Source: an uncultured archaeon
GTDB taxonomy: Archaea > Asgardarchaeota > Lokiarchaeia > Sigyniarchaeales > SOKP01
Direction: 5' to 3'
NCBI GenBank assembly: GCA_964525635.1
Contig: CAZGJX010000028.1
Span: forward strand, 1 to 39,558
Length of the DNA stretch: 39,558 bases
The notes under the pieces: generated by a model
Database searches by the model: none
The model's input: only the letters and a program-made list of their open reading frames with translations
Told to the model about the DNA's origin: nothing
Translations under genes and position numbers: made by a program
Part shown: in pieces, positions 1-39,558 of the stretch
Position numbering within the stretch: the first letter of the stretch is position 1
Layout: every line of letters starts with the position of its first letter

Positions 1-71
1 TTTACAAAAAATAAATAAAAGGTGGTTCAATTATTATCTAAACAGACTTTTAAAATAAATAAAAAAAAAAA

Positions 72-2210
72 TTATAGTTTCTTTTTAACATAGATACATA
101 ATCCAATTATACTTATTATACCGACTAATATCCATGTTTCACCAAATGGGATACCTATATCGATATTTCTTAAAGGTAAAACAGTTACCTTTACAGTATC
201 TGATTTATAATGTCCCGCTTGATCAGAAATATTAATTGTATATATGTGTATACCAGGTGACAAGTCATCAATAGGAAGTGAATATACTGTAGCGTGAGTC
301 CATTGTCCACTATCAATAGTACTGCCATTTCTTGATATTATGTAAGATCCTGGGTAAAGATCCATACCTGCCCAATTTATATAATTTCCAACATCTCCTT
401 CTTTATAAGATTTTTCTGGAGGAATTAGTAGATCAGGAGGTAAAGCTTCAGAGACAATTACATCTATTGACATGGATGTAGTATTTTGTGCAAGATCAGT
501 AAATAAAATCTCGTATAAATAAGAACCTGATGACAATCCATCAACATTTAATAAAATTGGATCATTTGAAACCCATGTTCCATTATCAATAAGAGTAGGT
601 CCTCTATTTATTGTATAGTAGTTTGGATAGATATCATCAACAATTATAAGAAATTCATTGCCTATCATATCTTCTTCATAATGTATAACAAATGGATCAA
701 CAGGTTCAATTATTCTTGGTGCTAAATCATCAGAAATAAAAGAAGTATACATAACTTCGGAATCAAACGTTCCACCTGTGTTCCATATTCCACTAGAATA
801 ATCTCTCCATACTACATGAGCATAACAAGATTCATTCACTGCAATTTCTACTTCTAAACTACCATGATCATTCCAATAATACCCACCAGAACCATCAGAA
901 ATCACTGTAATATTTGACCATCCAATTCCTTCAAAATAACTCACATACATGATTTCAGAATCCGTAATAGGATCATTCGACCAATAACCTATCGTATAAT
1001 CTGTCCAAACTACATGAACTTTTCCAAAATTATCTACTGCAATTGCGGGTCCTCGACTATATCGATCATTCCAATGATTATTATCATCAGAAATCACTGT
1101 AATATTAGACCATAATATACCATCGGCAGAAGAGACATAGAATATTTCATTCTCAAAGGTAGTATCTTTCCAAAAGCCGTTGCTATCGTCATCCCATACA
1201 ACATGAATATTTCCAGAATTATCCACTGCTATTTTAGGCTTCTGACTAAGACCATCATTCCAATAATAATTATCAGAACCATCAGAAATTACTGAAGCAT
1301 TTGACCATATTATTCCATCACTTGAGGATATATACATAATTTCAGTGTCATTTCCCCACGTACCATTAGTTTCATCCTGCCATACAACATGGAATCTCCC
1401 TGAACTATCTATGACTATGTCTGGTCTAACACTTGCTCCTTTATTCCAATTTGTATTATCATCCGACAGAATCTTAATATTTGTCCATGTTATACCATCT
1501 ATAGATGATGTATGCATTATTTCCGTATCAGTTCCCCAAGGACCATCAGTTAAATCATACCAAATTACATGTATTCGACCAGTGGGATCTATATCTATAA
1601 CTGGACGAGATGAATCACCATCATTCCAGACAGAAGTATTATCAGAAATCACTACTGTATTTGACCACAGTATTCCATCTGTAGAGGAGGAATACATTAT
1701 TTCAGTTTCATGATAACCATTAGACCAAGAACCATGGGTTAAATCATACCATACTACATGAATTTTACCATTATTATCAATAGCTATATCAGGCCCTCGG
1801 CTAAGATTAGTATTCAGAAAAGCTCCATTATCAGAAACCACGGATGCACTGGACCATCCAATTCCTTCTTTATATGATCTATAGAATATTTCCTCATCAT
1901 AATCTGGATCATCTTTCCAAGGCCCATCAGCATCATCATGCCAAACAACATGTATTGTACCATTATTATCTATGGCAATATTAGGATCAAAACATTGATC
2001 ATCATTCCAATCTGTCTCATTATCAGAGAGAATTGTAACATTTGCATAAGTTAAAGAACTCAACTTCAATTCTTTCTCGTCAGTAACCAGTACATTATTA
2101 TTAACTGGATTTTCATCCCAAGAGTACATAATAGATACTGTACTTATATTAAAAAAAAATAGAAATATTAAAGATAATCCTATGATATTTATTTTTCTCA
2201 TTTTAAACAT
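72..2210 (-). CDS. Cell-surface protein: seven-repeat Asp-box/BNR-type beta-propeller, two Ig-like domains, C-terminal membrane anchor
   Basis: N-terminal basic plus hydrophobic signal. Seven ~62-aa repeats (SD..WN..S..P.IAID..G.IHVVW.D..EI.Y) with S-x-D-G-x-x-W Asp-boxes. Ends IPFG + hydrophobic helix + KKKL. Confidence 0.8.
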   Translation of the reverse strand: MFKMRKINIIGLSLIFLFFFNISTVSIMYSWDENPVNNNVLVTDEKELKLSSLTYANVTILSDNETDWNDDQCFDPNIAIDNNGTIHVVWHDDADGPWKDDPDYDEEIFYRSYKEGIGWSSASVVSDNGAFLNTNLSRGPDIAIDNNGKIHVVWYDLTHGSWSNGYHETEIMYSSSTDGILWSNTVVISDNTSVWNDGDSSRPVIDIDPTGRIHVIWYDLTDGPWGTDTEIMHTSSIDGITWTNIKILSDDNTNWNKGASVRPDIVIDSSGRFHVVWQDETNGTWGNDTEIMYISSSDGIIWSNASVISDGSDNYYWNDGLSQKPKIAVDNSGNIHVVWDDDSNGFWKDTTFENEIFYVSSADGILWSNITVISDDNNHWNDRYSRGPAIAVDNFGKVHVVWTDYTIGYWSNDPITDSEIMYVSYFEGIGWSNITVISDGSGGYYWNDHGSLEVEIAVNESCYAHVVWRDYSSGIWNTGGTFDSEVMYTSFISDDLAPRIIEPVDPFVIHYEEDMIGNEFLIIVDDIYPNYYTINRGPTLIDNGTWVSNDPILLNVDGLSSGSYLYEILFTDLAQNTTSMSIDVIVSEALPPDLLIPPEKSYKEGDVGNYINWAGMDLYPGSYIISRNGSTIDSGQWTHATVYSLPIDDLSPGIHIYTINISDQAGHYKSDTVKVTVLPLRNIDIGIPFGETWILVGIISIIGLCIYVKKKL

Positions 2211-2549
2211 CTTATTTATTCCAGAGTTAATTATAGTTAATTTTTATTTTCAAATAATTTTTATTTTATAGATATTCAAAAAATCTATAATTTTATTAAA
2301 TTAATAAGAATATAATTTATAAAGAATAAGGTAGGGTAGGGATTTCTCCATATATTAAATTAAAATTTGTATATATAATTAGAAAGTTGTTTTAGATACT
2401 CTAATATGTTATAAATGATAAAATATGTATTATATATAAAAATAAAATAGACTTTAAAATACTTTGTTTAAGCTAATTTAAAACTTATTTAAGAAATTTA
2501 TAATTCTATATGGAGATCTTTTTTTTTTAAAATTAAAATCTGTGTCTTT

Positions 2550-3881
2550 TTGATTCAAAATAATTTTTATTACAAGAATCATTATGATTTAAAGTGTATG
2601 AATAATAAGCAAATCAAAAAAGCATATTTCATATTTTTCTTTTTTTTTATATTCAATTTAAATACTGAATATCCTAATGTTAAACTCAACCTAAATAATG
2701 CATTATTAAAACCTTCAGTTATAATATCCCCTGATTATGATTATAATTTTACATATTATAGTGCGGGTAATATCCTAAAATTAAATATAACATCCGATGT
2801 AATTGTTGATCTGAATTTTAGCATTGATTCTTTATCATGGTTAGTTTTTGGCTCAAAACAACTTAAAATGGAAATTAATAACTCTGAATTTAATCATCCT
2901 TTAGAAATGAATTTTACAGCTTTATTAAATTGGTCAAATTATATTAATAATTTTCCCAATATTACAAAGTATAATAATTATCTTTTAGATTTTCAATATA
3001 ATTCTGTTTATAAATTAATTACAAATGATACAATTTCTAGATTGACTTTTAGTTTTATAAAAATACCTATTTTTGGATTAGATCAAGGTGATCAATATTC
3101 CATCGGATATTATACTAATCAAAGCGATTTAAAATTAATTGATACAATAGAAATAGAAGGCATAGGATATAATTTTTTAGAAGGATCTATTGAAAACCTA
3201 CAAAGTAATACTGACTATTATATAACAATATTTAAAATAGAAAAAATTATTCCCGTTGGTTTAGATCTCCCTCTCATTATTACATTATCCATACTAATAC
3301 CAATATCTATATTTTCAGCTATTTATATAATTAGTGTCATATCTAAAAGAGATTATATAAATAAATTAAAAAAAAGACCTCAATTATTTCCAACAGGAGT
3401 ACATAGATTATCTATAGATGAGGTACTCGAAAATGAAAATAGAAGTAAGATTATAGATTTGATATTAAAAAATCCAGGTATTCATTTTAGTGAGTTACTT
3501 CGAAAAACAGACTTAGCATCAGGAAATTTAGTATGGCATTTAGAAATCTTAGACACTTATAAGATAATTAAAAAAGAAACTATGGAAAGTTATGTGTTGT
3601 ATTTTCCTTATTTGGATAAAAACCCAATCTCTAACATTGATTTAAAACTTCGAAAAAGTGAACTTACCCTAAAAAGTTTAAAAAAAATTGAAGAAGAACC
3701 AGGAATTTGGAATAATAAGTTAGCTCATTCGCTTCAAATAAATAGAAAGACAATTGAATATCATATTAAAAAATTAATTGATTTGGAATTGATATATATC
3801 AAGAAAGAAGGAAATATAAATAGACTCTTTCCAAATTTAGAGGCAGAATATTTTGACAATAAGAACAATAATAATCCCTAA
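2550..3881 (+). CDS. Membrane-anchored winged-helix transcription regulator (extracellular N-domain, one TM helix, tandem wHTH)
   Basis: TM segment LPLIITLSILIPISIFSAIYIISVI, then ENENRSKIIDLILKNPGIHFSELLR..LVWHL and a second HTH (EEPGIWNNKLA..IEYHIKKL). True start is probably ATG 2598. Confidence 0.8.
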   Translation: MIQNNFYYKNHYDLKCMNNKQIKKAYFIFFFFFIFNLNTEYPNVKLNLNNALLKPSVIISPDYDYNFTYYSAGNILKLNITSDVIVDLNFSIDSLSWLVFGSKQLKMEINNSEFNHPLEMNFTALLNWSNYINNFPNITKYNNYLLDFQYNSVYKLITNDTISRLTFSFIKIPIFGLDQGDQYSIGYYTNQSDLKLIDTIEIEGIGYNFLEGSIENLQSNTDYYITIFKIEKIIPVGLDLPLIITLSILIPISIFSAIYIISVISKRDYINKLKKRPQLFPTGVHRLSIDEVLENENRSKIIDLILKNPGIHFSELLRKTDLASGNLVWHLEILDTYKIIKKETMESYVLYFPYLDKNPISNIDLKLRKSELTLKSLKKIEEEPGIWNNKLAHSLQINRKTIEYHIKKLIDLELIYIKKEGNINRLFPNLEAEYFDNKNNNNP

Positions 3882-3979
3882 TAAAATTAAAACAATAATT
3901 TTATAATAATTAACAATTATGTACTCATGAATTGTCTTTATATATATTAAAATGATAGTTATAAATTTATCAAAATAGA

Positions 3980-6055
3980 ATGGTCTATTTTTTCGAATTA
4001 ATTAAAAATGGTATGGGTTTTTCAAGAATTGGAAAAATAAAACTTTCTAAGTCATTTAAGAATTCTATGAACACACCAAATATCATTATTCCCTTTAATC
4101 AATTTCTCGCCAATAACGCAGAATTTATCGATTCTTTCGGATGTCAAGAGATTTTTTTAATCACAGAGACAAAATATCTGAAAGATGAGTTTTTAAATAA
4201 AAGATTCATTGATTCTATTTTTATATTTGCATATGATGGGACTTTAAATAGATTTCAAGAAATTTTAGAAGAAAAAAAGCAAATATTTCAGTCTAGTAAT
4301 ATCATTCCAATAATTCCATTCAATATACCAACAACATCAATTAATAAAGAGTTTTCAAATCAAGAAATACAAAAACATTTAGAAAAAGCTGAGAAAATTC
4401 TTTTTGATTACCCAGATATTGATTTTGGAATTTCTATTAAACTTTTTGAATACTCTGAATTATTTAATCTATATATTCCTATAATTAGACACAATTCAAA
4501 TATAAAGATTTTAAATTTCCCAGATCTTTTTCATAATTTAGCTCGTTATCGAAAGATTATCGAATTAATTATCGAAATTAGAGGAAATCTTGATAATAAT
4601 CTAGTTTTAATGGTTTCTGGTAAATTAGTATCAAATTATTTACCAATACTCATTTATTTAGGATTTGATTTGATTGATAGTTCATATCTTTTATCCATAT
4701 CTTTAGAAAATTATTATGATTCTATAGAGTCTTTATTACCAATCTATAAAATGAAATTTCTCCCATGTAATTGTTCATCATGTAATGGAAAGTTAGGGGC
4801 TTTATTAGGAGATAAACACTCAATAGAAAAAATTGACTTGTTATGTTATCATAACCTAATAACAATAAATAATTATATGAAGAAAACTCTCCAATATCTT
4901 CATACTGAAGATATAAGAGCGTTTATTGAAAAAACTTCCTTTAATGATTTGAATTTTATCTCATTATTAAAAATACTGGATAAAAATTATTTTAAGTATA
5001 TAAAAGGTTATACGAAATTAATTCAAAAAAATAAAATAATAAATTGTTTAGGCCCATCATCTTATTATCGCCCTGATTTTGTACATTTTAGAAATAAGGT
5101 AATTAATAATTTTGAACCTGAAAATTGGACAAAATTAATTATAATATTTCCATGTTCAGCAAAAAAACCATATTCTCAATCAAAATCACATCGAATATTT
5201 CAAAAAATAACAAGAAAATATCCTGAATTTCCAACTATTCAGGAAATTATATTAACCTCACCTTTGGGGGCTATTCCAAGACAATTGGAAGATATTTATC
5301 CAGTTAATTCTTATGATATTTCCGTAACTGGGGAATGGAATGAAGAAGAGATTGAGATTGCCTCTGATATGCTTTATAATCTATTAATTAAATATGATAA
5401 AGGGATACCTATAATTTGTCATCTTGATGGAGGATATCTTGAAATAATTGAAGAAGCTAAAAAAAACCTTAATTATAATTTCATATATACAAACATAAAA
5501 GATCATCCGACTTCTGTTGAATCAATGAATTCTCTAAATATATTAATTCAAAAATATATATCTGAATTTATTCCAAAAACTAAGAACTCTGAAGACAGTT
5601 ATTTATCGAATAGTTGGATAAGAAAATTTATAAAGATCATTGATTACCAATTTGGGAAAGGATTTGGGATAAAATTAATATCTAAAAATTTGAAATATAG
5701 AAGAAATAAAAAATATACTAAAATGGAGTTATTTAATTCAGAAACAAAAGAAAAACTTGGAATTTTTGAATCTTCAACGGGAAAAATTAATCTTACTATA
5801 AAAGGTGCTGAAAAAATAGCTTTTATGGATAATTTTTCAAATTACATCATTTTTGATGGTAATCAAATTAAAGGTAATACCTTATTTAGAGTAGGGATAA
5901 TTTATTTTTCTCCAAATTTATTACCTGATGATAATGTTTGTGTTTTTGACAAAGAAAAAAAAAAAGTAATTGCAGTTGGAAATATGATTATTGGTTCTGA
6001 ATATATAAAAAATACTACTTCAGGAAGAGTTGTAAAATTTTATGAAACAAGATAA
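3980..6055 (+). CDS. arcS: Archaeosine synthase subunit alpha (ArcS/TgtA2)
   Basis: TGT-like N-terminus with CxCxxC..H zinc site, PCSAKKPYSQSKSH and TSPLGAIPRQLE..YP...YD motifs, C-terminal PUA-like domain. Overlaps the RaSEA gene. Confidence 0.9.
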   Translation: MVYFFELIKNGMGFSRIGKIKLSKSFKNSMNTPNIIIPFNQFLANNAEFIDSFGCQEIFLITETKYLKDEFLNKRFIDSIFIFAYDGTLNRFQEILEEKKQIFQSSNIIPIIPFNIPTTSINKEFSNQEIQKHLEKAEKILFDYPDIDFGISIKLFEYSELFNLYIPIIRHNSNIKILNFPDLFHNLARYRKIIELIIEIRGNLDNNLVLMVSGKLVSNYLPILIYLGFDLIDSSYLLSISLENYYDSIESLLPIYKMKFLPCNCSSCNGKLGALLGDKHSIEKIDLLCYHNLITINNYMKKTLQYLHTEDIRAFIEKTSFNDLNFISLLKILDKNYFKYIKGYTKLIQKNKIINCLGPSSYYRPDFVHFRNKVINNFEPENWTKLIIIFPCSAKKPYSQSKSHRIFQKITRKYPEFPTIQEIILTSPLGAIPRQLEDIYPVNSYDISVTGEWNEEEIEIASDMLYNLLIKYDKGIPIICHLDGGYLEIIEEAKKNLNYNFIYTNIKDHPTSVESMNSLNILIQKYISEFIPKTKNSEDSYLSNSWIRKFIKIIDYQFGKGFGIKLISKNLKYRRNKKYTKMELFNSETKEKLGIFESSTGKINLTIKGAEKIAFMDNFSNYIIFDGNQIKGNTLFRVGIIYFSPNLLPDDNVCVFDKEKKKVIAVGNMIIGSEYIKNTTSGRVVKFYETR

Positions 6056-7136
6056 TAATGCCAAAAACTATAATTCTTTAGATAAAGAAATAGATAAAAT
6101 AAGAAAAATCTCAATAAGAAGAAAAAAACAATTTTCTGAAAATGAACTGAATAAACCAGTCAGTTTTTGGACAAAAAAAGAACGATTAATTGATGGTATA
6201 GGTAAAGAATTCACGATTATATTAAGAACTAAAGGATGTTACTGGGCTTTGGAACATGCTGGTTGCTCAATGTGTGGTTATATTCAGGATGCTAATATAA
6301 AAAATGTGGATTCTCAACAAATTATTAATCAATTTAATTATGCTTTCGAAAATAAAATAGAAGAAATTCTAAATGATACTGATGATTACATTTTAAAAAT
6401 ATTTAATTCAGGAAGTTTTTTCGATAATTCTGAAATTTCTGAAGATGTAAGAATTTATATTTATAAAAAAGTAGCTGAAATATCTAAAATCAAGGAATTC
6501 ATTGTCGAGTCTAGAATAGAATTCATAGATAAGAAACAATTAAAAGAAATGCTGAAATACCTAAAAAATACATATATAGAAATAGGTATCGGACTTGAGA
6601 CTGTAGATGATCATATTAGAAATAATTATATTAATAAAAATCTATTCTTTCTTGATTTTATAGAAACATTAAAATTATGTCAGAAAATGGGTATTGGGAT
6701 TAAAGCATATCTTTTATTCAAACCTCCTTTTCTAAACGAACAAGCAGCAATAGATGATTGTACAAATTCGATAAAAACACTCATTTCTTATAATATAAAC
6801 TCTATTTCAGTCAATCCTTGCAATATTCAAAAAGGTTCACTTGTAGAGTATTTATGGTATCAAAAACGATATAGACCACCATGGTTTTATTCCTTATTTG
6901 AATGTTTTAAAAGATCATTAACTAAATCAGATCTAAGTAAAATTCGTATATTGTGTGATCCTTCTGGAATTGGTACAAAAAGAGGTATTCATAATTGTTT
7001 AAAGGGGGAATGTAATAAAAATATGAAACAGAAACTGAAACAATTTATCCTTAACCAAAACTTGGATGAGTTAAATATAGCAGATTTTGAATGTAATTGT
7101 TGGAGGAAATATCAAATTCAAAAATCGTATATATAA
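6042..7136 (+). CDS. raSEA: Archaeosine biosynthesis radical SAM enzyme RaSEA
   Basis: ILRTKGCYW..GCSMCGY elongated cluster motif, KIFNSGSFFD, VESRIEF, IGLET, KAYLLFKPPFL, YRPPW, RGIHNC. Overlaps the end of arcS. Confidence 0.9.
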   Translation: MKQDNNAKNYNSLDKEIDKIRKISIRRKKQFSENELNKPVSFWTKKERLIDGIGKEFTIILRTKGCYWALEHAGCSMCGYIQDANIKNVDSQQIINQFNYAFENKIEEILNDTDDYILKIFNSGSFFDNSEISEDVRIYIYKKVAEISKIKEFIVESRIEFIDKKQLKEMLKYLKNTYIEIGIGLETVDDHIRNNYINKNLFFLDFIETLKLCQKMGIGIKAYLLFKPPFLNEQAAIDDCTNSIKTLISYNINSISVNPCNIQKGSLVEYLWYQKRYRPPWFYSLFECFKRSLTKSDLSKIRILCDPSGIGTKRGIHNCLKGECNKNMKQKLKQFILNQNLDELNIADFECNCWRKYQIQKSYI

Positions 7137-7355
7137 TAAAATTATAAAAAGTAAATTACATATTTAGATATTTTATAAATTAATGAAAGAATTTTCTGAA
7201 AATAATCGGTAAAATTCTTCTATTATGAAAAAAAAATTATTATTTTTTCGAAAAACCTTAAGATTTATATATTGACAATAAATTAAATTAGTTTAAAGAA
7301 TTACCTGAGATCATAATAACGAAAAAGGATATAGTAATAAATTGAGGTTTAATTT

Positions 7356-7604
7356 TTGAATTGGGTTAAATTAGATTTATTTCATTTAGGTATGTCTAAT
7401 AAGAAACATCAAATCTTTAGAGCTACTAAATGGAATAGGAATTTCGAAAAAATATTAAAAAAACCAATTTACAATGAAGAATATAAAAATATTGGCTTTG
7501 TTAAAGATATTTTTGGTCCAATGAAGATGCCTTTTATTTCAATTAAAACAAAACCTAATGAAGAAATAGACTCAAATACCAATTTTTACGTAAAATTTAA
7601 ATGA
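7356..7604 (+). CDS. gar1: H/ACA ribonucleoprotein subunit Gar1
   Basis: IGFVKDIFGPMKMPFISIK motif, ~80 aa. Lies directly upstream of tfb, a common archaeal arrangement. Confidence 0.85.
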   Translation: MNWVKLDLFHLGMSNKKHQIFRATKWNRNFEKILKKPIYNEEYKNIGFVKDIFGPMKMPFISIKTKPNEEIDSNTNFYVKFK

Positions 7605-7647
7605 TTTTTAAGGAATAATAACGATTTATTAATACAATTTTCTAAGG

Positions 7648-8607
7648 GTGTATCTTATTTCAAGTTGGAAAGAATCAAAATCCGTTTCTGATAATCTTAG
7701 TACAGAAAAGAATATTTGTAATGAGTGTGGAGAAAGCATTTTTTTTGATGAGAATAGAGGATTATTAGTATGTGAGAATTGCGGTTTAGTCCATTTAGAA
7801 AAGTCTATAGATCGAGGGCCTGAGTGGAGAGCTTTTAATTCAGAACAAAAGAAAAAAAGAACAAGAACTGGAGCTCCCATGACTTATATGATCCATGATA
7901 AGGGCTTGAGTACAATGATAGATTGGAAAAATCGCGATATTTATGGGAAAGAAATTCCTGCAAAATTAAGGGGACAAATTCATAGATTAAGGAAATGGCA
8001 GAGTAGAATTAGAGTTTGTGATGCTACAGAAAGAAACCTAACATTTGCTTTGAGTGAACTTGATCGTATGGCATCAAATATGGATCTGCAGAAGAATTTA
8101 AGAGAATGTTCAGCAAAAATCTATAGAAGTGCTGTAGAAAAGCATCTTATTCGAGGTAGAAGTATAGAAGGAGTTGCAGCAGCAAGTTTATATGCCGCTT
8201 GTAGAATGTATAAAGTTCCAAGAACTTTGACTGAAATAGCTGAAATAGCTCGAGTAGATAAAAAAGAGATTGGACGATCTTTTAGATTTATATCAAATGA
8301 ACTTGACTTAAATCTAAATCCAACGAAACCTTTAGATTTTCTCACTAGATTCATTTCAGAATTAGAATTATCTAATGAATGTCATAAAATAGCAAAAAAG
8401 ATAATTAAGATGGCCTCAGAACGTGGTCTGACCTCCGGAAGAGGGCCAACAGGTGTTTGTGCTGCAGCAATTTATGCCGCAACATTAATTGCAAGAGAAC
8501 GGCGAACACAAAAAATAATTGCACAAGTTTCACAAGTTACGGAAGTAACAGTTCGTAATCGTTTCAGTGAACTTGTTGAAAATTTATCTCTCTCTTTAAA
8601 AAGATAA
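7648..8607 (+). CDS. tfb: Transcription initiation factor IIB
   Basis: Zn ribbon CxxC..CxxC, GPEWRAF B-finger, HDKGLST, cyclin folds (RGRSIEGVAAASLY; TEVTVRNRF). Exact start uncertain. Confidence 0.97.
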   Translation: MYLISSWKESKSVSDNLSTEKNICNECGESIFFDENRGLLVCENCGLVHLEKSIDRGPEWRAFNSEQKKKRTRTGAPMTYMIHDKGLSTMIDWKNRDIYGKEIPAKLRGQIHRLRKWQSRIRVCDATERNLTFALSELDRMASNMDLQKNLRECSAKIYRSAVEKHLIRGRSIEGVAAASLYAACRMYKVPRTLTEIAEIARVDKKEIGRSFRFISNELDLNLNPTKPLDFLTRFISELELSNECHKIAKKIIKMASERGLTSGRGPTGVCAAAIYAATLIARERRTQKIIAQVSQVTEVTVRNRFSELVENLSLSLKR

Positions 8608-8771
8608 ATATTTATGCTTTCAAGTATCAATAAAAGGCAATAATAGCTTATTTTTTTTTTTAATTTATAGTTATTTATACTTTAAATTTCGTGGTTTATG
8701 TATTATTTGAATGTTATTCTGATTTAATAATCTAATTCCTTATCATTTATTTATTAAAATTATATACAGAA

Positions 8772-9119
8772 GTGATTTTAATAATTAAAGATATTTTAAG
8801 TCAAAATCAGGTTGTTGACTTTCTTAATAATGTTATTAAAAATTTTCCGAATTTTGCAGCAGGGGTGATTGCTGATTATCATGGCTTTCCAATTGTTTCT
8901 AAAATACCTAATAAATTTCCTTATAAAGAACATGAACTTGCTTTAGAAACAATAGTAAAAAATAGAACTTTTATTGATAAATCAAATTATATCAAAGTAG
9001 AAAGAAGCCTAAATAGAGATGAGACGATAAAACTCCTAATATTGCTTAAAAGGCCAAATAAAAATATTTATGGCTATAAAAGTCTGGAAATGATTATAAA
9101 AAGACAAATGCTCTTTTAA
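8772..9119 (+). CDS. Hypothetical protein, possibly divergent roadblock/profilin-like fold
   Basis: Helix then AAGVIADYHGFPIVS, resembling the roadblock beta-hairpin. Adjacent to a clear roadblock gene. Confidence 0.5.
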   Translation: MILIIKDILSQNQVVDFLNNVIKNFPNFAAGVIADYHGFPIVSKIPNKFPYKEHELALETIVKNRTFIDKSNYIKVERSLNRDETIKLLILLKRPNKNIYGYKSLEMIIKRQMLF

Positions 9120-9346
9120 AATCCAAAATAATAAACTTGAGACTATATGTTTTTATTTTCGTTATATTCGTAGGAATAATTATTCCATTCCTTAATTATT
9201 TAAGTACTAAATATTATTTGTATGATAATAGGTTTAGGGTTAAAAAAATTAAATCATATAAGGTAGTTTGGATTTTTTTATATTAAACTAAAAAAAAAAC
9301 AAAACAAAGAATTAGAAAAAAAAAAATATTAGGTTGAAAATAAATT

Positions 9347-9811
9347 ATGAGTTATGAAGATGAGGTAATGTTAAAGAAAATATTGAATGCAATCATTAAT
9401 AGTGCAGCAGGTGTTAGATATGCAATCATTATTGATGAAACAGGAATAACATTACTTAGTCAATCTAAATTTAGGCTTTCTGATGATATAACTTCGGTCG
9501 AGAAAATTGGCGCTATTGGTGGTGCAGTATTCATGGCTGGTGAAGAACAGGGAATGATTCTTGGATATGGGAATATTGATTTACAAATTACAGAATATAA
9601 TAAAGGAATGATCTTTTCAATGAAAATTGGGGGAGGAGTATTATGTATAGCTACAGAAAAAAATATCAATATAGGATTTATTCGAGCTGTAATGAAGAAA
9701 TGGGCACCTAAACTAGAAAACCTATTGGATCGTTATTTAGAGGTTAGTGAAAATGTAGCGAATAAAGAATTAAAAGAATTATTTAATTCTGATACAGTAA
9801 GTTTTTTCTAA
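9347..9811 (+). CDS. Roadblock/LC7 (MglB/LAMTOR-like) domain protein
   Basis: GVRYAIIIDETGITL..EKIGAIGGAVF..ITEYNKGMIF..GVLCIATE..NIGFIR pattern. Confidence 0.85.
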   Translation: MSYEDEVMLKKILNAIINSAAGVRYAIIIDETGITLLSQSKFRLSDDITSVEKIGAIGGAVFMAGEEQGMILGYGNIDLQITEYNKGMIFSMKIGGGVLCIATEKNINIGFIRAVMKKWAPKLENLLDRYLEVSENVANKELKELFNSDTVSFF

Positions 9812-9984
9812 ACTTTGTTTATATCTTTTTTAAAATAAAATTAATTAGTGATCTTTATTTTTTTGGAGAAATATTAGCGTAAATTCAATTTATGGTAATT
9901 TTTAAATAAATAATATGAAATAAAGATCATATTTCTTTAAAATAATTTATATTTAAAAAGAAAATAATAATAAGATACATAGAC

Positions 9985-10257
9985 TGTTGCCTAAAACACT
10001 AACACAAAATTCTCATTCTAAGGGGATACCTTAAAATCAAATTTGTTCTCTCGTGCTAGGCGTTAACTTCTATGCTTTAAGGGACATAATCTTTCTGCTG
10101 TCTGGGTACTGCCCTAATCTCATCGTACGGAACCATCCTTTTACTTGACTAAGAGCCCATTTGCCAGCAGTGTAAGTTATCGATTATAAAAACTCCAGAT
10201 GTCTGCGTTTCTTTGCACATATAATCATTTGATATCATATATGTCCTCGATAACGCA
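9985..10257 (-). ncRNA. Putative multi-hairpin box H/ACA pseudouridylation guide RNA (or cluster of three)
   Basis: H1 10257-10200: UGCGUU/AACGCA lower stem, pocket AUCGAGG / GCAAAG(A), ACAUAUA/UAUAUGU upper stem, UGA-UAUCAAA-UGA K-loop, ACA 14 nt after the pocket top. H2 10170-10092: CUGCUG/CAGCAG stem followed by AAA. H3 10061-9985: GCCUAG/UUAGGC stem, UGA...AUGAG K-turn-like motif, ACA. Locally GC-richer than flanks, no ORF. Confidence 0.8.
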
Positions 10258-10302
10258 TATATTCCATCATTATTTTCCCAATTTAATTATATAATTGAGA
10301 GA

Positions 10303-10316
10303 TTATAAATGTTTTT
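10303..10316 (-). promoter_or_regulatory. Candidate BRE-TATA promoter for the ncRNA
   Basis: Minus-strand AAAAAC-A-TTTATAA, about 45 nt upstream of hairpin 1. The AT-rich background lowers specificity. Confidence 0.45.
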
Positions 10317-10413
10317 ATACTAATTCATCTAATAGTAAAAAGAGTCTTATTTTTCTCAAAATTAGAACATTTTAGAAAGAATATCTCATAATATAAAAAA
10401 GAAAAAAAAAAAT

Positions 10414-10998
10414 TTACATATAATAATATAGTGTATTCCAAATACCTGATGTAAAAACAAACATAATTATGAAAAATACAATACCTGCGATATTAGCAAT
10501 AATTCCAAATATGCTAAGTACACTTCCTATTTTCTCAGGTGTATTTTGAGCTTCTGTTAATCTTGCTCTGTTGCTATTTAATCTACTTGAAATACCAAAA
10601 ATTAGTCCAACAATATAAAAGATAATAATAGGCAATGTTTGAGGTATAAAAAAGCGACTTGTATTATAATTAATAATTCTTATGAAAAATCCAAAAAAAC
10701 CAAGAATTAATCCAGCAGCAGCAAGACCAAGGGATACTATTGAAAATGCTAAACATTTCTTAGAATGGGATCCAGTCCCCATATTTGTCATAATTGGTTT
10801 TTGGGAAGGAATCGCAGAATTGAGATAGCTATTCGAGGGTTGTTTATTAACTATATAAGGATTTTGATAATTAATATTAGTTTTTTGAGCTTGACCTTGA
10901 AAATCATTTTGAATTTTGCTTCCACATAATGGACAAAATTTTGTATTAATATCTTCTATATTTTCACCACAATTTGAGCAAAACATTGTTATATTCAT
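10414..10998 (-). CDS. Zinc-ribbon domain membrane protein
   Basis: FCSNCG..FCPLCG, Q/N/P-rich linker, three hydrophobic helices. Confidence 0.8.
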   Translation of the reverse strand: MNITMFCSNCGENIEDINTKFCPLCGSKIQNDFQGQAQKTNINYQNPYIVNKQPSNSYLNSAIPSQKPIMTNMGTGSHSKKCLAFSIVSLGLAAAGLILGFFGFFIRIINYNTSRFFIPQTLPIIIFYIVGLIFGISSRLNSNRARLTEAQNTPEKIGSVLSIFGIIANIAGIVFFIIMFVFTSGIWNTLYYYM

Positions 10999-11173
10999 CC
11001 TCTTAATAAAATAATTAGATTTACATAAATAGAATGAATATGAATATATTAATTTTTTTTATAGTCCAATTTTCAATTTATTTATATATTTAATACTAAA
11101 TTATAAGTTGATAATTTACTAAAATCAATAATTTAATAGATTAGATTTAAAAAAAGGAAATTAAATGATATAA

Positions 11174-11650
11174 TTATCTCTTTTTTATTTTCTTATTTAA
11201 TTTTGATTCTAATCTTGAAATCAAGCTAGATAAACAATCAAATAATATTATTCTAATTTGTTCATGTGCTAAGTAAACTTCAATGTTATCATTATAATGA
11301 TCATCATTTGTATAAAATGCTTTATATACATTTTTTGTTTTTAAAATTTGATGAGAGGTTTCAACAATAAAAGCATATACCAATTCGCTCTTATATTCTT
11401 TTTTCATAATTAATGAAAGCATAACCATCTCTTTTCCTCCTCGTGCCCATTCTGAAGGGATTTCTATATATAAATTAATAATTTTTTTTTTTTTATTGAT
11501 TAATACTATCTCAAAAAAGGTTTCATTTATTTCTAAATCGAAGAATTTTATAAGTTTATATATTATATCTTCTTCAATTTTTGCATCGGGAAAGGATAAA
11601 AAGATACTTGGGCCCTTCAATCTATCAAAGTAGGTTAAAACTAGATGCAT
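11174..11650 (-). CDS. Hypothetical protein, probable longin/uDENN-like fold
   Basis: N-terminal LVLTYFDRLKGPSIF..P strand-turn-strand and IPSEWARGGKEMVMLSLI. Confidence 0.5.
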   Translation of the reverse strand: MHLVLTYFDRLKGPSIFLSFPDAKIEEDIIYKLIKFFDLEINETFFEIVLINKKKKIINLYIEIPSEWARGGKEMVMLSLIMKKEYKSELVYAFIVETSHQILKTKNVYKAFYTNDDHYNDNIEVYLAHEQIRIILFDCLSSLISRLESKLNKKIKKR

Positions 11651-11789
11651 AATGATTAAATTGAGTAATATATTCTTAATTATCTATAAAAAAAATTCCT
11701 AAAATATTAATAAAAACAGAATATTATAAACTATTTTATTTCGTTAAAATCCTTGAGAAAATCCTCTAATTGAATTGGAATAATTCATT

Positions 11790-12512
11790 TTATTTTTTTA
11801 TTAAATTACTGATTTCATCATATGATCCTATTAAATCCTTAACTTTAGGATTATTCAATCCCTCTATGCAATTACCTTGAAAAATGGATTCACCATTATC
11901 CAAAACTAACATTTTATCTGCCCAATGTTGGACAAAAAATAAATTATGAGATGTAAATAAGATAGTCATTTTTTCTTCTTTCCGTAATTTCTCAATTATA
12001 ATTAAATGATTATATATTGATCTAAAATCCAAATTAGCAAAAGGTTCATCTAAAATTAATAATTTTGGTTTCATAACTAATAATCCTGCTAAAGAGGCTC
12101 TCTTTTTCTGTCCCCATGAAAGATTGAAAGGTGAATAGTTTTTATAATCTAATAGATCAACGGCTTCCAGTGCCCAATTAACTCTTTTTTTAATTTCCTC
12201 TTCTTTAAGTTTTAGGTTTCGCGCTCCAAAACCAACATCCTCTTCAATTGTAGGAGCAAATAATTGATCATCTGGATTTTGAAATAAAAAACCTATTTTC
12301 TTTCTTATTTCCCATAATTGATTTTTATTTCTAGTAAGGATATCATCGAATATTTTTATTGTACCAGAATTTGCTTTTAAAAGTCCTACTAATAATTTTA
12401 AAAGCGTTGTTTTTCCAGAACCATTATTGCCTACTAGGGCAAAGATAGAATTACTCTCAATTTTAAAAGAGAGATCTTTGATAGAAAAACTCGAATTATA
12501 GGAAAAATTCAA
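11790..12512 (-). CDS. cbiO: ECF transporter ATPase (CbiO/EcfA)
   Basis: GNNGSGKTT, FQNPDDQLFAPT, LSWGQKKR, ILDEP. The frame stays open upstream (ILSLEVTK), so the start may be a few codons earlier. Confidence 0.9.
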   Translation of the reverse strand: MNFSYNSSFSIKDLSFKIESNSIFALVGNNGSGKTTLLKLLVGLLKANSGTIKIFDDILTRNKNQLWEIRKKIGFLFQNPDDQLFAPTIEEDVGFGARNLKLKEEEIKKRVNWALEAVDLLDYKNYSPFNLSWGQKKRASLAGLLVMKPKLLILDEPFANLDFRSIYNHLIIIEKLRKEEKMTILFTSHNLFFVQHWADKMLVLDNGESIFQGNCIEGLNNPKVKDLIGSYDEISNLIKK

Positions 12513-12523
12513 TTTTGTTACTT

Positions 12524-13360
12524 CTAAAGATAAAATAAATTCATAACCCCCATATATATTTGTTTTAAATCAATAAAAAAGATATTAATTATCATTAAAG
12601 AGATGAATAATAATAAAACTGACACATCAATCATTTTAAATCCTCTTGGTGCGAAAGTAATCTTACCTGTAAAACCCCTCATTTTTAAACTCGCATATAT
12701 TCTTTCACTACGTTCCATATTTACTAATACACTCTTTCCCATAATAAAAGCATGAGTTTTTAATTTCACCCAATAAGATGTTATTTTTTTTCCTCTTAAT
12801 TCTTGAGCTTCCAGGATTTTCTTGTTTGAATTTGCTAAGATTGGAATATAATGCAGAAAAATAATTAAACTTCCAACAAAAATTGATGGTAATTTTAATT
12901 TGGTAAGTGCTTCTATAAAATCTGAATAGGTCAGAGTAGAAAAAAAAGACATAAAGACAAAAATAGATGTAAATATACGAAAAAATAGAAAAAAAGCTAA
13001 TTCTAAACCCTCTTGATAAAAATAAATAGGTATTCCTATATTGATTTGAAATAAAACGTTGTCTCCAATATATATAGGTAAAAAAATAACAATAAAAATT
13101 GTTAACAAGAGGATACTTTTTAATTTCGATAGAATTCTTAAAATTTTCAATCGAAAAAAAAACACAATAATGATAGTGAAAAATAAAATTGTAAATATAA
13201 GATATATATCTTCAACTATTAAAAATGGAATTACTAAAATGAAAGGAATTAAAAACCTGGTTAAAGGATGGAGTTTTGATAAAGATGTTGTTTCATGTTC
13301 ATATCTGAATGGTAGTATTGATTGCATATATACGGTGTCTTTATTATTATTATAAGGCAT
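12524..13360 (-). CDS. cbiQ: ECF transporter T component (CbiQ/EcfT)
   Basis: LSKLHPLTR, multiple TM helices, AQELRG and SLKMRGF X-R-G motifs. Confidence 0.9.
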   Translation of the reverse strand: MPYNNNKDTVYMQSILPFRYEHETTSLSKLHPLTRFLIPFILVIPFLIVEDIYLIFTILFFTIIIVFFFRLKILRILSKLKSILLLTIFIVIFLPIYIGDNVLFQINIGIPIYFYQEGLELAFFLFFRIFTSIFVFMSFFSTLTYSDFIEALTKLKLPSIFVGSLIIFLHYIPILANSNKKILEAQELRGKKITSYWVKLKTHAFIMGKSVLVNMERSERIYASLKMRGFTGKITFAPRGFKMIDVSVLLLFISLMIINIFFIDLKQIYMGVMNLFYL

Positions 13361-13492
13361 TATTTCTATTTTGAAATTATCATCAAAATAAAAAACTTTA
13401 CATTACAATATAATATATCTTATCGAAATTAATTATAGGTTATTATAATCTGTTATTTAGACTTTAATTGATTTTAGGTATTTTATTAGTTA

Positions 13493-13861
13493 TTATTTTT
13501 CAATTAAGATTTTTATATTAATATTACAAATTATATTAAACTCTTCTCCTGTTTCATTAAAGCAAAACTTATAATGCACATAATCTATTACATCATCAAA
13601 AGGATATTCCATAAGATATTTATTTATCTGATCAGAAAGCCATTTTGAATTATGGATTTTATATATACTATCATCTTCATAATCTACTTCACCAATTTAT
13701 TTAAAATTAAATGCAATAACTTCATTAAATGTTATTTGATTAATATTTCTATTATAATCTTTATATTCTAACAGAACATGTTGATTTTTATAAGAAATGA
13801 TTATATCGTTTGCATCTGCAGTTGTTGTTCCTAATTTTAACATTTCCATCCTTTCTGACAT
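13493..13861 (-). pseudogene. Hypothetical protein gene (123 codons) interrupted by one in-frame TAA
   Basis: ATG 13861 gives 54 codons (MSERMEMLKLGTTTADA..AFNFK), TAA at 13699-13697, then the same frame continues IGEVDYEDDSIYKIHNSKWL..HYKFCFNETG.. to TAA ending 13493. Confidence 0.7.
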
Positions 13862-14135
13862 TTTTAAATCCACTTTTTCAATATTTATAATATATTTTAA
13901 TGTGAAATAAATAAATGATATAAATATATCGAAAAGATGATTTTAGAAAATAAATTTAACTTCAATTCTTGATAATAAAAGTTTGGATAATTATCGATTT
14001 AAAATCAATTAAAAAAAGCAAGTTCATACTATTTTATAAAATTGTAAAATTCTTATAAATTATCATACTAGATCTTAAATAATTCATATTCTTAAATTAT
14101 AAATCAGAAATTAAAAAAAAAAAATTAAAAAAAAA

Positions 14136-14831
14136 ATGCATCTTCCTGATGGTTTGTTAGATCCAATATTAATTGGAGTATTATGGATTATTGCTGTTAT
14201 TTTTCTAATAATAAGTTATTTTAAAGTTGGAAATCTTTTTAAAAATGAAGATTCTGAAAAATATATTCCATATATTGGAGTATTGGCTGCTGTAGTGTTT
14301 GCATTTCAATTTGTTAATTATCCAATCCCTGGGGGCACTTCAGGACATTTAATAGGAGGTACATTAGTTGCTGTGATCTTGGGACCATGGGCTTCGGTTA
14401 TCATTCTATTTTTAGTTCTATTAGTTCAAACTTTATTTGGTGATGGTGGAATTACTGCCCTCGGTGCTAACACTTTTAATATGGGTATCATCTGTGGAAT
14501 TCTTGGTTTCTATATTGTGCTAGGATTAAAAAAATTATTGAGTAAAACAAGATTAGATAAAAAATATATAATTACCATTTCGACGAGTATTGGATCTTAT
14601 ATTGGTGTGGTTCTAGCAGCTTTAATCTGTGGGATTGAATTAGGAATCTCTGGTGTAATTCCAATTGAAGTTGCCATACCTGCTATGGTGTATTGGCATT
14701 TATTAATTGGTATAGGTGAAGCAGTGATTTCGGGTTTAATTGTATTTTATATATTAAAAACCAAACCAGATTTTATAACAATTGAAATTAGTTGGAGGTC
14801 TTTAGAGAATGACCAATTGGAAAAGGTATAA
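14136..14831 (+). CDS. cbiM: ECF Co/Ni substrate component CbiM/NikM
   Basis: N-terminal MHLPDG metal-binding motif, GGTSGHLIGG, FGDGGITALGAN, GIGEAVIS. Confidence 0.93.
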   Translation: MHLPDGLLDPILIGVLWIIAVIFLIISYFKVGNLFKNEDSEKYIPYIGVLAAVVFAFQFVNYPIPGGTSGHLIGGTLVAVILGPWASVIILFLVLLVQTLFGDGGITALGANTFNMGIICGILGFYIVLGLKKLLSKTRLDKKYIITISTSIGSYIGVVLAALICGIELGISGVIPIEVAIPAMVYWHLLIGIGEAVISGLIVFYILKTKPDFITIEISWRSLENDQLEKV

Positions 14832-15105
14832 ATGGCCTATTTTTACAATATTGGTTACTATCTTAGTTTTGATCCTTATGCTCACAATAGGATATTCGAT
14901 AGGAATTCTATCAGAAAACCCTGATGGATTAGAAAAAGTGTTAGAAACTGAAGGCGTTAGCGAGCCAGAATCTTTCTGGACTCCAATATTATCATGGATT
15001 GAAAATAATTACCTTGCGGGTATTTTAGGAATTGTTATAGTATTTTCTCTAATCGCTTCATTTTTCTATTTAAATGCATATCAGGAAAAAAAAAGAATAA
15101 AATAG
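14809..15105 (+). CDS. PDGLE-domain (NikN/CbiN-like) auxiliary membrane subunit
   Basis: Two TM helices flanking SENPDGLEKV. Overlaps cbiM. Confidence 0.88.
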   Translation: MTNWKRYKWPIFTILVTILVLILMLTIGYSIGILSENPDGLEKVLETEGVSEPESFWTPILSWIENNYLAGILGIVIVFSLIASFFYLNAYQEKKRIK

Positions 15106-15322
15106 CATCCTAAATTTCTCTTTTTTTATATATTTTTATTTTAATCATTCTAAATAAACTTAAGAATTAGCAAATCTTTTATAAATTATAAAATCGATAT
15201 TAAATTTGTAATTAGCGGTATTATTACATATATAATTGATTATCAGAAGAATTTTAAGTCAAATTTTATTTAATAAATTTGAAATCTATAATATTTCTAA
15301 TCGTTGAGAGAAGAGGATTAAT

Positions 15323-16270
15323 ATGGATATAATAAAAAAATTTGGATATTATGAATTAGCTGTTCTTTACATAGCAAAAATTAAAAAAAAATATCTTGAA
15401 TTTGTAGAATCAATTCCGCCTCCATATAAAAGAGAGGAGAAATGGGTACTTATTATCTCTACAATGTATGGTTGTCCAATCGGCTGTTCAATATGTGATG
15501 CTGGAAGTTATTTTAAAGGGAATATATCAACAGAAGATATGATTAGACAAATAGATTTTATGGTTTTAAATCATTATCCTGAAAAAATAATCCCTATAAG
15601 AAAATTTAAAATACAATTTGCCAGAATGGGTGATCCTGCCTTAAATCCAAATGTATTAGAAGTAATTAAACAACTTAAAACTCGATATATGGCTCCTGGA
15701 TTAATGTCTTGTATTTCTACTATTGCCCCTCTTAAAGGAACAGATTTTATGGAAGAATTAATCAAAATAAAACATAATCTTTATTTAAATGGAGATTTTC
15801 AGTTACAATTTTCTATTCACACTACAGATGAAAAAATCAGGAATAAAATTATACCTTATCCGAAATGGTCTTTAAAACAAATATCCGAATATGGAGAAAG
15901 GTTTCTAAATGGAAATGGCAGAAAAATAACTTTAAATTTTGCTGCTGAAAAAAATTATCCAATTGATGCGGAAAAAATCGCAGAATTATTTAATCCGAAA
16001 AAATTCTTAATAAAATTAACGCCATTAAATCCGACGGAAGCAGTAAAAATAAATGGTTTTCATTCTCTAATAAATCCAAATAATACTAATAATTTAAATG
16101 ATTTAATCCAGAATTTACAAGACTTAGGTTTTGCTACGATACTAAGTATTGGAGAATTAGAGGAAAATTTAATCGGAAGCAATTGTGGTCAGATTGCCTT
16201 AAAATACGAAAAAGGGACATATAATATAGAAGAATTTATGCCATTTCAACAATCAATTAAAAAAATTTAA
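15323..16270 (+). CDS. RlmN/Cfr-like radical SAM protein, function unknown
   Basis: STMYGCPIGCSICDAG (CxxxCxxC), RMGDP, LQFSIH, LNPT, C-terminal SNCGQ. Confidence 0.8.
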   Translation: MDIIKKFGYYELAVLYIAKIKKKYLEFVESIPPPYKREEKWVLIISTMYGCPIGCSICDAGSYFKGNISTEDMIRQIDFMVLNHYPEKIIPIRKFKIQFARMGDPALNPNVLEVIKQLKTRYMAPGLMSCISTIAPLKGTDFMEELIKIKHNLYLNGDFQLQFSIHTTDEKIRNKIIPYPKWSLKQISEYGERFLNGNGRKITLNFAAEKNYPIDAEKIAELFNPKKFLIKLTPLNPTEAVKINGFHSLINPNNTNNLNDLIQNLQDLGFATILSIGELEENLIGSNCGQIALKYEKGTYNIEEFMPFQQSIKKI

Positions 16271-16283
16271 TATATTTTTTAGA

Positions 16284-16973
16284 TTGCTTAAATATGTGAG
16301 TTCATTAAAAAAAAAAAAATATTTTACTATAAAAAATAGAGAAAAAAAGATTAAAAAATGGATAAAAATCTTAGATAACTTTATTTCTGGAAAGAAGGAA
16401 ATTAATTTTAATTTAAATAAAAGTGCTTTATTAATTATTGATATGCAGAATTATTTTTTAGATTCTTCATCTCATGCCTATCTTCCTTCTGGTGAAACAA
16501 TTATAAAACCAATTGAAAAACTTATAAATATTTTTCAAATAAATAATCGTCCTGTAATTTTTACTCAATATGGTAAGCTAAATAGTGATAATAACGACAC
16601 CATAATGGGTAGATGGTGGGGAGAAGAACTTAGTTTTGAAGATCCTTTATCAGAAATAATTCCTCCGTTTAAATTAAATGATGAAAATATAATAAAAAAA
16701 TCATCTTATGATGCTTTTATTGGTACAAACCTTCAAGAATTATTAGAAAAATTAAATGTTCATCAATTATTTATAACAGGGGTTGTTACTCATTTATGTT
16801 GTGAAACAACAGCTAGATCTGCCTTTTGTAGGGGATTTCAAGTATGGATGGTAATTGATTGTTTAGCAAGTCGGAATGAAGAATTACATTTATCTTCACT
16901 GAAAGCCGCTGCTCATGGTTTTGCCACCCCAATTATAAGTGATATTTTACTGGAGAAATTGAAACATGAATAG
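16284..16973 (+). CDS. Isochorismatase/cysteine hydrolase family protein
   Basis: Asp-Lys-Cys triad: LIIDMQNYF, IKKSSYDAF, GVVTHLCCETTAR. Start uncertain. Confidence 0.9.
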   Translation: MLKYVSSLKKKKYFTIKNREKKIKKWIKILDNFISGKKEINFNLNKSALLIIDMQNYFLDSSSHAYLPSGETIIKPIEKLINIFQINNRPVIFTQYGKLNSDNNDTIMGRWWGEELSFEDPLSEIIPPFKLNDENIIKKSSYDAFIGTNLQELLEKLNVHQLFITGVVTHLCCETTARSAFCRGFQVWMVIDCLASRNEELHLSSLKAAAHGFATPIISDILLEKLKHE

Positions 16974-17874
16974 AATTTTTTCGGAAGTTATTATAATAGG
17001 TGCAGGACCTGCTGGATGTGCAGCTGCAATCCAATTAAAACGTGCTGGACTAAATCCTTTAATATTTGAGAAAGATCAAGTTGGAGGATTAGCAAGGAAT
17101 GCAAATATGATTGAAAATTATTTAGGATTTCCAGATGGTATTACTGGTTTTAAATTTATAAGTTTATTAAGTGATCATTTGCATAAAATAAATGTTAGTT
17201 TGATAAAGGAAGAAATTATAAAAATTGAATGGAATAAAGAAAAAGAAAAGTTCATTATTAATTCCAATTCAAATCAATATAAATCTAAATTTTTAATATT
17301 AGCTACAGGAACCATTCCAAAAAGAATTTCAGTTCCAGGTGAAGATGAATTATATAATTTAAAATTGCTTTTCTATGAAGTAGCTAAAATTCAAAAAAAA
17401 AAAATAATAAATAAAAACATTGCTATAATTGGAGGTGGAGATGTAGCTTTTGATTATGCACTTCAACTAGAATCTTTAACCAACAAAATCTCTATCTATT
17501 TTAGAACTAATAATTCTCAATGTTTACCTTTACTTTTAAAGAGAGTAGAATTCAATAAGAAAATAAAGATTATCAAAAATAAAGAAGTTTCAAGATTATT
17601 ATGTAAAAAAATGGAAAATAATTCCACTTTAATAGAAATCAAATTTAATGATAAATCAAAATCTTATCATGATATAGTTATAATAGCAATTGGACGACTT
17701 ACAAATGCAAAATTAATAGAAAATAAGCAAAATATATGGAAGTCTAATAAAAAATTATTTTTAATTGGGGATCTTAAAAATAATTCTTATCGGCAAGTGA
17801 CAATTGCTGCGAGTGATGGATTGAAATCTGCAATGAAAATTATCAATTATAAAAAGGAATTGGATTTATATTAA
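16966..17874 (+). CDS. Thioredoxin-reductase-like FAD/NAD(P) oxidoreductase lacking CxxC
   Basis: IGAGPAG, IENYLGFP, ILATG, IIGGGDVAFDYA, IAIG, LIGD..YRQVTIAASDG. Confidence 0.87.
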   Translation: MNRIFSEVIIIGAGPAGCAAAIQLKRAGLNPLIFEKDQVGGLARNANMIENYLGFPDGITGFKFISLLSDHLHKINVSLIKEEIIKIEWNKEKEKFIINSNSNQYKSKFLILATGTIPKRISVPGEDELYNLKLLFYEVAKIQKKKIINKNIAIIGGGDVAFDYALQLESLTNKISIYFRTNNSQCLPLLLKRVEFNKKIKIIKNKEVSRLLCKKMENNSTLIEIKFNDKSKSYHDIVIIAIGRLTNAKLIENKQNIWKSNKKLFLIGDLKNNSYRQVTIAASDGLKSAMKIINYKKELDLY

Positions 17875-18320
17875 TTCTTCTTATATACATAAAACACTTT
17901 TATCAAGTAAAGCCCTATTGCAAACTGAATAATTGGTTGAATTGGAATCCATATAAGGAGGTTAGGATCCCTAAAAAAACATTCAACATAATAATAAACT
18001 GAATGAATTATTGAATTTATGACTAAAATAATTCCAAATAAAAGCCATATTTTGTTAAAACTATCTTTTTTTTCTTTTTTTTTATCATTTAAACTAATAA
18101 TTAATGCAATGATACCAATAATAAAAATAAATAATTCAAACAATAAATTAATTGGATCTAGTCTATATTGTGAAATAAGTACCCAAGCAAAGGTACTTAT
18201 ACTTAAACCAAAATACCATTTTATTATTATAGCACCATAAAAAGTAAAATATGATGGAATGAGTAAAGTCAATAAAATTAAAATGCTACTATATATTTTT
18301 GGAAAATCTTTTATTTTCAT
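17871..18320 (-). CDS. Hypothetical polytopic membrane protein
   Basis: ATG start and 4-5 hydrophobic segments. Confidence 0.6.
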   Translation of the reverse strand: MKIKDFPKIYSSILILLTLLIPSYFTFYGAIIIKWYFGLSISTFAWVLISQYRLDPINLLFELFIFIIGIIALIISLNDKKKEKKDSFNKIWLLFGIILVINSIIHSVYYYVECFFRDPNLLIWIPIQPIIQFAIGLYLIKVFYVYKKN

Positions 18321-18577
18321 GAGATATTAGCTTATCTATTTTATTCAGCTAATAATAAATATGAATTAATTATAATAAATTTTATTTCCATAAAATCTAA
18401 ATTACTTATTTACATAAGAATTATTCTGTATCTTCTACTATATAATTAACTCAACATATATCATTGTATCTTTATTGGATCTTTAGTGAAAATACAAAAA
18501 TAATTAATATGTATAACTCTGATTTCTATAATGCTATTTAATTTAAAAATGAAAAAAAAAAAGAAAAAAAGGTTTAA

Positions 18578-20146
18578 TTATCTTTTAAATTTTTTAAAAG
18601 CAAATATTCCGATAATAAATATTACTGTTGAATAAATGAATAAGATCCCCATATTATTCAATATTCCTGGATCTGATAAGGGTAATCCATTCAACAATAG
18701 ATCTTGGAATACTAATACGGCATAACGAGTTGGTAGAACTCTTGCTATGTTTTGTAGGGCTTCTCCCATAAATTCGAGTGGAAAGAATATACCTGATAGC
18801 ATCATCAATGGTATTAAGATTATCCATACTCCACCTCCAGCGGTGTCAGGATCTTTAAAAATGGGTGTTAAAGCAAATGCAAGACCCAGAATAAAAAATG
18901 AAAAGAGAAATACTCCTAGAATAATACCCAAAATAGCATCAAGTAAGGAAAACACTACTGGATTCCATCCAAAGGGGAATAATAAAGATATTCCAATTGC
19001 TAATTGCATAAAGATTAAAGCTGTATCAGCAAAAATACTCGATAATATAATTTCATAATTTTTAACCTCACTGGAAGCTAATCTCTTATAAATTCCATCT
19101 TTTTTCTCACTGGTTAGTATTATTATTGCAAATGAAAGAATTGTCATTGGACCATATAGAATTAAACCAGCAGACTGATATGTTAGTTGGTTTACTTCTG
19201 AACCAACAGCACTCCCTACTATAAGTCTAAGATCTATTGCATTTGGATTATAATTAATAACACCTGAGATAACACTGCTAAATAAATTTTGGATAATAGA
19301 TTTAGTTGTAGGTGAGACAGATTGTAAAAAATAAACCTCATATTCTAATGGTTCTGATATTGAAGAACCTTCTACTGCCTTATCAATTATATCAATATCA
19401 GATAGAGATGACTGTGATTTATAAAAACCATTTATAACAACAGAAAGTAATCCTTTTGCATAGTTTAATTTTTCAAGTGATAATCCATCACGATAAAAAT
19501 AGGTCATATTTACATCCCAACCATTATCTAGACCCAATCCAAAACTTTGGTTAACAACTAAGATTGCATCTAGCGTTGAATCTTGAAAATTATTAAAATT
19601 ATCTAAACCTATTGCCGTTATATTGTTAAATACAAATGTATGATTTGTCTGGGTTACTAAAAAGTCATACATATCATTTAAGGAATAATTAGCAGAGGTT
19701 GTAGTATCATTATTCCAAAATCCAATATGAGTAAAATATCTTGTTTCAAGACCTTCCTCAAAACCATTAGGAAAATAAACAAATCCATCAATTTCTTCAT
19801 CTAAAGCAGCTTTGATAGCACTCTCATTTGAATAATATTCTTTTAATTTTACATTATCTATATTATCTATAATTTTGTATAATTCACTAACATTAAAATA
19901 TGGATTAATAGTATAATCGGCGGTGGTTGAATCATCATCAATCCATCCAATTTTATAAGTTGTTACATCATCTCCAACAGAACCAAAGATTAAACCTATT
20001 ATTAGATAATACATAATGGGGATTGCAATTAAGAAACCCAAAGCTTTTGGATTTTTATAGAATCGTTTTAAATTTTTTACTGTTAATGTGATTATACGTG
20101 AGATATTCCCACTTCCTTTAATTTTTTCCTTCTTATTGTTTAACAT
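18578..20146 (-). CDS. ABC-2 type exporter permease with large extracellular domain
   Basis: One N-terminal TM, long loop, five C-terminal TM, EKKDGIYKRL and LSGIFFPLE motifs. Confidence 0.9.
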   Translation of the reverse strand: MLNNKKEKIKGSGNISRIITLTVKNLKRFYKNPKALGFLIAIPIMYYLIIGLIFGSVGDDVTTYKIGWIDDDSTTADYTINPYFNVSELYKIIDNIDNVKLKEYYSNESAIKAALDEEIDGFVYFPNGFEEGLETRYFTHIGFWNNDTTTSANYSLNDMYDFLVTQTNHTFVFNNITAIGLDNFNNFQDSTLDAILVVNQSFGLGLDNGWDVNMTYFYRDGLSLEKLNYAKGLLSVVINGFYKSQSSLSDIDIIDKAVEGSSISEPLEYEVYFLQSVSPTTKSIIQNLFSSVISGVINYNPNAIDLRLIVGSAVGSEVNQLTYQSAGLILYGPMTILSFAIIILTSEKKDGIYKRLASSEVKNYEIILSSIFADTALIFMQLAIGISLLFPFGWNPVVFSLLDAILGIILGVFLFSFFILGLAFALTPIFKDPDTAGGGVWIILIPLMMLSGIFFPLEFMGEALQNIARVLPTRYAVLVFQDLLLNGLPLSDPGILNNMGILFIYSTVIFIIGIFAFKKFKR

Positions 20147-20161
20147 TTTATTTATCAGCTC

Positions 20162-21148
20162 CTATTCTCTTAAAGATCTTCCTGTTAAAGCCAAGAAGAC
20201 ATTTTCTAAACTATTTCTCTGAACTTCAACATCTAGGATGTGTAAATCTTTTCCTTCTTTAGTAAAATGATTTATTATTTCTCCAATTTTTCCAAGACCA
20301 TCCATTGCATTAATTCTAGTAATCATTTCATCATCAAGATGGTATGCATCAATAATATAATCAAATTCTTTTATTTTTTCAATTTCACTTAATAAAATAT
20401 TCATTGGTCCATCAATTTTGAAATTTAATAAATCACCTTTTCCTATTGTTTCTTTTAAGTGTTCTGGTGTTCCTTCTGCAATAATTTTTCCATGATCAAT
20501 AATAGCTAATCGATCGGATAAGACGTCTGCCTCGTCCATATAATGCGTGGTTAAAAATATTGTTTTATGTCGAGCTTTTAATTCAAATAGATAGTCCCAT
20601 ATCAATCTTCGAGTTTGTGGATCTAATCCTGCAGTAGGTTCGTCAAGAAATAGAATATCAGGATCATGTACTAAACCAATGATTAGATTTAATCTCCTTT
20701 TCATTCCGCCACTAAGTTTCTCTGCTCTAGTTTTTCTTTTTTCTTGAAGTCCAACTTTTTCAATTAATTCATTGGCACGGTTTTTCAACTGATTTTTATC
20801 AATATTATACATTTTTCCAAAAAATATTACATTTTCATAAACAGATAATTCTTCATAAAATATATTCTCTTGAGGAACTATGCCAATAAGTTTCTTTACT
20901 TTAATGTGGTCTTTAATGACATCATATCCTCCAACTAATGCTTGACCGCCAGTTTGGGGCAAATAACAAGAGAGTATGTTGATTGTTGTAGTTTTTCCCG
21001 CACCATTAGGCCCTAAAAAACCAAAGCATTCTCCTTTATGAACTTCGAAAGAAATACCATCAATTGCCTTAACATCACTAAAGTATTTTTTTAAATCTAT
21101 AACCTGAAATGCTATATCATTAGTTTCTTTTAATTTAGAGATATTCAT
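20162..21148 (-). CDS. ABC-2 exporter ATP-binding subunit (DrrA/CcmA-like)
   Basis: GPNGAGKTT, LSGGMKRR, FLDEPTAGLDP, TTHYMDEA, SLENVFLALTG. Confidence 0.95.
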   Translation of the reverse strand: MNISKLKETNDIAFQVIDLKKYFSDVKAIDGISFEVHKGECFGFLGPNGAGKTTTINILSCYLPQTGGQALVGGYDVIKDHIKVKKLIGIVPQENIFYEELSVYENVIFFGKMYNIDKNQLKNRANELIEKVGLQEKRKTRAEKLSGGMKRRLNLIIGLVHDPDILFLDEPTAGLDPQTRRLIWDYLFELKARHKTIFLTTHYMDEADVLSDRLAIIDHGKIIAEGTPEHLKETIGKGDLLNFKIDGPMNILLSEIEKIKEFDYIIDAYHLDDEMITRINAMDGLGKIGEIINHFTKEGKDLHILDVEVQRNSLENVFLALTGRSLRE

Positions 21149-21364
21149 TTTTTTAAAGTTTTCTATATTTTTTTTTTTATTGGATTAAATATTCATATAT
21201 TATGTCTATTTTTTATTATTTAAAAAATATGTAGACCATTTTTAATTATTTTAAATGATCTCAATTATATAAATGATGATGTAATAGAATCTTTAGTAAA
21301 TTTTTTTTTATTTCATAAATTCGATGATATTTAATAAAAATAAATAAATTTTGAATTATTAAAG

Positions 21365-21859
21365 ATGAAAGAAAATAAAGATCGATCACAATTAAAATCT
21401 GGTATTAATGAGGATGAAATATTCAAATCGCCTGCTCATAAAATAAGAACAGAGATTATAAAAGAAATTGGAAACTCAAAAAAATTACTATTTAGTGAAA
21501 TAAAAAAGCGATTAAAATCAATTGATAGTCTTACTTTGTCATATCATTTAAAAAGCCTAGAATCATTATTAATTATTAGTAATAAAAGATATAAATTATC
21601 TAAAATTGGAAAATCTGCTTATAATCTCCTATTTAATATTAATCAATATCATAAAATCTCAAGATATAAAAGAAGATTTATACTTGCATATATTGCCACA
21701 GTATTATGTTGGATAACCGTACAAACCCTAGTTCCTATAGTTATATATCAAATAGATCCACAATTCAGCGTACCTCCCTATTGTATTTCTGTAATTATAA
21801 TTATTCAAATTGTTGCCGTGATAAATTATATTATTATTTGGAAATTGAAAGATATATAA
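21365..21859 (+). CDS. ArsR-like wHTH protein with two C-terminal TM helices
   Basis: AHKIRTEIIKEI..FSEIK..LSYHLKSL..YKLSKIG, then two hydrophobic helices. Confidence 0.75.
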   Translation: MKENKDRSQLKSGINEDEIFKSPAHKIRTEIIKEIGNSKKLLFSEIKKRLKSIDSLTLSYHLKSLESLLIISNKRYKLSKIGKSAYNLLFNINQYHKISRYKRRFILAYIATVLCWITVQTLVPIVIYQIDPQFSVPPYCISVIIIIQIVAVINYIIIWKLKDI

Positions 21860-21899
21860 AATGAGGATTCTTAAATAATAATAATTATAGTGATAGCTA

Positions 21900-22502
21900 T
21901 TGAATATAACCTTCTTACTCAAAACAGAGACTGTTAATATCGACAAATATACCATTAAGGATATTCCTAGCTCTTCTGGTAGATTAGATGTAATATCTCG
22001 TTGTATTTTATCTTCACTTATTGATAATGATAAATTCAACATGAACGTTCAGATTTGGATTTTTTTTAATACTTATGGTACTTTTATTTTCAACACAAAA
22101 AATCTGATATATTCTGAATTTCCAAAAAACGAGCTTTTACTTTCAGATTATATAGTTAAATTAATTAAAGTAAAAGAAAATAAAAATCAATTAGATGAAA
22201 ATCCTTTAAAATTTGTAGAAGTAAAAAAACTTTCGATGATTGATTATTTAATAGAATTGAAAATCAACAAGAAGTTAATTTTCGTTTTAAGAGAAGAAGG
22301 AAAGGATTTTTTTGAAGTAATGAAAAATAATTTAATCCAAAATGAAATTTATTTTATATTAGGTAATCAAAGTGAAGATTTTATAAATTCAAGAGAGTTT
22401 TTAAAATTAAACATCCCAACTATAAGTCTTGGATTTAAATCATATCTTGCCTCATCAGTAATACGGTTAATAAAATTTAACTTGAAGACTTTACTTGACT
22501 AA
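21900..22502 (+). CDS. trmY: tRNA (pseudouridine54-N1)-methyltransferase
   Basis: DIPSSSGRLDVISRCI, LREEG, FILGNQ, ISLG..SYLAS SPOUT motifs. Confidence 0.85.
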   Translation: MNITFLLKTETVNIDKYTIKDIPSSSGRLDVISRCILSSLIDNDKFNMNVQIWIFFNTYGTFIFNTKNLIYSEFPKNELLLSDYIVKLIKVKENKNQLDENPLKFVEVKKLSMIDYLIELKINKKLIFVLREEGKDFFEVMKNNLIQNEIYFILGNQSEDFINSREFLKLNIPTISLGFKSYLASSVIRLIKFNLKTLLD

Positions 22503-22543
22503 TTATTATTTTTCAATTATAATTATTTTAATGAGTATTAATC

Positions 22544-23221
22544 TTGTCAGAAGAAAAGCATTATACTAAAAAACGAGTTAAACAAAAAAAATTTTTAAGC
22601 ATATTTACTGAAAAACCTATAAATTATTTAATTCAGCATAATATATCTCCCAATATCCTTTCATATTTAGGATTTATTTTTTCTATTATTGCTACTATTT
22701 TTATTGGTTTTAGATTTTCTTCTAAAGGAATATTCCTTGCTTGGATTCCACCGTTTCTTATCTTTTTCTCTGGTGCTTTTGATATTCTTGATGGTGCAGT
22801 AGCTAGGAGGACAAATAAAGCTAATTCCTGTGGTGCTTTCTTAGATTCAAATTTAGATAGATTATCTGATGCAGTTTTATTATTAGGTTTAATTTATGGG
22901 AAACTGATTGAATTTCTTGTTGGTTATATATTGTTGTTTCTGACCTTAATGATATCATATACAAGAGCTAGAGCAGAAACAGAGGGAGTAAATATGAAAG
23001 GAATAGGATTGATGGAACGGGCAGATAGAATAATAATTCTCATTATTGCTTTATCCATAGAAGGATGGATTTTTCAAATATCTTATTGGATGCAATTTGA
23101 TTATTCTGGATTATTTTTTACTATATTCATTTGTTTATATATGATTCTGCTAATTATCACTTTATTACATAGGATCATGTATACATTTAAAAGTTTGAGG
23201 AAAAAAGATATAAAAAGTTAA
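22544..23221 (+). CDS. CDP-alcohol phosphatidyltransferase (archaetidylinositol-phosphate-synthase-like)
   Basis: SPNILS, DILDGAVAR..GAFLDSNLDRLSD, SYTRARAE, GLMERADR. Confidence 0.92.
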   Translation: MSEEKHYTKKRVKQKKFLSIFTEKPINYLIQHNISPNILSYLGFIFSIIATIFIGFRFSSKGIFLAWIPPFLIFFSGAFDILDGAVARRTNKANSCGAFLDSNLDRLSDAVLLLGLIYGKLIEFLVGYILLFLTLMISYTRARAETEGVNMKGIGLMERADRIIILIIALSIEGWIFQISYWMQFDYSGLFFTIFICLYMILLIITLLHRIMYTFKSLRKKDIKS

Positions 23222-23382
23222 TTATGTAAAAATTGAATTGTATATTTTTTTAAATGATATATTAAGTTTGCTCTTAGCAGAATTCTAATCTGTCAGTAAT
23301 TTTTTAAATTATTCTTCTTTATATTACTAAAATCTTAAATCTATAATTTTTTTTAGATAAAAAAGTTATTTATAAAATTATC

Positions 23383-23658
23383 ATGCCAAAAAAAAGAAAA
23401 AGTAGTGGAAAAACAGGATCAAGTAAAGGTAAATACAAGAATGTTCAATGCACTAAATGTGGACGTCAAGTACCAAGAAGTAAAGCAAAAATAGTAAGAA
23501 GTAGAACTAATCTTGTTGATGGAAGAATGTTCAAAGAACTAAAGCAGGAGGGAACTATAATTATAAGTGGAACTACAAGAAAATATTTATGTATTAGTTG
23601 TGCCATACATTCTCATCTTGTTAGTCAGAGAGCTGAAAATGAGAGAAAAGGCGGTTAA
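23383..23658 (+). CDS. rps26e: 30S ribosomal protein S26e
   Basis: MPKKRKS..VQCTKCGRQVPRSKA..LCISCAIHS. Confidence 0.96.
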   Translation: MPKKRKSSGKTGSSKGKYKNVQCTKCGRQVPRSKAKIVRSRTNLVDGRMFKELKQEGTIIISGTTRKYLCISCAIHSHLVSQRAENERKGG

Positions 23659-23696
23659 ATTGCCTTATTTTTTCATTTTGTTAAAATTTAAAATCT

Positions 23697-25682
23697 TTAA
23701 ATGTTTAATTGTTTAAAGAATGAGGGTAAGGTATAATGTATTTCACATTGATCTTTTCCTTGGATTTCTATAATGGCACGAATTAAATATAATTCTTTTA
23801 GATTCTCATCTGAATTATAGATTTTTACTTTAGCTGTTGGTTTTATTTTTAGACTATAATTTTCGGCAATACCAGTAATATTTTGTTCTGTCTTTAGTCT
23901 AATCCCCAATAATCCTAATTCATAATGAGAAATGATAAAAAGCAATTTACCATTTTTTTCTTTAATAAAATGTACAACTTCTAGAAAATCTTTTTTAAGC
24001 TCTTTGGGTATTTTCCCATAACTTATGATTTTATTAGTCCCTGTGATATAAGGAAACGGTGTATAGAATAATTTATTAAAACTTGAGATTTTTTTTATTT
24101 GTTCATTATATTTTTCTACGTTTTTCACATTATAAGCTCTGTTTAACAAAAGATCAATTTTATCAATAACTTCTTCTGCATTATAACCATTTATAACCGT
24201 TGCTATATATGCTCGCTTTAATTTTTCCACTAATATATCTGCTTTCCAATCTAAACCAGCATCAATTGCCATTTCTAAACTTTCATTGTAGAGATTTGTT
24301 GCTAATTGAGAGTGACCTAAAGCTAAAAAATAATCTCCTAATTCACTAAATACAATTACTGCATCACCTATATTTTCATCAAGGTTAATATCAGAGATTT
24401 CACTCATAATTGCCATAGCAGTATTTCTTTCTTCTTTACTTCCTTGCATATATAAAGCAATTGCTTTTCCTATAGCACATTTTAGCTTAAGTTTATCATC
24501 TTGATATACTTCCGCTAGTTCTTCTGTAAAATTATACGATAAAATTGAACTATCATATAAACCATGGAAAAGAAGGATTAATGCTTTAACATAATTTAAA
24601 GTTAAACATGTTTGGTAATTATATATAATCGTTGAAAATAATGCTGCCCTTTCCAATGAATCAATGGCAGAATTAATACGACCAAGAGAGACCAATAAAA
24701 ATGCCCTTAAAAATTCCATCTTTGATATTTCAGAACATATTAATTTTTCAACTATTTCATAATCCTTTAATTGTTTCAGTTGACCTAGAGCTAATTGTAA
24801 TAAAGAGACCAAAAATCCATTCCCTTTCTTTAAATCCGCTACAGCACTCTTGGAATCATTCTTTATAATTGCGTCTCTGCTTTGTTTTAAATATTCTCTG
24901 GCAATCTTTAAGTTTTCGAGAAAAGAAATAATATTTTCTACAGATGCCTCATCACTTCGACTTAATTTTTGACCTTCAATATATTTTTCTGCTATCTTTA
25001 AATTCTCCTCATACTTCGATGTACCATGTCCAAATTTAATCTTTTTATCTTCCGAATAGGAATCTTGACTAATTATTGAATCCTCTGTTACACTAACGGC
25101 TCTTTCTATTAACCATGTTATTTTATCTTCTGCAGGATATGTTTTAGACCTTTCAATCATATATCCAAGAGTATAATTTAAGCTTTGTTTCCAAACATTC
25201 TTAAAATAATTCCTCATTTGAGATTTTGATGCTGTTCGATGAACTTTTAAAAGAAAACTAGAGAGAGATAAAATATTAATTATTCTTGGATATAATAGAG
25301 TTGTATTTTTTGCTAATTTAAAATCATCTGTAACTAAGTTAACTTCACTTAAATCCATTTCCTCTAATAATCCTTTTGATAATGCTACAAGACTTAAATC
25401 ATTATCCTGAGCAGGAAACCGGATATTTCCTTTATTTAATTTTCTTTTTATATCTTCAATTTTTTTTTTATCTACTTCTCTTATATTCACTAAATCAACG
25501 AATTTTTCTTTAAAAATATCAGAGGCTTTAATTTCTTTAAAAACCACATCAGATATATAAAATTCATAATCTAATTCAGAAGCTGCTTTCTTTAAATTAA
25601 TGAGAATTTCTCTTGCATTTATAGATAGCATGCAAATAAAGAAATTAGCATCAAACACAAAAATTTCTTTACTCATCAACAT
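23697..25682 (-). CDS. PIN-domain protein fused to TPR-like helical repeats
   Basis: FVFDANFFI, VFKEI, DNDLSLVAL, LVTDDFKL acidic PIN motifs, followed by TPR-like repeats (ELGDYFLALGHSQLATNLYNESL). Confidence 0.75.
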   Translation of the reverse strand: MLMSKEIFVFDANFFICMLSINAREILINLKKAASELDYEFYISDVVFKEIKASDIFKEKFVDLVNIREVDKKKIEDIKRKLNKGNIRFPAQDNDLSLVALSKGLLEEMDLSEVNLVTDDFKLAKNTTLLYPRIINILSLSSFLLKVHRTASKSQMRNYFKNVWKQSLNYTLGYMIERSKTYPAEDKITWLIERAVSVTEDSIISQDSYSEDKKIKFGHGTSKYEENLKIAEKYIEGQKLSRSDEASVENIISFLENLKIAREYLKQSRDAIIKNDSKSAVADLKKGNGFLVSLLQLALGQLKQLKDYEIVEKLICSEISKMEFLRAFLLVSLGRINSAIDSLERAALFSTIIYNYQTCLTLNYVKALILLFHGLYDSSILSYNFTEELAEVYQDDKLKLKCAIGKAIALYMQGSKEERNTAMAIMSEISDINLDENIGDAVIVFSELGDYFLALGHSQLATNLYNESLEMAIDAGLDWKADILVEKLKRAYIATVINGYNAEEVIDKIDLLLNRAYNVKNVEKYNEQIKKISSFNKLFYTPFPYITGTNKIISYGKIPKELKKDFLEVVHFIKEKNGKLLFIISHYELGLLGIRLKTEQNITGIAENYSLKIKPTAKVKIYNSDENLKELYLIRAIIEIQGKDQCEIHYTLPSFFKQLNI

Positions 25683-26129
25683 TTTAGAAGAAATTAATTT
25701 GAAAATTAAGATTTATAATATAAATATATAACAATTATTTTAATCTTATTTAAATTAATAATTTTTAATTCTCTTATTTTATTTGTTCTCTTTTAATATT
25801 TTTAAGAATTGATAACTATACATGACATAACTTAAATAAAAGGAAATATAGAGCTAAAAAAAATTTCTTTAAAAACCTAAATTTATTGAAACAATTAAGG
25901 ACATTTTAATTATTGTTTTCCTTATTTTATATTATCTCCATATATTTATGATTAATATTTTATATAACAGGGCTTAAAATTTACTCGAATATTCAGTTTA
26001 TTTTCAAATTTAAATTTGTATAAAATTATATTTGTAAAAAATTAGTCTAAATTGTTTTAAATATAATCTTGGATATTCTAATTCTAATAATTTTAATAAA
26101 TTATAAAATTATATAAAGGTGAAATTTTA

Positions 26130-28817
26130 ATGGAATTACAAAAAAAGAAGCAATATATACTATTAATTCTAGGATTAATTTTCTTTTCTTTAACAACAAC
26201 TAATTTTGTTTATTATTTTAGAATTAATAGTAATCGTTATGATGCAGATTATTGGGATGGAATAAAAATTAAATCATCTTCGGGATCATGGCACACATCC
26301 ATTACCAGAGCAGTGGGAACAAATCCTTATTGGTTAGATGCAGGTGACGCTAATAATGATGGATATACTGATATTGTTGTGTCACATTGCAATGACGATA
26401 AGATTTCAATACTTACTTGGAATTCAGTAACTCAAGATTGGAATTCTTTTTTACAAAGATCTACAGGGGGATGTCCAGGAAATCCAGTTATAAAGGATGT
26501 GAACAACGATGGTTACAATGATATAATTGTTCCAAATTACTATGATGATGAAGTTTCTATGTATTTCTGGAATCCAGCAATTAATAATTGGAATTCAGAG
26601 GTTAAAAAATATGCGGGTTATAATCCATATACTATTGCTGTAGGTGATGCTAACAATGATGGATATAATGATATTGCTATAACTCATTATGCTCTTTATA
26701 GTTACATTTCCGTATATTTATGGAATCCTGCAGCAAATGATTGGCATTATTCAGAAATATTAAACACTGAATGGAATCCTGCACATGTTTTTATAGAAGA
26801 TGTTAATAACGATGGATATAAGGATATCGTTGCCACACATAATGATGGATCTACAGGAGGGCTCTCGATATTATTATGGAATCCAACTTCTAATTATTGG
26901 AACGACTACTTTTTTAAAGAAGCAGGAAAATGGCCATCAAAAATTGCTATAGCAGATGCAAATAACGATGGATATAAGGACATTGTTTGTACAAACTCCG
27001 GTTTATATACAGCTGATAATAAACTCGCAATATTGTTATGGAATCCCTCTACTAAGACATGGAATCCAATAATCATAAAAACTGTTGGATATCGCCCAAG
27101 TGGTGTTTTTATTGGGGACGCTAATACAGACGGAAAAAATGATATCGTTTGTACTAATTATGATGATGATACAATTTCTATTTTACTCTGGAATTCTGGT
27201 ATTAATAAATGGGATCCTCAACTAATATTACCCGTTGGAAATGGTCCACGTACTCCAAATATAAAAGACCTAAATCATGATGGAAAAAATGATATTACTT
27301 TAACGAATAATAATGATAATGACGTTTCATTACTTTATTGGTTTGAAGATAATACACCCCCTTCGCTTATTATTAATAATCCCATTCAAGATGGAAATTA
27401 CAGCGTAGCTCCTATTTTTAATGTTGATATCACAGATAATAATTATATTTATAAAAAATGGTATACAATAAACATGAATCCTCAGAGGTATTTTTTTACT
27501 GAGAATGGACCTATTAGTGATTGGTTAAGTTTACCAGATGGAACAGTAACAATAACTTTTTATGCTAATGACACTTCTGGCAATGAAATATCTGATTCAG
27601 TTACAGTTAATAAAGATGCAACAGAGCCAACCGTGAATGTTATATCACCAATAAATCAGGAACTTTTTGGAGAAGATGCTCCGAGTTATGTTGTTGAGGT
27701 ATTCGATGAACATTTGGATTTAATGTGGTATACTTATCCTTATAATGATCCAACAAGATATTTCTTTACAGATAATGATACATTATTAGGATGGGCAGGG
27801 TTACCTGACGGTTATATAACAATTAGGTTCTATGCAAATGATACTTATAATAATGAAATTTATGAGGAGATAGGTATTACAAAAGATACAACATCTCCAG
27901 AGATGTACATATATTATCCAAATCCATATGATATTTTCTCAAATAATGCTCCATTTTATAATATTGGGATAAATGAATATAATTTAGATACGTTTTGGTA
28001 TACACTGAATGAAAGTTCAAATGTATATACATCTAATCTTTATGGATATATTAATCAAACACTATGGGATACTTTTCCAAGTTCTTTTATTAAAATTACT
28101 TTTTATGCCAATGATTCATTTAATAGAATTTCTTCTCAAGATATCAATATCATTAAAGATATAGACGATCCTATAGTAGATGTTATTTTCCCTCTACCAA
28201 ATGAATTAGTTGGTAAAAAGGCTCCGATGTTTGAAGTTTCTGTTACAGAACCAAATATAGACGAAATTTTATATTCATTGGATAATGGAATTACAAATTA
28301 TACTTTAAGTACTTGTTGCAACCAATATGCATGGGATAATTGTGAAGATGGATATGTTACAATTGATTTTTATGCCAGAGATATGGCTGGAAATAGGGGA
28401 TTCTATGAAATAATAATTAGAAAAGATACAATATCTCCAAATATTATAATAAATTCACCAATTGGAGGACAAGAATTCTCTAAAACTCCGCCTAACTTTA
28501 CTCTTTCAATATCTAAGCCTAATATTGATTCAATTTGGTTTACCTTTGATAATGGAGAACATAATTTTTCATGTGGTGTATCAGGGCAAATAGATGCAAA
28601 TTTATGGGATAATTTGGAGAATGGTATATATAATGTAAAATTCTATGCAAATGATACTGTTGGGAATTTAGGATATTCTACAGTTCAGATTTCAAAAAAT
28701 GTAAAAAATGAAACTCCAAGCGTACATGGATTTAATTTCTATGTAATGGGATTTTCGTTATTAGTTGGCATAATTTACATTTTAGTAGATTTTAAAAGAA
28801 GAAAAAAAATTTGCTAA
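26130..28817 (+). CDS. Surface protein: seven FG-GAP/VCBS repeats, five Ig-like repeats, C-terminal TM anchor
   Basis: Seven D-x-N-x-D-G-x-x-D-I loops. Five D-x-x-x-P...FYA-x-D repeats. Ends VHGF + hydrophobic helix + DFKRRKKIC. Confidence 0.87.
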   Translation: MELQKKKQYILLILGLIFFSLTTTNFVYYFRINSNRYDADYWDGIKIKSSSGSWHTSITRAVGTNPYWLDAGDANNDGYTDIVVSHCNDDKISILTWNSVTQDWNSFLQRSTGGCPGNPVIKDVNNDGYNDIIVPNYYDDEVSMYFWNPAINNWNSEVKKYAGYNPYTIAVGDANNDGYNDIAITHYALYSYISVYLWNPAANDWHYSEILNTEWNPAHVFIEDVNNDGYKDIVATHNDGSTGGLSILLWNPTSNYWNDYFFKEAGKWPSKIAIADANNDGYKDIVCTNSGLYTADNKLAILLWNPSTKTWNPIIIKTVGYRPSGVFIGDANTDGKNDIVCTNYDDDTISILLWNSGINKWDPQLILPVGNGPRTPNIKDLNHDGKNDITLTNNNDNDVSLLYWFEDNTPPSLIINNPIQDGNYSVAPIFNVDITDNNYIYKKWYTINMNPQRYFFTENGPISDWLSLPDGTVTITFYANDTSGNEISDSVTVNKDATEPTVNVISPINQELFGEDAPSYVVEVFDEHLDLMWYTYPYNDPTRYFFTDNDTLLGWAGLPDGYITIRFYANDTYNNEIYEEIGITKDTTSPEMYIYYPNPYDIFSNNAPFYNIGINEYNLDTFWYTLNESSNVYTSNLYGYINQTLWDTFPSSFIKITFYANDSFNRISSQDINIIKDIDDPIVDVIFPLPNELVGKKAPMFEVSVTEPNIDEILYSLDNGITNYTLSTCCNQYAWDNCEDGYVTIDFYARDMAGNRGFYEIIIRKDTISPNIIINSPIGGQEFSKTPPNFTLSISKPNIDSIWFTFDNGEHNFSCGVSGQIDANLWDNLENGIYNVKFYANDTVGNLGYSTVQISKNVKNETPSVHGFNFYVMGFSLLVGIIYILVDFKRRKKIC

Positions 28818-29357
28818 AATATTAAATTCTAAAAAAATTTTTTTTATTTTTTACTTATTTATTAGCTGTTAAATAGGGATTTCTAATTACTTTTTGGTTT
28901 TTTGATATAATAACTCATAAATTACTACAAGGTTGATAAATACTATACTTAAAACTTATTTTTTTTTTATATTTTCTAATTTTGAAAATCTATAATAATA
29001 AAGGATTATTTAATTACCTTTATATGTTCTTTGGTTGAGGTATAAATCATTATATAGTATAGCCATAACACATTTCTCATTATCCATTTTTTTTAAAAAA
29101 AAATATCATAGAAAAGCCTTCTTATGATAACATAAATTTACTTTAATTTTTCATATAATAGATATTACTATTAATTTAATATAAATCTATTAAATATAGG
29201 AATAATATTAAAAAATTAATTAACATAAGAATTAGAAAAAAAATAAAAGAGTAAATAGTTCAAATTTTCTTCATCATGAATAATAGAATTTATATTTAGA
29301 AAAGAATAATCATTTTTTTAAAATAAAAGGAAATTTAAAATTAAAGGGTATTAGTAT

Positions 29358-29870
29358 ATGATTAAAATAATTAATGTTATTGGATATTCTAATAGTGGAA
29401 AGACTTATTTTATTGAAACTGCAACAAAATTACTTAGAAAGAATCTAGATATTAACATTGCTGTAATCAAAAATATACATGAACATATGATTGATGAGGA
29501 AGGAAAAGATACCTATAAATTCATTAATGCTGGTGCAAATTATGCCATTACTAAAAATAAATTTAATGAAACAACAATTTTTATTAAAAAAGAATTATCA
29601 ATAAATGATTTGATTCATTGGCTTGATATCGGCCCGTTTAGTTTGGATGTTGTATTTACTGAAGGATTTAGGAATATAAAACAACCTACTATTTTGTGTA
29701 TAAAGGGTATAAATGATTTGGAGGAACAGATAAATAAAAATATAGAAATAATTTCAGGGCGTATTTGCTCACAACCTAAAATTAAAAATGAATATTTTAA
29801 CATACCTTTAATTGATATCAAAAAACATTTTAATAAATTTCTTCAAATTTTCAATATTACATCATTTTAA
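29358..29870 (+). CDS. mobB: Molybdopterin-guanine dinucleotide biosynthesis protein B
   Basis: VIGYSNSGKT, AVIK..H, DEEGKDTYKF..AGA, DVVFTEGFR. Confidence 0.92.
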   Translation: MIKIINVIGYSNSGKTYFIETATKLLRKNLDINIAVIKNIHEHMIDEEGKDTYKFINAGANYAITKNKFNETTIFIKKELSINDLIHWLDIGPFSLDVVFTEGFRNIKQPTILCIKGINDLEEQINKNIEIISGRICSQPKIKNEYFNIPLIDIKKHFNKFLQIFNITSF

Positions 29871-31783
29871 ATTATTTTAGTGTCCCAGAGATTAGCAATC
29901 TTTTTACAAAAAGTTCTTATTTTATTTAATTGTAATTTATCGTCAATATCTTCTGACATAAAATAATTAAAATATTCATATAATTCGATTTTATTTTTTG
30001 GATCATTTACTGATTTCTTTATTTTTAGAATAAAATTATTCATTGGAATAATTATCATTTCCAATAACCAATTTTCGAAAAATACTTCATTTGAAAATGA
30101 TTGAAAATTATAGGTGATTAAAAATCTTATTAATTGGGTAGAATCATAAAAATACTTATTAGAAACATTTATGCCAAATTTATTCATTTTTTTTATAACC
30201 ATATCTTTTTTCCAACTTATCATAAAACTAGTCCACAAATCATCAGAAAAATTCATATCCTGAAATATGAATAATTCTAGAACCCTTAATGCTATATTAC
30301 GACTACGATATCTACCTCGAGGATCAAGGAAATTGTAAGGAGCTTCATTGAGATTATCTTTTAAGAATATTTTATCTATCAAAACATATAGCATACGACA
30401 GATATGATTTATAATAAAATCAAAGGTCATAGAATCATTTTCAGATAAATTTTTATTTTCCTTGTTGATAATTAAAAATAATTTTTCATTTAAACTCTTA
30501 AAAAACGTTTTAAAAAAATCGCTATTCAGATCTGTAAGTTTCTTCTTGAATATTTTTTCAAAAAATAAGTTGATCATTTCTACATTTGATATAAAAGAAA
30601 ATAAATCAAGGAAATTATTTATATTTTTAATAGAATTAGAATCAATAATATAATCTGAATTTAAGTTGAATTTATCTAATTTATTTTTAAATAATGATGG
30701 TAAAAATAAAGTATTTCCAACTTCTAATGCTTCCAGACCATTTCCAAAATAATATTTTGTATATAATAGAAATAAATCTATTTGTGATCTATTCGAAGGA
30801 AGATTATTTGCCAAGAAGGTACTACTTAATGTGGATCTTCTATCTAAATATTGAAAAATCCTTAGTAATGAATTTTTCTTTTCTGTACTATAATTGAAAT
30901 TAGCTAAATAATCTTTTTCAATAACATCTAATTTTGAAAAAATTGAATCTTCAACACGAGAGCAAATAAAATTAAAAAAATCTAAAATTGGACAAAAATT
31001 GTTTACTAATTTACATTTTTTGTAAAAATAATATAATAATTCAGTTATTTTCTCTTTTATATCAGAAGAATTATATTCCTTTACAGCTAAATCGTATATT
31101 TTTTTTCTTCTTCTAATTAATTTATCATGATAATGATTTGGAATTTCTTTAAATTTCCTTAAAAAATAATATAAGGCCATTTGATAATAAATATTATAGA
31201 AATTTTCTCTACTATCCTTAACCATAACCATAAAGTTTAGGTAATTTTGTGTTCCATTTATTTTTGGAATTGCAGATTCAAGAGATATTTTAAATTTTGC
31301 TTGGATTATATTTTTTAAAATAATACCAAGAGTTCTTATAATAAAATATAAATAAGTAATTGGAAAAAAAAATTCCTGCTCTTGGTTAGTTAATATATTT
31401 ATTGATTTTCTAAAAATAGATTCTATTTCTCCTTCAAAATAATAATTATATTCAATAATAATTTCTGTTGAAGATAATTTTTCCTTTATGATTAGTTTTA
31501 AAAGAATATTTTGATTTAAACCAAAGAAATTCTTAAGGAAAAATTCAAAAAAGTTATTGAAATTCCTATAAAGGAAATTTAAATAGGATTTATTTTCTCT
31601 TTTGTTTCCGTGTGAATAATTTTCCCATTTATTTTTTATCTCTTCTTTAAATTCCTCAAAAAGAGCATTTTTTCGAGAGAGTATATTATATATTATTTCT
31701 TTTCCCGTCGTTATATTAAAAACCCTTCCTTTAAAGGATTCTCTAAAATAATTAAGGATCTCTTCTAATTCTGTGCTATCCAA
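29867..31783 (-). CDS. Hypothetical protein
   Basis: 638-codon ORF in AT-rich DNA; no family motif recognised. Confidence 0.75.
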   Translation of the reverse strand: MDSTELEEILNYFRESFKGRVFNITTGKEIIYNILSRKNALFEEFKEEIKNKWENYSHGNKRENKSYLNFLYRNFNNFFEFFLKNFFGLNQNILLKLIIKEKLSSTEIIIEYNYYFEGEIESIFRKSINILTNQEQEFFFPITYLYFIIRTLGIILKNIIQAKFKISLESAIPKINGTQNYLNFMVMVKDSRENFYNIYYQMALYYFLRKFKEIPNHYHDKLIRRRKKIYDLAVKEYNSSDIKEKITELLYYFYKKCKLVNNFCPILDFFNFICSRVEDSIFSKLDVIEKDYLANFNYSTEKKNSLLRIFQYLDRRSTLSSTFLANNLPSNRSQIDLFLLYTKYYFGNGLEALEVGNTLFLPSLFKNKLDKFNLNSDYIIDSNSIKNINNFLDLFSFISNVEMINLFFEKIFKKKLTDLNSDFFKTFFKSLNEKLFLIINKENKNLSENDSMTFDFIINHICRMLYVLIDKIFLKDNLNEAPYNFLDPRGRYRSRNIALRVLELFIFQDMNFSDDLWTSFMISWKKDMVIKKMNKFGINVSNKYFYDSTQLIRFLITYNFQSFSNEVFFENWLLEMIIIPMNNFILKIKKSVNDPKNKIELYEYFNYFMSEDIDDKLQLNKIRTFCKKIANLWDTKII

Positions 31784-31886
31784 TTCTGACCAAATTGATT
31801 TTAATTATCTTGTCAATATTATCTTAAATTAAAAATTAATTAATTATATATAAAATTATTTTAAAATTATAAAAAATAGTTGGAAT

Positions 31887-32777
31887 ATGATGGATGGAAA
31901 TTTATCTTTATTAAAAACTAAAATAGAAAATGCTTTAATTAACACAATAAAAAAAGCTATAACTAAAGCTCCAGACGAAATTATACAAATTTTAAAAAAA
32001 ACATTATCAAATGAAGAATCTAAAATGGCAAAGTCTCAATTGAATCTTATTTTAGATAATTTTAAATATGCGGCTGAAAAAGAAATTCCTATGTGTCAAG
32101 ATACTGGTGTGTTAAATTTTTATATAGAATTGGGTTCTAAATTTCCCTTTATTTCTAATTATGATGATATTATTAAAAACGCTATAAAGAGGGCTACTGA
32201 ACTGATTCCTTTAAGAGGTAATAGTGTTGATCCTATTACAAATAAAAATCCAGAAAATAATCTCGGTTTAAATTATCCCCCAATTTATTTAAACATCTTA
32301 AATAATGAAGATACACTCAAAATTACTATTCTACCTAAAGGTGGTGGAGCAGAAAATATATCCAAACTCTTTATGTTAAAACCCTCTAATGGATTAGATA
32401 TTTTTCAAAATAAAATTATTGACGTAATTAAAAAAGCAGGAGGAATGCCTTGTCCACCAATTATATTAGGTATTGGTATTGGGGGTGATGCTAGTTTATG
32501 TATGTATTTGGCAAAAAAAGCTCTTTTAAGACCACTTAATTCAAGGAATTATAGAGATGATATTGCTAAAATAGAATTAGAGTTGTTAGAAAAGATAAAT
32601 CAATTAGATATTGGAACCATGGGCCTCGGCGGAAGGATAACTTGTTTAGATGTTCATATTGAAGTTGCTATGCGGCATCCTGCGAGTTTTCCCGTTGGAT
32701 TAATAGTTCAATGTTATTCTCATAGATATGCTTCTTTTAGAATGAATAAAAAAGGTGAAATAATAAATGAAACATAA
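31887..32777 (+). CDS. Class I fumarate hydratase / L-tartrate dehydratase alpha subunit
   Basis: PMCQDTG, PKGGGAEN, PCPP..GIGIGG, RHPASFPV..QCYSHR. Confidence 0.93.
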   Translation: MMDGNLSLLKTKIENALINTIKKAITKAPDEIIQILKKTLSNEESKMAKSQLNLILDNFKYAAEKEIPMCQDTGVLNFYIELGSKFPFISNYDDIIKNAIKRATELIPLRGNSVDPITNKNPENNLGLNYPPIYLNILNNEDTLKITILPKGGGAENISKLFMLKPSNGLDIFQNKIIDVIKKAGGMPCPPIILGIGIGGDASLCMYLAKKALLRPLNSRNYRDDIAKIELELLEKINQLDIGTMGLGGRITCLDVHIEVAMRHPASFPVGLIVQCYSHRYASFRMNKKGEIINET

Positions 32778-33312
32778 TCTATATTTACCTGTCAATAAAG
32801 AAGATTTAAAATCTTTAAATTTGAAAGATATCGTTTTTCTTAATGGATTGATCATAACTGCTAGAGATCAAGCACATAAAAGAATTATAGAATTGAATGA
32901 AAAAAATAATTTACCAGAAGAATTTAGAAAATTAGAAGGATTGGCAATCTATCATTGTGGACCAATCATAAAAAAATGTGTAAATCAATATAAACTAATA
33001 TCAGGAGGTCCTACAACCAGTCAAAGAATGGATCTACTTCAAAATGAAGTTATTGATATTCTGGGTGTTAAAATTATCATCGGTAAAGGTGGTATGGAAA
33101 ATTTAGATACAAGAGATTTTAAAGTCGCTTATATGAATCTCACAGGGGGATGTGGTGCAATCATAAATAAGAAAGTTGAAGAAATTGAATCTGTTCAATG
33201 GAAGGATTTGGGAATATGTGAAGCAGTATGGTTTTTAAAAATAAAGAATTTTGGTCCTTTGATTGTAACACAATTAAATGGAAAAAGTATATATAAAAAT
33301 ACTACAACTTAA
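32767..33312 (+). CDS. Class I fumarate hydratase / L-tartrate dehydratase beta subunit
   Basis: TARDQAH, YHCGP, GPTTSQRM, IGKGG, DLGICEAVW. Confidence 0.93.
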   Translation: MKHNLYLPVNKEDLKSLNLKDIVFLNGLIITARDQAHKRIIELNEKNNLPEEFRKLEGLAIYHCGPIIKKCVNQYKLISGGPTTSQRMDLLQNEVIDILGVKIIIGKGGMENLDTRDFKVAYMNLTGGCGAIINKKVEEIESVQWKDLGICEAVWFLKIKNFGPLIVTQLNGKSIYKNTTT

Positions 33313-34361
33313 GAAGTATTATTATTGAAGACTTTAGTAATATCATCAATTTCAGAATATTCTAACTTTTTTATCTTACCTTCCTCATCTTTAATTAATA
33401 ATCCCCTTTCTTTTTCAATAAATTTACCTATTTTTGTAGCTATTATTTGATTTTTTTTTAAGAATTGAATTAAATTTTCTGCATATTTTTTTTCAATAAC
33501 TATTAATAATGATCCTGAAGCTAAAGTATTATAAGGATCCAAGTCAAAAATAACACTTAATTTAAAAGCCTCAGGTAATATTATTTTTTTTTTTTTCTCT
33601 AATAAAACACCTGTGTTAGAAGAAATCGCTATTTCTGCAACTCCAGTAGCAAGTCCTCCTTCTGTTGGATCATGCATTGCTTTTATTTTAAAATGTTGAT
33701 TAGCTAAGAGAGCTTCCTTATAAACGCTAATTCCAGGATTAAATAAATAATTTTTACATTTTTCAATAAAATTAGAATCAAATCCTTTCTGTTTGAGTTT
33801 TTTCTCTTTTTCTCTTGCTATAATAGAAGTACCTTCAATAAATATGCCTTTTGTTAATATTAAAACATCTCCTGGTTCTGCACCTGATGATTTAACTAGT
33901 TTTTTACGTTCTACTTCTCCAATTAAAGATCCAATTATTACTGGGCGTTTAAGTCCTTGGGTAACTTCTGTGTGTCCTCCAACTACCGAAATATTCATAG
34001 ATTGACAAGTATCATGAATATCTTTAAAAATAGATTTGACCAAATCGAATGTTGTTTTATTTTCAGGTAATAATATTGTTGAAAGAAACCATTTTGGTGT
34101 AGCACCAGTACATACTATATCATTAACATTGATATTTACAACATAATATCCTATTTGATCCGTAGTAAACGTTATTGGATCTGTTTTTACAACTAATAAT
34201 TGATTACCATCATTATCAATTACAGCCGCATCTTCTCCAACATTTGACCCCAAAATTACACTTTTATCATTCATGCTAAGATCTGAAACATAATTTTTAA
34301 AAAGATTATTAAGAATCTTATGTTTTATTTTTCCTGCTGGAAATTTATTATTAAGAGACAT
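33309..34361 (-). CDS. AIR synthase/PurM superfamily protein (HypE/ThiL-related)
   Basis: GEDAAV, KTDPIT, NVNDI, GGHTEVT, MHDPTEGG. Confidence 0.9.
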   Translation of the reverse strand: MSLNNKFPAGKIKHKILNNLFKNYVSDLSMNDKSVILGSNVGEDAAVIDNDGNQLLVVKTDPITFTTDQIGYYVVNINVNDIVCTGATPKWFLSTILLPENKTTFDLVKSIFKDIHDTCQSMNISVVGGHTEVTQGLKRPVIIGSLIGEVERKKLVKSSGAEPGDVLILTKGIFIEGTSIIAREKEKKLKQKGFDSNFIEKCKNYLFNPGISVYKEALLANQHFKIKAMHDPTEGGLATGVAEIAISSNTGVLLEKKKKIILPEAFKLSVIFDLDPYNTLASGSLLIVIEKKYAENLIQFLKKNQIIATKIGKFIEKERGLLIKDEEGKIKKLEYSEIDDITKVFNNNTS

Positions 34362-34546
34362 TTTATTTTATTTTTTTTTATTTCATTATTCAATTAATTC
34401 TTTTGAAAGTTCCTATATTATAAAAATTAAATCCCATAATAACAATATTAAAAAAAGGGGTTTATAAAGGTTTATCAGAAATAATAGCTAATATGAATTA
34501 GATTAATTCATAATAAAGTCCACAAAGATTTGAGGTATTAATAAAA

Positions 34547-34663
34547 ATGGATCTTAATAAAAAAACAATTGTAGCTCTTGCAATTTTAATGACCATCGCA
34601 TATGGACTTTCTATGGCTACTGCAGGAGTAAGTATTCCTGGATGTTCAGAAGGACAACCTTAA
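34547..34663 (+). CDS. Small 38-aa secreted or membrane peptide, absent from the ORF track
   Basis: MDLNKKTIVALAILMTIAYGLSMATAGVSIPGCSEGQP. SD-like GAGGT at 34532-34536, TTTATAAA at 34461-34468, T-tract downstream; GC-richer than flanks. Confidence 0.75.
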   Translation: MDLNKKTIVALAILMTIAYGLSMATAGVSIPGCSEGQP

Positions 34664-34704
34664 TTTAAAAATCATCCTAAATTACTTTATCCCCTATATT
34701 TCTT

Positions 34705-34715
34705 TTTTTTTTTTT
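34705..34715 (+). terminator. Oligo-T tract, candidate archaeal terminator of the small ORF
   Basis: T11 run about 40 nt after the stop codon. Confidence 0.45.
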
Positions 34716-34872
34716 AACTGATCTGATTAGTTTACTCATAATTTTTGTCAATAAATATTAGGGCAAATTTCCTATTTTTAAAAAATAAATTTTTAATTCT
34801 AAACAAAATTACTTCTAAACATAAATATTTGATATTTTTATAGGATAAATAAGTAAGAATAGAGAAATAAAC

Positions 34873-36324
34873 ATGGCAAGACCAAGTCCCTTAGATATAT
34901 ATGCTCTTCTTGATAAATCAAACTGTAAAGAATGTGGATATGATACCTGCATGGCTTTCGCTACTGGTTTATTAGAAAGGAAAGTGATGTTAGATGATTG
35001 TTCTCATTTAATGCAGAAACCAAAACAGAAGAAGAACTATGAAAAACTTAAAGAAATTATAACACCTCCTCAGAAACCAGTTCGAATAGGAAGTGGAGAT
35101 CGAGCAATAACTATTGGAGCAGAAGAAGTACTTATGCGTCATCAATTAACTTTTTACAATCAAACAGCTATTTTTGTTGAAATTGCTGATACACAAGAAA
35201 ATATAGTAGATATTGTTAAGTATTTAACTGATTTAAAAATTGAAAGGATAGGAGAAATCCTTACTTTAGATGGTATAGCATTAAGATGCGTGTCTCAAAA
35301 AGCAGATATATTTAAAAATGCTGCTAAAACAGTAATAAATAATACGGATTTGCCAATTATGTTATGCTGTTTTGATACAGATATTCTATTGGATGCCGCT
35401 GATGAAATAAAAGATAAAAAACCTGCATTATATGCTGCAACAAAAAATTCATGGGAAAAAATTGGAATATATGCTCTTCAAAATAATTTATCTGTTGTAG
35501 TTGTTTCAAGTGATTTAGATGAATTATTATCTTTAAGTGCAACTCTACAAAAACTAGGTCTTGATCAAATAATCTTAGATCCTGGAACCTTTTATGGTCC
35601 TGGAAATATGACAAAAAATTATGATCATATTAATCAACTTAGAATTGCGGGAATAAATAAGGAAAATAATAATGCGGGATGGCCAATTATGGGCGTTCCC
35701 GCAGTATATTGGACACGAATTAAAGAGTTTAAGAATAAAAAAGAAATATGGAAACATAAATATCAAGAAGTTATTATGGGTTCAATAATGATTTCTTGTA
35801 CTACATCATTAATTATACTTCATACAGGACAAAATAAAGAAGATATTTGGGCTTTATTAGCGCTTATGACACTTCGACAGAGTATTTTCTCAGATCCTCG
35901 TGTTTATCCTACAGTTGATCCTGGTTTGTATGAAATTGGAACTCCAGATCCAAAGGCGCCTGTATTCATTACATCTAATTACAGATTAACAAAAATTCCG
36001 GTTGAAATTGATATTAAAGGAGCAAACATAGATTCATGGTTATTAGTTGTAGATAGTGAGGGAATTGGAATCGAAAGTGCTGTAGCTGGAGGTCAATTTG
36101 GCGCAGGAACTATAGCAGAAGCAATTAAAGAATTTAAGGTTTTTGAGAAAGTAAATCATCGAATTGTAATTATTCCAGGTATGGCTGCTCGATTAAGTGG
36201 GGCATTAGAGGATGAAGCAGATTGTTATGTTCTTGTTGGACCACGTGATAGTTCGGGAATAAAGAAATTTATTGATGAGATGTGGACCCCTGAAAAATAT
36301 ATGAAAGAATACAAAAACAGGTAG
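34873..36324 (+). CDS. cdhE: Acetyl-CoA decarbonylase/synthase gamma subunit (CFeSP large subunit)
   Basis: NCKECGYDTCMAFA..C Fe-S motif, EVLMRHQLTFYN, LRQSIFSDP, HRIVIIPGMAARLSG, VLVGPRDSSGI. Confidence 0.95.
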   Translation: MARPSPLDIYALLDKSNCKECGYDTCMAFATGLLERKVMLDDCSHLMQKPKQKKNYEKLKEIITPPQKPVRIGSGDRAITIGAEEVLMRHQLTFYNQTAIFVEIADTQENIVDIVKYLTDLKIERIGEILTLDGIALRCVSQKADIFKNAAKTVINNTDLPIMLCCFDTDILLDAADEIKDKKPALYAATKNSWEKIGIYALQNNLSVVVVSSDLDELLSLSATLQKLGLDQIILDPGTFYGPGNMTKNYDHINQLRIAGINKENNNAGWPIMGVPAVYWTRIKEFKNKKEIWKHKYQEVIMGSIMISCTTSLIILHTGQNKEDIWALLALMTLRQSIFSDPRVYPTVDPGLYEIGTPDPKAPVFITSNYRLTKIPVEIDIKGANIDSWLLVVDSEGIGIESAVAGGQFGAGTIAEAIKEFKVFEKVNHRIVIIPGMAARLSGALEDEADCYVLVGPRDSSGIKKFIDEMWTPEKYMKEYKNR

Positions 36325-36343
36325 TTCTTTTGATAAATTCAAC

Positions 36344-37003
36344 TTAGTTTATTAAAGAATGGACTTTCTCAAGTGATAGTTGAGATATATTATCTAAAAT
36401 TAAAACAGGGATAGAAGATCTTTCCGTTAATTCAACGCTAGAATGATTTCCTGTCAAAACACCAATAAATGGGCAATTTAACATTTCAGCAAGTTTTCTA
36501 TCTCTAAGATGATCTCCTACCACAATAAATTTATAATCGAAAAATCCCTCATAAAAAATTTTTTTTATCTTTAAATCTGTTTTAGATTTAATTTCCTTGG
36601 TTTCTCCAATTACAAAATCAAAATATTCATATATTTTTAGATACTTTAACAACTTTACTGCCATTTCTTTTTTTTTTGAAGTTACAATTCCCAGTTTAAT
36701 TTTCTGATCCTTTAATTTTCTAAGAATGTTAATCACATTAGGATATAACTCTACTTGATATATACCTTTCTTTCCATAATAATTTCTAAATGATGTAATT
36801 AACTTCTTAGAATTAATATCAGTAAACTGATTAAAAATATCCTCTAAAGGAATACCAATCATTTTTTCAATATTACTATGCTCTACATAAGGAATTCCAA
36901 ATTCTTCAAATGCATAATCAAAGGAATTTAAAATACCTTCCTTATTATTAATTAAAGTAAAATCTAAATCAAAACTAATTAGTATTTTTTCGTTAAAATT
37001 CAT
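36344..37003 (-). CDS. HAD-superfamily hydrolase (phosphoglycolate phosphatase-like)
   Basis: FDLDFTL, VTSK, VVGDHLRD motifs. Confidence 0.9.
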   Translation of the reverse strand: MNFNEKILISFDLDFTLINNKEGILNSFDYAFEEFGIPYVEHSNIEKMIGIPLEDIFNQFTDINSKKLITSFRNYYGKKGIYQVELYPNVINILRKLKDQKIKLGIVTSKKKEMAVKLLKYLKIYEYFDFVIGETKEIKSKTDLKIKKIFYEGFFDYKFIVVGDHLRDRKLAEMLNCPFIGVLTGNHSSVELTERSSIPVLILDNISQLSLEKVHSLIN

Positions 37004-37021
37004 CAGTAAAGATCAAATGAT

Positions 37022-38371
37022 TTATAATTTTTTAAATAAATTTAGTAGATATCTTATATCTTCAGAACTTTCAATTAACCTTTTTATATGGAAAGGAAAT
37101 TTAATAAATTCTACTTTTTCACCAATAGAAACTTTATTAATTATTGTTTTTATCATTTGTTTGAAATGAGTAATAGTTTTTCCTTCAAAATCAATTTCTG
37201 ATAATATTTCTTGAGCTTTATCTAATTTACCTATTATTATGAGTGAAAGAGAAGCAATTATATATGAATGAACGACATGAGAATAGCTGATTTTTTTAGT
37301 ATTAGCTGCTCTATAATAGTATTTGTATGTATTATTAATCATTTCTCTCAATAAAAAATCTTTAGCTGTGTCTAATTGTTCATAAAACTTTATACTTTCA
37401 AGAATTAATGTGGCAGCTGTAAAATATTGTTTATTTTTAAGTCCCTGTTCAGCAATTATATTTAAACCTCTAACTATTTGATTAAACAAACCATACCGAT
37501 TAAACTCCAATTTTGCTTCTACAGCTACGTCATATGCATTAAGATAACTTTCTGTTGATCTATTATGGCTATTTATTTTCCAAAAATTATCTCCTGATTT
37601 CATAAAATGTTTGTAGGCTAATTCATAATTTTTTAATTTCTTGAATATTTTTGCTGCATCAAAATGATTTATTGCAGTTTGATTGTAATCTTTTATTTTT
37701 TCACAATAATTTCCTGCTAATATAAAACATGATGCTGATTCTATTAAATTAATTTTTATATCCTTATAACATAAAGCAGCACCACGATAATATCTAGCAA
37801 TTTTATAATAATTTTTCTCATTCTTAGTAAGTTTTTCGGCGAGATTTATATAAGATCCTGCTTCTCTCTTAGAAAAATAAATATATTGCTCATTATTTTC
37901 TAAATGTTTATATAAATATTTCAATATCTGACTTATTTGAGCTAATGCTAAACTTTTATTTTTGTCTTTAAAATTTTGATACAGTTCCATAAAGAAATCT
38001 ATGGCATCTAATATTATATTTTTTGAATTATTATAATCATCCAACTCTTCGAAACATGATGAAATTTGCTTGTAAGAATATGATAAAATATCATAATAAT
38101 TAAAAATTTTAGCAAATTCGATTACTCTTTTAAAATATTTTATTGCTTTATTAAAATCTGATAGTTTATAATATAATTCTGCAATATTTTGATAATTTTG
38201 AGCTAGTTTTCTTCCTTCATTAAACTCCATTAATAATTTACTCTCTTGTTTTAAATATCTTATACATTTGAGAGTGTTTTCTTTTTCTAATTTAAAATCT
38301 TTATATTTCTCTCCGTAAATTTCTGCAATCCTTAAAAATAATTCACTTATTTCATGCAATTTTCCTTGCAT
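37022..38371 (-). CDS. TPR/alpha-SNAP-like helical repeat protein; open frame extends upstream to 38671
   Basis: Repeated A-x-x-Y/F helices (ESASCFILAGNY; AINHFDAAKIFKKLKNYELAYKHFMKSG). 100 more sense codons lie upstream in frame. Confidence 0.75.
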   Translation of the reverse strand: MQGKLHEISELFLRIAEIYGEKYKDFKLEKENTLKCIRYLKQESKLLMEFNEGRKLAQNYQNIAELYYKLSDFNKAIKYFKRVIEFAKIFNYYDILSYSYKQISSCFEELDDYNNSKNIILDAIDFFMELYQNFKDKNKSLALAQISQILKYLYKHLENNEQYIYFSKREAGSYINLAEKLTKNEKNYYKIARYYRGAALCYKDIKINLIESASCFILAGNYCEKIKDYNQTAINHFDAAKIFKKLKNYELAYKHFMKSGDNFWKINSHNRSTESYLNAYDVAVEAKLEFNRYGLFNQIVRGLNIIAEQGLKNKQYFTAATLILESIKFYEQLDTAKDFLLREMINNTYKYYYRAANTKKISYSHVVHSYIIASLSLIIIGKLDKAQEILSEIDFEGKTITHFKQMIKTIINKVSIGEKVEFIKFPFHIKRLIESSEDIRYLLNLFKKL

Positions 38372-38934
38372 TTGAAAATCATCTATTTGCCTCTCCCATA
38401 AGTATATAACTTTATTATATAGCTCTAAAGTATGAGTATAGGCAATTCCCTCTAATAGTTCTGCAACAGAATAGAGTAATTCTCCTGCCTCAAAAAAGTC
38501 TCCTATTTTTACGATTTCATCTGAATAGTTTATTGAGGTCGTGACTATTTTCTCAATTTGATTAATTCTCTCTTTTTCATTCTTTATTTTATCAGATTTA
38601 AGGATTGCATCTCTGATATTTTGATAATTCTCTAAATAGTCAGAATAACCTTCCCCTTCAAGAACCGAAAATCAACTCATTTTACTTAAGGAATTAATAT
38701 GGGTAATTAATAAAACCATAAAAAATAATTGGATTTTAAAAATTTTTTAAAATCCTAATTTTTCACAAATTTCTAAGGTTATCATTTTTTCTAAATATCT
38801 TTTCTTTATTCATCCTATTCTAATAAGAAATTGTAAAAGGAAAATAAACCAAAATTTCATTTATTAAAATTAATCAAATTTATAAATGTAATTTATTATC
38901 TTATTCTAAATTATAATTCAATTTTTGTATTAAA

Positions 38935-39414
38935 ATGATATTTGCTGAGTTAATTGCTGAAGATATATCACAAGTAGGGCTTGCCTGGTTCGATTTTTTT
39001 AGTATTGGTCATATTTGTATGGGTGTAGGTATTTTTTTAGTTTTATCATTATTTTATACAATTCCGATGTCTAAAGAAGATGGAGAATCACAAGTAAAGC
39101 TACCTTTATGGGGAGTATGGATTCTAACTTTATTGATTGCTGTCTTATGGGAAGTTTTAGAAAATATGGTATTTATAGAAATAGGATGGAAATTTGAAGG
39201 TAGGATTGATAGTACTGAGAATATAATTACAGACATAATTCTTGTCGGGCTTGGAGGGTTAGGTACATGGTTATTCGCTCATTTAATTTTTGAAAATCAT
39301 AAAAAAGTTTGGCCATATTATCTTTTTGGTATCATTGGTTTGCTTTTATGGATAGGTCTATTTATAATTCTTAGGGCTTATACTTATAACCATAATTTAT
39401 TTGACATTTATTAA
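38935..39414 (+). CDS. Membrane protein, DUF2585-like
   Basis: FDFFSIGH, WEVLEN and DSTENIITD motifs across four TM helices. Confidence 0.6.
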   Translation: MIFAELIAEDISQVGLAWFDFFSIGHICMGVGIFLVLSLFYTIPMSKEDGESQVKLPLWGVWILTLLIAVLWEVLENMVFIEIGWKFEGRIDSTENIITDIILVGLGGLGTWLFAHLIFENHKKVWPYYLFGIIGLLLWIGLFIILRAYTYNHNLFDIY

Positions 39415-39558
39415 TTTTTAATACTTTTATTTTTTTTAATAATTTAAATAAAATTTAAAACCAAGTAATAAATCACTTAAATTTTTAAAATGGGATTTTA
39501 TTACTATGTTATCAAAACTAGTAAAACGTAGCTAATCTTATTTAAAATTATCAAGAAA

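What the first reader, a model, noticed from the sequence alone, without database searches (positions are those of the whole stretch)
10200..10257. H/ACA guide hairpin predicted to pseudouridylate the peptidyl-transferase centre at a site also modified in eukaryotes
Seen: the minus strand folds as UGCGUU-[AUCGAGG]-ACAUAUA-UGAUAUCAAAUGAU-UAUAUGU-[GCAAAG]-A-AACGCA-G-ACA. This gives a lower stem, bipartite pocket, upper stem, K-loop, and an ACA box exactly 14 nt from the pocket top. Established: this is the archaeal H/ACA architecture (L7Ae-binding K-loop, 14-16 nt rule). Inference: the pocket reads 5'-(CU)UUGC-U-N-CCUCGAU-3', matching the archaeal 23S segment UUGCUACCUCGAUGUCGG, so the target U corresponds to E. 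coli position 2496. From memory this aligns with yeast 25S Psi2865 (snR46), which would make it an Asgard counterpart of a eukaryotic snoRNA-guided modification.
Basis: partly seen in the sequence, partly recalled or inferred. Interest (0 to 1): 0.85.

Follow-up and report, generated by a model that had tools for sequence, protein, structure and literature searches.

The report
Three-hairpin pseudouridine guide RNA, Asgard
This hairpin is the first of three in a real, roughly 300-base guide RNA that most likely tells an enzyme to convert one uridine in the ribosome's catalytic centre to pseudouridine; the same guide and site are already known from other archaea, so it is an old shared feature, not a special Asgard-eukaryote link.

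Summary
The hairpin is real and as described. It is motif 1 of an unannotated ~300-nt three-motif box H/ACA RNA (about 10281 to 9977, minus strand). Its stems covary strongly while the pocket stays fixed. RNA contigs cover it, but not the neighbouring genes. Cbf5, Nop10, Gar1 and L7Ae genes are present.

The pocket's best rRNA match is 23S U2496 (E. coli numbering; yeast Psi2865, snR46), with 4+7 Watson-Crick pairs. The host's own 23S segment is unassembled, so a same-genus 23S was used; it reads UU, not UA, at the target.

The novelty is overstated. Pyrococcus Pab40 motif 1 was shown in 2008 to make the equivalent Psi2588, already noted as conserved in eukaryotes. The same three-pocket order occurs in Thermococci, Methanosarcinales and Hadarchaeota, so this is the likely Pab40/Afu4 orthologue, although Rfam HgcG misses it.

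I found two extras undescribed in the papers read: a covarying second K-turn below hairpin 1, and a shift of hairpin 2 from U2586 towards A-loop U2554 within Lokiarchaeia. This scan noted this RNA before on other Asgard DNA (e1-5519169, e1-5448670). No pseudouridine was measured.

The parts
9977..10281 (-). Whole non-coding RNA gene, about 300 nt, three H/ACA motifs on basal stems; ends inferred from conservation
   Evidence: Conserved block in nearly all same-family genomes; RNA contig 9991-10265 with 1 difference
10303..10309 (-). Putative archaeal TATA box about 27-30 nt upstream of the first conserved G (inferred)
   Evidence: Sequence; a T/A-rich box at the same distance in homologues
10200..10257 (-). 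H/ACA motif 1 (the finding): lower stem, pocket, 10-layer GA stem with K-loop, ACA box
10245..10251 (-). Motif 1 5' guide strand; 7 Watson-Crick pairs with 23S 2498-2504
   Evidence: core CGAGG invariant in 26 homologues
10213..10216 (-). Motif 1 3' guide strand; 4 Watson-Crick pairs with 23S 2492-2495
   Evidence: GCA invariant
10224..10237 (-). Apical K-loop of motif 1 (predicted L7Ae site)
   Evidence: both GA dinucleotides invariant in alignment A3
10200..10202 (-). ACA box of motif 1, 14 nt from the pocket top
   Evidence: distance 14 in most genomes, 13-15 in all scored
10263..10275 (-). 5' strand of a second, basal K-turn under motif 1 (C-stem strand, 3-nt bulge, GA, NC-stem strand)
   Evidence: All 7 flanking pairs show two-sided changes; also in Hadarchaeota and most Asgard families read
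10190..10199 (-). 3' strand of the basal K-turn, directly after the ACA box
10092..10170 (-). H/ACA motif 2 with K-turn and ANA (AAA) box; predicted for U2554 (A-loop) and/or U2586
   Evidence: target register not resolved
10086..10187 (-). Basal stem enclosing motif 2 (10187-10182 with 10091-10086); outer closing stem 10279-10276 with 10084-10081
   Evidence: 97% and 87% of cells paired
9985..10061 (-). H/ACA motif 3 with K-turn and ACA box; predicted for helix 69, U1917 (14 nt to ACA) and possibly U1915 (16 nt)
   Evidence: Match to the host's own 23S fragment; numbering; pocket homologous to HgcG motif 3
9977..10075 (-). Basal stem enclosing motif 3 (10075-10070 with 9982-9977), followed by a T-rich tract
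7356..7604 (+). gar1 gene (H/ACA RNP protein), 2.4 kb from the RNA, upstream of tfb
   Evidence: Pfam Gar1 above cut-off; gar1-tfb-roadblock-roadblock-RNA order kept in family f1 only

Best explanation
The hairpin is motif 1 of a three-motif archaeal box H/ACA guide RNA, the Lokiarchaeia orthologue of Pab40/Pf7/Afu4. L7Ae binds the K-loop; Cbf5 binds the ACA box and lower stem, with Nop10 and Gar1. The two pocket strands pair with 23S rRNA 2492-2495 and 2498-2504 and leave U2496-U2497 unpaired, and Cbf5 isomerises U2496 to pseudouridine. Shown here: structure, covariation, complementarity, homology, presence of the protein genes, presence in RNA libraries. Inferred from established H/ACA biochemistry: protein binding and catalysis. 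Not shown: the pseudouridine itself.
For: Geometry matches the productive class (10-layer GA stem, 14 nt to ACA; PMC4652768). Stems covary while the pocket is fixed. U2496 is the top site in four Lokiarchaeia 23S rRNAs; 3 of 2000 shuffled pockets do as well anywhere in 16S+23S. Guide and cognate 23S pair in all 27 genomes where both could be scored, Asgard and non-Asgard. A pattern built on this hairpin retrieves about 48 archaeal-type loci with motif 3 downstream; a Thermococci locus among them hits Rfam HgcG (Pab40) at E 1.3e-14 and two Hadarchaeota loci hit it weakly. Pab40 motif 1 makes the equivalent Psi2588 in vivo and in vitro (PMC2377435). Cbf5, Nop10, Gar1 and L7Ae genes are present. 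RNA contigs from four studies lie on the RNA and none on the flanking genes apart from short low-complexity or partial matches.
Against: The host's own 23S is missing between about 2000 and 2570. The 3' guide duplex is only 4 bp, and 3 bp in some relatives. Several predicted Pyrococcus targets proved unmodified (PMC2377435). The Rfam HgcG model does not detect this RNA directly. RNA evidence is from contigs, which show neither strand nor ends. The equivalence of P. abyssi 2588 to 2496 uses a constant offset taken from papers, not a direct alignment.
Confidence: 0.87

Rival explanations
1. The hairpin binds the 2492-2504 region mainly as a folding chaperone during 50S assembly, with little or no modification.
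For: Short 3' duplex. An extra basal K-turn and a closed multibranch fold suggest a scaffold role. Some eukaryotic snoRNAs such as snR10 have such roles (PMC5699541).
Against: The ACA distance and GA-stem length stay at catalytic values across phyla; the orthologous Pyrococcus motif is catalytically active (PMC2377435).
Confidence: 0.06
2. It is an H/ACA guide, but its main target is another uridine: U2497, a tRNA, or an rRNA site that is missing from the sequences searched.
For: Lokiarchaeia have two adjacent U at 2496-2497. Single archaeal hairpins can have up to 8 targets (PMC11077068). The host's 16S and tRNAs were not fully searched.
Against: No other site came near 11 pairs. The same pocket is kept in lineages with A at 2497. 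Additional targets are not excluded.
Confidence: 0.05
3. A chance AT-rich hairpin, or a terminator for the convergent roadblock gene, with an accidental rRNA match.
For: The genome is 27% G+C and the RNA lies between genes.
Against: Conserved across the phylum and beyond with compensatory changes; three ordered pockets; present in RNA libraries.
Confidence: 0.01

Closest known systems
Pab40 / Pf7 / Pho40 / Afu4 three-motif box H/ACA sRNA (Rfam RF00064 HgcG)
   Same: Three H/ACA motifs in the same order. Motif 1 has the same pocket core and target (P. abyssi Psi2588 = 2496), K-loop and geometry. Motif 2 carries the ACCC strand aimed at 2586. Motif 3 is aimed at helix 69 (PMC2377435).
   Different: Too diverged and AT-rich to score with RF00064. 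It has a second K-turn under motif 1 and basal stems under all motifs; the Rfam model has no pairing under motif 1. Motif 2 has gained complementarity around U2554.
Haloferax volcanii sR-h45
   Same: Its two hairpins correspond to motifs 2 and 3 (Psi2605, which I take to be 2586 by way of H. marismortui 2621; Psi1940/1942 = 1915/1917) (PMC7075261, PMC2584109).
   Different: It lacks motif 1, the hairpin of this finding (PMC2584109).
Yeast snR46 (25S Psi2865)
   Same: Equivalent target position (offset 369).
   Different: Eukaryotic two-hairpin snoRNA without K-turns.
Yeast snR10 (25S Psi2923)
   Same: Equivalent of U2554, the predicted derived target of motif 2.
   Different: Concerns motif 2, not the finding's hairpin; homology untested.

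Membership tests
Archaeal box H/ACA guide RNA | Stem - internal loop - stem hairpin supported by covariation | tested here: met
Archaeal box H/ACA guide RNA | K-turn or K-loop with tandem G.A pairs, GA stem 8-11 layers (10 in crystal structures) | tested here: met
   10 layers; both GA invariant (PMC4652768)
Archaeal box H/ACA guide RNA | ANA box 14-16 nt from the pocket top | tested here: met
   14 nt
Archaeal box H/ACA guide RNA | Bipartite complementarity leaving an unpaired UN in a target RNA | tested here: met
   4+7 pairs around U2496-U2497 in same-genus 23S; host segment unassembled
Archaeal box H/ACA guide RNA | Cbf5, Nop10, Gar1 and L7Ae encoded in the genome | tested here: met
   (cbf5 split by a contig break; L7Ae 132.8 bits against a cut-off of 134.6)
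Archaeal box H/ACA guide RNA | Expressed as a discrete small RNA | tested here: inconclusive
   RNA contigs confined to 9991-10265 in four studies; contigs give no strand or ends
Archaeal box H/ACA guide RNA | Binds Cbf5/L7Ae and produces pseudouridine at the target | not testable with these tools
   Needs Psi mapping or reconstitution
Rfam RF00064 HgcG (Pab40) | Covariance-model score of at least 77 bits | tested here: not met
   No match at this locus; bridging homologues score 62.9, 28.1 and 25 bits. Not filed as an Rfam member.
Pab40/Pf7/Afu4 orthologous group (by function) | Three H/ACA motifs in one RNA, order 2496 - 2586 - helix 69 | tested here: met
   motif 2 is ambiguous between 2586 and 2554
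Eukaryotic snR46 family | Two-hairpin H-box/ACA architecture and sequence homology | not tested
   No snR46 sequence was fetched; no Rfam snoRNA match at this locus; the architecture differs

The most novel reading that the evidence does not exclude
Asgard archaea and Hadarchaeota use an undescribed H/ACA RNP layout in which a second L7Ae-binding K-turn sits directly below the ACA box of motif 1 and folds three guide units into one multibranch scaffold. Within Lokiarchaeia, motif 2 is caught switching from U2586 to the A-loop U2554 (yeast Psi2923), this family being a dual-target intermediate. One RNA would then install up to five pseudouridines at sites that eukaryotes serve with separate snoRNAs.
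Probability: 0.35. Interest if true: 0.62.

Novelty: new variant of a known kind. Interest (0 to 1): 0.4.

Why it matters
I found no paper on Asgard H/ACA guides in the library searched, and Rfam misses this RNA, so it fills an annotation gap. It gives concrete, testable pseudouridine predictions for Asgard ribosomes. Homologues exist in three closed Lokiarchaeia genomes whose sizes fit cultured strains (from memory). It supports the view that Psi2496 and its RNA guide predate the Asgard lineage. The basal K-turn and the retargeting of motif 2 are the parts a specialist would find new.

Tried and rejected
Rfam scan of the locus: only a chance miRNA match. RF00064 against five genomes: nothing real. 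Host 23S target region: not assembled; C41 ends before it and C9 starts after it. Reading the flanking AUGA/CUGA-like words as a C/D-box guide: rejected, since no antisense element is conserved and the words pair as a K-turn with covarying flanks. Pairing of the motif 3 pocket with helix 89 or with 2593-2597: considered, no consistent geometry. Two helices of motif 2 (helices 8 and 11) were mis-specified or misaligned by me; their low scores carry no information. Models R1 and R2 missed the RNA in three closed genomes, but BLAST from a closer homologue found it, so the no-match rows are not absences. A loose motif-3 pattern gave only background. The sigma-70 promoter scan is not applicable. 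The Pab40 sequence was illegible in the supplement. Flanking genes without RNA cover are not evidence that they are silent.

Full report
Observation. It folds better than shuffles (z = -2.56). A genome-wide scan for this grammar gave three sites in 4.45 Mb; only this one has a strong rRNA match. It lies in an intergenic gap between a roadblock-type gene and a zinc-ribbon membrane gene. Rfam reports nothing meaningful.

The unit is larger. A BLAST search of relatives returned a block of about 300 nt in nearly all 36 same-family genomes, well beyond the hairpin. The alignment shows three H/ACA motifs in a row, each ending in an ANA box and each on a basal stem. For the whole structure, 40 of 73 pairs have two-sided changes and 84% of cells pair, against 39-45% for slid controls (two helices of motif 2 were mis-specified by me). 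For motif 1 with its basal stems, 17 of 20 pairs show two-sided changes and 90% of cells pair. Relatedness inflates the shuffle test, so these counts are not P values. The pocket core and the GA dinucleotides are invariant. A TATA-like box lies about 30 nt upstream and a T-rich tract downstream; both are inferred from sequence.

Host. Loci with near-identical sequence come from records titled Promethearchaeota/Promethearchaeia, so the host is a Lokiarchaeia member (inference). Its genome encodes Cbf5 (split by a contig break), Nop10, Gar1 and L7Ae. gar1 lies in this window, 2.4 kb away; that linkage holds only within the family. Metatranscriptome contigs from four studies lie on the RNA, including one 275-nt contig at 9991-10265 with one difference. 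The neighbouring genes have no comparable cover. Contigs give no strand or ends, so this shows presence in RNA libraries, not transcript boundaries.

Target of motif 1. This does not affect pairing, because the second base is the unpaired N. The 5' pocket strand makes 7 Watson-Crick pairs (2498-2504) and the 3' strand 4 (2492-2495). This is the top site in four 23S rRNAs, and 3 of 2000 shuffled pockets do as well anywhere in 16S+23S. Alignment to E. coli rrlB fixes the U at 2496. Guide and cognate rRNA pair in all 27 genomes that could be scored, with ACA distance 13-15. Yeast numbering is offset by 369 at 2457 (PMC11077068) and at 2552 (PMC2584109), so 2496 is 2865, the snR46 site (PMC5699541).

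Comparison with known RNAs. Muller et al. (PMC2377435) showed that Pyrococcus abyssi Pab40 has three motifs. Motif 1 makes Psi2588 (CMCT positive, strongest class in vitro), motif 3 acts on helix 69, and motif 2 of its relatives Afu4 and Pf7 is expected to act at P. abyssi 2678. That position equals H. marismortui 2621 and E. coli 2586 (PMC2584109). The offset is 92, so 2588 is 2496. The authors already list 2588 among sites highly conserved in eukaryotes. A pattern built from this hairpin retrieved about 48 loci with a paired upper stem and motif 3 downstream, from Lokiarchaeia but also Thermococci, Methanosarcinales/ANME-2 and Hadarchaeota; the bacterial hits were unpaired chance matches, bar one probably mis-binned contig. 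The Thermococci locus hits Rfam HgcG (Pab40) at E 1.3e-14, and the HgcG consensus shows the same pocket cores in the same order. The Lokiarchaeia RNA itself does not score with HgcG. I therefore file it as an archaeal H/ACA RNA that works like, and is most likely orthologous to, Pab40, not as an Rfam member. A model of motif 1 finds it in many Asgard families (67 of 151 genomes, a lower bound), and homologues exist in three closed Lokiarchaeia genomes.

What differs. First, a second K-turn sits directly below motif 1: a C-stem, a 3-nt bulge, tandem G.A pairs and an NC-stem whose 3' strand starts right after ACA. All seven flanking pairs covary. It occurs in most Asgard families read and in Hadarchaeota, but not in the Methanosarcinales or Thermococci loci. 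The Rfam model has no such pairing, and I did not find it in the papers read. L7Ae binding there is an inference. Second, motif 2 is ambiguous in this family. One register pairs 7+3-4 bases around A-loop U2554 with a 10-11-layer GA stem but 16-19 nt to the ANA box. The other keeps the ancestral strand for U2586 at 14 nt but usually mispairs next to the target. One sister family keeps the plain 2586 pocket; two genera of another have lost it and show a canonical U2554 guide, 15 nt to ANA in the copy counted. U2554 equals yeast Psi2923 (snR10). My odds for this genome: 2554 alone 0.45, both 0.3, 2586 alone 0.25. Motif 3 matches helix 69 in the host's own 23S fragment, with U1917 at 14 nt and U1915 at 16 nt, like Haloferax sR-h45 stem-loop 2 (PMC7075261).

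Mechanism. Shown: structure, conservation, complementarity, homology, protein genes, presence in RNA libraries. Inferred from established H/ACA biochemistry: L7Ae on the K-loop, Cbf5 on ACA and the lower stem, isomerisation of U2496. Not shown: any pseudouridine. Confidence 0.87.

Verdict. Earlier notes of this scan describe the same three-hairpin RNA and the A-loop target on other Asgard DNA; I reached the Pab40 reading before seeing them and tested it here. The basal K-turn and the retargeting series make it a modest variant. Interest 0.4.

Noticed in passing
window 7356-7604 (+), 7648-8607 (+), 8772-9119 (+), 9347-9811 (+): gar1-tfb followed by two roadblock/LC7-type genes (one Pfam-supported) convergent with the RNA; the order is kept in most same-family genomes.
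   Followed up: partly
L047, L048, L053, L054, L055 just after the 2498-2509 match: 23S rRNA of several family members has 25-35-nt insertions in the hairpin at about E. coli 2530, possibly expansion segments or small introns.
   Followed up: no
L050, L051 near E. coli 2598; L034, L049, L051, L054 upstream of 2480: 23S sequence breaks into unrelated sequence at conserved positions, suggesting rRNA introns or intervening sequences.
   Followed up: no
L292 (G151:C17:42379-42457): A second, solitary copy of motif 3 lies about 590 nt downstream of the full RNA.
   Followed up: partly
L236 (G148): The homologue has motifs 1 and 3 but appears to lack motif 2.
   Followed up: no
L230, L231, L247 (family f18): Motif 2 carries an extra stem-loop inserted in its 3' strand.
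   Followed up: no
L239 with L263 (G062): The motif 2 5' strand and the genome's own A-loop both differ from this family's at the paired position (A2561 to G, U to C), a possible guide-target compensatory change.
   Followed up: partly
23S position 2497 across L033-L058 and L248-L276: U in all Lokiarchaeia read and in several other Asgard families; A in other Asgard families, Hadarchaeota and Euryarchaeota.
   Followed up: partly
L118: A contig in a MAG titled Nanopelagicaceae bacterium carries an RNA nearly identical to the Lokiarchaeia copy in L078: probably mis-binned.
   Followed up: no
   Followed up: no
G000:C185 end and C189 start: cbf5 is split across two contig ends without internal stops, most likely an assembly break.
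   Followed up: no
window 3980-6055 (+): 691-aa protein with DUF5591, TGT and PUA matches, resembling an archaeosine-pathway tRNA-modifying enzyme.
   Followed up: no

What the first reader, a model, noticed from the sequence alone, without database searches (positions are those of the whole stretch)
9985..10257. Unannotated ~270-nt three-hairpin ncRNA with its own candidate promoter, 2.4 kb downstream of gar1
Seen: a GC-enriched non-coding island with three successive hairpins, each followed by an ANA triplet (ACA 10202-10200, AAA 10094-10092, ACA 9987-9985), an upstream TTTATAA and a downstream T-rich tract. Inference: either one multi-guide H/ACA RNA or a polycistronic guide cluster processed into units. 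Asgard H/ACA RNAs are little described as far as I know, and they bear on the shift from K-turn/L7Ae archaeal guides to K-turn-less two-hairpin eukaryotic snoRNAs.
Basis: partly seen in the sequence, partly recalled or inferred. Interest (0 to 1): 0.75.

Follow-up and report, generated by a model that had tools for sequence, protein, structure and literature searches.

The report
Three-arm H/ACA guide RNA, Asgard archaea
This gap holds a real, unannotated RNA gene of about 303 bases that most likely tells the pseudouridine-making enzyme which uridines in the catalytic core of the large ribosomal RNA to convert; it is the Asgard version of a guide RNA long known from Pyrococcus and Archaeoglobus, with extra clamping helices and one arm that seems to serve two targets.

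Summary
The RNA is real, but about 30 nt longer than reported: minus strand, about 10279-9977, TATA box at 10309-10303. It is single-copy, conserved in 35 of 36 family genomes and found across the phylum. Its helices covary, and metatranscriptome contigs cover it but not the neighbouring genes. It is one archaeal H/ACA guide with three units, related to HgcG/Pab40/Afu-4; two distant homologs hit Rfam RF00064 (E 3e-8 and 7e-6, below the cut-off). Predicted 23S targets (E. coli numbering): unit 1 U2496, unit 2 U2586, unit 3 U1917 (possibly U1915), each 14 nt from its ANA box. It is not K-turn-less: it has three apical K-turn or K-loop motifs and a fourth, basal K-turn. Unlike the HgcG consensus, each ANA box sits inside an outer helix, and units 1 and 2 share a three-way junction. 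Unit 2 also fits A-loop U2554 (yeast Psi2923), and three genomes in two lineages kept only that register. No pseudouridine was measured. This scan had already found the family, and the basal K-turn, on other Asgard DNA. I found no paper on Asgard H/ACA RNAs.

The parts
10303..10309 (-). TATA box of the RNA's own archaeal promoter, with an A-rich stretch (BRE-like) just upstream; implies a start near 10280
   Evidence: TTTWWWW conserved at the same distance from the 5' GGGA in about 29 of 30 relatives
9977..10279 (-). Three-unit H/ACA guide RNA, about 303 nt
   Evidence: Conservation and covariation; RNA contigs at 9991-10265 and a 317-nt homolog contig
10081..10279 (-). 5' domain: three-way junction closed by GGGA (10279-10276) and UCCC (10084-10081), carrying units 1 and 2
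   Evidence: Helix 86% paired; also in the single-sequence fold
10190..10275 (-). Basal K-turn enclosing unit 1 and its ACA box: C-stem 10275-10272 with 10193-10190, 3-nt bulge plus GA 10271-10267, partner GA 10195-10194
   Evidence: C-stem 96% paired with all 4 pairs showing two-sided changes, NC stem 88%; pattern passes in 56 of 73 homologs
10200..10257 (-). Unit 1: K-loop hairpin, pocket 10251-10245 and 10216-10213, ACA 10202-10200; predicted target 23S U2496 (yeast Psi2865, P. abyssi Psi2588)
   Evidence: 12-bp duplex, best of all U's in 16S plus 23S, null P = 0.01, distance 14; target invariant in relatives
10086..10187 (-). Unit 2 with outer clamp (10187-10182 with 10091-10086), K-turn, AAA box 10094-10092; guide strands 10161-10155, 10111-10108 and 10107-10102; predicted targets U2586 (14 nt) and A-loop U2554 (17 nt)
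   Evidence: Clamp 97% paired; duplexes; gains and losses in relatives
9977..10075 (-). Unit 3 with outer clamp (10075-10070 with 9982-9977), irregular K-turn, pocket 10052-10048 and 10003-9998, ACA 9987-9985; predicted target helix-69 U1917 (14 nt), possibly U1915 (16 nt)
   Evidence: Own-genome helix 69; duplex; clamp 90% paired where present and rebuilt from unrelated sequence in other families
9955..9975 (-). T-rich tract, likely terminator
   Evidence: Sequence; flank not conserved in sequence
7356..7604 (+). gar1, an H/ACA core protein gene; neighbour on the opposite strand, not part of the transcript
   Evidence: Pfam Gar1 E 1.5e-8

Best explanation
A stand-alone gene makes one RNA of about 303 nt. 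L7Ae binds its K-turns, and Cbf5-Nop10-Gar1 bind each ANA box and lower stem. Each of the three pockets pairs with pre-23S rRNA and presents a uridine for conversion to pseudouridine: unit 1 U2496, unit 2 U2586, unit 3 U1917 (perhaps also U1915). It is the Asgard member of the HgcG/Pab40/Pf7/Afu-4 lineage. In this order, unit 2 probably has a second register aimed at A-loop U2554. The outer clamps and basal K-turn most likely hold the RNA in one compact fold with protected ends and give L7Ae a fourth site; they do not guide. Shown here: sequence, covarying helices, complementarity, spacing, homology by transitive model hit, presence in RNA libraries, and core protein genes in the genome. Inferred: protein binding, actual pseudouridine formation, the second target, and the role of the clamps.
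For: Structure: RNAalifold finds the three hairpins and two of the clamps unaided, and 44 of 72 named pairs show two-sided changes. [quoted passage not shown] Each predicted site is the top-ranked U in family rRNA. Homology: homologs found with models built from this RNA hit RF00064 HgcG at E 3.2e-8 and 6.8e-6. The three target regions come in the same order as Pab40/Pf7 motifs 1-3 (PMC2377435) and Haloferax sR-h45 (PMC7075261, PMC2584109). Unit 2: ACCC + 9 nt + ANA recurs across the phylum. In this family 19 of 20 genomes with U2586 keep ACCCAG and 0 of 3 with C2586 do (Fisher p 0.002, overstated by kinship). All 39 scored family members keep AYGGGC and CAG. G011, G021 and G042 lost ACCC and moved CAG to 14-16 nt from the box. 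Expression: one 275-nt contig spans all three units while flanking genes have essentially no cover. Machinery: Cbf5 motifs, L7Ae, Nop10 and Gar1 are in the genome.
Against: No pseudouridine or protein binding was measured. The window's own RNA does not hit HgcG even at E 10, and the two homologs that do score 33-41 bits against a cut-off of 77. Unit 3's duplex alone is not significant (P about 0.2), and unit 2's U2586 duplex is borderline (P 0.06) and leaves five target bases unpaired. The U2554 register lies 17 nt from the box, a distance Muller et al. found non-functional, although Haloferax tolerates 17-18. In G044, G050 and G055 the 5' guide strand mismatches the A-loop with no compensating rRNA change. 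The AACCCUU form seen in one C2586 genome is normal in lineages with U2586, so only two of the three covariation cases are clear. The own assembly lacks the 2496 and 2554 region; relatives, including one of the same genus, were used. The RNA evidence is contigs only, with no strand or ends.
Confidence: 0.9

Rival explanations
1. Unit 2 guides only U2586. The A-loop match is a by-product of intramolecular pairing and of the likeness between the two rRNA stretches.
For: The distance of 17 breaks the rule in PMC2377435. GGGC and part of the 3' strand can pair within the RNA. The match is weakened in G044, G050 and G055.
Against: CAG is invariant in 39 of 39 family members and sits as an insertion seen only in this order. 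Three genomes in two lineages kept only this register, at canonical spacing. Afu4.2 is listed as guiding a detected pseudouridine at A. fulgidus 2601, which maps to the same loop within one base (PMC4652768; PMC2377435). Null P = 0.018.
Confidence: 0.35
2. A polycistronic precursor is cut into separate single-hairpin guides, with the clamps acting as processing stems.
For: An A-rich single-stranded linker (10080-10076) separates the 5' domain from unit 3. Some distant homologs lack a unit. P. abyssi Pab21 occurs in long and short forms.
Against: Units 1 and 2 share one junction. Single RNA contigs of 275 and 317 nt span the whole element. The Haloferax relative accumulates at full length.
Confidence: 0.1
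3. A composite C/D-H/ACA RNA, in which the basal K-turn is a working box C/D that recruits Nop5 and fibrillarin to methylate a target.
For: The 5' strand resembles box C, and the 3' strand often reads CUGA. Pab21 is such a composite.
Against: No free antisense stretch precedes the D-like box; that place holds the ACA box and the clamp strand. The pair next to the G:A pairs varies freely instead of being U.U. There is no second C'/D' pair.
Confidence: 0.07
4. Another RNA class (RNase P, SRP, riboswitch, 3' UTR element) or chance structure.
For: No direct Rfam hit for the window.
Against: Rfam shows no other class. The element has its own promoter, faces the roadblock gene, covaries, fits rRNA at known sites and links to HgcG.
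Confidence: 0.02

Closest known systems
HgcG / Pab40 / Pf7 / Pho40 / Afu-4 three-motif H/ACA sRNA (Rfam RF00064; PMC2377435)
   Same: Three H/ACA motifs in one RNA with apical K-turns or K-loop. Motif 1 targets the 2496 equivalent (P. abyssi 2588; offset inferred from spacing), motif 2 the 2586 equivalent, motif 3 helix 69. Distant Asgard homologs hit the model.
   Different: In the HgcG consensus the motifs follow each other directly after each ACA, and Pab40 starts at motif 1. There are no outer clamps, no basal K-turn and no three-way junction. Pab40 motif 3 makes the 1915 equivalent only, while this RNA is spaced for 1917. The window's own sequence is too diverged to hit the model.
Haloferax volcanii sR-h45 (PMC7075261)
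   Same: Homolog of units 2 and 3; guides Psi2605 (E. coli 2586) and Psi1940/1942 (1915/1917); tolerates G:A pairs outside a strict K-turn, like unit 3 here.
   Different: It lacks unit 1 and has a dispensable 56-nt linker; no basal K-turn is described.
Yeast snR46 (Psi2865), snR10 (Psi2923), snR191 (Psi2258/2260) (PMC5699541)
   Same: The same rRNA positions as units 1, 2 (A-loop register) and 3, using the 369 and 343 offsets given in PMC11077068.
   Different: Separate two-hairpin snoRNAs without K-turns that bind Nhp2. No sequence homology was tested or is claimed.
Pab21/snoR9 composite H/ACA-C/D RNA (PMC2377435, PMC4652768)
   Same: A C/D-like K-turn and an H/ACA motif in one transcript.
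   Different: There the C/D guide follows the H/ACA motif in series; here the K-turn encloses the hairpin and has no guide stretch.

Membership tests
Archaeal box H/ACA guide RNA | Hairpin with lower stem, internal pocket and upper stem | tested here: met
   Covarying stems in all three units
Archaeal box H/ACA guide RNA | ANA box 3' of each hairpin | tested here: met
   ACA, AAA, ACA; both A's invariant or nearly so in 28 sequences
Archaeal box H/ACA guide RNA | K-turn or K-loop in the upper stem, 9-10 nt from the pocket | tested here: met
   Unit 1 K-loop at 10 nt, unit 2 K-turn at 9-10 nt for the A-loop register, unit 3 irregular K-turn at 10 nt; read from sequence, binding not tested
Archaeal box H/ACA guide RNA | Bipartite complementarity around an rRNA uridine 14-16 nt from ANA | tested here: met
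   2496, 2586 and 1917 at 14 nt, each top-ranked; P 0.01, 0.06, 0.2
Archaeal box H/ACA guide RNA | Binds Cbf5/L7Ae/Nop10/Gar1 and directs pseudouridine formation | not testable with these tools
   The four genes are present; activity not measured
Archaeal box H/ACA guide RNA | Expressed as a stable small RNA from that strand | tested here: inconclusive
   RNA-library contigs confined to the element; no strand or ends
HgcG/Pab40 (RF00064) | Reaches the Rfam gathering score (77 bits) | tested here: not met
   No hit for the window; best homolog 40.7 bits. Filed as a diverged relative, not an Rfam member.
HgcG/Pab40 (RF00064) | Three motifs with targets in helix 89, the 2586 region and helix 69, in that order | tested here: met
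HgcG/Pab40 (RF00064) | Detectable homology | tested here: met
   Transitive: E 3.2e-8 and 6.8e-6 for homologs found by models R1 and R2
Eukaryote-type H/ACA snoRNA | Two hairpins without K-turns and an ANANNA hinge | tested here: not met
   Three units and four K-turn or K-loop motifs
Box C/D guide RNA | Antisense element upstream of a D or D' box, with U.U next to the G:A pairs | tested here: not met
   That place holds the ACA box and clamp; the pair varies
RNase P RNA / SRP RNA | Match to the Rfam model | tested here: not met

The most novel reading that the evidence does not exclude
Asgard archaea rebuilt the ancient HgcG guide into a pre-organised two-arm particle. The basal K-turn and junction fix units 1 and 2 so that their Cbf5 complexes touch and depend on each other, as in the paired hairpins of eukaryotic snoRNPs. 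In Loki-type lineages unit 2 switches between two registers, and in some it has moved fully to the A-loop site that yeast modifies with snR10. That would be guide retargeting caught in progress at a site shared with eukaryotes.
Probability: 0.15. Interest if true: 0.75.

Novelty: new variant of a known kind. Interest (0 to 1): 0.42.

Why it matters
It gives concrete, testable pseudouridine sites in the peptidyl-transferase centre and helix 69 of Asgard ribosomes; three of them (2496, 2554, 1917) are also modified in yeast. It shows that the closest prokaryotic relatives of eukaryotes kept, and even added, K-turns, so K-turn loss is not seen in this guide. The two registers of unit 2 bear on an old disagreement over the target of Afu-4 motif 2 (2601 against 2632): both may be real. 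ACA boxes enclosed in outer helices are not part of the textbook picture and would be missed by standard search descriptors. Homologs lie in closed single-contig genomes of 4.4 and 6.0 Mb, sizes that from memory match the cultivated Loki strains, so the tests may be feasible. The basic function is ordinary, and this scan has reported the family several times.

Tried and rejected
Rfam scans of the window at gathering score and at E 10 gave only chance matches. The HgcG model found nothing in the own genome. The sigma-70 promoter and terminator scan is not suited to archaea and gave chance levels. These missed G044 and G050, which a DNA search with the G055 homolog then found. A loose GAGA..GTTAGTG pattern gave only background. 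An early idea that unit 2 pairs with helix 89 was dropped: the target is variable there and offers no U. The likeness of unit 3's 5' strand to the sarcin-ricin loop is same-sense and was dropped. A per-sequence shuffle test of the unit 3 clamp passed in only 22 of 59 cases because short AT-rich helices have little power; the clamp rests on covariation instead. Unit 2's lower stem and apical stem were given in the wrong register (39% and 37% paired); RNAalifold's register for the lower stem covaries. The test for A-loop covariation in G044, G050 and G055 was negative. Read cover at 9290-9326 is a poly-A artefact. Tang 2002 and Rozhdestvensky 2003 were not held, so Afu-4 facts are second-hand. 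Paper searches found no description of Asgard H/ACA RNAs, but the library is incomplete.

Full report
Observation. The three hairpins, the three ANA triplets, the TATA-like box and the T-rich tract are all present on the minus strand at the stated places. The island is GC-rich against its flanks. It folds far better than shuffles on the minus strand (z -3.9 and -4.2) and not on the plus strand (z -1.4). Rfam has no match for it. The genome is 26.8% GC, has a selenocysteine tRNA and a roadblock-type gene beside the RNA; I infer a Loki-type Asgard archaeon. gar1 and tfb lie 2.4 kb away on the other strand. This neighbourhood holds within the family and was not seen in the short flanks fetched from other families.

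Extent and conservation. The element is single-copy and matched in 35 of 36 family genomes. The TATA box is conserved 24-30 nt upstream of 10279, which fits a start near 10280 by the usual archaeal spacing (established knowledge). In metatranscriptomes, one 275-nt contig covers 9991-10265 with one mismatch, and a 317-nt contig of a relative extrapolates to about 10291-9975. The neighbouring genes have almost no cover. This is a hint of one stable RNA; contigs cannot show strand or ends.

Structure. RNAalifold on 28 sequences recovers the three hairpins and two extra helices. For my full structure, 85% of cells pair and 44 of 72 pairs show two-sided changes, beating all shuffles and slid controls. 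Each unit has tandem G:A pairs in its upper stem: a K-loop in unit 1, a K-turn in unit 2, and an irregular one in unit 3. Each ANA box is followed by a strand that pairs back upstream of its hairpin. The clamp of unit 1 contains a fourth K-turn, whose C-stem is 96% paired with compensation at all four pairs. A GGGA/UCCC helix closes units 1 and 2 into a three-way junction. The clamp of unit 3 has been lost in about nine family members.

Targets. E. coli numbering was checked on a fetched 23S gene. The own genome holds helix 69 and the 2586 region; the 2496 and 2554 region came from relatives, where it is nearly invariant. Unit 1 pairs 8 + 4 bases around U2496 (null P 0.01). Unit 3 pairs 5 + 4 around U1917 (P 0.2), with a second register for U1915 at 16 nt. 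Unit 2 pairs 6 + 4 around U2586 (P 0.06) and 7 + 4 around A-loop U2554 (P 0.018, but 17 nt from the box). Each is the best site in 16S plus 23S for its pocket, and 2496, 2586 and 1917 lie 14 nt from the box.

Unit 2 has two registers. ACCC + 9 nt + ANA is kept across the phylum. In this family it is degraded in the genomes whose rRNA has C2586: clearly in two, ambiguously in one. AYGGGC and CAG are kept in all 39 scored family members, and the CAG insertion appears only in this order. G011 and G021 (one genus) and G042 (another family) lost ACCC and now carry CAG at 14-16 nt from the box. Against this, G044, G050 and G055 have a mismatched 5' strand and an unchanged A-loop. I put the second target in this genome at about 60%. 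The literature has the same split for Afu-4 motif 2: 2601 was detected and is judged productive in PMC4652768, while PMC2377435 reassigns the motif to 2632, 31 nt further on. That spacing points to 2555, one base from my site; 2555 is A in 20 of 21 family genomes, so it cannot be the target here.

Distribution and homology. Partial models found unit 1 or unit 3 in many families of the phylum, often together at the right spacing. The basal K-turn pattern passes in 56 of 73 homologs; it looks degenerate in family f12 and absent in f9. Two distant homologs hit Rfam HgcG at E 3.2e-8 and 6.8e-6, below its cut-off. The printed consensus shows motifs joined directly, without clamps or a basal K-turn. 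Pab40/Pf7/Afu-4 target the same three regions in the same order. The mapping of P. abyssi 2588 to E. coli 2496 is my inference from the 39 and 15 nt spacings shared with yeast 2826/2865/2880. Some homologs are spaced for 1915, like Pab40, and most, including this one, for 1917.

Mechanism. Shown: fold, spacing, complementarity, homology, presence in RNA libraries, and genes for Cbf5, L7Ae, Nop10 and Gar1. Inferred from established H/ACA biology: L7Ae on the K-turns, Cbf5 on each ANA box and lower stem, and conversion of the presented U. Inferred with less support: the clamps and the basal K-turn protect the ends and organise the particle. The loss of the unit 3 clamp in several relatives suggests it is not needed for guiding.

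Verdict. A real RNA and a structural variant of a known archaeal guide family. My reading was recorded before I looked at earlier notes. Those notes show the scan has reported this family on at least six other stretches, one with the basal K-turn; they are not independent evidence. What this report adds is the case for two registers in unit 2. Interest 0.42.

Noticed in passing
23S genes of the family, L062-L084: Many carry small insertions that look like archaeal introns: about 30-38 nt in helix 91 or helix 89 and 120-210 nt in helix 93. They lie close to the guide targets, so splicing may need to come before guiding.
   Followed up: no
L148 (G080:C17:42371-42469): A second, isolated copy of unit 3 about 500 nt downstream of the full RNA, with an altered 5' guide strand and no clamp; a partial duplication.
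   Followed up: no
L009, L012, L013, L088, 3' strand of unit 3: One genus has a 10-nt insertion between the guide strand and the lower stem, which must loop out to keep the 14-nt spacing.
   Followed up: no
L130 (G181), L141 (G151), L140 (G137): Homologs that lack units: G181 has units 1 and 3 only, G151 seems to lack unit 1, G137 shows unit 3 only.
   Followed up: partly
G010 (100% complete, same family): No match by DNA search or either model, although three genomes of the same genus have the RNA; a loss or an assembly gap.
   Followed up: partly
window 10414-10998: The zinc-ribbon membrane protein gene just upstream of the RNA's promoter was found in none of the relatives' loci, so it may be a recent insertion.
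   Followed up: partly
L164, L165, L166 (G055, G050, G048): The box after unit 3 reads UCA instead of ANA at the 14-nt position, and the guide strand fits U1915 only.
   Followed up: partly
G000 contigs C54, C146 and C50: Twenty tRNA genes in two arrays on C54, five Ser/Leu tRNAs on C146, and a selenocysteine tRNA on C50; no 16S gene is assembled.
   Followed up: no
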